DNA of 64,000 nucleotides, from the NCBI GenBank assembly GCA_002269645.1, contig NIVC01003339.1, positions 1 through 64,000 on the forward strand, read 5' to 3'. Position 1 is the stretch's first letter. Every line of letters begins with the position of its first letter. The notes beneath the pieces were generated by a model. That model ran no database searches, was not told the DNA's origin, and saw nothing but the letters and a program-made list of their open reading frames with translations. The position numbers were made by a program, and so were the translations under genes. This document shows, piece after piece, positions 1-64,000 of this stretch. This DNA is from Macrostomum lignano. Lineage: Eukaryota.

Positions 1-440
1 TTGTAAAGATCTGGTCCGCCTTGTTGCTGTTGGCTGCTGCTGCTGCTGACCTCTAGGAGCATTGTCTGACTCAACTGTCATCTCAACATCGTCCATATCT
101 ATGACGGCTGAGTCGTGGTTCCAGGAGAAGCTTTCATAATTGCAGTATCGGCTCTGTTGATTTATTTGACTGCTGACTTTGTTGACTGTTTACCGATGGC
201 AAACAATGACTGGAATTTTATAAAGTATGATAAAGTTTCAGTAATGCATTTTATAGCACATACAAACGAGCCAATACTGTACGCAGGCACACACTCATGC
301 ACCGCTCACACAGGGTGCCACCGGGGGGGGGGCATGTCCCCCCAGTAAAATTTATGGGGGGACATGCTAGTTATTTGTCCTACCCTACCTTTGTTGACCT
401 GTTATGGAAATCAATAATTTTGCGTCAGGGCGATAAAACA

Positions 441-503
441 GAGTGCCTGCGGCGCTAAAATGAGTGCCTGCGGCGCTAAAATGAGTGCCTGTGGCGCCAA
501 AAT
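441..503. repeat. 21-bp tandem repeat x3 (gagtgcctgcggcgctaaaat)
   Basis: Three near-identical units read directly. Confidence 0.85.
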
Positions 504-657
504 GAGCGCTGACAACACCGATTCTCACAATAATGTACATGTAGGAATTTAGTCATGTACATGCAGAACTCTTGGCTTTGTCCCCCCCCCCACTATAAAA
601 TCCATAGCGGCGCCCCTGTCAGCGAACCTGCCTTTCTAATCGTTAGGCATGTTACGA

Positions 658-910
658 GGGCATGTACACTCTCTGTCTTGGGGGGGGGTTGGCCCTTATG
701 GGTGTGAATTGGAGATAACAGGGCATGTACACTCTCTGTCTTGGGGGGGGGGTTGGCCCTTATGGTGTGAATTGCAGATAACAGGGCATGTACACTCTCT
801 GTCTTGGGGGGGGTTGGCCCTTATGGGTGTGAATTGCAGATAACAGGGCATGCACACTCTGTCTTCGGGGGGGGGGAGAGTTGGCCCTCATGGGTGTGAA
901 TTGCAGATAA
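658..910. repeat. ~62-bp tandem repeat x4 with G-runs
   Basis: Unit gggcatgtacactctctgtcttg(n)ttggcccttatgggtgtgaattgcagataaca repeated four times. Confidence 0.9.
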
Positions 911-1447
911 AAACCCCCAATGGACAATTTCCGTGCGCCACAAGACTTAAATGAGTGTGACGGATGCATGGATCGAACAAAGGGTTGAGATGCGAGAGTC
1001 ACGACGTTGCTTTGCCCCATTATCTATGCTACTTCTAAAACGGTAACCCATGCTTTACAATAGTAAGCATAAAAATATCTTGGTATATATTAGTAGAAGA
1101 ATCAATAAATTTATTTTATTACGCAAATATTATAATAGAATTGCATAAATCAATCAATGAGTGAATTAATTACTCATTGAGCAAGAATAACATTATAGTA
1201 ATTGTTTGTCAATAACAAACCGTACACACTACACACATTGGAGTACAATTTAGATAATGCTAATTTGTATTGGAAAGACAAATTCTATAACTAACAATTC
1301 TGTTTAAGGTTGGAACATAAATGATAAAATAACTATCAAATTGGGAATATTTAGTCAAGTAAGATTGCAAACATATTGGTATCATATATACAAGACAACC
1401 ATTGAAGCACCTTCTCTCAACAAGAACAACAAACACCTTTCCCAGCA

Positions 1448-2089
1448 TCATCCAGTTCTCATAGTCTGCTCCATCATAGCTAGCAATCGTCCAATTTCGT
1501 GTTTCAATAATCGCAATCTCTGCTCGCTAGCTTCAAACTCAATCTCTTTAGTCTGCTCTGTGCCGTCACCTTCAACACCGAGCTTAAATCGAACTTGAGC
1601 AGCGGTTTTCTGCCCAGACTTTGGCGGCATCATTAAACGCAAGCTCCAGGAGCACGAGGCCAAACGAGACAGTCTGAGCTCTCTAGCATTGGCGTACTCA
1701 GTCAGAGCAGCACCGGAGTCTGAGTACACTCTAACAATCTGTCCCGCATGCTCCTTCGGCAAGCCCAGCTGTTGCAGCTCCTCTCCCAGAGTCTCTGGAC
1801 TCGCTGAGTACTTATTAGCCGAAGTAAACAGCTGAGTCAACGCCGAGATCAATGCCTGATTGTCGCGTTCGTTAAATTTCGCGTCCGACGTGTGCTTAGC
1901 AACCGTTGCTAGGAGGACGGCGTTGTTGTCAAGGCTACTACTATCGTTGCTAGCGGCAGAAGCGGCTAAAGACTTTACCAAAGCTGAGCAGACCAGACGC
2001 AACTTGACAACTGACAATTTTGACATGGCAAACACTTCAGCTAGCAGCCAGTCCGGACAGTCGAGGTCGCCGAAAATTTTGAACTTCAT
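1448..2089 (-). CDS. COMMD4: COMM domain-containing protein 4, intronless, 213 aa
   Basis: N-terminus MKFKIFGDLDCPDWLLAE and ELQQLGLPKEHA match the COMMD4 signature; C-terminal COMM-like region (CSWSLRLM). Confidence 0.93.
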   Translation of the reverse strand: MKFKIFGDLDCPDWLLAEVFAMSKLSVVKLRLVCSALVKSLAASAASNDSSSLDNNAVLLATVAKHTSDAKFNERDNQALISALTQLFTSANKYSASPETLGEELQQLGLPKEHAGQIVRVYSDSGAALTEYANARELRLSRLASCSWSLRLMMPPKSGQKTAAQVRFKLGVEGDGTEQTKEIEFEASEQRLRLLKHEIGRLLAMMEQTMRTG

Positions 2090-2669
2090 CGCTCTTCGAA
2101 AATAGCAACTCGGCAGGATTACATGAAAAATATATGAAGCGTTAATAACTTATATTTTAGCATACATGCTTCAAGTTTAGGCTAAAACAAAGATACAGAT
2201 CTATACTTAAGTAATCATCAAAATGTAGCGTTTAGGAGAATTATAATACTATTAATTCCACACACAAAGCTATCTACAGTATCATTTTAAGTAATATAAA
2301 TTCCACTATTAAGTATTTAGTAAACAACATAAAACAACGATTGTATGAAACAGTCAATCTTAGCAGTGCACATAAATGCATTTCATTGAAATCATTGTTA
2401 TATATATTATTTTGAAACAAAACATTACATTTGCGGTTGCAGATACGTTAATAATAATTATTACTAGTCATATTAACACACTTCGACTTGATTGGGAAGA
2501 TAAAACAGATACTAACTAAGAGTAATAACAAATTTATCAATAGTGTTTTTATTGTCGATTAAAATAAAATCATGATAACTAATTTAAATTTTAGCGTAGC
2601 TATTTAAACAGATTTTCAATAATAGCTCTTGAATAATTTAGGCGTCAATTTATTGGCACATATCGGCTG

Positions 2670-3092
2670 TCAGCCCCAGGCCTGCGTCTTGCAATAGTGC
2701 AGAGTGAGTTTCCCATCGGCGCCAAAACAGTCGTAGAGGCCGCCAAAATCGCGATCTGGCGCCGGCACGAATGCCTGATTGACGTAGAGAAACAGCGACT
2801 CGTCCGGCTGGCATTTCAGCGCCTTCTTGACGAACTCGCTGACCCAGCCGACTCGTTGGGAACGGGCGACGACCCATTTTTTCTTGGTTAGAATCGGCGC
2901 ATTACCAGTTGGTCGAAGTAAAATCACGATTTTGTCTGTTGAAGCTTTGGCAGCTGGAGTTGCCGAGCCTTCATCTGATTTAGACTCAACTGCAGAGTCT
3001 TTGCTAGAGGCTTCATCCTGCTGTTGAGTCTGCTGCTCAGCCGCCTGCGACTGCGGCTCAGATTCCGCAGAGTCTTCCTGCTCGGACGACAT
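2670..3092 (-). CDS. ATG12: Ubiquitin-like protein ATG12, intronless; probable start MSSEQ at 3092
   Basis: KIVILLRPTGNAPILTKKKW...LFLYVNQAFVPAPD...LYDCFGADGKLTLHYCKTQAWG is the ATG12 fold with its C-terminal AWG; acidic disordered N-terminus. Confidence 0.95.
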   Translation of the reverse strand: MSSEQEDSAESEPQSQAAEQQTQQQDEASSKDSAVESKSDEGSATPAAKASTDKIVILLRPTGNAPILTKKKWVVARSQRVGWVSEFVKKALKCQPDESLFLYVNQAFVPAPDRDFGGLYDCFGADGKLTLHYCKTQAWG

Positions 3093-3304
3093 GCAAACGA
3101 TACAAAAAAGACAAAAAATGAGAGTTATGAAGAGAATCAAATAGGATCTGCCAGTATAAAATGGGTACTAAACATTATCCTACTGTTACCGATAGACCGA
3201 TTGAAAGCTGGTCCTTGGGCACTTTGGTGAAAGTAGTCACAACACATTGGCCGGTGAGATGCCCTGTCCTACCATCATTTTTGCACCTCAGATAATAATA
3301 ATTA

Positions 3305-3590
3305 TAATAATTGATTACACCTGCCCAATTAGGCCAGATGTGCAACCGACAGCTCAGCCGCAGCTATTGCGTACGGCTGTTCAGTCCAAGGACTGCGGGG
3401 TCGCCACACACACCCTCAATTACCCCAGCTAATGCTGGCACCCATTTTTACAACTGGGTGAACTGAAGCAATGCAGAGTTAAGTGTCTTACTCAAAGACA
3501 CAAATTGTTGCGAGTGGGATCGGGAATCGAACCTCCGACCTTCAAGTCGTGAGTCCGCGCTCTGACCAACTAGGCTGCACAACCCAGCAA
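3305..3590 (-). mobile_element. tRNA-derived SINE family A (CORE-like domain)
   Basis: tRNA-like head with A box and B box (GGTTCGATTCC), MIR-CORE-like central block, AT-rich tail; further copies at 25.6, 40.7 and 53.6 kb. Confidence 0.88.
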
Positions 3591-5694
3591 CTTGTTTGTA
3601 CCTCAGAGAAGTTGCTGGGCAATTGACAGTTGATATGAACAGACAGCAGTCATAACAATGAGCGACGCACTATAATAATCTACAGACAACGCTATAAAAT
3701 TTGTTAAATTACCTTAGAATTGTCAAAACAAACTAAATTTAGTCACTAAATACTACGCTAAGCCTAAAAACAATCTAAAAATTAGACAAATAAACAAGCC
3801 GAACAATCACATTTTGTTGATAAAAAAACACCCAAGCAACGAACGAGCAGACACGTTTATTATAGTTTCTGCTTTCAATGATCACAGACCGTCGACGAAA
3901 CATTCAAGCCAATGTTGAATGCTACATTCGGCTGGTGAAATAAACTTAGCCAAATATACTTGGGCGACAGATGCACTACTAGGCTAAGCGAATAAGTAGA
4001 AAAGGAACAAAAAACGAGAGAAAAAACTTCACATTTTCGAACTTTTTTCACACATGAACTTTTCCCAAATTGTTAACTGGAAAAAATCTTATAAAGATTT
4101 TGTTTTTTTTTCGGGCTGCAGAAGCGAGACACGACATAATGATACGAGCCTAAGCTTTGGTTATGCTGTAACGTGTGACACCAAAAGCACTGTAAACTAT
4201 ACTAATATAACACTAAGATGCATGAAATACATACATATTTTTGATAATTTAAATATACGAAAAAATGTACAACAATAAAAGCATTAAATGTAGTGGATTA
4301 CGTAATTATAAAAAAACAGTAAATATTACCAGTAGAATGAAGCTGTTGTTCGTTGTTAGACACAATTAAATATGTAGAAGCCTAAAAATTGCAGAAATAT
4401 TATTATACGTCAATGGTGAGTTGCATAAGGATCAGTAACCATCTAGACAAAAGCTGCTCAAAAACTGATTTACAATGAAAATGAAAATGAATATAAATGA
4501 TAACACAAATGAGGAAAAGAGAAAACAGATAAAAAATTATTGTGGAATTTTATTTAATGTTTGTGACGCTGTTGTTACGATCAAAAGTGATTCACGAATA
4601 AAAACAAATACATATATAAATATTAACAAAAATAAAGCAAGCTTGTAATTTTAATTTGTTTTAGATACTACGCCCGAATCGACTATTTAATGTTTGATTA
4701 TTAAATTGATATCTAATATTGATAAATAACTATAAAACTAAAATATTCGAGATTCGAGCACTGTATCATTAAATAAATAATACAATTATAACAAAACAAG
4801 CATAACGCTGTCAAAATAAACTAAATCAGCTGTTTAACATATTTTTATTTTCATGTAGTTAAAGCGATTTGGTTGTAAGATAGTTAACAATAAACGCATA
4901 TATATATATATGTGATATACATACACGTACAATATTCGTATGCCGTAGTGAAAAAAGAATATACAAAACTTTACCAATTCAAAGCAAATGATTATACAGT
5001 GCTTAAATATTGCCAGAAGAGAATAACGTTCAGGAAAAAGCATATGAAAAGGTTTACCATAAAATATTTAACTGAGTCTTTGCAACAAACACTACGCTGA
5101 AAAAAGACTAAAAATAAAACAAAGCTGTCTGATGTTTTCTGAACTACCAGATGCACAAATGAATATCTAGCTGCTTTAATACAACTTTTTTCTACATACA
5201 AAAAACAGTAATTTAAAAAAAATCACATTTGTTGCTTCGTTGTATGCGGCTAATGTTGCAAATTTGTCATAAATTATCATAAATATATGTCAAAAATTCA
5301 ATTTATATACCACATGATTACAAGTGAAGACAAGCCTGCATGCAAAGTGTAACGTAAAGCATTAGGTGATTTCGAATAAACAAAAACAGGTATTAAATGT
5401 CGATGGTATTTTTTTCTCATTAAAAATTGTAAAGCTGATTGAAACAAAAATTAATTTAATAACAAGCGTTGCTTTCGTATAATCAAAAAAATTGCAGTGA
5501 AAACAATTGAAGAGATTATAGTTTATTACACTCGTATTGAAGCTTATATATCAATATTATTTATTGTGATGAAAACAAATAAAATTGTAGTTTCCTCATT
5601 AGTTTAATTAAACAATTGTTGCACTTTAAATTTTGCATATTTGTGCCGCACAATCACTGCTCATCATTGTGCCCTTGATCTTTGATTTCCCAGC

Positions 5695-6033
5695 TCAAAT
5701 AGTGCCAGCCGTAGATCGAATCATGGGTTTGATATCCGGCAGGCTCGAATCGTCCCACTCCAGCTGCGGCTTCAGCACAACCGGCTGCTGCACCTGCTGC
5801 TGACCATAGCGCACCGCCTCGGCTCCGGTGACCATCTGAACCACCACAGACTCATCGTCCAGCTCATCCTCAGAGCTGGCAATCTGAGCCGAGCGCTGCA
5901 TTAGCAAGCCCGAAGCGGTCATCCCGTCAATATCGTCTTCCATCTCGTCCGAGCAGCTGGAGCCATTGTCCAAATTCAGTTCGTCTTCAACGTAATCATC
6001 TTCTTGATTGTCTTCGCTGCCAGAGTCTGACAT
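5695..6033 (-). CDS. Acidic low-complexity ORF (112 aa); possible first exon or truncated transposase N-terminus
   Basis: GC-rich coding-like island in AT-rich surroundings with a D/E/S-rich N-terminus; no recognised domain. Confidence 0.35.
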   Translation of the reverse strand: MSDSGSEDNQEDDYVEDELNLDNGSSCSDEMEDDIDGMTASGLLMQRSAQIASSEDELDDESVVVQMVTGAEAVRYGQQQVQQPVVLKPQLEWDDSSLPDIKPMIRSTAGTI

Positions 6034-6189
6034 GTTCTCCTGATTGTGCCGGTTATTGGTTAATTGATTAGAGAATACATATGGTCGGTTATTGTCAGGC
6101 CAGCGCGGAATGTTTTTTTAGCACCACAGGGGAGATTTTAGCGCCACAAGAATACATAGTTCGCGCCACAAGGAAGATTCAGTAGCGAC

Positions 6190-7135
6190 ACAACAGAGGT
6201 CTTGGCGCCATAATGGAGGCCTTGGCGCCATAGTGGAGGGGAGGTCTTGGCGCCATAGGGAGGTCTTGGCGCCATAGGGAGGGGAGGTCTTGGCGCCATA
6301 GGGGAGGGCAAGTCTTGGCGCGGTAGTGGAGGGGAGGTCTTGGCGCCATAGGGAGGGGAGGTCTTGGCGCCATAGGGAGGGGAGGTCTTGGCGCCATAAT
6401 GGAGGCCTTGGCGCCATAGTGGAGGGGAGGTCTTGGCGCCATAGGGAGGTCTTGGCGCCATAGGGAGGGGAGGTCTTGGCGCCATAGGGGAGGGGAGGTC
6501 TTGGCGCCATAGGGAGGGGAGGTCTTGGCGCCATAGGGAGGGGAGGTCTTGGCGCCATAGGGGAGGGGAGGTCTTGGCGCCATAGGGGAGGGGAGGTCTT
6601 GGCGCCATAGGGGAGGGGAGGTCTTGGCGCCATAGGGAGGGAAGGTCTTGGCGCCATAGGGAGGGGAGGTCTTGGCGCCATAGGGAGGGGAGGTCTTGGC
6701 GCCATAGGGGAGGGGAGGTCTTGGCGCCATAGGGAGGGAAGGTCTTGGTGCCATAGGGGAGGGGAGGTCTTGGCGCCATAGGGGAGGGGAGGTCTTGGCG
6801 CCATAGGGAGGGGAGGTCTTGGCGCCATAGGGGAGGGGAGGTCTTGGCGCCATAGGGGAGGGGAGGTCTTGGCGCCATAGGGAAGGGGAGGTCTTGGCGC
6901 CATAGGGGAGGGGAGGTCTTGGCGCCATAGGGGAGGGGAGGTCTTGGCGCCATAGGGAGGGAAGGTCTTGGCGCCATAGGGAGGGGAGGTCTTGGCGCCA
7001 TAGGGGAGGGGAGGTCTTGGCGCCATAGGGGAGGGGAGGTCTTGGCGCCATAGGGGAGGGGAGGTCTTGGCGCCATAGGGGAGGGGAGGTCTTGGCGTCA
7101 TATCGATATGGAAGGTCTTGGCGCCATACGGAATG
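6190..7135. repeat. 24/25-bp minisatellite (ggaggtcttggcgccatagggagg), ~38 units
   Basis: Direct reading; the long ORFs here are repeat artefacts. Confidence 0.97.
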
Positions 7136-7221
7136 TCAAGCAGTGACCTTAAAATTCGTGAGCGGCTGCCCCCTCTGCGACACCCCTCCCTGTTCCGCGG
7201 TGCCTGGTTGCAAACAGTGTT

Positions 7222-8996
7222 AGTAGTATGGGACAACAGAACTCCGCCGCAGGAATTTCCGTGGAAAAGCCATGGGCCCTAGTGAGTGAACATACGGCCC
7301 TATGTAAATCCATTGAGCGACTCTGCCGCAGTGCAGGCCATGGAAATTCCGTGAGACCTCCTAGTGAGAGTACATTGGTGAAAGTATTTGCGAATGGGGT
7401 GGGGCTCCGCGGGAATTCCGTTAACCGCAATGAATGAGTATTGGCAAATGCGTGTTCTGCTACGACGGACACAGGCGGTTCGGTTCATAAAACCAGGCAA
7501 TGCTTTGCTTCTGAATGACATTTAATATTCCATCGGGTATCGTAAAAGGAGGAGGGGCGTGTCTTTATTTCAATGATTACAATAAAATCAATGTGAAATT
7601 CATGTCTAAAATTTGAGCTACCAATTGTTGAAAAATCACTTGATTTTGGAATTTAAGGATTTTGGAATTTTGGAATTAATTGAAACTTTTGCCTATTAAT
7701 TAGGCAAAAGTTTCAATAACAAGATGCTGCTTTAATAAGATTATAATAGCCAAGCATCTCCCTCTTTCTTGGGGTGGTGGGTGTGTTGCTAAATGGAATT
7801 GGACGCTCAATAGTTATCAGTTTTATTGCTCCCCAGTCTGGTCGGGAGTTCCAGTTGGCGGCAAGTGCAAAGGAACTTTTGTACATGTATGCTTTCAATA
7901 GAGGCTCTGTACCTGGGTTTTCTAATAAAATTATTTTTAAAAACCTGGTTTCTGAGACGGCTGGGTTACTGACTGTAAACATAGCTAAGCTGTAAACATA
8001 GCGGCTATGTTTTTATTAACACAGATTCGAATAAGCGAGGTATATAAGACACCGTATACTTGAATACGGGACATAAGTTTCTACTTCTAATTTGAGTTTA
8101 GAATTTCAATTTGATTTTTCTATTCAAACATTTAAAAATTTGGAATGAATAAATCGCGCTGCCCTTCATATGTGTACGAGGTGTGCATTTCCTGCAACTC
8201 ATGTGAGCTCGGTGGCTTAAAACGTCACAAAATGAAAAGCAGCTGCAATGTCAGTCGCTGGATGCTTTGCCACGAGTGCCAGACGCGTGAGCTCTTTAAT
8301 GTGCGCCAGCAAGTTCGAGCTCACAAAAACCACATTATTATTAACTGGAGCTTACCTGGAGATTTAAAACGAGCCCGCTTTGCTGCCTTGGAGGCTGCCC
8401 AGCGTCAAGAGCAGCTCAACATTATCGAGCGCAGTCGAGCACCGGTCAGCGCACTCAGCCAGACAATTCAGGGCGTCTTTCAGCAGCCTGATGAAGATTT
8501 TCAGCACGCTACCGATGCAAACTTTGATCTGCTTGCTGCTGCACTTGCCGCTGTAGAGCAGCAATCAGATTTTTTTGGTTCAACCGCTGCGCCAGCTGCT
8601 GATGCCGGCCTCCCAGCTGACGGTGCCGGCCTTCCAACTACTGATGGCGGCCTCCCAGCTGACGGTGCCGGCCTTCCAACTACTGATGCCGGCCTCCCAG
8701 CTGACGGTGCCGGCCTTCCAACTACTGATGCCGGCCTCCCCGCTGACGGTGCCGGCCTTCCAACTACTGATGCCGGCCTCCCAGCTGACAGTGCCGGCCT
8801 TCCAACTGCTGATGCCGGCCTCCCAGCTGACGATTCCACTGGTTTTGCAGCTCCTTCGGAGTTGGATACTGCCTTCTTCGAGGATGTCGATTTGGAGCCT
8901 GTTGAGCTGGCAAATAAAGAAGCTGAGCAGCAACAGACGCCACCCCACAGGCCTGCTCCAGTCGCAGGAAAAAATATGGAGCAAGCCAGAATGATG
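7222..8996 (+). repeat. Left inverted arm (1775 bp)
   Basis: Reverse complement of 14924-16922; 7 mismatches in the first ~300 bp by manual alignment. Confidence 0.95.
8041..8047 (+). promoter_or_regulatory. TATA box for Polinton ORF1
   Basis: TATATAA ~100 bp upstream of ATG 8145; mirrored in the right arm. Confidence 0.45.
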
Positions 8997-9197
8997 GCAG
9001 AAGCAAGCCTATCCGATCTCCTGCGAGAATTCGAACCTCCTACTCCACCGGCTGCACCAGAAATCCAAACCGGTGACATCCCAGTCGTAGAAGCCATGCC
9101 ACCGATGCCACCGTCAGTCTGCATTCAGCTGGTACTACCGAGCAGAGTCGAGGGCGAGTATTTTATTGACCTTGGGGAGGAACTCGCATTCGCTTAA
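8145..9197 (+). CDS. Polinton ORF1: Cys/His-rich N-terminus, 5 x 14-aa repeat (LPADGAGLPTTDAG), acidic/Pro-rich tail, 350 aa
   Basis: Intact ORF with upstream TATA; duplicated in the right arm. Confidence 0.75.
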   Translation: MNKSRCPSYVYEVCISCNSCELGGLKRHKMKSSCNVSRWMLCHECQTRELFNVRQQVRAHKNHIIINWSLPGDLKRARFAALEAAQRQEQLNIIERSRAPVSALSQTIQGVFQQPDEDFQHATDANFDLLAAALAAVEQQSDFFGSTAAPAADAGLPADGAGLPTTDGGLPADGAGLPTTDAGLPADGAGLPTTDAGLPADGAGLPTTDAGLPADSAGLPTADAGLPADDSTGFAAPSELDTAFFEDVDLEPVELANKEAEQQQTPPHRPAPVAGKNMEQARMMAEASLSDLLREFEPPTPPAAPEIQTGDIPVVEAMPPMPPSVCIQLVLPSRVEGEYFIDLGEELAFA

Positions 9198-9897
9198 GTA
9201 GCTCTTAAAGTGTCCCAGTTCAAAGTATTTAAAAGTAGGGGAAACGAGATTTGTAGATTTTTAGGGGAAAACCAATGCATTCTACCCTGCATAAATATTA
9301 ACTAATTACGTTGCACCTCATCGTGCTCATACAGGTTTCTCATAAACAAAGTGAAAAAGAAAATAATTTAGGCTTACTGTTCAAACTTATTCTTATAATA
9401 AAGCTTTAATAAGCAGCTTTAATTAGTAGGGTGACTAACGAGCATGATTTTTTGCATTGCGAAATGCTTTACCAGAAATATAATGGATTGATGGTTGCTT
9501 TTAATGAAAGCTTTTGCACTTTCTTGGACTTTGTTGAATTCATTACTTGTTTTTTTTTCAATCATGTGAATATCTTCGAAGAAGTTATAGGTTCACTCGC
9601 TTATAGAATTACCGTTAGGTTCACAGCATCTACTCAACTCTATGAGTATAATATGGGATTGATGATCTATGATACCCAATGTTTAGAATGACATGAATTT
9701 GGTTTGTCAAGCATGACTTTGGTTAGATTCAATTTCTGCTCCATAGAGCTCTGAATGCTGGAAATTTATCACTCCACTACATCTCTGACAGAATCGCTCT
9801 TGGGTTAAATTTATCAAACAACACTTTTACACTGGAATTTCAGCAGCATTGAGTTCTTCACTAAATGTCGCTCTATTTCTAATATTAATTCTCTGCA

Positions 9898-11090
9898 ATG
9901 GCCACCCCATCGAGTCGAGAGGACGAGCCGGTGGACCCAGCTGTCAGCCACGAATTTGGACCGAGTGGTAAGTTTTTTCATTCCATTGCTGGTTTTATGA
10001 ACTCATGCATTTCTGTTTGTTGCATTCCTGTCTCTTAGCAACGGAATTATTTATATTTTTCTCGCCTACACAACAATTCCCAAATGGTTCCCAACAGGAT
10101 TAAGCCGGAGAACTCACAATAATGAGACATTTTTATTCCTCATTAGATGAATTGACAAAAATGCGAAAGCAGAACTCCATCTATTTCTTCAATAATAACT
10201 CTTCAAATTCTTTTTTTACACTTATACGTAGCTCGTATTGATTAATAAAAAAATATTAAATCTAGATATAAGGTAGTAGGATAAATAGTATACTCGTAAG
10301 TGTAAAAAAGGGCAATAAAATATTCGACTTCCATAACTCCCAGAGACATTTCTCATCATTTCCACTTTCCATAAATATTTTTAATACTATCTTCCCTTCT
10401 TCAATTGTAGGACCTTCATTCACCCTGGCGTTAAAAACCAGCGCTCACGAAGATGTTCTTCAAGTTCATCGATTTACACCTGGAGCTGCCACTGAAACAT
10501 TCGAGTTTCTCGATTTCTGCAAAATCGCAGTGCAGCAGTGTCTTGAAATTCGCTTCGACTCTTCGGATAATTGCTCTGTTAAAGCTCAGATCAAACTGAA
10601 TTTGCGCATGGTCAGAGTGCAGGCGTCAGAAGCTGTCAAGGGGAGGATAAATGGATGAGCACACAACTCGGATTGGTGGTAGATATACAGGAGTTTGATG
10701 ATTGGTGGAGACAGCAGTTTACAGAGCTGGAGCGCAAAGTCGATGTCTACAACACCAACGGTAGTGGCTGGATAATTGAAAAAATCAATTTTTTTGAACT
10801 TTACTCAGCTCTCGTCGAACGAGTTTCCTACTACACGGGGCATGCTGCGGAATTTATTCTACCGACTCCACTTCTTCGGAAGAAGGCGGTTATTTGTCCT
10901 CCAAGCAATGGTGTAAATTGCTTTCTTTACGCATGCCTTGCTTTTCTGCACAAGGAAGACAACAAAATAAAGAAATCAGCGCAACGCGAGTCTTCCTACA
11001 CTGACTGGCTGGATGAACTTAACATGAGTGGAATTGACTTGCCAATCAATGTCACCGACCTTTCCACTGCTGAGAGACTGAACCCGAGAC
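9898..11090 (+). pseudogene. pPolB N-terminal part: exon 9898-9967, GT-AG intron 9968-10410, exon 10411-11090; 1-bp frameshift in GGGG 10640-10643
   Basis: Phase-1 splice gives MATPSSREDE...GPSG/PSFTLALKTSAHEDVLQVHRF...KAQIKLNLRMVR...YNTNGSGWIIEKI...VICPPSNGVNCFLYACLAFLH, resembling the N-terminal extension of invertebrate Polinton PolB. Confidence 0.78.
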
Positions 11091-11385
11091 AAAGTACAGG
11101 TAAAATTAGAAAAAAATAAAACTCTCACATGCCATCACCGCAAACACCACCACCACCACTAACGAAGCATTGGTTTCATTATCATCATCGCGCAATTGTA
11201 AGTAAATATTGTGAAGCAAAAAATTGTTGCTAGCCTCAGCAGATGATCAAAGTTTTTATTGCATTTGGAAAAAATCCTATTTAGATTAGCGGTTAACCTT
11301 TATTCAATGTCAAAGAAAGAAACTTTGAAATCGCAAAGAAATTATTGTTTTTGTTTAGCAAGCTTGTTGTACTCATTATTCAATT

Positions 11386-11877
11386 TCAAAGTAGTCGGCG
11401 CCGTTTTGATGATTTCTGCTGCTGTTGCTGCTGCTGTTGTTGTTGTTGTTGTTGTTGTTGCTGCTGTTGCTGTTGTTGTTGTTGTTGTTGTTGTTTTTTT
11501 TTTTATTAGAAGCAGGGGGGCTGTGTGCACCCTGGCGCACTTTAGGCGACATAGGCACACAACCGGCGAGAGGCATTACTGCCCATTCCGCCGACTCCCC
11601 TGAGCAGGCATACAAGCGCGCGGATACGTTACGCAGACACACACTCACACAGGAGTGTACAGCGGCCCTAACTTTATCAATTGTTAGGCATGTACATTTC
11701 ACTGCGCCTTGGGGGGTTGGCTCTCAAGGCCGTTAATTGCACAGGCGAGCCAAGCCGAAATTCCAATTCAGCCCCAAATTAATGTGGCTGCACTTGGAAT
11801 CGAGCCTGGGTCGCGGCACACCAGAGCAGCTGCGCTACCGCTGGACTACGGCCCCCCTGTGTTGTTGTTGTTGTTGT

Positions 11878-11916
<39 letters not shown>

Positions 11917-14900
11917 AGCAGCCGAATGTGACCAAATGGGAGACTATAGTTAGGGCTCAGCCAAGCGCGCTTGTCTTCCCAAATGCTTAAGGCACACTTC
12001 CGCTGCTGCAAAGTGTACAGTCGGTGATGGATGCTGGCAATACGATGAACAACGACAGAATGGCTGCAGAGCTCATTGAACACCCTTAGGTAGTCACTGT
12101 GAGCCAGCTCTTTCTTAACAATGCATCCTTGAACTCCTTTGGCCTTCTTCTTTTCCGCGGCTTGGCTACTCGCCTTGAATGAGTAAAGCTTCGGCCTTAG
12201 GAGCAGCCACTCCTCAAAGCGAGCACCGGCTGCTTCATCCTTAATGCAGCCAAGTCGCGCTTTTAAATCATTCGAGAATAGCGCGTGCTCTTGAGGATAG
12301 TTTGAAGTGTCGAGCAGCTGCTTCGACTTCAACAGCGGTAGAACTTTAGACTGAACGCTCATGTTGCTGATTGAGAGAAAGAAAGAATCGGTATCACCAC
12401 AGCATAGCTTGATGACACCTCCATCGTTCTCTATCCAGGGCTTCAGTTTGTCGTAAAACAGCTCGTACATAATCATTTTCGAAAAGTCTAGGACGCATTG
12501 CCCGATAAAAATAGGCCGATCGAGCTTTAATTTTGTCTTTTGCAGTTCCAAAACGCTTAGTGAATCAGTAATTATGATAAAATTGGTAATTGTCGGCTTG
12601 GCAAGCAGTACCTTTACCTTTTCCACGTTGGTGCAGACTCGAATATCACGCCGCTTTCGCACATTCTCCATAGTTTTGCCGAATAGCGCGTTATTCTTTA
12701 ACTTGTAGAAATCCTTTTCGAAGTTGGTTTTCGCTGCAGCCCGCTTCTGGCTATTTTTCTCGACGTAGGCAGCAAAGAGAGGTTCTTGGTGAAACTCAAT
12801 CATGCGATTGATGCGTCTAACCCGCATTCCATGGTTCAGGTAGAACGCCAAAATAGAGGAATGAACCACATAGGAAGGCTTATCGTGACAAGTGAGCATC
12901 AGCTTCTCTGTCGGATGATAGGTGGAGTTCTCCGTACCGACCTTTTCCCACAGCTGCTGCATGTATTCAGGAAATTCCCTGAAATTCGGGGCAGCCTTTT
13001 CCGGTGCAAATGGTAGGTCTTCGGTGGTTTCGTGAATCTCTGGGGATACTCAAGGTCAACATCAAAGAGGTAGGCGAGTGGATCGGTTAGCTTGAGTCCT
13101 CGAATGCGATCTTCAGTCCACAAAAGCAGCTCATCATCGTCCAGCCAACGGAATCCTCCGACTGGTAAGTTCATAGTGAGCGCCTGTCCATACAGGTTGT
13201 TTGCATCCACAGCAAGAAGCTCGGTGAGGCCAGCATGAATAGTAGGAGTGCCACCATCAACATCCTCATTGCTGTCAACACCAGTGCTGGCGCCCGCTGC
13301 TGAGGTAGCCTGCACTTTGTGGATGTTAACAAACGACATGCCGCCGCGAATGCCGCGCTCAAACAGCGAATACATCTGCGCATCTGTTAGCAGTTCAATC
13401 CCTGACTTGATGGATTTCAATGCCGAAGCGAATGATAGACCTGGTGTCGAAATAAAATGGACTGGATCAAGGCCATCCTCTTGCATGCTGATCTTGCGAA
13501 AATTTTCAAAAATATCAGCCAACTGCCTGATGTCGAGCTCGAGGTAGCACAGCATGTACTCTTTTAGATTTGAAACCTGAAATTCTCGCCAGGCGCGTTG
13601 AGCATGCTCATAGTCAGAGTTGGTGCAGTGGCTCTTAGTCAGAGCATTGTAGAAGCTCTCTTGGCTGGGAAGCACGGCATCCTTCAGCACGTCTGAATTT
13701 TTAAGATAGTCATACGGGAAAACTCCCTTGCTGAAAAGCACTTCGGATGATAGCAGTGGGAATCTGCTGCTGCGTAGGCGACTAGTGATACGACATTCAG
13801 CCTCTGGTAAATTTTTGATGAGCTGTGAGAGGCTGGCATTAAGAAATTGATTCGAATCAATGAACTGAATAGTAAAATTTAAAGGCTTGATCTTGCCCTC
13901 ACTCTCATACTCGCCGATTTTAAATTCGATTTTCATCGACAGAAACTGCTCTGGATTCAGAGGGATGACGGAGATTTTCCAACCCTCCATCAGACCCAAA
14001 GCGGATGACATCATGAGATGGAGATCGTACCCCTTGAAATTGTGGAACACGACGGGAAGGAAAGACCTCTTTAGTCTGGCCTTCATATTACAATCAGCAC
14101 ACGCAGCTCCCCGAAATTCTCCGCTGAGGTGGTCGTGATCCCAATGTTTATTGGACCCTTCCGTGAATTCGCTTCCACAATAGCAGCAAGCTGTGGCTTC
14201 TCTGAACTGTCGCCCTGCCATCTCTGTTCTTATCGCTGCTTGTCGACTGAACTCCGTGTTCCAGCCGTAAACTTCACGAGCGAGCTTCTCCAGCGATTGC
14301 AGGAAATCGGAAATGCACTTATTAGGATCGTCGCTGACAAAAGTGCTCACTTTATCATCCGCTCCTCTGGGCGCTAGACCAGTCATCCCTTCTCTGTGCA
14401 GCACGATGTAGCCAGCAGCAACAGCAATGTGCTCAGTTAACTTCTTCGTTGCTATACCAGCAATCGAATCTTCTTGGCATGGAGCATTCAATGCTTCGAA
14501 GTCGGCGTAAACAACAAATGGCGGACTAATTGTTTTTTCCCATGATGAGAATCGGAGAATATTATTCCTTTCATCCGGCAACTCTTCCTTGACGTTGATC
14601 ACTCCAGGTTGACAAGGAGCTCGGCTGTGTTCTTCAAAGGCTGCATCACTATGAAAGGGCAGCAAGCAGCGCTCACACCACTTCCGCCGATGCAGAGCTG
14701 CCTTGCTATTAAGAAGCCTGTTGATGCTTGAAACAGCACACCAATGACCCGAGGCCTCGTCTTCTGATGGTGGAATAAATAAGAGTAGAACAACTTCTCG
14801 ATCTTTCATTGTAGCTGCAGTAGGCAAGCGGAGGACTTGAGCGCTCTCTTTCTCCCAGATGAAAACCGTGAAGCAAAGTCTCGGGTTCAGTCTCTCAACA

Positions 14901-14923
14901 ATGGAAAGGTCAGTGGGTCATTG
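11386..14923 (-). pseudogene. Protein-primed family B DNA polymerase, remainder; frameshift in GGGG 13042-13045; SINE in polyQ tail
   Basis: Zn finger (CERC...H), ExoI VYADFE, endonuclease-VII-like domain (DHDHLSGEFRGAACADCN), ExoII FHNFKGYD, ExoIII YLELDI, and Pol motifs VDANNLYG, KLKNNALFGK, GDTDS. Native end QQQKSSKRRRLL-stop at 11386. Confidence 0.93.
11494..11857 (-). mobile_element. tRNA-derived SINE family B inserted in the PolB polyQ tract
   Basis: A box TAGTCCAGCGG, B box GGCTCGATTCC, poly(A) tail, (CAA)n on both sides; homologous to 29851-30214 and 31178-31449. Confidence 0.9.
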
Positions 14924-15985
14924 CATCATTCTGGCTTGCTCCATACTTTTTCCTGCGACTGGAACAGGCCTGTAGGGTGGCATCTGTTGCCGCCCAGCTT
15001 CTCCACTTGCCAGCTCAACAGGCTCCAAATCGACATCCTCGAAGAAGGCAGCATCCAACTCCGAAGGAGCCGCAAAACCAGTGGAACCGTCAGCTGGGAG
15101 GCCGGCATCAGCAGTTGGAAGGCCGGCACCGTCAGCTGGGAGGCCAGCATCAGTAGTTGGAAGGCCGGCACCGTCAGCTGGGAGGCCGGCATCAGCAGTT
15201 GGAAGGCCGGCACCGTCAGCTGGGAGGCCAGCATCAGTAGTTGGAAGGCCGGCACCGACAGCTGGGAGGCCAGCATCAGTAGTTGGAAGGCCGGCACCGT
15301 CAGCTGGGAGGCCGGCATCAGTAGTTGGAAGGCCGGCACCGTCAGCTGGGAGGCCGGCATCAGTAGTTGGAAGGCCGGCACCGTCAGCTGGGAGGCCGGC
15401 ATCAGTAGTTGGAAGGCCGGCACCGTCAGCTGGGAGGCCGGCATCAGTAGTTGGAAGGCCGGCACCGTCAGCTGGGAGGCCGGCATCAGTAGTTGGAAGG
15501 CCGGCACCGTCAGCTGGGAGGCCGGCATCAGCAGCTGGCGCAGCGGTTGAACCAAAAAAATCTGATTGCTGCTCCACAGCGGCAAGTGCAGCGGCAAGCA
15601 GATCAAAGTTTGCATCGGTAGCGTGCTGAAAATCTTCATCAGGCTGCTGAAAGACGCCCTGAATTGTCTGGCTGAGTGCGCTGACCGGTGCTCGACTGCG
15701 CTCGATAATGTTGAGCTGCTCTTGACGCTGGGCAGCCTCCAAGGCAGCAAAGCGGGCTCGTTTTAAATCTCCAGGTGAGCTCCAGTTAATAATAATGTGG
15801 TTTTTGTGAGCTCGAACTTGCTGGCGCACATTAAAGAGCTCACGCGTCTGGCACTCGTGGCAAAGCATCCAGCGACTGACATTGCAGCTGCTTTTCATTT
15901 TGTGACGTTTTAAGCCACCGAGCTCACATGAGTTGCATGAAATGCATACCTCGTACACATATGAAGGGCAGCGCGATTTATTCAT
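14918..15985 (-). CDS. Second, C-terminally truncated copy of Polinton ORF1 with 10 x 14-aa repeat
   Basis: Near-identical to 8145-9197 up to MEQARMM, then stops at the junction with PolB sequence. Confidence 0.7.
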   Translation of the reverse strand: MNKSRCPSYVYEVCISCNSCELGGLKRHKMKSSCNVSRWMLCHECQTRELFNVRQQVRAHKNHIIINWSSPGDLKRARFAALEAAQRQEQLNIIERSRAPVSALSQTIQGVFQQPDEDFQHATDANFDLLAAALAAVEQQSDFFGSTAAPAADAGLPADGAGLPTTDAGLPADGAGLPTTDAGLPADGAGLPTTDAGLPADGAGLPTTDAGLPADGAGLPTTDAGLPADGAGLPTTDAGLPAVGAGLPTTDAGLPADGAGLPTADAGLPADGAGLPTTDAGLPADGAGLPTADAGLPADGSTGFAAPSELDAAFFEDVDLEPVELASGEAGRQQMPPYRPVPVAGKSMEQARMMQ

Positions 15986-16922
15986 TCCAAATTTTTTAAT
16001 GTTTGAATAGAAAAATCAAATTGAAGTTAAATTCAAATTAGAAGTAGAAACTTATGTCCCGTATTCAAGTATACGGTGTCTTATATACCTCGCTTATTCG
16101 AATCTGTGTTAATAAAAACATAGCCGCTATGTTTACAGCTTAGCTATGTTTACAGCTTAGCTATGTTTACAGTCAGTAACCCAGCCGTCTCAGAAACCGG
16201 TTTTTTAAAATAATTTTATTAGAAAACCCAGATACAGAGCCTCTATTGAAAGCATACATGTACAAAAGTTCCTTTGCACTTGCCGCCAACTGGAACTCCC
16301 GACCAGACTGGGGAGCAATAAAACTGATAATTATTGAGCGTCCAATTCCATTTAGCAACACACCCACCACCCCAAGAAAGGGGGAGATGCTTGGCTATTA
16401 TAATCTTATTAAAGCAGCATCTTGTTATTGAAACTTTTGCCTAATTAATAGGCAAAAGTTTCAATTAATTCCAAAATTCCAAAATCCTTAAATTCCAAAA
16501 TCAAGTGATTTTTCAACAGTTGGTAGCTCAAATTTTAGACATGAATTGCAAATTGATTTTATTGTAATCATTGAAATAAAGACACGCCCCTCCTCCTTTT
16601 ACGATACCCGATGGAATATTAAATGTCATTCAGAAGCAAAGCATTGCCTGGTTTTATTAACCGAACCGCCTGTGTCCGTCGTAGCAGAACACGCATTTGC
16701 CAATACTCATTCATTGCGGTTAACGGAATTCCCGCGGAGCCCCACCCCAATCGCAAATACTTGCACCAATGTACTCTCACTAGGAGGTCTCACGGAATTT
16801 CCATGGCCTGCCCTGCGGCAGAGTCGCTCAATGGATTTACATAGGCCCGTATGTTCACTCACTAGGGCCCATGGCTTTTCCACGGAAATTCCTGCGGCAG
16901 AGTTCTGTTATCCCATACTACT
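14924..16922 (-). repeat. Right inverted arm (1999 bp)
   Basis: Inverted copy of 7222-8996; longer mainly by five extra 42-bp units and a short duplication near 16140. Confidence 0.95.
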
Positions 16923-17111
16923 AGTGTTAAAGAATTTTAATAAGAGCTAATTCTGATTATCATTCACACGAAATTCACACGAAATTTTTTGTGAACTAAT
17001 TTTTTTGTTATAAGCAATTTAAGTTTTTTGTCATTATTACAGTTACAAGTATTATTGGTGAGTTTGTTAGACGAAAAATCGAGCTTTATAGTAAATTTTT
17101 TCAATTGATTT

Positions 17112-20100
17112 TTAAACACTGTCTTTGTCCGTTAGCATTTCAGCTTCAGATGCTGAATCTGCCTCATTTGAGACGATGCTAGCTGTGTCTTCCTGTGTAA
17201 AGATATTAGAAAAATATTGAAATAAATGCTTAGTAATCAAGAATTTCATGTATAATCTGAAAAGCATCCTTTCTTTGTTGAAGTGTCTGTCTGAAGTGTC
17301 CTAGTGTCTGAATTAGGTGTCTCGATTGAATGCCATAATTGCCTGTGTTGAGTGTCTTGTTGTCTGTCCTAATTGTCTCAGTGTGATTCAACATATCTCA
17401 AGGTCTGTCTCGTAATGTCACTGTCTGTCCGAAGTGTCAGTGTCTGAAGTGTCTGAAGTGTCTGAAGTGCCTGAAGTATCTGAAGTGCCTGAAGTGCCTG
17501 AAGTATCTGAAGTATCTGAAGTATCTGAAGTATCTGAAGTATCTGAAGTGTCTGAAGTGCCTGAAGTGCCTGAAGTATCTGAAGTGTCTGAAGTATCTAA
17601 AGTATCTGAAGTGCCTGAAGTATCTGAAGTATCTGAAGTATCTGAAGTGCCTGAAGTGCCTGAAGTATCTGAAGTATCTGAAGTATCTGAAGTATCTGAA
17701 GTATCTGAAGTGCCTGAAGTATCTGAAGTATCTGAAGTATCTGAAGTATCTAAAGTGTCTGAAGTTTCTGAAGTGTCTGAAGTGCCTGAAGTATCTGAAG
17801 TGTCTGAAGTATCTGAATTATCTGAAGTATCTGAAGTATCTGGAGTATCTGAAGTGTCTGAAGTGCCTGAAGTGCCTGAAGTATCTGAAGTGTCTGAAGT
17901 ATCTGAAGTATCTGAAGTGCCTGAAGTATCTGAAGTATCTGAAGTATCTGAAGTGCCTGAAGTGCCTGAAGTATCTGAAGTATCTGAAGTATCTGAAGTA
18001 TCTGAAGTATCTGAAGTGCCTGAAGTATCTGAAGTATCTGAAGTATCTGAAGTATCTGAAGTGTCTGAAGTGTCTGAAGTTTCTGAAGTGTCTGAAGTGC
18101 CTGAAGTATCTGAAGTGTCTGAAGTATCTGAATTATCTGAAGTATCTGAAGTATCTGGAGTATCTGAAGTGTCTGAAGTGTCTGAAGTATCTGAAGTGTC
18201 TGAAGTGTCTGAAGTGTCTGAAGTATCTGAAGTATCTGAAGTATTTGAAGTGCCTGAAGTATCTGAAGTATCTGAAGTATCTGAAGTGTCTGAAGTATCT
18301 GAAGTATTTGAAGTGTCTGAACTATCTGAAGTATCTGAAGTATCTGAAGTATCTGAAGTGTTTGAAGTGTCTGAAGTGTCTGAAGTGTCTGAAGTGTCTG
18401 AAGTATCTGAAGTGTCTGAAGTGTCTGAACTATCTGAAGTATCTGAAGTGTCTGAAGTATCTGAAGTGTCTGAAGTATCTGAAGTGTCTGAAGTGTCTGA
18501 AGTATCTGAAGTATCTGAACTATCTGAAGTGTCTGAACTATCTGAAGTATCTGAGGTATCTGAAATGTCTGAAGTGTCTGAAGTATCTGAAGTGTCTGAA
18601 GTATCTGAAGTGTCTGAAGTATCTGAAGTGTCTGAAGTATCTGAAGTGTCTGAAGTATCTGAAGTGTCTGAAGTGTCTGAAGTATCTGAAGTGTCTGAAG
18701 TATCTGAAGTGTCTGAACTATCTGAAGTGTCTGAAGTATCTGAAGTATCTGAAATGTCTGAAGTATCTGAAGTATCTGAAATGTCTGAAATATCTGAAGT
18801 ATCTGAAATGTCTGAAGTGTCTGAAGTGTCTGAAGTGTCTGAAGTGTTTGAAGTATCTGAACTATCTGAAGTGTCTGAACTATCTGAAGTGTCTGAAGTA
18901 TCTGAAGTATCTGAAATGTCTGAAGTGTTTGAAGTATCTGGAGTATCTGAAATGTCTGAACTATCTGAAGTATCTGAAGTATCTGAAATGTCTGAAGTAT
19001 CTGAAGTATCTGAAGTGTCTGAAGTGTCTGAACTATCTGAAGTGTCTGAACTATCTGAAGTATCTGAAGTATCTGAAATGTCTGAAGTGTCTGAAGTGTC
19101 TGAAGTGTTTGAAGTATCTGAACTATCTGAAGTATCTGAAGTGTCTGAACTATCTGAAGTATCTGAAGTATCTGAAATGTCTGAAGTATCTGAAGTATTT
19201 GAAGTGTTTGAAGTGTCTGAAGTGTCTGAAGTGTCTGAAGTGTCTGAAGTGTCTGAAGTGTCTGAAGTGTCTGAAGTATCTGAAGTGTCTGAAGTATCTG
19301 AAATGTCTGAAGTATCTGAAGTATCTGAAGTGTCTGAAGTGTCTGAAGTATCTGAAGTATTTGAAGTGTCTGAAGTATCTGAAGTGTCTGAAGTGTCTGA
19401 AGTGTCTGAAGTATCTGAAGTGTCTGAAGTATCTGAAGTGTCTGAAGTGTCTGAAGTATCTGAAGTATCTGAAGTGTCTGAACTATCTGAAGTATCTGAA
19501 GTATCTGAAATGTCTGAAGTATCTGAAGTATCTGAAGTGTCTGAACTATCTGAAGTATCTGAAGTATCTGAAATGTCTGAAGTATCTGAAGTATTTGAAG
19601 TGTTTGAAGTGTCTGAAGTGTCTGAAGTGTCTGAAGTGTCTGAAGTGTCTGAAGTGTCTGAAGTGTCTGAAGTGTCTGAAGTATCTGAAGTATTTGAAGT
19701 GTCTGAAGTATCTGAAGTGTCTGAAGTGTCTGAAGTGTCTGAAGTGTCTGAAGTATCTGAAGTATTTGAAGTGTCTGAAGTATCTGAAGTGTCTGAAGTG
19801 TCTGAAGTATCTGAACTATCTGAAGTGTCTGAAGTGTCTGAACTATCTGAAGTATCTGAAGCGACACCTGTCTTCACCAAATCCCTCATGAAAACCGAAA
19901 CGGTCCCTCACCTCATTATCCAGCGGATTAACGGTGATATTCAAGGCAGAATTATCCCATTCCATTTCGGCTTGAGACTCAGCATCCACTGGTAGAGTTT
20001 TCCCATTGCTGCCGCCGCCACCCCGACCGCCAGATAACCCGACAGACTGAGCAGAGCGCCTGTATCGCAGGTACATGAGCCCCAGGGCTAGAATGACAAG

Positions 20101-23100
20101 TCCGGCAGTTGCCAGGCCAATCAGAATCGGAGCTACAGGTGTCGAAACCGAGCCATTGTCCAGCAGATCTTCTTGACGCGATTGCTGATGATGCAACAGC
20201 AGAGTCTTGTCAGCTTTGACGGCGTGACTCTCCGCCAAGTGATGCCGACCAACATCATTCTCGTTATTGAGACCACTGTCACTGCTCAGTCCTGACGATG
20301 ATAGAATATCCGCTTCGTCAGATTTTAGACCGGATGGCAACGGCATAGCAACGGGTGTCGGATCGGGTAGCTGTTTCTTCACAGTGTGTTTGGCTTCGCC
20401 ACCAGTTGCAGCCGGGTGCAGCACAGAGAGCTGAAGTTTCGGCAGGCATATACACGTGGGTATATTTATATATATATATATGGTTGAAACCGCACTATAA
20501 CTCGAAGGCTAGGAGCCAATGACTAATCTTCTGAATCCTCATACCAGATTTAGTACGCTTCTATATCCATCAATACTTACTGCAACGTGTACACGCAGTT
20601 AGGGGTTTAGGAAACGCGCGTTGTACTTGCAGGCACACACACACACACACGTTCAGCCTCGATCCCTCATCTTCTCTCTGCCTTCCCTGTCCAGTTCCTC
20701 ACTAAAATCCCCTATAGACCAGCGAAAATTATACACAGAAGGGAGAGAGAATGAGGTGGGGGAGAGAAGAGGAGAGCACCGAAAAAGTTAAAAGTCGTAC
20801 ATGTAGATAGGCTTGATGCCAAGGCCTCTACCGAAGGAAGGGGAAGGGGCACAAGCCTTAAGAGACAGGGGCGCTAGGCTATGAGACAGGAGCGCCAGCC
20901 TAACAGACAGGGGCACCAACCTATATATAACAGGCAGGGGCGCCAACCTATATATAACAGGCAGGGGCGCCAACCTAACAGACAGGGCACCAACCTAACA
21001 GACAGAGGCGCCAACCTATATATAACAGGCAGGGGCGCCAACCTAACAGACAGGGGCGCCAACCTATATATAACAGGCAGGGGCGCCAACCTAACAGACA
21101 GGGGCGCCAACCTATATATAACAGACAGGGCGCCAACCTAACAGACAGGGGCGCCAACCTAACAGACAGGGCGCCAACCTAACAGACAGGGCGCCAACCT
21201 AACAGACAGGGCGCCAACCTAACAGACAGGGCGCCAACCTAACAGACAGGGGCGCCAACCTAACAGACAGGGGCGCCAATCTATATATAACAGACAGGGC
21301 GCCAACCTAACAGACAGGGGCGCCAACCTAACAGACAGGGCGCCAACCTAACAGACAGGGCGCCAACCTAACAGACAGGGGCGCCAACCTAACAGACAGG
21401 GGCGTCAACCTATATATAACAGACAGGGCGCCAACCTAACAGACAGGGGCGCCAACCTTACAGACAGGGGACCAACCTAACAGACAGGGGCGCCAACCTA
21501 ACAGACAGGGGCGCCAAACTAACAGACAGGGGCGCCAACCTATATATAACAGACAGAGGCGCCAACCTATATATAACTATATATAACAGACAGGGGCGCC
21601 AACCTATATATAACTATATATAACAGACAGGGGCGCCAACCTAACAGACGGGCGCCAACCTAACAGACAGGGGCGCCAACCTAACAGACAGGGGCGCCAA
21701 CCTAACAGACAGGGGCGCCAACCTAACAGACAGGGGCGCCAACCTAACAGACAGGGGCGCCAACCTAACAGACAGGGGCGCCAGCCTAACAGACAGGGGC
21801 GCCAACCTAACAGACAGGGGCGCCAGCCTAACAGACAGGGGCGCTAAACTACATTTAACAGACAGGGGCGCCAAACTACATATAACAGACAGGGGCGCCA
21901 ACCTAACCGAGAGGGGCGCCAACGACTTCTAAACCAGATTCTAGTCTTAAAAGATCTCCTTGCTTTGACAAAAAAGTTTAGGGCGGTAGGGTTAGAAAAA
22001 TAGTTGAAATTGATTTTTTTAGATAGAACGATAGCTTAGCCTAAGTAAAACTGAGGTTGGAATGGGATCAGAGGGGAATAGAGGGAAGCCACAGTCATCT
22101 TCGAAGAAGCCAATTAAGGAAAAGTTGAATTAGATTGAAGTCCTCAATCAGTGCGAGGATTTTGGGGAAAATCGAATTTCAACCCGTTGGTTCAAATTGA
22201 CTTCGACCTTGACTTTTTTGCGCAGAAATCTTCTTTGGCGGCCTTTTACTGTCTGCGAATGCAAAAGTACGTTTTTTAAAATTCTCTGTATGCAATCTTT
22301 CTAACCCTCTAACTACCCTTCCTGCCTCCTCTACCTACCCTTCCCACCTACTTCATCTACCCTTCCTACCTACGTCATCTACCCTTTCTGACTCCTCTAT
22401 CTATTCTTCCGACCTACTTTATCTACCCTTCCTACCAACTTTATTTACCATTTCTACCTCCCCTATCTACCCTTTCTGCTTCCTCTATCTACCCTTCCGA
22501 CCTACTGTATCTACCCTTTCTGCCTTCTCTATCTACCCTTTCTGACTCCTCTATCTACCCTTTCTGACTCTATCTACCCTTTCTGACTCCTCTATCTATT
22601 CTTCCGACCTACTTTATCTACCCTTCCTACCTACTTTATTTACCATTTCTACCTCCCTATCTACCCTTTCTGCCTCCTCTATCTACCCTTTCTGCCTCCT
22701 CTATCTACCCTTTCTGCCTCCTCTATCTACCCTTCCTGCCTCCGCTATCTACCCTTTCTGCCTCCTCTATCTACCCTTTCTGCCTCCTCTATCTACCCTT
22801 TCTGCCTCCTCTATCTACCCTTCCTGCCTCCGCTATCTACCCTTGCTGACTCCTTCATCTCCCATTTTACATTCCATATTTACACATTCAGAATCGCACA
22901 TTTACCCACCCAACACTACACATTTAAGGCTTCCTCAACCGGCAGTCTACACAAATTAAAAGTACACACAACCGGATTCGAGCATGCAGTCACAGCCACC
23001 ATGGATACTAAAATCGATTTTTCCCTCTCATGACTTCCCAGCATATCCGTCTCTACATCTTTCTCTCTTCACCCCTATCCTTTTTCTGCCAGTCAGAATA

Positions 23101-26100
23101 CACACACGCGCGCAATGTCCAACAACTAATCCCGCATAGCAACTATTACAGTGCCAAACTCGTTTTTGCCGATAATACTCCGAGTAACTATTCACCACTT
23201 ATTCGAGTATATATAAATGATTTTATACTTGCATAGTGAACTAATTACTCTCAAAGCATGAAGTTTCCTGTGCTATCGCGCAAATCATATTGATTCTATT
23301 TTGAGCACTTGCAAAAAGTAAAAAACATGACATGAAATTTGGTATATCGAGTGACGATGAAGAAAAATACTCAACTAAATGGGAATTTAGGGGCGTTTCT
23401 TTTAGATGGGAGTTAGAGATGGGGATTAAAGAAACAGGTTCTCCCAAATGAGGATTGAAGAGACAGATTCTCCCAAATGGGCATTAAAGAAACAGATTCT
23501 CCCAAATAGGGATTAAAGAGACAGATTCTCCCAAATGGGGATTACAGAAACAGATTCTCCCAAATGGGGATTAAAGAAACTGATTCTCCCAAATGGGGAT
23601 TAAAGAAACAGATTCTCCCAAATGGGGATTAAAGAAACTGATTCTCCCTAATGGGGATTAAAGAAACAGATTCTCCCTAATGGGGATTAACGAAACTGAT
23701 TCTCCCTAATGGGGATTAAAGAAACAGATTCTCCCTAATGGGGATTAACGAAACTGATTCTCCCTAATGGGGATTAAAGAAACTGATTCTCCCTAATGGG
23801 GATTAAAGAAACTGATTCTCCCTAATGGGGATTAACGAAAAAGATTCGCCCTATTGGGGATTAAAGAAACTGATTCTCCCAAATGGGGATTAAAGAAACT
23901 GATTCTCCCTAATGGGGATTAAAGAAACTGATTCTCCCTAATGGGGATTAAAGAAACTGATTCTCCCAAATGGGGATTAAAGAAACTGATTCTCCCTAAT
24001 GGGGATTAAAGAAACTGATTCTCCCTAATTGGGATTAAAGAAACTGATTCTCCCTAATGGGGATTAACGAAAAAGATTCGCCCTATTGGGGATTAAAGAA
24101 ACTGATTCTCCCTAATGGGGATTAAAGAAACTGATTCTCCCTAATGGGGATTAACGAAAAAGATTCGCCCTATTGGGGATTAGATAGACAGAAGATAAAA
24201 TTAGACTTGACTCACCTTAACCGTGAAATCGTTGCTAACAACATCTCCGCCGCGAACGCTGCACGTTAGGTAGAAATTTCGATATCTAATAATTGGATTA
24301 TTATTAGAATAAATCACGCGAGACAGCAGGCTCTGATAGACCCGAGCGCTAGCGTAGCCTTCAAGCAGCAGTTGCCGTTGATTAACTCGGCCTTCAATAC
24401 CAGAATCAGTAGCTTTACCAACTGGCCAAATCAGAGATTCAACTGCGGTGAAATCTGGACTAGTCTTCAGCACGCAAGCGTCCAGTTGCTTAGCAACCGA
24501 AGAGGACAGAGAAATCTCTAGGCCTTGCAGAAAGCTGACTCCGCCACGGATTGAGGACAGTTCTTCGGGCTTGTAGCGAAGGAGGTTCGGGCCGGAGATG
24601 CACAGACGGTCCGACAGGAGAACAGAGGCCAGGGACGTCTGAGCCGACGGAGGTGGCGGCGGCGGTGTCGGGTCGGAGACTTCGACATTGATGGTCACTG
24701 GGTCAACGTTTACTGTGGTCTTCGGATTGGAGCAGCTGGAGATGAAGATGAAGATGAGCACTATTTTAATTGATTTGTTCAGGTTCTTAGGATCTTTCAG
24801 TGTAGCTTTAGAACTGTACCCCTTCTGAGGTCCTTCGAGTCCTTAAAGGGTCCCTCAGTGTGGGACTGTATCCCTTTTAGGGTCATTTGGGTCCTTCAGT
24901 GTGGGACTGTATCCCTTTTAGGGTCATTTGGGTCCTTCAGCGAGGGACTGTATCCCTTTTAAGGTCATTTGGGTCCTTCAGTGTGGGACTGTACGAGCTA
25001 TCCCTATTAGGGTGTTTTGGGACAGTGTGGGACTGCACCCCTTCTAGGGTCCTTTGGGTCCTTCAGTGTGGGACTGTACCCCTTCTAGGGTCCTTTGGGT
25101 CCTTCACCATGAGACTGTACCCCTTCTAGGGTCCTTTGGGTCCTTCAGTGTGGGACTGCACCCCTTCTAGGGTCCTTTGGGTCCTTCAGTGTGGGACTGT
25201 ACCCCTTCTAGGGTCCTTTGGGTCCTTCACCATGAGACTGTACCCCTTCTAGGGTCCTTTGGGTCCTTCAGTGTGGGACTGCACCCCTTCTAGGGTCCTT
25301 TGGGTCCTTCAGTGTGGGACTGTATCCCTTTTAGGGTCTTTTGGGTCTCTCAGTGTGGGACTGTATCCCTTTTAGGGTCTTTTGGGTCCCTCAGTGTGGG
25401 ACTGTATCCCTATTAGGGACTTTTGGGTCTTTTAGTGTGGGACTGTACCCCTTCTGGGTCCTTTGGGTCCTTCACCATGGGACTGTACCCCTTCTAGGGT
25501 CCTTTGGGTCCTTCAGTGTGGGACTGTACCCCTTCTAGAGTCCTTCGGGTCCTTCACCATGGGACTGTACCCCTTCTAGAGTCCTTCGGGTCCTATATTA
25601 GCGCTAGTGGGTTGCAGCCCAGTGGTTGGAGCGTCGAACTCACAACTGGAAGGTCGGGGGTTCGATTCCCAAACCAATCGAACAATTTGTGCCCTTGAGC
25701 AAGACACTCAACTCTGCATTGCTTCAGTTCACCCAGCTGTAAAATGGGTGCCAGCATTAGCTGGGGTAATTGAGGGTGTGTGTGGCGACCCCCCCCCTCC
25801 AGTCCTTGGACTGAACAGCCGTACGCAGCCTTCAGATGCGCCGCGCAATAGCTGCGGCTGAGCTGTCGGTTGCACCTCTGGCCCAATTGGTTTTATTTTA
25901 TTTTAAGCAATAGCATAGAAAAAAGCCACTCACGTCACCACCGTATCCAATCGAATGCTTCTCTTAACAGCGCTACTAAGTTCGTCCTGACGCCGGCGCA
26001 CATTAATATAGCCGATGCTGCGCAACAGGTTGGCGAGCTCAGTAGCATTCCGACCCTTGATCTCGATCATGGTGTAGTCGGCATTCAGCGACACGCTCAT

Positions 26101-29100
26101 GCCCGGCTCCAGTTGAGTCTTAGTGCTGAAATCCAGCTTCTCGTGACAATGATTCAAACAGTGGATGACCGTGTCCGACTCTATATTGTTTCTTAGCAGA
26201 ACCAGTCCGGCCAGAGAGCCTTTGAAGAACTGGTGATACACACCGTCTCTGCTGTGCCAACAGGCGCCGATGGTCAGGCGGGTGGCCGTGTACGGCGACC
26301 GGTGCATCGGGTAGTCGTCAAGGATCTGCAGCGGCGGGGGGTTGGGGGGAGACAGGTACTGGAGATTGTTTTGCTGCCTCACAATCTGCCATTCTAGCTG
26401 CTTTAAAATCTGCCATGCTACCTATCTCACAGTCTGCTAGTCTATTTACCTCACAATATCCCACTCTACCTACCTCACAATCTGCCACTCTATTTTATCC
26501 ACCTCATAATCTGCTGCACGAGCTAACCCACAATCTGCAGTTTTGTCCATTACAACATTATTTACCACACAATCTACTACTGTATCTACCTCACAATCTG
26601 CCACTCTATATGACACAATCTGCCACTTTACCTACCCCACAATCTGCCACTCTATGACACAATCTGCCACTTTACCTACCCCACAATCTGCCACTTTACC
26701 TACCCCACAATCTGCCACTTTACCTACCCCACAATCTGCCACTCTATGACACAATCTGCCACTTTACCTATCTCACAATCTGCCACTTTACCTATCTTAC
26801 AATCTGCCACTGTATCTACCTTACAATTTGCAGTTCTGTCCACAACGCAATCTGCCATTTTATCTACCTCACAATCTGCCACTCTATCTATCTACCTCAC
26901 AATCTACCACTCTATCTACAACACAATCTGCCACTTTATCTATCTACCAGACAATCTGCCATTCTATATATATCTACCTCACAATCTGCAGTTCTGTCTA
27001 CAAAACAATCTGCCAAGATATCTACACCTCACAATCTGTCACTATCTACTTAACAATCTGCAAATCTATCTACCCCATTTATCCACCACTTCCAATAATC
27101 CTCCAAACACTCTAAAATCCCCTTTCTCACCTGCGGATTATCAGCCGTGGCAGAAAAGATATTGCCATCAATGTCCAGCTTGACCCGGCCGCCGCTAAAG
27201 CTGACAGCATAGTGATGCCATTCCGAATCGCACACTTCGCTCAGCCGGAAACGCCATTCGGCAGCTTTCAAACTCCGATCATCAGAATGACGATTATACT
27301 CCTGTCTGAGCAGTAGGATCAGCTTGCAGTTGTGCAGAAACACAGAATAATGATGTCGATTATGACCGCGCTCATCTGCGCTGCACAGGATCTGCTCCTT
27401 GGCGCCGTCTCTAGACATAGGACCGTGCCGCAGCCAAAAGTGCAAAGTGAACTGTTGGCCTAGCATATGCGATTTTGGCACTACATCAGACGGTACGTCC
27501 ATGAAGTACTGAATGCCATCGAAACTATGATGCTCTTTCGGTTGCAATGGCTTCTTCTTCTGTGCTTTCTTCTGATCTTCTAGTAGCTTCTTCTTTAACT
27601 GAGCCGCAGCAATGTCAGCAGCTTTGCAGCATTTGCAATCTGGCAGAGTTATCTCTGCTTCAGCTTTGCCCGAGTCAGTGCTTGATAGCTTAGCCGGTGA
27701 GTAGTGCGGATTGAGCAGGTCCACGGAGGCTGGGTTTACCTCTGTATGGAATAAAACACAATGGAAAGTGTGATAAAGTGCTAGCATAATATTCCATAGA
27801 GTGCCACCCCAGATAGTTAAAACTTCAGTGGAGTGCCACCCCAGATAGTTAAAACTTCAGTGGAGTGCCACCCCAGATAGTTAAAACTTCAGTGGAGTGC
27901 CACCCCAGATAGTTAAAACTTCAGTGGAGTGCCACCCCAGATAGTTGAAACTTCAGTGGAGTGCCACCCCAGATAGTTGAAACTTCAGTGGAGTGCCACC
28001 CCAGATAGTTGAAACTTCAGTGGAGTGCCACCCCAGATAGTTGAAACTTCAGTGGAGTGCCACCCCAGATAGTTGAAACTTCAGTGGAGTGCCACCCCAG
28101 ATAGTTGAAACTTCAGTGGAGTGCCACCCCAGATAGTTGAAACTTCAGTGGAGTGCCACCCCAGATAGTTGAAACTTCAGTGGAGTGCCACCCCAGATAG
28201 TTGAAACTTCAGTGGAGTGCCACCCCAGATAGTTAAAACTTCAGTGGAGTGCCACCACAGATAGTTAAAACTTCAGTGGAGTGCCACCCCAGATAGTTGA
28301 AACTTCAGTGGAGTGCCACCCCAGATAGTTGAAACTTCAGTGGAGTGCCACCCCAGATAGTTAAAACTTCAGTGGAGTGCCACCACAGATAGTTAAAACT
28401 TCAGTGGAGTGCCACCCCAGATAGTTGAAACTTCAGTGGAGTGCCACCCCCTTTCTAGATAAGTCTTTGCATGAAAATCACTTACGGCAAACGCTCCTCT
28501 GCTCGTACAGGTTACGAACGCTCCGTTCGCACACCTGATCCCAAGCCGACGACTGTACGCTGATCTTTACAACTGCTGAGTTTTGCACGCACTGACCTTT
28601 GTCCCCGCCGGTCAGGGACAGAGCAGCCGAAGGAGCAAACAGCTTCACTCCGCTCATAGCTGGATAGACCAACTGTTTGGGCACGTCTGGAATGAATTAT
28701 TTGTGAAAAATTGAAACAAATGTTTTATATACTACTACTGAAAGGATTAAACAGTATGTAGTGATCCGCTAGTTGGTGTTAGGCGTCGCACTTTGTCAGC
28801 AGTTGCCCTTGCCCTCGCCCTCGCCCTGGGTTGCTGTCTGCCGCTGGTCAGCTTCCCGCCTCCCTCCTTTTGTCTGTCTGTTGCTGCTCCCTTCCCTCGT
28901 TTTGCCCGTTTTGCCCCTTCGTTTCTCAGCCCTCAGCTGCTCTGCTGTGGGCTGTCGCTGTTTCGTCAGTCTTGGTTTCCTCTGTCATGTGAGCAAGTCA
29001 CATGGCAGATCTTGCGTTCTTGGAGTCTTAAAGTGCAGTAAACATGTTTACTGCACTCGCTGTCCCTGTTTACCGGGTAAGTCACATGCTTTCGGTCCCC

Positions 29101-32100
29101 TCCCTTCTCTAAGGAGAGGAGTGACTCATGTTGCTAAAAATAGCAACTGAGTCACAGCCATGTGCACTCTGCCAGGGGACCCTCAAGTGACGTCAGTTCT
29201 AAAAATAGAACAAGTCACGAGGTCTTCCGCGCGCTAGTACCCTGCACGAGACTCTCAAGTGACGTCAGTTCTAAAAATAGAACAAGTCACGAGGTCTTGT
29301 GCGCGGGTGTTTCCCGGCTATAAATAGGACCCCTCTCCCCCTTGTTTCCGTCAAGGAGTTTTCAGTTATCAGTATTTGTAGCCGAGTGCCTGAGATTCTG
29401 ACTATTCGTCTTCGGAATCTTCTTCTTGTCTAGTTTTCCGGACTTCGTTCAGTTGCCCATTTAAGCTATCACCAATTGGCCTGACTAAAACTTAGACGCC
29501 CAAGCCTAAGGGAGGCTAACACTGCCTTCCCAGCCACCCTGAGCCCGGCGGGGATCTGCTGATCAGGACGCCCTGTTCATTAATCTGCAAATCTGCACGC
29601 TGTGCTGAGTTCGTTGACTTGTTTATTTCGTTCCGATGGGAAGCTCACCTCACCGAAGGCTGAGACCTGAAGGAACTGGTGGCAGCACTACCTACGCTAC
29701 TGCGCGCTAAAAGGACTTCCCACTGAAGAGGCTCGAGGTTTAAGGTAATCCGCAAGGGCCTAATCCGGGAAGCAAACAGCGTCTACTTCAAGTAGAATAG
29801 ATAGAACATATTATTCAGCGTAAATTATACACCAAATTAATTAAACCGGTAGGGGAGGCCGTGGCCCAGTGATCCAGAGCGACGCTCTCATGTGCCAGCG
29901 GCCCAGGCTCGATTCCAAGTGCAGTCGCATTAATTTGGGGCTAAATTGGAATCTCGGCGTGGCTCTGCTCGTGAAATTAACGGCCTTCCTTGAAGGCCAA
30001 CCCCCCAAGGCACAGTGAAGTGTACATGCCAAACGATAATATAAAGTTAGGGCCGCTGTACACTCCTGTGTGAGTGTGTGCCTGCGTACGTATCCGCGCG
30101 CTTGTATGCCTGCTCAGGGGAGTCGGCGGAATGGGCAGTAATGCCTCTCGCCGGTTGTGTGCCTATGTCGCTTAAAGTGCGCCAGGGTGCACACAGCCCC
30201 CTGCCTCTAATCTAACAGAAGAATCCAATCGGTAGATTCAATGATATGCATCAGAAATGCAGTAAAGATGCACTTTGTTAGGCTATCTTGATGGTACTAA
30301 AAAAACGCCCCAGATGATACACACCCGCCCAAGCCGGCGCGAGCAAGATGTCAATCCAAACTTTGGAACGAAATACCAGCGTTACTCTATATATATATAT
30401 AAAGAAAAATAAAGATTAAAGAAGACATCCCAAGTCCGCCTAACCAATAAATCTACCTTTTCTGAACAGAATTGCTTTTTAGCTGATTAGATTGGAACGC
30501 TATTCGCACAGGCTGTTAGACCTTGGGGGCAAGATGAACTTTGCTAGTTCACTTAACCTTTATATACTAGCTAAATATATTTAGTTGAAAAATCTCCTGA
30601 AAGCAAATTTCCTCGAGTGTGAGTCAAAGTCAGCAAAAAAAAGCGATTAATTTTTCCTGCCTATCAATTTTTGCTTTCATAGAAAACATGGTCGAAGCAA
30701 TTTATAGACGGATTTTCAATAATTTAGTAAGTCAGAGAGGAAAATACGTCCGGCACGAGGATTTCAAAATTAACGAGTGTGGAAGGATCTAGATAGGGAT
30801 TTTATTTGTAAGGTTGGCAATAAAAATTGATGAGGTTATAAAAGCCAATACGGTAGAAGAAGTTAGGCCGCAGATAGATCCAGTGATAAATGGATTGAGA
30901 TTTTCTATTCTATTTTTTTCTGAGTAAAGCTTATAATCATGATAATTAAAGATAAAGTTAATAGAGCCCAATAGACGGAATTATAGGCCTTTATAATTAA
31001 ATTTGGCCATATGAGACGAGTATTCATAAAGCATTGACTTCGGAGAGACAGACAGTAGTCTTGATGCTCTTGTGTGCAGAATAAATTCTACTTGTATATT
31101 TTACGACAGTCTAGAAATAGACTACCTAACTGAGTCCTCAATATTTCTATGAGTAGATACTTTACAATATTATGTTTATTAGAGGCAGGGGGGTTGTGTG
31201 CACCCTGGCGCACTTTAAGCGACATTGTCGCACACAACCGGTGAGAGGCATTACTGCCCATTCCACCGACTCCCCTGAGCAGGCACACAAGCGCGCGGAT
31301 ACGTACGCAGTCACACACTCACACAGGAGTGTACAGCGGCCCTAACTTTATTTTATCGTTAGGCATGTACACTTCACTGCGCCTTGGGGGTTGGCCTTCA
31401 AGGCCGTTGATTGCACCAAATTAATGACTGCACTTGGAATCGAGCCCATATGAGTATATATATATGCACGAATACTCGTTCATAATATTGATTGATAAAT
31501 ATTTGCTTCCCTAACGCAAAAAACTCTTAAATTCCATAAGAGAAGATTGACAGGCATTAATTGGGAAAAATTTCCACCCAACCATATATGGGATACGCAT
31601 AAACTACACACGAAAAAAATATTACAAAGCATTCCTACGTGCGTACTAATAGACAAAACTTCCAATGGGCAAATCCAGTATTTCAACCATCAGTTTTCAC
31701 ATCATTGTAAATTTCGAAATCATTCGTGCTTTTTAATTTACTAGAAAGTCTACGTTAAAATCTATAATATACGACCTCACATATATTTATGAAATTTCAG
31801 TAGGGCTGTGGGGAATACTGGTGCAACACTATTTCATTTAATTCAACTCCAGAAACTGTTGTAAAGATCTCCTTGACTCAAACCCATCCTCTTATGCAGT
31901 CCAATTCCTTTTCTCCCCCCGAGGGAAGCTCGTGGCGCAATGATAGATAGACGATCTAGATAGGAATGGGGAATCGAAAAAGAACTGGGGTTTGGAGGGG
32001 AGAACGATGCGCTGGGGACAACTCACAAGTGAAGCCAAGGAAGGGGAGGAAATGAGGAATGGAGACGAGAGGACGAGGAACACGGCAACAACAAGGCGCG

Positions 32101-35100
32101 ACGCCTTCCAGTCTAGCAAGAGAAAGATGATTAGTCATCCGGATATAAGGTCCACTAAAAATAAGCCTTATCCATTGGACATACATGTGGCAAACACAAG
32201 CACTCACTGACTATGCAATGTTATATGAGAACTGGTCAGCCAGCAAATGCACACAGCGGTTGCAATGTTCATCAGAGAGACACAGCCAATAATGTCTACC
32301 CCTTAGATACTGAATGGCGAGAGCAGTGGCTTAAGACCCAATCGCTACGGGCTACGGGGTGATTGATCGAATTTTTTCTCCTATGGGATTTTAGAAACTA
32401 AAAAATGACTCATTCTTTTAGTAGCTAGCTGGTGCTATATATACATACGAGTAAATATACACATTTGGACTCATGCCAAAGCACTGAAGTTGCGATGACA
32501 TATTTTATACAAAGGGTAGCTTATCTTTTATTTTTGTATACTACGAGTATAAAACGTCACTGATTTGTCACACTGCACAGGTGAGGTTTGGAGGTTAAAA
32601 AGTCACTGATTTGTCACACTGAATAGGTTAAGTTTGGACGTTAAAAAGTCACTGATTTGTCACACTGAATAGGTTAAGTTTGGACGTTAAAAAGTCACTG
32701 ATTTGTCACACTGAATAGGTTAAGTTTGGACGTTAAAAAGTCACTGATTTGTCACACTGAATAGGTTAAGTTTGGACGTTAAAAAGTCACTGATTTGTCA
32801 CACTGAATAGGTTAAGTTTGGACGTTAAAAAGTCACTGATTTGTCACACGGAATAGGTGAAGTTTGGAGGTTAAAAAAGCCAGCATCACTTTTGATAAGC
32901 AATGAAGCAGACTCATTCCATTTTCATTGCAGAAACAATAACACTAGATTGCTTAGCTAAGGTTAAGCCAACAAAGGCAGCCAAGAATTTCCAATTAGCT
33001 AGACTTACAGAGCCTCGGAGCCTTCATTCGCTAAAAAGATGATTTCCCCTGGCAACTGTTCACACACCACTCATTCATCAATCATTTTTTTCGGTGGAAA
33101 AAGTACGTTTAAACAATCAATTCTAAGTCAAGAAAACACACGCTCCGCAAACAGAGTTGAAAACCGAATGCTGATTGTTTTTTTAAACACACGTGCCTTC
33201 CCAAGCACTAGCCTAGTTAAAGACTTGCTTTTCGTTCTTCTGTTCACTGGAACAAAACTAAATACCGACAATACAACAGTCAAGAAAGGTGAGAATTGGA
33301 AAAATATGAGGAAAATTTGCTTAAAAAATTTAGGATGGATCCATGAAGATGGATGACATTGGGGGTAGGGGTAAGAGTGGTAAGAGAGGGTGAGATTGAG
33401 GGGTGGGGTGAGATTAAGGGGTGATGTGAGATTGAGGGAGGGTGAGATTGAAGGAAGGTGAGATTGAGGGTGGGGTGAGATGGACGGATGGTGAGATTGG
33501 GGTTGGAATGAGATTGAGGGAGGGTGAGATTGAAGAGGATGAGATTAAGTAAAATGTGAGATAGGGAGATAAGGAGAGGGTGAGATTAGTGAGATTGAGG
33601 GACGGTGAGATTGAGGGACGGTGAGATTGAGGGAAGGTGAGATTGAGAGAGGGTGAGATTGAGGGAGGGTGAGATTGAGGGAAGGTGAGATTGAGGGAAG
33701 GTGAGATTGAGGGAAGGTGAGATTGAGGGAAGGTGAGATTGAGGGAGGGTGAGATTGAGGGAGGGTGAGATTGAGGGAAGGTGAGATTGAGGGACGGTGA
33801 GATTGAGGGAAGGTGAGATTGAGGGAAGGTGAGATTGAGGGAAGGTGAGATTGAGGGAGGGTGAGATTGAGGGAGGGTGAGATTGAGGGAAGGTGAGATT
33901 GAGGGACGGTGAGATTGAGGGAAGGTGAGATTGAGGGAAGGTGAGATTGAGGGAAGGTGAGATTGAGGGAAGGTGAGATTGAGGGAGGGTGAGATTGAGG
34001 GAGGGTGAGATTGAGGGAAGGTGAGATTGAGGGACGGTGAGATTGAGGGAAGGTGAGATTGAGGGAAGGTGAGATTGAGGGAAGGTGAGATTGAGGGAGG
34101 GTGAGATTAAGAGAGGGTGAGATTGAGGGAAGGTGAGATTGAGAGAGAGTGAGATTGAAGGTGGAGTGAGATTGAGGGTGGGGTGAGATGGAGGAATGGT
34201 GAGATTGGGGTTGGAATGAGATTGAGGGAGGGTGAGATTGAAGAGGATGAGATTAAGTAAAAGGTGAGATTGCTGAGATAAGGAGAGGGTGAGATTAGTG
34301 AGATTGAGGGACGGTGAGATTGAGGGAAGGTGAGATTGAGAGAGGGTGAGATTGAGGGAAGGTGAGATTGAGAGAGGGTGAGATTGAGGGAAGGTGAGAT
34401 TGAGAGAGGGTGAGATTGAGGGAAGGTGAGATTGAGGGAGGGTGAGATTGAGGGAGGGTGAGATTGAGAGAGGGTGAGATTGAGGGAAGGTGAGATTGAG
34501 GGAGGGTGAGATTGAGGGAAGGTGAGATTGAGAGAGGGTGAGATTGAGGGAAGGTGAGATTGAGGGAGGGTGAGATTGAGAGAGGGTGAGATTAAGAGAT
34601 GGTGAGATTGAGAGATAGTGAGATTGAGAGAGGGTGAGATTGAGGGAAGGTGAGATTGAGAGAGGGTGAGATTGAGGGAAGGTGAGATTGAGAGAGGGTG
34701 AGATTGAGGGAAGGTGAGATTGAGGGAGGGTGAGATTGAGGGAGGGTGAGATTGAGGGAGGGTGAGATTGAGAGAGGGTGAGATTGAGGGAAGGTGAGAT
34801 TGAGGGAGGGTGAGATTGAGAGAGGGTGAGATTAAGAGATGGTGAGATTGAGAGATAGTGAGATTGAGAGAGGGTGAGATTGAGGGAAGGTGAGATTGAG
34901 AGAGGGTGAGATTGAGGGAGGGTGAGATTAAGAGATAGTGAGATTGAGGGAAGGTGAGATTGAGAGAAGGTGAGATTAAGAGATGGTGAGATTGAGAGAT
35001 AGTGAGATTGAGAGAAAGTAATATTGAAGAGGATTAGATTAATGGGTGAGATTGGTGAGACAGTGAAATTGGGAGGTGAGGTTGAACGAGGGATGAGATC

Positions 35101-38100
35101 GGTGAGAAGGCTGAGATTGGCTAGAGAAAAATATGAGACAAAGAGAGATATGATAAGAAACTGAGCTGACATAAAGGAAAACGTCAAAGGCCAAATAAAA
35201 TACGTATGTATAGCTCTAGACAAGCCTAAATATCTATCTGCAGAGCCAGTTTACCTATACAAGCAGAGCAGAACAGAGCCGCTTCTACTTGCCTACCCAG
35301 CTTATAGCAATAAATAAATTGAGTTAATCCCCAAAGCGACTCAGAGAGCTGTCTATAAGCTCAAACCCCACCCCCCACCCCTAGGATCTGGGGGAGATGC
35401 AGCCCAGGACAGGCGCTGCGATGCAGAGGCAGAGATAAGAATTGAGAGCAGAGCAGAGCACATAAGCTAGCAGGCCGTGACACTCAGGCACACGCGCCGT
35501 CGTACTCAAAAGTATATATAATTCAGTATGCGGTAGGTTCCAGCTAGCTTATTAATTGAATACGTTTAAAATATACACAGCCTATGGTGCAGTAGAATAT
35601 GCTAGGCTGCACTGGAAATAAAGTATTATCATATGATTTATACGCAATGCTTAATGGCTTGATTAATTTCAGACAAGATACCCCGCAATCTACCTGCTAA
35701 GATACCCAGGAACCTTCTTGATAAACACCCGGAACCATCCTGATTAAACACCCTGGAACCCTCCTAAATAAAAACCCTGGAACCCTCTCGAATAAACACC
35801 CTGGAACCCTCCCAAATAAAAACCCTGGAACCCTCTCGAATAAACACCCTGGAATCCTCCCGAATAAACACCCTGGAACCCTCCCAAATAAAAACCCTGG
35901 AACCCTCTCGAATAAACACCCTGGAATCCTCCCGAATAAACACCCTGGAACCCTCTCGAATAAACACCCTGGAACCCTCTCGAATAAAAACCCTGGAACC
36001 CTCTCGAATAAACACCCTGGAATCCTCCCGAATAAACACCCTGGAACCCTCTCGAATAAACACCCTGGTACCCTCTCGAATAAACACCCTGGAATCCTCC
36101 CGAATAAACACCCTGGAACCCTCTCGAATAAACACCCTGGAACCCTCTCGAATAAAAACCCCGGAACCCTCTCGAATAAACACCCTGGAATCCTCCCGAA
36201 TAAACACCCTGGTACCCTCCCGAATAAACACCCTGGTACCCTCCCGAATAAACACCCTGGAACCCTTCCGAATAAAAACCCTGGAACCCTCTCGAATAAA
36301 CACCCTGGAGCCCTCTCGAATAAACACCCTGGAATCCTCCCGAATAAACACCCTGGTACCCTCCCGAATAAACACCCTGGAACCCTCCCGAATAAACACC
36401 CTGGAACCCTCTCGAATAAACACCCTGGAACCCTCTCGAATAAACACCCTGGAGCCCTCTCGAATAAACACCCTGGAACCCTCTCGAATAAACACCCTGG
36501 AACCCTCTCGAATAAACACCCTGGAACCCTCACGAATAAACACCCTGGAGCCCTCTCGAATAAAAACCCTGGAACCCTCTCGAATAAACACCCTGGAATC
36601 CTCCCGAATAAACACCCTGGTACCCTCCCGAATAAACACCCTGGAACCCTCCCGAATAAAAACCCTGGAACCCTCTCGAATAAACACCCTGGAACCCTCC
36701 CAAATAAAAACCCTGGAACCCTCTCGAATAAATACCCTGGAATCCTCCCGAATAAACACCCTGGTACCCTCCCGAATAAACACCCTGGTACCCTCCCGAA
36801 TAAACACCCTGGAACCCTCCCGAATAAACACCCTGGAACCCTCCCGAATAAACAACCTGGAACCTTCTCGAATAAACACCCTGGAACCCTCACTAAAATA
36901 AAGCACTAGACGGTTTACTGTCACCAACCAGCAGACAAAAACCTATATAAAAGTTCAATAAACTGTTCGAGTGCATCAATTCGAGGCCACAGTCAGTGGC
37001 AGCTCAATTCTCTAATCCACTTTGCTGTCGGATATTCTGCAGTCTCTGGAGACAGTCACAGAATAAAAATCAAATTTCCAAACTCTCATCTCAGGCGCTC
37101 TATTATATATATTCAGAGCTCTCTTCTACTGCGCAAGCCTAAATTGATTTTATTGTTGACTTGGGTCCTTTAAATAGGGTATTTTCTCATCTCTCACCTC
37201 TTCTCTCTCCCCTATAATCTTCTCTCATATAACCCTAATAACAATAATAAGAATCGATATTACCGACTTACTCAACCATTTAGCAGACAGGGTAGTCGGT
37301 TTTGCAGAGTCACGATGTTCAGTGTTGTTAGCCGCAACTCCAGAAGCAGGTTGGACAACAATAATAACAGTAACTGAAGATTTCCGCGACTCCGGTACGC
37401 TGCAATCGCTGGCGGTTACTCGCAGGTGAAAGCGTTGCTTGGTTGTCTTGGCAACCAGTGGCGTTTTCAGATAGATTGAGCCTGAAAATTGGCAACGGTG
37501 GTTGAGCACTCAGGAGAGGGTATGGCATCTGCTCATCAAGGATTGAGCACTCAGGAGAGGGTATGGCATCTGCTCATGAAGGATTGAGCACTCAGGAGAG
37601 GGTATAGCATCTGCTCATGAAGGATTGAGCACTCAGGAGAGGGTATGACATCTGCTCATGAAGGATTGAGCACTCAGGAGAGGGTATAGCATCTACTCAT
37701 GAATGATTGAGCACTCAGGAGAGGGTATAGCATCTGCTCATGAATGATCGAGCACTCATGAGAGGGTATAGCATCTACTCATGAATGATTGAGCACTCAT
37801 GAGAGGGTATAGCATCTACTCATGAATGATTGAGCACTCATGAGAGGGTATAGCATCTACTCATGAATGATTGAGCACTCATGAGAGGGTATAGCATCTA
37901 CTCATGAATGATTGAGCACTCATGAGAGGGTATAGCATCTACTCATGAATGATTGAGCACTCATGAGAGGGTATAGCATCTACTCATGAATGATTGAGCA
38001 CTCATGAGAGGGTATGACATCTACTCATGAATGATTGAGCACTCATGAGAGGGTATGACATCTACTCATCAAGGATTGAGCACTCAGGAGAGGGTATGGC

Positions 38101-41100
38101 ATCTGCTTATCAAGGATCGAGCACTCTGGAGAGGGTATGGCATCTGCTAATCAAGGATTGAGCACTCAGGAGAGGGTATGGCATCTGCTCATGAAGGATT
38201 GAGCACTCAAGAGAGGGTATGACATCTGCTCATCAAGGATTGAGCACTCAGGAGAGGGTATGGCATCTGCTCATCAAGGATCGAGCACTCTGGAGAGGGT
38301 ATGGCATCTGCTCATGAAGGATTGAGCACTCAAGAGAGGGTATGACATCTGCTCATCAAGGATTGAGCACTCAGGAGAGGGTATGGCATCTGCTCATGAA
38401 GGATTGAGCACTCAGGAGAGGGTATGGCATCTGCTCATCAAGGATTGAGCACTCATGAGAGGGTATGGCATCTGCTCATCAAGGATTGAGCACTCATGAG
38501 AGGGTATGGCATCTGCTCATCAAGGATTGAGCACTCAGGAGAGGGTATGGCATCTGCTCATAAAGGATTGAGCACTCAGGAGAGGGTATGGCATCTGCTC
38601 ATCAAGGATTGAGCACTCATGAGAGGGTATAGTATCTCATTTCTAGCTTATATTCTCAAAAAAGTCTTGTAGAAAAAAGCAGCGAAAATCCCTCAGTGTG
38701 CTGTAGTCTCGGACTCATTTAGCTAATTGAGCTTAAGTCACTTCTAATTAACAGCAAAGGTTCGTTTCCTTAGAAACTGCTCTTCCGAACAGTTTTTCAA
38801 TGGCACTACTCAGGCACATTAGCTTTATAAATAAGATTTAGAGTCACTCCAACCCCTAGTTTACTAATTAACATTCTTTGTAAGAGAAAGTCGAGAAGAG
38901 CTAGTTAGGCTTTTCATCACATGGCGGGTCTACACTTTTAGATAACGATATCCATCTAATCTAGAGATACAGATTAGCCAGCATATCATACATCTAAAGA
39001 CATAATCATCACTCTTCTTACCCGAAGTGACCCAAAAATGACTTTTAAATAGACAAATTAAAAAAAAACTTTTTTTTAATTCACTACGGACTAGATTCAC
39101 GTAAAGAACCTGAAATTTATCCAGAGACTTTGACTCCCTATCTAGAGACACTGACTTTCATCTAAAGACACTGACACCCATCTAGAGACACTGACACTCA
39201 TCTAGAGACACTGACTTCCATCTAGAGACACTGACACTCATCTAGAGACACTGACTCCCATCTAGAGACACTGACACTCATCTAGAGACACTGACACTCA
39301 TCTAGAGACACTGACTCCCATTTAGAGACACTGACGCCTATCTAAAGACACTGACTTCCATCTAGAGACACTGACTCCCATCTAGAGACACTGACTCCCA
39401 TCTAGAGACACTGACCGCTATCTAGAGACACTGACTTCCATCTAGAGACACTGACTCCCATCTAGAGACACTGACACTCATCTAGAGACACTGACTTCCA
39501 TCTAGAGACACTGACACTCATCTAGAGACACTGACACTCATCTAGAGACACTGACACTCATCTAGAGACATTGACTCTCAGCTAAAGACACTGACTCCCA
39601 TTTAGAGAAACTGACGCCTATCTAAAGACACTGACTTCCATCTAGAGACACTGACTCCCATCTAGAGACACTGACTTTTATCTATAGACATTGACTTCCA
39701 TCTAGAGACACTGACTCCCATCTAGAGACACTGACACTCATCTAGAGACACTGACTCCCATCTAGAGACACTGACTCCCATCTAGAGACACTGACACTCA
39801 TCTAGAGACACTGACACATCTAGAGACACTGACTCCCATCTAAAGACCCTGACACATCTAGAGACACTGACTCCCATCTAAAGACACTAACTCCCATTTA
39901 GAGACACTGACGCATATCTAAAGACACTGACTCCCATCTAGAGACACTGACTCCCATCTAAAGACACTGACACATCTAGAGACACTGACACATCTAGAGA
40001 CACTGACTCCCATCTAAAGACCCTGACACATCTAGAGGCACTAAAATGTATTTAGATACAATAAAATCTATCTAGATACAGCGATATTCATCTATACAAC
40101 CTCAACTCCATCTGGAGGCAACAGACGTCTATCTAAAGACAACTAGCACTTCAGCTCAGTTCTTGAGACCCTTGCAGTCGTGAGCCATTAGCAACTGCAA
40201 ACGCACCATGGCCATCGATATCAAACGGCACAGCCGCAGGCGGACCACCATCAGCTCCAGAAGAAGCAACCGCCAGGGGGTCGTTCTCAATCTCGTATCG
40301 GCAAACACTGGCCGATCCGTGCTGCTCAGAAGCTGCAACTCGCAACACTTCAGTGCCGATAGGCGAGTTCTGAGCCACGGTGGCGGCGTAGGAGGGATGA
40401 CTGAACTTTGGTGTCTCCCACTCAGTCAGGCGCAGCATCACAGGCACCCGAGCTGACTGGCGCTGCAGTTTAGGCCCATTGCAATCGAATGCCGAGATGT
40501 CGAAGTCGAAATACACGCCGGTTGGACTCGAAGTTTCATTGGCATCAACTTTGTCTAGAAAATTAGAAATGTATATTTTTTCATTGGGGATTGTTTATCT
40601 AGTGATTAGGATTAAGCATTGAGAAAGGCTTGTCTAAAAATAGTCCCCCCCCCAGTGACGTGAACCAGCTGCTCTATCTCTTAAAGTACATATAATAATA
40701 ACAGCTGTTTAGTCCAAGGACTGGGGGCTCGCCACACACAGCCTCAATTACCCCAGCTAATGCTGGCACCCATTTTACAGCTGGGTGAACTGAAGCAATG
40801 CGGAGTTGAGTGTCTTGCTCAAGGACACAAATTGTTTCGAGTGGGATCGTCGGGAATCGAACCCTCGACCTTCAAGTCGTGAGTCGACGCTTTACAACCT
40901 CCTAATGTAACATTTTCTCTCAAGTATACAGCAAGCCTTGAAGTACACAAAGCGAACTTATTATTGAGAAGAATTTACCTTTGCCATCGTACACAGACAG
41001 ATCCACGCCATCCTTAGCAAACAGACGCCCAGTGCCAAGCACCGGATTGCTCAAATGGATTTCCACAGGCGGTGCAACGCTATCTCGCTGGTGCAACTTG

Positions 41101-41314
41101 AAGCCACAGATAAAATCAGTTGAGCTGTGACCATGGTCTTGATGATGGAACACAGCTCGAATAGGCGGATCAATCACAACTCGGCCAGTGTTCCAATACA
41201 GAGCGGCCTTGTAGCTGGCTACAGGATCACCGTTGGGTGCTTGCAGTTGAATTTTGTTACCCAACGATGCACCAATGATGGTCAAAATGCAGCACAGTCC
41301 CAGCGCTGTGCGAC
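17112..41314 (-). CDS. CLSTN: Calsyntenin. Exons: 41314-40979, 40554-40207, 37481-37272, 28686-28486, 27741-27131, 26325-25934, 24735-24216, 20430-19912, 17192-17112; ATG exon not located
   Basis: Signal-peptide tail, two cadherin repeats (VIDPPI...ICGFK; SAFDC; VTASDC), LamG domain (FTLHFWLRHG, HHYSVFLHNCKL, VCDSEWHHYAV), TM helix, conserved EMEWDNSALNITVNP. All junctions are GT-AG with compatible phases. Confidence 0.92.
17440..19860. repeat. 9-bp minisatellite (GTRTCTGAA)n, ~270 units, in the last calsyntenin intron
   Basis: Direct reading. Confidence 0.98.
20870..21922. repeat. ~21-bp minisatellite (aacctaacagacaggggcgcc), ~48 units
   Basis: Direct reading; includes tatatataac variants. 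Confidence 0.96.
22310..22860. repeat. 22-bp pyrimidine-rich minisatellite (ctaccctttctgcctcctctat)
   Basis: Direct reading. Confidence 0.93.
23420..24182. repeat. 29-bp minisatellite (aaagaaactgattctccctaatggggatt), ~26 units
   Basis: Head-to-tail units, no spacers. Confidence 0.96.
24850..25595. repeat. 41-bp minisatellite (gggtccttcagtgtgggactgtaccccttctagggtccttt), ~18 units
   Basis: Direct reading. Confidence 0.95.
25609..25900 (+). mobile_element. SINE family A (CORE-like)
   Basis: B box GGTTCGATTCC, then cccttgagcaagacactcaactctgcattgcttcagttcacccagctgtaaaatggg. Confidence 0.88.
26410..27070. repeat. Degenerate ~24-bp minisatellite (cacaatctgccactttacctaccc)
   Basis: Recurring acaatctgcc core. 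Confidence 0.88.
27798..28452. repeat. 32-bp homogeneous minisatellite (gagtgccaccccagatagttRaaacttcagtg), ~20 units
   Basis: Head-to-tail, almost invariant, no spacers. Confidence 0.97.
28757..29790 (+). mobile_element. Solo LTR (Gypsy-like)
   Basis: TGTAGTG...TTCA termini flanked by 4-bp AGTA on both sides; duplicated enhancer block; TATAAA at 29319. Confidence 0.72.
29121..29324 (+). promoter_or_regulatory. LTR enhancer/promoter: AP-1 x2, MEF2 x3, CRE x2, TATA
   Basis: TGACTCA 29122, TGAGTCA 29148, CTAAAAATAG 29134/29199/29271, TGACGTCA 29188/29260, TATAAA 29319. Confidence 0.6.
29851..30214 (+). mobile_element. SINE family B, full length
   Basis: Homologous to 11494-11857; B box GGCTCGATTCC. 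Confidence 0.88.
31178..31449 (-). mobile_element. SINE family B, 5'-truncated
   Basis: Matches the family B body; starts at the B box. Confidence 0.85.
32555..32875. repeat. 46-bp tandem repeat, ~7 units
   Basis: aaaagtcactgatttgtcacactgaataggttaagtttggacgtta repeated. Confidence 0.95.
33380..35050. repeat. 16-bp purine-rich minisatellite (ggtgagattgagggaa), ~100 units
   Basis: Direct reading. Confidence 0.96.
35700..36895. repeat. 24-bp minisatellite (cgaataaacaccctggaaccctct), ~50 units
   Basis: Direct reading. Confidence 0.97.
37500..38635. repeat. 41-bp minisatellite (ttgagcactcaggagagggtatggcatctgctcatcaagga), ~27 units
   Basis: Direct reading; begins ~20 bp from a calsyntenin splice acceptor. 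Confidence 0.97.
39130..40040. repeat. 20-bp minisatellite (catctagagacactgactcc), ~45 units
   Basis: Direct reading. Confidence 0.96.
40700..40895 (-). mobile_element. SINE family A, partial
   Basis: Matches the 3305-3590 body and B box. Confidence 0.85.
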
Positions 41315-41655
41315 CTGTTTCGTATTACAGATGGCAAGAGGTTAGTTGGGAATTGGTCAATGGAAATTATTTTTTACTATTTAATCATGGCAACCAGTAT
41401 TATAAATGAAGTTATGTTTTCTTTTTCTTTTTTATGAAGAATTCAAAGAAAAAACCTTTATTATTTAAGTCCACTATTTACAAGAAAGGGTACAAAGAAT
41501 AGAGACCTATCTTCTTTACCACAATAATGCAAGGCTATTCATTATATCAGTGACTATGCAATCATTTAATTTCAGGATAGCTTCAAGGATAAATCTATAA
41601 TAGCAAAATCGAAAGAATTTATTTGTACTAGATTCTAAGCAAGAGTATATGTATA

Positions 41656-41700
<45 letters not shown>

Positions 41701-42710
41701 CAAAATGGTAGCCTAATCAAAAAAATGCATAGTTTAATATACAATATAAAGTAATAAGACTTTGTTTAGCAGATCTGCTAATAGGGGCTATGTTATAAAT
41801 AATATAGATCTATATTACTTTTTTATTGCTTTATATTGCTTATAAATATATTTTATAGAGATGGACCAGATTTTAATATGAGGCCTATCAAATCCAATGA
41901 CAATATGTAGTTTTATAGCTTGACACTGACATTTAAAAGTATTATTCATCTTTTTAAACTGCTAGTAGGCCTCTATATTTTTTGTTAGCTTCTCTTAATT
42001 TATTTTATATTTATAATATATATACTAATATAATATACAATACTTAGTCTAGGCCTAGCCTATAAACAAAAATAAAGGTAGCTGTTATTATTATGGTTAT
42101 GGTATCCAAACAATGAGTAAAACAGTTCTTTTTATAGTCAACACAAAATCAAATACTGTCTAAATTAAGTAATAAACTTGCAATGCAAACAATAAGATAC
42201 TTTATAAACTCAAAAAATAAATAATCATGCTATTAGTATATTGATACAATAGTAATTTCTAGTGGTTCTTGCCATTAACATTTAGCTTACTTATTGTAAC
42301 TATTAATGTAAATGAAATTTCTTTCTATGACAATACAAATACACCTTCTACTTCTTAATGTATTAGACAATGACAAAGAAAACAATTATTGTACTATTTA
42401 CGAATATATAGTTACATTAGGTTAAAACCTTAAGCCCAAGTATAAGCATATTTGTTTTATGTATTGACCATAAAAATAACTATTTTACTATTTATATGAT
42501 CATTTTAACAGTAACAAGTGACAAAAATAAATATTAAATCCTTACTGTTCTCTTTATAGCATCTAATCTACTTGAATATTAAAATTTGACAAATACTTAC
42601 AAACCAAATGTGTATGTCAACTCTTTGAAAATTTTCTAAGTCAATATTGTACTAAAAACTATAGTGCAATATCAGTGTTAAGGTTAAAAAACTTTTGGTT
42701 CAAAGTAGGC

Positions 42711-42858
42711 GCATAGCCAAAGGGGGACACTAGGGATATGTCCCCCCTCTGAGAGAGGAAATTTTTATTGCCTTTGTATTTTGTCTCTGTTGCTAACATT
42801 GGAGATAGTTTGAGGTCATCTATCCCTATCCTTGACATGAATCCTAGCTATGTGATTA
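42711..42858. mobile_element. Small decayed MITE-like element
   Basis: Imperfect terminal inverted repeats (taggcgcatagcc / ctagctatgtgatta) with G- and C-runs inside; no TSD verified. Confidence 0.4.
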
Positions 42859-44520
42859 GTTCTAAGGAAAATAACTTGTAGCACTTGTTTTGGTACTGGT
42901 ACTTTAAAAAATAACTTTTGAAACTTTTATTATTTGTCTTTATTAATTTTAAAGATTTGCCAATTAAAAAGTTGCCTAAACTTTTCTTTGTAAAAAAGCA
43001 AAAAGCATGTGTTGGTCTAGAGTTAAATATGTAGTCTTCAAAAATAGCTAAATAAATACTAGGCCCATATATAATATTAGTATTGTATCCATATTGAGGT
43101 AAATTATTAAAAAATAGAAAATAAGAATTACCAGTATATTAGGACACTAGACTTGTGATTTGCCAAAAAAATTTGGAGGCCAATTTTCAAATGTTGATTC
43201 TGCCTCTTTAGAAGTATATATGGAAACAATTTTATGCCAATAGGTATGTCACAATGAGTAGAATACTTTAGCTGACTTTTAGTTTGTGTTGGGTCATTCT
43301 TTTTGCTCTATTAGTATTGCAACTATGATTTTATCTCCTATTCTACTAATCCAAAATGACCTTATTTTGCACAGATTTATGGCAACAACTCTTTTCTTCA
43401 TATTAGGTTTAACATTATTAAAAACACACAAAAGACAAAAAAATTATAAACTAAAATGTAGCAAGGGCTCAACTATAAACTTATAGCAATTCAACACATT
43501 AACAAAATATTGAAAAAGTAGCTGATAAATGGGTAACTAGCTGCAGTGAATGCTGCAAAATGACTATAGTAAATGATTGCTAAGACCCATGAGCTGATGA
43601 AAGTTGAGCACGAATCTCAGCTTGATTGTACTGAGTACCAAGTACCAAGTTCTAAGTCCCAATCAATGTACACAATTAGCATACAAAAAGATGAAGTTTA
43701 AGTTTAGCACAATCTCTATGCACATGTTAAAGTAGCTACATTAAGATCAAAAAGAATAGTTTGCCCTTCTAAAAATTAATGAAAAATTATAGTTGAAAGA
43801 AGCAAAAGTAAAGAAAAGTTAAAAAATACATTCTTTACAAAAAACTAATTCATTTTTCCATAGTCAAGAAGGTGGCCTTTGCCATGGAAAATTCCGAGGC
43901 ACACAAGGGGTCCTTGGCATACAATCATGGCACACACTGAGGTCCCTGGCATATGTGGCGCACAAAGCATAGCACATACTGAGGTCCCTAGCACATGCAG
44001 TGCATAAGGTCCCTGACATATGCAGTGCTGTACACAACTTTGGTGCATAAGGAATCAGAATAGAATCTTTATTAGCATAAAACTGGCATAGCATATTGAG
44101 TCTACATGAATTCTAAGAATTTTGTAAATTTGTTATAAAATAAGTAATAAGTAATAATAAAGTAATAATTACATATAATACATAAAATATTTAAAATAAG
44201 GACACAGACATGGCACATAGACAGCACATAGATGGTGCACAAATTGTGCATAGACAGCACATAGATTGTCCCAAAAAAATTATTCCAGCACATACTGTGC
44301 CACCTTCCTGACTGTAATAGTTTTTGTTAATCATTTCTATAATGTCTTGAAATATTATTCATAATTTTTAATTTTAGTTTTGGCATATTTTCATGTGCAA
44401 TGAAATTCTACTGGCATACATAGGCATACATGAGCTAGCAAAGCAATTTTCATTCTAGTGGATAGGCCTACTATAATATATGGCAAAATTGGGTAGGGTT
44501 GCTTGCTTAACAACAATCAA

Positions 44521-45120
44521 GTAGAGAAAACTCAAAATCAACATTTTAGTTTTGCCAATGCATTTTGACTACAATTGGTCATCTTTAAAGCAGACGCATC
44601 AATTAATCACACAAAACCAAGTTAATATATTTTATTCAAGAAATGAAGACTATACAATGCCATGTGCAAATCAATTTTAGTCCAGTCTAGTCCAGTCCAA
44701 TCTAGACCTAAATGATAACTTCTCATGTGCAACTCCTGATGCAATATGAACTGTTGTGATATGTTTAAAGTTATCAATTCCTATAACAAAGAAAACAAAT
44801 TGAGCATTCTTGAGACAATGTACATAAAGGCTCAGAAACCAAATTTGAACAGCCAGTTAGCCATGGGGTGCAAGCTGCCAACTCAATATGTTTTAGCTAC
44901 GTTGGCAGACTTGTTAACTTTGTTTAGGTTTTCTTTCTCTTGCTAACTGGACTGGACTGAAATTGATTTGCATATGGCATTATATAGTCTTCATTTCTTG
45001 AATAAAATATATAACTTGGTTTTGCGTGATTAATTGACACGTCTGCCCTAAAGATGACCGATTGTGGTCAAAATGCATTGGCAAAACTAAAATGCTGATT
45101 TTGAGTTGAGTTTTCTTTAC
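44521..45120 (+). mobile_element. Penelope-like retroelement 3' remnant with inverted pseudo-LTR
   Basis: FKVINSYNKENKLSILETMYIKAQKPNLNSQ matches the C-terminus of Penelope GIY-YIG endonucleases; ~175-bp inverted arms 44521-44698 and 44947-45120. Confidence 0.78.
45044..45083 (+). ncRNA. Degenerate minimal type I hammerhead ribozyme (inactive); inverted copy at ~44553-44592
   Basis: tgcc-CTAAAGA-t-gacc[gattgt]ggtc-AAAA-tgca-tt-ggca: stems I and II pair; reverting C>T/G>A changes gives CTGAAGA, GAAA and palindromic cgcg. Confidence 0.65.
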
Positions 45121-47029
45121 ATATGGCAAAATGGTAAATGGTAAAACATATATGCGGACATTCAATGGAAGATAATATAGGTCTATCTAAAAAATATTGC
45201 TTACATGCTTTACATCATTGAATAAATGAGTAAAAAAACAACAATAAAGCATTTTAAAAATCTAAGTTGACCAATTTGCAATTTCTTATATCTATTTTCA
45301 TTAATAAAAACTTAATTCTAGGACTTATAGACCTTAGAGAATGCTAATTTTTCACTACTTACAAAAATCGAAAGTATTCTCCTATTATGTGCTCTACTTT
45401 TTATTTTATTCAAAATGATGGATTTTAAGGAAATTTAAAGGAAAACAACAAGCTTGTGAAAATTCATACTAATTAAAAGTACAAAGTATGCCAAAAAAAA
45501 TCTCTCTAAAATTAAAAACATCGCCAATTCTTTGTTGCAAAATAATCTTTAAGGTGTTTTCTTTCATATAAAAATCAACTTGTATTAGTATTTTTCTAGA
45601 CTGGGCCTATAACTGTTTAACATAACAATAACAATACACAGGTACGAACAAAAAAGCATATAACAACTGAAATGCAAAAATAATTACCTATTGGGTTAAA
45701 AGCGCCCATGGAAACCACGAACAGAACTTATTAACGATGACACCACAAGTTATTTAAGGACACACAATGAATTTTCCGATACAATCTAAAAAAAGATTTT
45801 GATTACAAAAGTTAAACCTGTGATGAAAACATAAATATTTTACGTATTATTTGTAGTTATAAGAAAATATTTTATTCGTTTTTTGATTTCAGCTAATTGA
45901 TGCACAACATAATAAACAATAAAATGTTTGATTAAAAAAGTTTGTTTTGTTATAACGGTTACAAACAAAATGGCTGACCGTGTTTTTTAAGCACAGTAAA
46001 TTATTGAATTTGCGTTGCTCTCAAAACAGTCATCTTATCCAATCTTGTCTTGTAGTGGCTCGACGTTGATTAATTCACCTCTATAAAAGCAACAGTTAGC
46101 CTTTTTTAGCAAGAAATGCCGTGTTTAAGTTTTATTTCTGGTCCTTGTCCGCTGTCAATGCAGAGGCTATTGTTTTTTAGTGACATTAACTGGCTTCTAT
46201 TTTTGTTCCTTTTTTACAGGCATCTTTATTTTTAATTTCTCTTACAGAATAAAGCATCAAAATATTTAGCTCCTAGCATTGCATTGCTTTTAATATTTAT
46301 TGCCTTCATTATTATTTACTAGGCAGCACTGTCAATAAAAGCAAGGTAGCAAAAAATAGTTTTTTGCCTAGGCCTAATTTAAAATGTCAATTCATTATCA
46401 TAGGCCTAGGCTTATCAAAAGCATATCCCCTATGTCAGGATTCTATACTGGTGTGCACCTAAATCAAATTTGCTTCCTTACCTCCTAATATATGTATGGC
46501 AATAGACTTGTATTTGAAAATTTAAATTTTGTACAAAATGCTTACTTAAGCCAAGTTAAGGCATTTTATGTTATATTCCTGACCTAAGGTAGTAAGGATG
46601 CTGTTTTTAGGGAAAAACTCTTCCATGCTAAAAGGTCCCAAGCAATGTACTACTGCATATATGGCATGTATCAAGGAGTTGGCAAAGTTTTTTGGCATGC
46701 TTTGTGCAATAGCACAATATAAGAAAACGTAAAAATGCATGACACTAAGACTGCCACACTCTGGATCATGTAGATGTAGTGTATGCCCAAAAATTTGGGC
46801 ATGCATTGGCCTTGCATCCCAAAAGTAGGCTTGCACTGTTGGCATGTATCACTCCTAAGAAAATACACCTAGTGTACACTTTATACAATCACATAGAAGA
46901 GTTATCATGAAACAGGAAAAATGAAAAAAGTTTATTTTTAAGCATTATTTTCTCACTTTCTGGGTTTTTAAGCTTGTTATAAGGCATTTAAACATTTTTT
47001 GGCTTGTATCAATCATGCTTAAGCATAAC

Positions 47030-47175
47030 CTAGGGATTTACCTGGCTGTTTCTATTGGCAACACACATATATAAGTCATTATTGAATGGAATAGTAGTCA
47101 CGTGACTGCTCTTAGCCAATAGCAACTTACATATGTATGTTGCTAATAGAAATAGCCAAGTGATGCCTAAGGTTG
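47030..47175. mobile_element. Palindromic MITE-like hairpin
   Basis: 30-bp arms 47041-47070 and 47131-47160 with 4 mismatches; central gtcacgtgac palindrome. Confidence 0.6.
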
Positions 47176-50063
47176 CATATGTATGGTATCAATTTTTTAC
47201 AATAAATAATATTGCCAAAAAAGTAGAAAAAATAACCAAATTATCTGTCTAAAAGGTCTATGTGCAATAAAAGGGTCATTTATTGTTGCAACACTAGCAG
47301 TTTTAAGAATGGGCATGCATTTAATTTTTTGGTGTACATTTTTTTAACTATCATTTTTTGTTTGGGCATGTGCCTAGCATGATCTAGACTATAGATAAAT
47401 TGCATAGTCAAAGCTACACAATACAATAGCTATGCCATATTAAAATGTTAGATATTAAATATGATAAATTGGTATATAATTTTGACTTCTTGATTCTTTT
47501 ACTGGATTAAAAAATCAAGTCTATATTTGTTTGTTTTTTATTTTAATAAAACATTTCTTTACATTTATAATTGTTTTTAACTTTTTCTTGATTTCAGATG
47601 ATTAGCTATATACAACCGTGAAAGTGAAAAACAACACACATTTTATTAAAGCCACAAGGCGATTCAAGCTTATAAATATAAAGTATGAAAATTATGGATA
47701 TATATGCTCGTAGTTTAGATCCCCTTATCCTCATCATCTAGCACATGCAACTCCCCAGAGAGGTAGTCCCAATACAAGTTCAAGACTTCCTCCTTTTCTG
47801 GAAAGTCATTGAACAGAACAGCAAAGTGCTGGTTAAATACATAGTGGTCTAGGCTAGTCATTCTGATGCAACTCAGCACTATGCCTTCCTCCCAGCTTTT
47901 GCAATTAAGGTAGGCAAATAGCATTTCTATTCGCTACCCAACCAAATCTGGGAGGTTGGCAAGTGATAGTGCAGCTTCATTGTGTACATTGTCCTGGTTT
48001 GGGCCAATATTCACAGCTGCATTGGCAGCCTGACCACATCCATGGCGCCTTTGTCCGCCGCACCCTTCCCGGGCATGTCCTTGTCCACCATGGCCTCTGG
48101 CTCTGGGGGTGGCACTACTGCCACTATGGGCAGTTTGTTGGGTAGCATCACAGACAGCAGGCTCTAGGTACTCAGCAATGGTGGAACAAATACGCTGAGA
48201 TAGTTTAGCCACATCCAAAATGGCTGCTGGCTGATTGGCAGAGGCTGTGGCAGCGGGCTTAGTACAAAAAATGCCCAGTAGGTTGCGCAGCTGTTGGTGC
48301 AATTGCATGGCAATACACTTCATGCCAGCCTCTGACAGCAGCAGCTTGGCATGATCTTTGGGCAGGCTGGACTCTGGATTGAAAGGGATTTAAATGGGAA
48401 ATTAAGAGGCAATGCTATAATTTTTTTAATATTTTCATTAAAAACAATGTATTAATTCTCTATTTCTCAACAAAGAATAAATTTAGGCTTACTGTTGATG
48501 AGCTTTTGAAGCTGCGGCTAGGCAACAACTGCCTTGTTCTGCTTTGCAGGGGGCCAGTGTAGCAAGAGCCTTGTCCATCTGCGCGGTTGATGAGCAAAGT
48601 CCACAGAATCCAACACTAGCAATTTTGTCGCGCAGGTTGGCTTCCAATGCAGCCTCCTTGCACCACTTTTCCGCAACTCTTGCATGCATTATTTCCTGCT
48701 ATTGCATACAAACCGCAGCTGCATTGTCTTTCCATCGCCACTCCATAACTGAGGCATTCTGGCACGCATGCAAAATCATGGTATTGCACTGTTCTCACAT
48801 TTTTTCCGCCATCCACTCTGATGTGCCATTCTGGTCAAAGAGGACAATAGCTTTGCAAGCAATGGGGCGCATGTTAGGTTAGTCTCTTACGAGATGGTCC
48901 AGCATGGCAAACAAGCGCTCCCCAGGAGTCCTTGGGCGCAGAGTGGGCACGGTTGGCAACCTCGTCTGGCAGTTCACGCAGCACAACTAATTACCTGCAG
49001 GGCCTGACCAACCAGCTTGTTGTCTAGCTTGTTGTCGGCGTCAGCAGTCAGAGAGGCCCATACCTTGGCGACATTGCTGTCACAGAGAATGGCCTCGCAC
49101 AGCTCCAGGAAGGGGCCCTCCAAGTCACCAAAAAAGTTAAGCGCATCTGAAGAGGCCAGGCTATGCATCCATGCCACGACCTGCTTGTATCGCTCATTCA
49201 TATCAATGATTGTGACATATTTGCAGCGTAGCAGCACCCACAGAGGTCTGATCAACAAGATGTCAATCAGGCCGAGGGCTCGGCAGCCACAGATCAGCAA
49301 CGGAGAAGCCAGATCGGCATGCATGGCGAATATGAGTCGATTGCTGTCTGGTTACTCAGAGAGTAAGTCAAGTAAAACATTCTGTTGCCAGAGAATAGTG
49401 CCGCCATTGGAAAGAGTGACCTGTGCTCGGTTGCCACAGAATCCTTCTATCTGAAGTCTTTCTCCCCAAGCATCTAGGTAGCTTGCCAGTGGACCACCGA
49501 TACCACACTGCTTGTTGCCATTGATGTGGAATGCCTTGCGTGCGGTGCGGATGAGGCGCAGCATTCCTGACTCAAGCTTTGATGGCCAAAAGCCAGATAG
49601 TGCAGCAGCCCCAATGGGTTCTACCAACGGAACCTTGATCAAAATCATGGTAATTGAAAACAAACAAGTATATAATTTTACTAATTTCCCCAATTTTTTA
49701 AAAATCTTACAGTTACACCTTACATCTTAAATTTTTGTTAAAGGAAGCCCCAACCCACAAAAATACCTGGTACTCGGTGTAGTGGCAGCTTTGCTTGCTT
49801 GTTGTGTCAGTCATCATAGTCATCGGTTGATGGTCACTGACGGCTACAATAAGACATTCTGCTATACATAACTTTGCCAGGCTGTTGCCAATGCTGTAGC
49901 ACAGGCTAATCGTGAGGGAGGCAGATGGAAGGCAGAGGCAATTGGCGTCTAGACCAACAAGGTCAGTCAGCATGCATCTGATGGCACTGCTGACCCTTTT
50001 GATTAGCACCTGACAGTCGAGGACCAGACATATGCAGGTCGCAATGACGTCGTTGGTGAACTG

Positions 50064-50360
50064 CATACATGCGCAACCTCCAAAATTCGGTCGGCCGTGC
50101 GACTTAGTTTTAACAAAAATGCGACAGTTTTTGGCCAGAAATGCGACTTACATGTAAAAAAAACCCTAAAGCAAAATTAACGCAACTTTGGGTAAACGGC
50201 AGGAGTAACTATGACTGTCTTATTAACCCAAAATGCCTCGTCAGCTACTTAGTACTACTACTTAGGTATTTTTTCGGGTGGGCATTTTTGCGACTTCCTT
50301 GGTTGGTCACCAAATCAGTCGGCCGGATCGGCCGACTCGGCCGACTGTTGCGCATGTATG
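50064..50360 (+). mobile_element. 297-bp MITE (14-bp TIR CATACATGCGCAAC, 8-bp TSD GTGAACTG) carrying a 28S rRNA fragment
   Basis: Perfect TIRs; identical TSD at 50056-50063 and 50361-50368; excision restores the transposase frame. Confidence 0.93.
50190..50253 (+). rRNA. 64-nt 28S rRNA-like fragment (H69-H71 region); not a gene
   Basis: 53/64 gapless identity to the conserved eukaryotic 28S GGGTAAACGGCGGGAGTAACTATGACTCTCTTAAGGTAGCCAAATGCCTCGTCATCTAATTAGT (recalled from memory). Confidence 0.85.
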
Positions 50361-52410
50361 GTGAACTGGACGCCACCCTGTGGCCGGCTCTCTAGTGTGC
50401 TGACCTGCATCAATTGTAAACACTCTGCCATGGACTCTGCTGCCATGTCCAGACTGCTATGCAGCTCGTGAACCTCACGCTGCAGCTGTTTGACCTGCTG
50501 CCTGGCAGCCTCATCCAACTTCAGCTGCTTTCTACAAGTATATCCTTGGGCCTGGTGGCACAGCTCACTGATGATGATGGCCTGCTGCAAGGTGATCTGC
50601 TGCTGCTGCAAAATTTGCCGCCTTGACTTGGCCAGCTTTTTATTGGCCCTGCAAAGCTGCTCTGCCAAGGCCTTGTTGCGGCTGTGGGATCTGGCATAAT
50701 GCTCTGTATTGCTGTTGCTAGCGCCAGACTCTGGGATGTCATCAACACTGCCATCATTAGAATCCTCACCAGCACCACTGCTATCAGCACCATCACTATC
50801 AACACCAAAAAGCTGGGGTTGTAGGTCCTTTACTAACACATTTGGCAGCTCAAATATGGATTCAAGAAATTCTGTCTATTTGGACTGCTGCCCCACTTTG
50901 AGTTGCCTCTGGTGATCACGCTGTAGCACCTGGCTTTTCTTCTTGGCAATATCAAGGCTCCGCAGCAGGTCGTACTTCTGCTTGGTGCTCAGGGCACTGC
51001 AAGAGAGGCCCATGGCACGCATCGCGCGGGTTGCCTGCTCGTGTCCTTTCTCGCCCTTGGCCTTGGCTTTCTGGATGAATGCCAAAGCCTTGCCGGTGGT
51101 GATTAAGAGATATTTCTGTAGCACACAATCGCCATCAGCATCATTGATGCTTGCTTTGTGCTTTGCCTTTGGCATTGAAAAGCTAGCCATTTTTTAAATT
51201 TGGAAGCTGAAATATTTAAAATTGAAATTAGTCAATTTTAAACATTTCAATCAATGGGCAGACAATATATGTTTAGTGTCTAAAGACAATAAGCATTTAA
51301 TATAAAATATATGCTAACTTCAGTCTTCAGTTGCAGCTAATCAACAAGCAATAATATTGGGAAAAAATGAAAAGGAGTTTTTTTAATAAACCAAAGTACA
51401 CAAAAACATTTTTATATGTTTTTCACTAAAAAACAAATCAAACTTTATATATATTCATCAGTCTAAAAATTATAATCATTCAAAGTTAAAAAAATGTGCA
51501 ATTCTAAGATATGCTACCATGGTATCAAGTTCCAATAGCAAAAAGTCACAAAATTGGTGATTTTTTAACCTTTATCAATATATAGGTAAAAGAGTATAAA
51601 AACATACTTTTATATGTTGTGGAGTAAACAAATAAAAAAGATTTCAGAAAAAGCAATTAACTTTTAAATAGTAGCCATTTGAGATTTAAATTTTGCTCTT
51701 TTTTTGATGTGCATTTTCACTTTTAAAAACTTCAAATGCAAACCAAAAAAGATACATTAGAAAGAATAAAACAATTTGTTAATCTTATGTAGAACTGCTT
51801 GGTCTTTAAAATGATACCAGACTCAACATTGTATGTTGAATAGCAAAAAAGACATCACAACAAAAAGTGAAAAATTTTGTTTTTGTATGTCCAATGGCAA
51901 CAATCTATAATGTATTTTTCCTATCTAAAAAGCAGAATTTTTTGGGGACAAAAAATGCTATAACTTTTTTTATTATTCAACCAAATTTAATAAGTGAAGC
52001 CATTTTGTGATGCTGTTATTGTCCTCTATCAGATACATATCTGAAAAGAAATAAATTTTAAAGTTTCAAAATCTCACTGGAGTCCCTCATAATGATATCA
52101 TACTTTTTTATTTTGGTCAAGTAAGAAGAGTTTTTGTTGGAATTTTGTACATTGTCTTTAGTGTTATTATTAGCCATTCTTCCTCAAAAAGTCTAATTTT
52201 TCCAAGTTATAGATAACATAATGTTTGAATTGTGAAGTGGATTTTTGTACTTCATGTCATTTTTTAAATTTCTTCTAGATTATTTTGCATTACTGCTTTG
52301 CAAAATGCAATTTATAGTTTTATTGTCATTCTCCAAATATTAAGATACCATAAATTAAATTTTGATTCTTAGATAAATTTTAATATAATAAAATAGTCCT
52401 TAATATAGAT

Positions 52411-52640
52411 CATACACCCAGCCAATCCAGCTGCCAAGCTGGCATGGGGCCTAGCCAAGGTAAGTTGCAAAAATGCTCACATTATATGGCAAGGCATTTA
52501 GTCCTGATAATAGAGTCATAGTTACTTTTGCCATTTACCCAAAGTTATGTTAATTTTTTGCTTGTCTTTTAAAGTAAGTATATATCAAGGTTCCCATAAA
52601 TTTTTTACATTAAATAATTATTAATTAATTATTGCATGTC
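52411..52640 (-). mobile_element. Second, older copy of the 28S-bearing MITE family
   Basis: CATACA terminus at 52411, 28S-like block 52477-52540, shared flanks (aagcaaaa..ttaac..aactttgggtaaa; gcatttttgc.actt). Far end uncertain. Confidence 0.72.
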
Positions 52641-52759
52641 ATTTATCCAAGGCTTGCTTGCTAACTATTGAAAGTTGCACACAAACTACCAAAGCAAAAA
52701 AAACGTCTGCCATTGTCATTATAAACCAGAAGATTCAACAAAAAGCATCTGCAACAACA

Positions 52760-55541
52760 ATGCCAGCAACTGCTGCATCGAAACGGGCCAGCCGTAAGTC
52801 CAGCCCAGCAGCTGGCAAGCAGGCTGCTCAGCGATCGCGCAGTTCCAGCAAATCCCGATCGAAATCTGCCAGCCCGACTGCTAAACCTCGCCAGCGTAGC
52901 AGTTCGAAGACTCGAGCTGCTCCAGAGAAAAAGAGGACTCCGCAGCAAAAGCAGCAGAAGCAGCAACAGCCGAAGCCGCGCTCCCGGAGCTCATCGCGAT
53001 CTAGAAAGCCGGCCGCTTCTCCAGCTTCGAACACGTCCACACCGCAGTCAGCTGCTAAACAGCCTAAAAAGACTGCGGCTCGTCCGCCTACGCCAACTGT
53101 TGCTAGGCAACGCCGCTCATCCGCTAGAGCTGTGAATCACAGCCCCGGCTCGCCTTCATCGTCTCCAACAAAGTCTGCTGCGGCCGGCACTTCAACTGCT
53201 ACTAGAAGCGGTGGAGTATCGACTCCGACTTCTTCAACGACCGCCACCCGATCTGGACGGCGTGGCCGAGAATTTGGCGGCGCGATTGGCTCGGCTCTGA
53301 TGACTGTCGGCCTGCCAGTGTCGCTGGTGTGGCTGAGTCTGCTGTCCGATGGCAAGCTTACCTTTAGCCGGTCGAATCGATTTTTATTTGGCAGCACTGG
53401 TAGTCTGGCGCTGGCCGATTTGTTTAGCGTTCGTTCGGCTCTGATCTATGGAGGCTGGGTGCTGGCTCAGCTGGTGCTGTATAGCCTGCCTATTGGTGGA
53501 AAGTAAGTCAATAATGGGAAATATATTATCATATTGATAATAATAATTAATTACACCTGTATCAGTTGGGCCAGATGTGCAACCGACAGCTCAGCTGCTG
53601 AAGGCTGCGTACGGCTGTTCAGTCCAAGGACTGGGGGGTCGCCACACACACCCTCAATTACCCCAGCTAATGCTGGCACCCATTTTACAGCTGGGTAAAA
53701 CTGAAGTATTAAGTCTTGCTCAAGGACGCAAATTGTTTCAGTGAGATCGGGAATCGAACCCCCGACCTAAAAGCCCGACGCTCTAACTACTAATAAGCAA
53801 AATATACAAAATTTATTATGAAGTGATTCCAGACGACAAGTCAATCGTTAAAAAAAGTCGCAAGAGTCTTTAGCGCTTCTTAGTTATTGTATTATTTTCA
53901 ACAGGTATTATATTTAACCATCGCCTCTCTAGGTGGGTGCAACACGAGGGCGGCCTGTACCATTGCAACGGCCTGTTCGCCTTGATCGTATCCATGCTAG
54001 CTTTAGTTGGCGCTAATTGGTATGGCATCAAAGTTGGCAGCATCATCTGCTCTGAGTTGACTCGGCTAGCCGTATGCGCCAGCCTGTTCTCCCTGCTGCT
54101 ATCCATCGGTCTCTATGCGCGTTCGAGGCGCGTACCGAACTCGGCTCTGACTACCGAGGCTGCCTCCTCGATGAAATCTTCGGCTGCTAGCGGTCGGTGC
54201 ACCTTCATCTACGAATTCTTCATGGGCCGGGAGCTGCACCCGCGTCTGTTTGGCGGTCGGATTGATTTGAAATTCTTTCTGGAGATGCGCCCAGGATTGA
54301 TTGGCTGGGTACTGCTGGATATGGCTTTCATGTTCCAGGTCAAGGCTAACGGCGGCATTATCGGATTGCCATTCGCTACCCTCACTTTTATGCATCTGAT
54401 CTACGTAGCTGATGCGCTGTTCTTTGAGCGATCGATTCTGACTACTACCGATATTAAACGCGAAGGACTCGGTTATATGCTGGTGTTCGGCAATCTGGCT
54501 TGGGTGCCCTTCTTCTATAGTCTGAGCGCTAGGCAGCTGATTACTAATCAGCCTACCATGCCTGCTTACTGCGTTGTTGGTGTCCTGTTCATCAACCTAT
54601 TTGGTGAGTTCATTGTGTTTTTGCACTTTTTTGAGACTTGCCTGTAGAATTGAAGGTTTTCATCTGTTATTGAAGGTTTTCACCTGTTATTGAAGGTTGT
54701 CACCTGTTATTGAAGGGTTTCACCTGTTATTGAAGGGTTTCATCTGTTATTAAAAGGTTTCAGCTGTTATTGAAAGGTTTTACCTGTAATTCTAAGGTTT
54801 CACCTGTTATTAAATGTTTTCACCTGTTATTTAAGGTTTTCACCTGTTATTGAAGGGTTTCACCTGTTATTAAATGTTTTTACCTGTTATTAAAAGGTTT
54901 CATCTGTTATTGAAGGCTTTCACCTGTTGTAGTTGTTGGGTTTTTTTACCTGTTGTAGTTGTAGGAATTTCACCTATTGTAACTGTAGGGACTTCAACTG
55001 ATGTACTTGTAGGTTTTCAACTGTTGTAATTGAGGGTTTCACCTGTTGTAATTGAATTGTTTCACCTGTTGTAATTGTAGGGTTTTATAAACGTTTCATT
55101 TCTGCAGCCAGGCAAGTCAATTCAGATATATAGATAAACTTACTGCTCAACCTTTTGCACCTATCCGCAGGCTACTTCATCTTCCGCGCCTCCAACTACA
55201 TGAAAGACGAATTCCGGCGCGACCCGCACCAGCCCAGGTTTGCCAACTGTCGCACCGTGCCAACCGGTGTTCGCGGCCGTCACCTACTAGCCGCTGGCAG
55301 CTGGGCGCTGTGCCGTCATCCCAATTTTGTTGGCGACTTAGTGATGGCGTTTGCCTGGTCCCTGGCTGCCGGGTTTCACGCGCCGTTGGCTTGGCTGTAC
55401 CCAGCCTACCTGCTGGTGCTGCTGGTGCACCGAGCCAGGCGTGATGAGATTCACTGCTCGGCTAAGTACGGCCTAGCCTGGACTCGCTATTGTGAACTGG
55501 TGCCCAACCGGTTCCTGCCAAGATTCTATCAGCGGGCTTAG
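52760..55541 (+). CDS. LBR: Lamin B receptor-like / delta(14)-sterol reductase (ERG24 family); exons 52760-53502, 53933-54603, 55171-55541
   Basis: RS-rich basic N-terminus, EFGG..G, YEFFMGRELHPR, DLKFFLEMRPGLIGW, TTTDIKREGLGYMLVFGNLAWVPF, LCRHPNFVGDL, HRARRDE..CSAKYG..W..YCELVP; splice phases consistent. Confidence 0.92.
53545..53790 (-). mobile_element. SINE family A in LBR intron 1
   Basis: Matches 3305-3590. Confidence 0.87.
54655..55085. repeat. 20-bp minisatellite (ggttttcacctgttattgaa) in LBR intron 2
   Basis: Direct reading; degenerates toward the 3' end. Confidence 0.92.
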
Positions 55542-57890
55542 CCTAATTGGTTAATTCATTGGATTGATTTTCAACAAAAAACCAACTGAAGGACACGAGT
55601 TTTGTTTGCAACTTTTTTGTCACTTAATTTATCCAACTTTTGGAATTTTAATGCTTCTTTTTTAAACATGCTACTCACAGTAGCAAAGTTTGGGTCGTTT
55701 TTTTATAAAAAAAATCAAAAATACATTGTTTTGTCTAAATTATTTATCTTGTTAATCTCTTCTTATCACTAAATCCATGTGTGTGCGAGCATATGCAGCT
55801 TTTGCGCAAAAGGCAGTCATTTGTGTATAATAAATTATCTATATATAAACAATTGTTATTGTTGTCAATAATAGCTGATTCATTAACTTTGCGCATGCTT
55901 GCGTCCTTTGATATTTTGTTGTTTCTTTGTCATTGTTTTTAATTAATTACTATATATATTGATCTGCTACTTATAAGTAAGCAAGGTGCAGGCATTAACT
56001 TATTTTTTATTTTAGTCCTTTTTTATTCGACTTGAAATGTTCGATTTGGCAGCTAAGTCCCATTGTTTGCTTTTTTAATTTTAATTTTTTCTCTGTTATT
56101 TTTTCTAACCAATTCTTTTTTATCTTATTGGTCATTTTAACCTACCAAGTGTACTCACTGACTAAATCCCAAATCCCCGTCTGCCTTGAAGTTTTTTTTG
56201 TATTTTTTAAATGAGTTTGTTCATTAAATTTATTATATCATACTTTAATATTTATTGTATAATTGTTAACCTATAATTCACTTATCACTGTCTCTGACTA
56301 AGTCACTGAACTTGTATATATGCATTAATTTGTTTTAGCTAATTAATGACCTACTTATAGTAATATTGTAGCTTGTGCATAACAACCAGCATCATATCTA
56401 TTACTCTTAAACGTATAAATTTATCGTAGCCCTAAAATAATATCCGTAGTTTTGTACAGTTTTAAATGTTTAATTCGTTTCTATTTGTTTTGATATTAGT
56501 AACTTTTATTATAACAAAGGTGAAAGCATCCGCACATATATATATAAACCATTTTTTATAAATTGTAATTCGCTTTGTAGTTTCCCATCTATTCAACTCT
56601 GTTAATTGTGTGTGTTTTTTTTCAACTTTGCGGAAAATATAGGCCACTTACTGTTACTAAATTTAATTAATTCATTTTTAATTACTATTAGAAGTTTGTT
56701 AATTATATCCATCCAGTTGTACATAAATCAAGCTTTTTATTTACAACAGCAAAAAATAACTAAAATAATTAATTTAGCATTCAATTAGTCTTATATTGTA
56801 AGTGCGAAAAAATTCTCAGTGAGATCAAAAAGCAGGCGGCATTTTTATTGACTTAATTAATTTTTTTTTCTTTAAGCTGGCGGATTTATTTGTGCTCTTA
56901 CAATTAAAGTCTGGACCAGCGCAATACTCGTAGATATCAGTTATTTAGTTATGAGAGTGATTTATATAAGTTAGTTCGGCCCTACGGCGCATGTACCTTT
57001 AAACTGATACGACCAGCTCTTTCTTAGAAAGGTCTTAGAAATGATTAAAGATAAACACGAAAGCAATTGTTTTACCTTAAGGCTCAGCAAACTCCGGTCC
57101 TAGGGTCTTTTGATACTTTACAATAAAAATCAAAGTTTGTGTCTCTTTTTCTTCTCTCCTCTCCCCTCTCACCTCTCCTGTCTTTTCTACTTCATCTGAG
57201 CAGTCTACAAACTGCAAATGTTTTCATCTGGATACTTAAATTTAGAATACATGCACTTCCTCAAAGCAGTTGTGAAAAATGTTTAAATTAAAATTATCAG
57301 ACTTATAAAGCGTACACTACACTCAGCGACATTTAAAACCGAAACCCTACCGAAAAGAGGCGACACGTACGTCGCTTGCGGTTGAAGGTGAGAGGTAGAG
57401 AAGTAGAGTGTAGATTTTTTCGCGCCTAAAAAAGCTTGTTTCCGGTGCCTGATATTGAGCAGTCCCCGTCTCAAAACGTCTAGAATGACAGCAGATGGTT
57501 CATTCAAGCGCTTCTTTTCGATAGAAGCAGAAAATTTTGAATAAAAAAACAATTGCACGAAAGGAAAAACAAAAGCAGCTTGAAGCTCGATTATGCTTGA
57601 ATCAAAACAATATGCGACAGTGTTTGAAACTGCTCTGCTAGAACTCAAAAAGCGGCACAATGCGCTGTCAGTTTCGCAGCTCTGCGCCACCAGAGCATAT
57701 GCGGAGCGGCGCCCGCGCCCTCCCCATTTGGCAAATTTTGTTATTCATCCACATCGAAGGAGCTGAGGTGGCTGCAGTCTAAGTTGAACCTCAGCAACGA
57801 GAGCAGGATTAATTTTAATGCATGCAGAATTTAACTGCCGCCTGCCTGCCTCCCGAGCTTTCGCATCCGCAATATCGCACTGCAGCCAGC

Positions 57891-58701
57891 ATGGCAAACC
57901 AGCTTCATCGCTACTCCAGTCTCCGTTCTGCTTGCAGCGGCCTGTTTGGCCCAGCTGGTCTACTGCGAGAGCCTGCCGACCGGGCTCCTGGCACCGCTTG
58001 AGCAGCCCGCAGTGCCTGCCTGAGAATCTGACAGTCCGGGCGGCTCAAAATTCGAGAGGAATCATCGAGTGCCTCTACGAGGCTGGCTCGAGCGGCCTGC
58101 AGGTGGCCAGACACATCAGTGGATGTCGGAGAATGTGGAGTGGAGCAGCGAGGGAGGCAAGCTCGACGGAGTGTCGTCCAAGATGTGGCTGGAGAACGTG
58201 GAGTTCGCGAACTACCAGCTGCCATTCTCGTGGCTGGTCAGGCTCAAGCGGGAGATCAAGCAAGCAGCAATTCTTGACAGCCACGACTGCACCACCAAGA
58301 TCGATGGAGACACCTTCTGGGACGGCACACCGACTATCCAAGGCCTGTACCTCCACAGAGTCGCTTTGAGTTATTATACTTACAAAACTGCACCGGAAAC
58401 GAACTCGTTTGACCCGAATTCGTCGGCTCGTGGCTAAGAAACAGCTTCGTCGGCTCGTGGAAGTCAGCGTAACGTCGGCGTCTCTTTCAAGCCAAACATT
58501 TTTCTCCAACGGAGGCTTCGTGCCGCCAGAGCAGGTGAAGCTGTGTCAGGGCCATATTCTGAAGCAAGCAATCCCAACTGCACCTGTCTGTCACCCTCGG
58601 ATTTCAACATGGCGACTTGCGAATGCTGAAAGGCGGTGGCAGTCATGAATGACACAATGACCGAGGCTGAGATCCGCAACTTCTTCGGTCTGGTGCGCTG
58701 A
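57891..58701 (+). pseudogene. Disrupted intronless ORF for a secreted protein, possibly LamG/ConA-like
   Basis: Signal-peptide-like SVLLAAACLAQLVYCES plus coding-like segments in three frames; several frameshifts, a stop and a short duplication near 58420-58460. Confidence 0.35.
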
Positions 58702-58759
58702 ACTGCTGGTGAAACTGGATGAACCGACTCTGAACTATGAAGGCTATAGATTAAATCCC

Positions 58760-59279
58760 ATTGCTCTAACCCCATCATGCTTTAATCTAATTGCTTTAAT
58801 CTCAGTTGTTTTAGTGATTTAATCTCAGTTGCTTTAATCCCATTTGCTTTACTCCCAGTTGTTTTAATCCCAGTTGCTTTAATCCCAGTTGCTTTAATCC
58901 CAGATGCTTTAATCCCATTTGCTTTAATCCCATTTGCTTTAATCCCAGCTGTTTTAATCCCAGTTGCTTTAATCCCAGCTGCTTTAATCCCAGTTGCTTT
59001 AATCCCAGTTGCTTTAATCCCAGTTGCTTTAATCCCAGTTTCTTTATTCCCAGTTGCTTTAATCCCAGCTGCTTTAATACCAGTTGCTTTAATCCCAGCT
59101 GCTTTAATACCAGTTGATTTAATCCCGGTTTCTTTAATCCCAGTTGCTTTAATCCCAGTTGCTTTAATCCCGATTTCTTTAATCCCAGTTGCTTTAATTC
59201 CAGTGGCTTTAATCCCAGTTGTTTTAATGCTTTAATCTTAGTTGTTTTGATGCTTTTATATCAGTTGTTTTAATCCCAG
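58760..59279. repeat. 15-bp minisatellite (atcccagttgcttta), ~35 units; degenerate continuation 60474-60570
   Basis: Direct reading; split by the LTR. Confidence 0.93.
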
Positions 59280-60473
59280 TGTGATAAAATAGGCAATTAG
59301 ATAAATAGCATGCACGGTGAGCAATTACATGTATTTAGGCCCTAGACAAACCTACTTGGAGCGTCAGAGATTTTAAAGCTATTAATCCTAATCGCCTATC
59401 GCCGGTCGGCGAGTTCTACCAGTCTTCTCTAATAGCCGCAGGTACAGTACAAGAAAAGAAAGAACACGAGGGAACGCGAACCGAAAGATTTAGAGAGTGA
59501 TAATCCTATGTGATACGAGCTACAAACTGATAATTGGCTAGACGATTTAATTTGATTACTTCAAGTTACAAAATTCAAATTCAAAGCGGCGCAGATAACT
59601 AGAGTTGACAAAACGACGATAACGGTTAATAATAATAATTAGATTACGCAACTGGCAAGCAGATCTCAGCTGAGAAGAAGAGGAAGAACCGAACACGACC
59701 ACGGATAAGACTCCTAACCCCTGGCCTAAACCAGAACCTACACTCAAACGAGAGCCCTGCCGAATCGACCGTTCAACGGAGTACCGACAAAATTCTATCG
59801 GCACTGCCCTTCAGTGTAACACTGAGGCCCTCGGGGTCGAGGCCGCGTACTTGATCAGATCCGACAGTCTCTATCTAAACCGCGCTTGATAGCGACGACG
59901 TCAGACAAGGATGCCGAATCGTTACGCTACAAGACTGAAGCGGTCGGGCGGGGAACAAAACTATGGACCGGGGATGACGAATTCAGAACGCCTCAAAGCG
60001 CGAATCAAAGGGAAACAGGCCACCGGCCGGGAAGCTGGAACACAAACCAAGAACCGGGGAAAGAAGGGGGGTGAGATCCGATTGCCAAACTCACTTTCAT
60101 TTATAGTCAGAGTCACAACCCCTCAAAACTCCCCTCAAGCCGGGTGGTGGTCGTCTGGCCGGCCGCCCGCTAAGCCGACTTGCACTGTGCCCGCGGCGCC
60201 GGGTAGAACTGGAACTTGCCGCGTGCCAGGGTCCAGGCCGGTTCTGATTGGCTGGCCGCGCAAAGCTGGGGTTCGCAGACAAAAGCTCAACCCTCCGCTG
60301 AGTCACAAATGGCGTCTGACTTCTAACCTGTTTACGCAAAATAGATTCTAACTAACAAGAAAAAAGTACACCAAAACGCATGACTAAACTAAAGCAAAAT
60401 AACAATTCAATAACAATAATGCAAAACCTAACTAATAGAATACAAGGCTATCGCAAAAGATGCTCACACTACA
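59280..60473 (-). mobile_element. Solo LTR (Gypsy-like)
   Basis: TGT...ACA termini (TGTAGTG on the minus strand, same start as the 28.7-kb LTR), 4-bp TSD CCAG, minus-strand TATAAA near 60100. Confidence 0.72.
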
Positions 60474-60916
60474 CCAGTTGTTTAATGCTGTAATCCCAGT
60501 ACTCTCAGCTGTAACCACAGTTTCTTTAATCTAAGCTGCTTTGGATACCAGTGTGTTTAATATCCCAGCTAAATTCAGTAAGTCAGTCAGTAAGCCCGAC
60601 ACTCTGGTTGGTAGATCTAAACGCAAATTTGATTGAACTTTAAAACCTGACAACTTTGAAAATGACTTATTTTTAGGTTTTACCGAGCTGCAGTAGTAGG
60701 AAATGCGTCTTAAAATAATTTAACCAAGAATCAGTTCGAGTCTAGTCAGAGTGAGTGAAGTCAGAATGAATTTAACTTTATATTTTGGCTATTGCAGTTT
60801 CAAATCCTTCGTGTACATTTTTAAGAACTTTCAGTCTAAGTAGTGTGTTAGTGCAGATAATTTTCAGTGGCTAGTCGAATTTCATTCTGGTAATACGATG
60901 TACAGTACATGCTGTC

Positions 60917-62723
60917 CTAGTTTTCAGTTTCAACTTTAACCTCACATGTCGCCACACTGAGCCTCATTGACAATAGGTCGTTGCTGTCCTCACTAAACTG
61001 ATTCCTCAGCCAATCGACGTGCTCTTTCCGGTCCTGGCAGTACTGATGTAGCTTCTCCGAAATCTCCAAGTCCTCGTCACCGATTTCGTGCTCTATCCAC
61101 ATCGCCAGTCGGTTTTTGTTGCTTTTAGTCGGCGCACGTCCAACGTCGAGAACTTTAAAAGCGTGCTTGGCGCTGTACTTGGCATTCGGATCGGCTCTCT
61201 TGTTGGTTCGATCGTCAATAGCATTCAGCACTTTCTCTACATGGTCGCATAGTTCCTTCACTTCGTCCAACCTGTCAGAGTCATCGCAGTTGAATCTGAA
61301 CTCGTAGAATACGCAGCGACTTTTCAAGGAGACGCTGCTTACGATAGCGCTGCCGCTGTGACTAGTGCTGGCACCGTCGCTAGCTTGATGCGGATGCAGC
61401 GGAACGGCACTTGTATTGGCATGAACACTTCGTTGTTTAGGCTGGTTCACCTGTTTCTCCTTCATCAGAGCTGTTAGCTTGGAGTTGAGCATCGTCGCCG
61501 ATGTACGCTTCGTCGCGTCGCAGGTCAGTAAGTTGTTCAAGATCAGACGAATCGAGTCCAACACAGGCTTGTGAGCATCGTATTTGAACGGACTTTTACC
61601 GATGTCAATGCAGTGTTGATCTACACAGATCTGTCCTTTTGAGTCTTCCTGTGAGCTAAACGGCGTCATATACTTCGCAGCTCCTGCGGTGTCAGACGGA
61701 ATACAGCATCGCACATCACCACACCAAGGGAGAAGCAGTCGGATTTGTTGTTGTAGCACCTGCTGACAGCCTCTGGCACCCTCCACAGCTCGGTACCAAC
61801 TCCAGGCGTTAATTCATGGCCGCTGCAGTCGTCAGGCAGGTACCTACTGCAGTTAAAGTCGCACAGTTTGCAGTCGAGGCTGCCGTTGAACATCAGAATG
61901 TTTTCACTCTTCACGTCTCGGTGCAGCAGCTTGCTGCCGTGCATGTAGCTGAGAGCGTCCGACAGCGGTACCATCCAACGCAGGCAGTGGGCCAAGCTGT
62001 AGTGATCCTCTCTGCCAGTGCCCTCAATGTCCGTTGGAAATTGGCGCTTCTCAGTTTCGAAGTGCAGCAATTTGTACAAGCTCAACTCGCCGGCCTCCAT
62101 GATATACAAGCACTGGCTGGAGTGCATGCCAAAGGCTGAAACTATGTTAGCGTGGTTGCACGCTTTGAGAAGTCTGTACTCATTCAAACAGGCTTTGGCA
62201 GCGTTCCTAGGCATTAAGAATTTCTTAACTGCAACGTAAGGAGTTTCATTAATGCGAAGTGTAGGTAATGATTGGCCTACTTTAGTCCGATCGCTGCACA
62301 GTTTCACTTTGCACACATGTATTCGGCTAGTTTTGTACAGATCCTCGGCATCGTTGAAGTTCAGACAGTTCGTGTCTATGCACGTGCCAGATTCCTCTGT
62401 GTTGCAGGTCTGCGTTGACTCGCTAGACAGACTGTGCTGCAATCGAACTCGAACCTGCGTTTATCGGGAAATAATTATAGCTAAATAAATAGAGATATCA
62501 ATACATTCACTTTACCGAAATCCATTCAAGCAGATCATGATGTTATAAAAAAATACATTAAATGTACATGCACATGTATACATGTATATCTGAAGAACAA
62601 TATTTGCCATACTGTTAAGTTGCCCATGTAAAATTAACTTTGATGCATTGACGATTTAACTAACAAGTATCTCTCAGTTGTTTTAAGGCTTACCATTGCT
62701 TCAGATGACGTCGACATTTTCAT
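60917..62723 (-). pseudogene. TAK1/MAP3K7-like TKL kinase with unknown C-terminal domain; exon 62723-62694 plus 62454-60917; frameshift near 61620-61690
   Basis: VAVKK, HRDVKSEN, DFN, GTELWRVPE, KSDCFSLG in one frame; subdomain XI (LLTCDATKRTS) in another. YSLAHCLRW resembles TAK1. Confidence 0.72.
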
Positions 62724-63329
62724 AGAAACAAGGATCAAGCAGGGCGGCTGCTCTTATAGGAACTGTTCTCAGATTTTTGTGCTTTATAGTTGGGTGGGTA
62801 GGCTTTTTGTAAGTGTGTTACTTCACTTCATAGTCAGTTGCTTTTCTTTTAATAATAAGTTTGCTCAATTGTCATCGGAATAAAAGAGACTTTATGGCCT
62901 AGATTTTTTAAATAAACTACTCGTATATAATTTTACACGAGTTATGAGTATAGCTGAGCATTGAGAGTAGCATACAAGCGCGTAGGTACCCGGCAAGACC
63001 CGTATTTTCTAGCATCCCTCCTTTGAAAGAAGAGCCAGAGAAAAAATACTCTGCTATTGTTTGGAATTTTTATAGCCACTTAGCTGAAATCTGTCTGCAG
63101 AGAAGTGAGAAGCAGCAAATGCCTCATGTGACTTGCTTGCAATTTAACTGGATGAGTAATCGCAAAAATTCAGTGCACAAGTACTCGCGTTTCATTCTAG
63201 ATCTTTCAGCTTTTCAGTTTTTCATATCATATAAAGACGAAACAGCGTAAATACTAAAAGACTCAACTTCAAGCAACACAACAACACAAAGTACTTCACC
63301 CGCCAGCCACAGCAGTGGCCAGAAAGGGG

Positions 63330-63790
63330 GAAGTCAGAGAGCGCGTCTCTGGGCCATGGCCTCAGAAAGTCACACTCCCCCGGCTTGGTCCGGGGCGCTA
63401 GCATCGGTCAAAAGCCTGTCCGGATATCTCGCGGTTCGCCCTTGGCCTCGCCTGCGCGGTCCTTGCAGCTTGAGCAGCAGCACTTCGATCGTTTTTCCCC
63501 TAACAGACTGCTAGGGCAGCGTTGTGGGGTGCCGCAAGAGAGAGAGAGCACTTCGTGCAGCGGCTCAGGGCAGCGGCCCTCCGACCGGATGACGTGGCCA
63601 GCCAGTCGAAGTCGCCGCCCGCGCAGCAGGCCAGAAGGCCGCATCGGGCGTGCCCTCGTGTAGAGCGCGGCGTTGGTCTCGCTGCCTGGACTGCTGCGCA
63701 CTCCCACCGCCACACGCAGCATGGCCGCTCACGCGCAGCGTCCAGCTGCCTCTCCAAGGCATCCGTCAGGGTCTAGGTCTCGGCGTGGAC
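63330..63790 (-). mobile_element. 5'-truncated non-LTR retrotransposon (RTE/CR1-like) 3' fragment
   Basis: AET*TLTDALERQLDAA*AAMLRVAVG...TNAALY...RRLRLAGHVIR is typical of the LINE RT thumb/C-terminal region; two stops. Confidence 0.78.
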
Positions 63791-64000
63791 CCTAAACCCG
63801 GAACCCTGGACCCTAACCTCAAGATATATGTACTAGTAATAAGATTAAACGAATTCCGAAGACAAGCAATTTTATTTGAATTTAGGCTCTGAAGAATCTG
63901 CACTGATGTATATCTGTCAGTCAGACAATGTATTGTAAGATTCTAGATCATTAGGTGATGTCACAACAATCACGAAAATCAGATTTCCGACTAGAATACA

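Follow-up and report, generated by a model that had tools for sequence, protein, structure and literature searches.

The element at positions 7222..16922 of the window (the whole 64,000-nucleotide stretch of Macrostomum lignano contig NIVC01003339.1 that was analyzed) is 9.7 kb long and has a left end at either terminus, both from a Polinton family whose copies measure 16.1 kb. It is best explained, at about even probability, as a single non-autonomous two-left-end derivative that was built from two sibling haplotypes and lies within a true target-site duplication (TSD); it would have originated by template switching/end-joining, used the integrase of a sibling, and produced a fold-back RNA subject to A-to-I editing.

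The parent family is young, and its natural copy G000:C2692:21550-37683 is the reference for all parent positions given here. The normal terminal inverted repeats (TIRs) of the family are 132 bp, which removes the possibility, raised in that annotation, of a parent with natural TIRs of ~1.8 kb. A 1,312-codon frame of C2692 encodes a protein-primed PolB (PF03175, E 1e-13); the family also encodes a retroviral-like integrase with a chromodomain (PF00665, E 1.8e-12, plus Chromo), an adenovirus-like protease (PF00770, E 4e-05), a putative ATPase with a weak P-loop match (E 0.0099), and two capsid-sized ORFs for which the Pfam search gave no match. The PolB and integrase, together with the TIRs and 6-bp TSDs (each different in the four of four checked siblings having both ends), correspond to those of Polintons/Mavericks (PMC6431247), and the protease, ATPase, and capsid-sized ORFs would be candidate counterparts.

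Alignment to the parent agrees with the junction positions first proposed (11090/11091 and 14923/14924). The left arm (7222..11090, plus strand) corresponds to parent 1-4177 in forward orientation and holds the left terminus, ORF1, an intergenic part with the AATAAA downstream of ORF1, and an N-terminal piece of PolB. Element 11089-14915 corresponds to parent 7593 -> 4140, reversed; the inverted segment proper (11091..14915, minus strand; parent 4140-7591) contains the remainder of PolB (Pfam DNA_pol_B_2 and Endonuclease_7) and the PolB 3' region. The right arm (14924..16922, minus strand; parent 2083 -> 1, reversed) is a second left end of young-sibling haplotype, and everything right of PolB is gone. 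Self-BLAST aligns 7221-8832 with 16923-15298 in inverted orientation at 97.2% identity, and 8592-8996 with 15328-14924 at 94.6%. The right terminus displays left-type letters where the left and right TIRs separate (about 113-116 and 130), which along with the parent alignment bears out the two left ends; the outer 112 bp hold no diagnostic difference between the parent left and right TIRs. Dating of the right end by its TIR letters was dropped, as the letters are not informative for that.

ORF1 (8145..9197, plus strand) contains six units of a 42-bp minisatellite, had no match in the Pfam search, and includes a new AATAAA at 8913 created by a private change. Its right-arm copy is truncated, retains the region upstream of ORF1 and has lost the downstream AATAAA; a stop codon inside the junction 2 filler directly follows the truncated frame, ruling out an ORF1-PolB fusion across this junction. 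The N-terminal piece of the protein-primed PolB (10272..11090, plus strand) and the remainder of the gene are on opposite strands, overlap by 38 bp (11053-11090 / 14878-14915), and jointly span the PolB of the parent; therefore no intact PolB is encoded, and the full PolB of the initial annotation holds for the span covered but not for a working frame. Because the integrase and capsid genes are absent as well, classification of the element as non-autonomous is supported.

The 6-bp TSD (left copy 7216..7221, right copy 16923..16928, both plus strand) is present as one copy of the 6-mer in all three long homologous matches to the flanks elsewhere in the assembly (contigs C3343, C34, and C3074); these are the empty sites that the initial annotation had recommended looking for, and they confirm its TSD and rule out a chance one. 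A host-flank scar lies 38 bp right of the element (16961..16972, plus strand), where 12 nt copied from adjoining sequence replace 32 nt that occur at all three empty sites. In the sibling copy C862, additional left-end pieces begin exactly at the terminus, all within one TSD; terminus-exact rearranged copies within one TSD therefore have precedent. Integration of a rearranged genome formed beforehand is plausible, and the element was probably integrated in trans.

At junction 1 (11089..11090) parent 4177 in forward orientation is joined to parent 7593 reversed through a 2-bp microhomology; junction 2 (14916..14923) is an 8-nt filler, a near repeat of the next 8 nt, that looks templated. Neither supports a switch at inverted repeats as originally envisaged. 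A 38-bp segment, 'x' (11053..11090, plus strand), has its inverted repeat copy at 14878-14915. Both junctions are single-copy in the assembly, spanned by one of 27 and one of 29 matches respectively, and so there is no sign of an element mobilized more than once; the same chimera at other loci was thus not encountered, and the description of the element as a parasite is not supported. Propagation or amplification as a defective-interfering form was not observed in the assembly, in which free forms would not show.

The arms differ at 37 of 1,556 non-minisatellite bases (2.4%), and as they derive from different sibling haplotypes the element did not arise by simply copying itself. Counted over the first 1,372 bp, four siblings lie 4-5 substitutions away from the right arm, all 11 siblings compared lie 19-57 away from the left arm, and the two arms are 22 substitutions from each other; the outer ~1.35 kb of the left arm is a diverged haplotype, and the arm is young-sibling-like from parent ~1908 onward. 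Thirteen of the 37 differences are letters common to different siblings, 11 further ones are private to the left arm, and 11 belong to a strand-coordinated A>G cluster rather than to sibling variation; the earlier view of ~2% divergence between two siblings thus stands as to the two templates, with those 11 differences subtracted from it.

Of the 26 private substitutions of the element, 13 are minus-strand A>G, eight in the right arm and five in the left, and no comparable skew was found in the siblings compared. All 13 are within 444 bp of self-pairing stems, with 0 in the ~8.1 kb outside (Fisher p=1.6e-17, for a zone picked after the data were seen). Three (8938, 8946, and 8956; 8938..8956, minus strand) are at the inner end of the long stem, two (11067 and 11070, minus strand) are within segment x, and eight (14946..15087, minus strand) are in the right arm, where 7/8 are nonsynonymous in ORF1. 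Pairing is complete in the affected parts of the stems, with a G-U wherever a change falls; A>G changes that cluster on a single strand and only within duplex are the pattern of hairpins hyper-edited by ADAR, and a read-through hairpin RNA edited by this enzyme would fit the data. An A/U 5' neighbor occurs at 7/13 sites against 35/105 in the background, and a 5' G at 3/13 against 34/105 (raw counts); any ADAR neighbor preference at these sites would be weak. The changes end ~165 bp from junction 2 while the stem could reach ~2 kb, which requires the extra assumption that marks come only from reads anchored to locus-specific features. A diverged sibling was rejected as the origin of the G letters, given that C251, 85% identical, has sibling letters in the stretch displayed and that most of the ORF1 changes alter the protein. 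Both the cluster and the likely hairpin RNA are absent from the initial annotation.

Evidence from sequencing runs consists of contigs only, which carry information on neither strand nor level; the types of run are guessed (X1 'DNA?', X2 'RNA?'), and no listed run is recorded as RNA, which counts neither for nor against a transcript. X1 and X2, from different studies, have the letters of the window at 12401 and 12783, which are missing from the siblings (0/12 and 0/13, respectively), and are therefore dominated by the haplotype of this locus; X3 and X14 have sibling letters at both positions. One X1 contig begins exactly at 11089, at junction 1, and one X2 contig crosses this junction with two other letters, by elimination probably unedited 11067 and 11070. 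The latter is not counted as bridging because its short side amounts to 30 letters and the bar is 31; by this bar neither junction is bridged among the records listed, and X2 has no cover at junction 2. The X1 and X2 contigs nonetheless support junction 1 indirectly. X1, guessed to be DNA, appears to carry the right-arm A>G letters; it has a depth of 18.7 at 15039, where a further T>C in a single contig (depth 4.33) may be an error, and its contigs break off beside T's of the plus strand at 8992 and 11061. In X3 and X14, position 15039 is uncovered and neither junction coincides with a break; they may be without the insertion, or the insertion may have been dropped from their contigs, and would thus be uninformative.

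Formation of the element would begin with synthesis from the left end that halts at parent 4177 and, by way of the 2-bp microhomology, restarts in the reverse direction at 7593, a copy-back-type switch. The stem may then have stalled or broken 38 bp after the new strand re-entered self-complementary sequence, and polymerase-theta-like end joining, leaving the 8-nt filler, would have linked it to the left end of another sibling, either before or after integration. The TSD records the insertion itself; integrase was presumably provided in trans by a sibling. The right arm has the region upstream of ORF1 but no longer the poly(A) signal that follows it; a minus-strand transcript would then read across junction 2, the PolB piece, and junction 1 to the antisense of the left arm, fold into the long stem plus the 38-bp stem, and be edited by ADAR on both arms of that single strand; some of the edited letters in the assembly are probably RNA-derived, rather than fixed in DNA.

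A somewhat unlikely alternative is rearrangement in place, by which a normal copy was inserted with its TSD, subsequent breakage flipped the PolB segment and cost the element its right 8.5 kb, and gap repair, with priming in the outer TIR that both ends share, brought in the left end of a sibling by inward copying; this course is compatible with the hairpin-RNA step. Abortive gap repair is known from derivatives of P, Ac, and MuDR. Scars with templated filler, one in junction 2 and one 38 bp beyond the right end, show host end-joining at the locus, a staggered break is consistent with the 38-bp inverted overlap, and the TIRs are interchangeable over their outer 112 bp; however, the left arm of the element itself, the nearest template, was not used, the arms being so far apart in their first 1,372 bp, and the terminus-exact left-end joins of C862 in one TSD are easier on free linear genomes. 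It is considered quite unlikely that the structure is the same and the A>G changes are permanent at the DNA level, through error-prone gap filling near the joins or edited-RNA-templated repair. That 10/13 changes adjoin the junction of their own arm, that the assembly is a DNA assembly, and that the right-arm letters seem to be in X1 are in keeping with fixation; the changes at 8938-8956, however, adjoin the stem base only and no junction of their own arm, and two changes seem to be missing from the X2 contig across junction 1. One strand also accounts for 13/13 changes where a fill-in model requires mixed polarities, and a single staggered-cut fill-in was rejected by the reasoning that it needs opposite polarities at the two overlaps.

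A propagating defective-interfering replicon, excised and amplified by a helper through its two left origins, with X1 and X2 as DNA samples in which the element outnumbers its parents, is very unlikely. The termini are intact at both ends and X1, guessed to be DNA, is dominated by the letters of this locus, but the element is single-copy in the assembly, the variation at stem adenosines points to RNA, and X2 covers junction 1 and not junction 2, where cover would be expected of a DNA copy (a weak point, as contigs drop rare paths). A second family likewise has no two-left-end form among the 28 left-end matches listed (28 contigs; 40/45 candidates scored), and two of its copies examined have ordinary 160-169-bp TIRs. 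Misassembly or a chimeric fold-back long read is extremely improbable: long inverted repeats and ~15 near-identical siblings do hamper assembly, and neither junction passes the bridging bar, but the TSD is exact when compared to three empty sites, the arms are of different haplotypes with a filler at junction 2, and contigs from two studies break or overlap precisely at junction 1. No second copy of the A>G patch was found in the assembly, the best other match being 95%.

Like a copy-back genome, the window element has one end twice, inverted, plus an internal deletion; adenovirus inverted-repeat deletion vectors, reportedly described by Steinwaerder in 1999, belong to the same comparison. Copy-back and snap-back defective viral genomes (PMC13506859) have one end twice, complementary arms, a single-stranded middle, and dependence on a helper, and both they and the window element keep both origins. 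The window element differs in that its arms come from two templates, so were not identical at birth, and in its second deletion junction, its switch without an inverted repeat, and its integrated state; amplification was not seen in the assembly, and any interference with a helper is putative. Its anatomy is that of a Mu killer-type hairpin locus with a putative silencing role: Mu killer, a maize MuDR derivative, has ends from one side and an adjacent gene duplicated inverted, as does the window element, and is proposed to yield fold-back or antisense RNA; silencing by siRNA was shown genetically, and the long-hairpin model is questioned there (PMC3440606). Mu killer is from a cut-and-paste plant transposon, whereas the window contains an animal element that is virus-like and protein-primed; its spacer is ~5.9 kb, its arms represent two sibling haplotypes, and it bears a signature like that of A-to-I editing. 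In Ac/Ds composite insertions of the 'Ac killer' type, aberrant transposition or replication gives inverted duplications and then dsRNA, driven in part by the element's own promoter; these arise through alternative transposition of transposase-bound ends, and siRNAs and repression, putative for the window element, were demonstrated in that system (bioRxiv 10.1101/2020.01.07.897926). Polinton-driven inversions at eri-6/7 of C. elegans rearranged a host gene that lies between copies of the Polinton or between TIRs (PMC11414722), while in the window the Polinton itself is rearranged.

If it makes such an edited fold-back RNA, the element is possibly a natural silencer of intact relatives, rather than a spreading parasite. 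An unlikely extension of this idea, a 'Polinton killer', would have a copy-back polintovirus genome, integrated in trans, become the main transcribed locus of its family, with fold-back RNA feeding ADAR/Dicer and silencing intact siblings in carriers; if true, the host would owe its immunity to this virus family to aberrant replication of the virus. To our knowledge, Polinton replication has been inferred and never observed; rearranged copies within a clean TSD, such as the window element and C862, may be relics of protein-primed intermediates that existed in free form, and may also record recombination between co-active siblings. Were the hairpin reading true, the locus would offer a segregating natural test, since empty sites are present, of the way in which a young Polinton family is recognized by an animal for the first time, and a Mu killer-like trigger of the kind so far shown for plant cut-and-paste transposons. 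A one-strand A>G cluster in an assembled repeat can be an imprint of editing that inflates apparent arm divergence. A SINE-like high-copy insertion of 355 bp (11505..11859, minus strand), missing from all seven siblings compared across that spot, lies in the PolB 3' microsatellite and has very high contig depth.

The rearranged Polinton at window 7222-16922 is delimited by an inverted match between its two ends in a self-comparison of the window, and its layout was read against one natural copy of the same family (C2692:21550-37683, 16,134 bp), which serves as the yardstick for parent positions. The left arm (7222-11090) follows parent 1-4177 forward to junction 1 (11089-11090); a middle segment, interrupted by a SINE-like insertion of 355 bp, then runs in reverse from parent 7593 to 4140, an 8-nt filler lies at junction 2 (14915-14924), and the right arm (14924-16922) runs from parent 2083 back to 1. 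The element contains nothing to the right of parent 7593, the integrase and capsid-sized genes being absent. Its PolB pieces have opposite orientations and overlap by 38 bp (11053-11090 and 14878-14915); two single-base frame breaks in them are supported by none of the four sequencing runs compared and may be assembly slips, and the other results are independent of these breaks. The AATAAA at parent 2484, after ORF1, is lost from the right arm. Within the left arm, a private change creates a new AATAAA inside ORF1 (8913-8918), which, judged from sequence, could shorten plus-strand transcription.

The right flank has seven matches in the 764-Mb assembly: apart from the window itself there are three long homologues, and one other contig contributes three weak matches. 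All three long homologues match the window flanks over kilobases and are empty, with a single copy of the 6-mer, which answers the search for an empty-site allele proposed in the initial annotation; together with the inverted self-match and the parent layout, they bear out the two-left-end structure within a TSD. The same chimera was found at no other locus, as junction 1 (one of 27 matches in the assembly) and junction 2 (one of 29) are spanned by the window only. Read support was compared over 8840-15090 in four of the 24 listed runs, all as contigs. In X1 (guessed to be DNA) a contig starts exactly at 11089, where the junction and parent paths would merge; in X2 (guessed to be RNA) one contig ends at 11090 and a second extends from 11061 to 11406 across junction 1, which is suggestive only, its short side of 30 letters being one below the bridging threshold. 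Junction 2 is bridged by none of the run contigs listed. Misassembly is considered very improbable.

Used as query, the left 1.3 kb finds close left ends at no fewer than about a dozen other places (best 40 of 135 candidates scored), and the family is young, since many of these siblings are 99.7-99.97% identical to the C2692 copy over long stretches. That copy has TIRs of 132 bp and encodes pPolB, a TBP-like protein, a putative ATPase, an adenovirus-like protease, an rve integrase with a chromodomain and a PC4-like protein (E 8e-05); two capsid-sized ORFs have no Pfam match. Each of the four two-ended siblings checked has its own 6-bp TSD, and the PolB, integrase, TIRs and TSDs of the parent agree with the Polinton/Maverick description (PMC6431247), the protease, ATPase and capsid-sized ORFs being less certain counterparts.

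Over its first 1,372 bp the right arm differs from four siblings by 4-5 substitutions and from two more by 9; the left arm differs by 19-57 from all 11 siblings compared and by 22 from the right arm. Outside the minisatellite the arms differ at 37 sites (13 sibling letters, 11 other left-private, 2 right-private and 11 of the A>G cluster). The left arm has an older-type haplotype up to parent 1330 and a young-type one from parent 1908, with the switch in between. At least two templates therefore contributed, in agreement with the two sibling copies suggested initially; literal self-copying of one arm is excluded by the different sibling haplotypes. The joins do not lie at inverted repeats, as had been supposed: junction 1 is a 2-bp microhomology, and the filler of junction 2 is a repeat of the following 8 nt apart from a single mismatch. 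Short microhomology and templated filler at joins are the pattern of polymerase-theta end joining. Fillers of this type are also present in the siblings C910 and C862 and in host DNA 38 bp beyond the right end; the one at C910:58150-58156 is a 6-nt copy of nearby sequence at a 230-bp deletion near the left end. The two PolB breakpoints lie at most 38 bp apart, which is unlikely for independent events; if the second break was triggered where the copied-back strand first became self-complementary, such proximity would be expected. Repair in place after insertion is a less favoured route, permitted by the outer 112 bp of the TIRs, which are interchangeable between left and right ends of the parent family. 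Integration of pre-rearranged molecules is favoured for this family because terminus-exact joins are easier to explain on free linear genomes. The sibling at C862:167626-188547 combines, all in one 6-bp TSD, parent 1-5301, a short piece of parent 1-195 and finally a full copy. Each piece begins anew precisely at the left terminus, and short fillers accompany the restarts, one having an additional terminal triplet; this sibling may be the fossil trace of a free linear genome that underwent run-off and re-priming.

Private changes were called against up to 13 sibling copies per column at sites with at least 4, excluding the minisatellite and the microsatellite/SINE stretch. Among 26 private substitutions, 13 are A>G on the window minus strand. 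The right arm has eight of them (14946-15087); three more sit in the counterpart of that patch in the left arm (8938-8956), and the 38-bp overlap has the remaining two (11067 and 11070). All 13 fall within 444 bp of self-complementary stem, which holds one change of another kind (8916), and none of the 12 changes outside is minus-strand A>G (Fisher p = 1.6e-17, for a zone picked after data inspection); the stem pieces carrying them keep full pairing via G-U. No A>G-skewed spectrum occurs among the siblings, and this patch recurs at no other locus; the ORF1 minisatellite repeats of some siblings (C2941, C2930, C910) have a few scattered A>G letters, which could be unit turnover or edited-read spill-over. 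A symmetric sequencing artefact is disfavoured because it would strike the same strand of each arm, whereas one physical strand is struck in both, the pattern of ADAR on a fold-back transcript; loss of the AATAAA from the right arm would permit such a transcript by read-through.

The cluster probably reflects editing at the RNA level. The window letters at 9267, 9795, 9907, 9917, 12401, 12783, 14591 and 14807 are found in X1 and X2, which come from different studies; X3 matches the window at none of these positions, and X14 differs at seven, having no depth at 14591; the letters at 12401 and 12783 occur in none of 12 and none of 13 siblings, respectively, and that at 13439 in X1 only among the four runs. 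X1 and X2 are thus considered dominated by the haplotype of this locus, as would be expected if the element were the family's transcribed copy. In the X2 contig over junction 1 two letters differ from the window; elimination points to 11067 and 11070 as the probable sites, and neither would then be fixed. In X1 an additional T>C stands at 15039 (depth 4.33 of 18.7), and contigs break next to plus-strand T's at 8992 and 11061. Several points count against RNA-level editing: the run types of X1 (DNA) and X2 (RNA) are guesses, all four runs have sibling letters at 8938, 8946 and 8956, neighbour bias is weak, the changes are confined to the inner part of the stem, and edited letters need a route into the assembly; RNA-read polishing is one general route.

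The copy-back parasite proposed initially stands in its shape, which is like that of copy-back defective genomes (PMC13506859); the arms, however, are not identical and propagation is not seen, the assembly having one copy, so a parasite is improbable. In anatomy it comes closest to Mu killer, in which a single end gave rise to both TIRs (PMC3440606), and to the silencers formed by inverted duplication of Ac (bioRxiv 2020.01.07.897926). The element is a rearranged Polinton built like a killer-type hairpin locus; that it silences intact siblings through fold-back RNA is doubtful. Polinton-driven inversions are known at C. elegans eri-6/7 (PMC11414722). Among titles and abstract openings dealing with rearranged Polintons, with defective genomes and with hairpin RNA, few from subscription journals, there was no two-left-end Polinton or edited hairpin from one.

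The two-repeat TBP-like ORF of the parent (C2692:29406-29972, minus strand; PF00352, E 1.3e-22) may be unusual Polinton cargo; among the papers listed that mention both Polinton and TATA-binding protein, none plainly concerns such cargo. The right 6.6 kb of the parent occurs a second time (C2692:40262-46889) with the outer flank of the first copy, as either a tandem or an assembly duplication. A second Polinton family of ~15.8 kb, on C671, C1113 and 26 other contigs, has an identity of about 76% near the left end and TIRs of 160-169 bp; it is also young, since several left-end stretches are 100% identical. Host ORFs at window 1448-2149 and 2670-3167 (minus strand), presumably resembling COMMD-type and ATG12-type genes, lie near the insertion site, which is flanked by tandem-repeat arrays in a locus of which the assembly has four copies.
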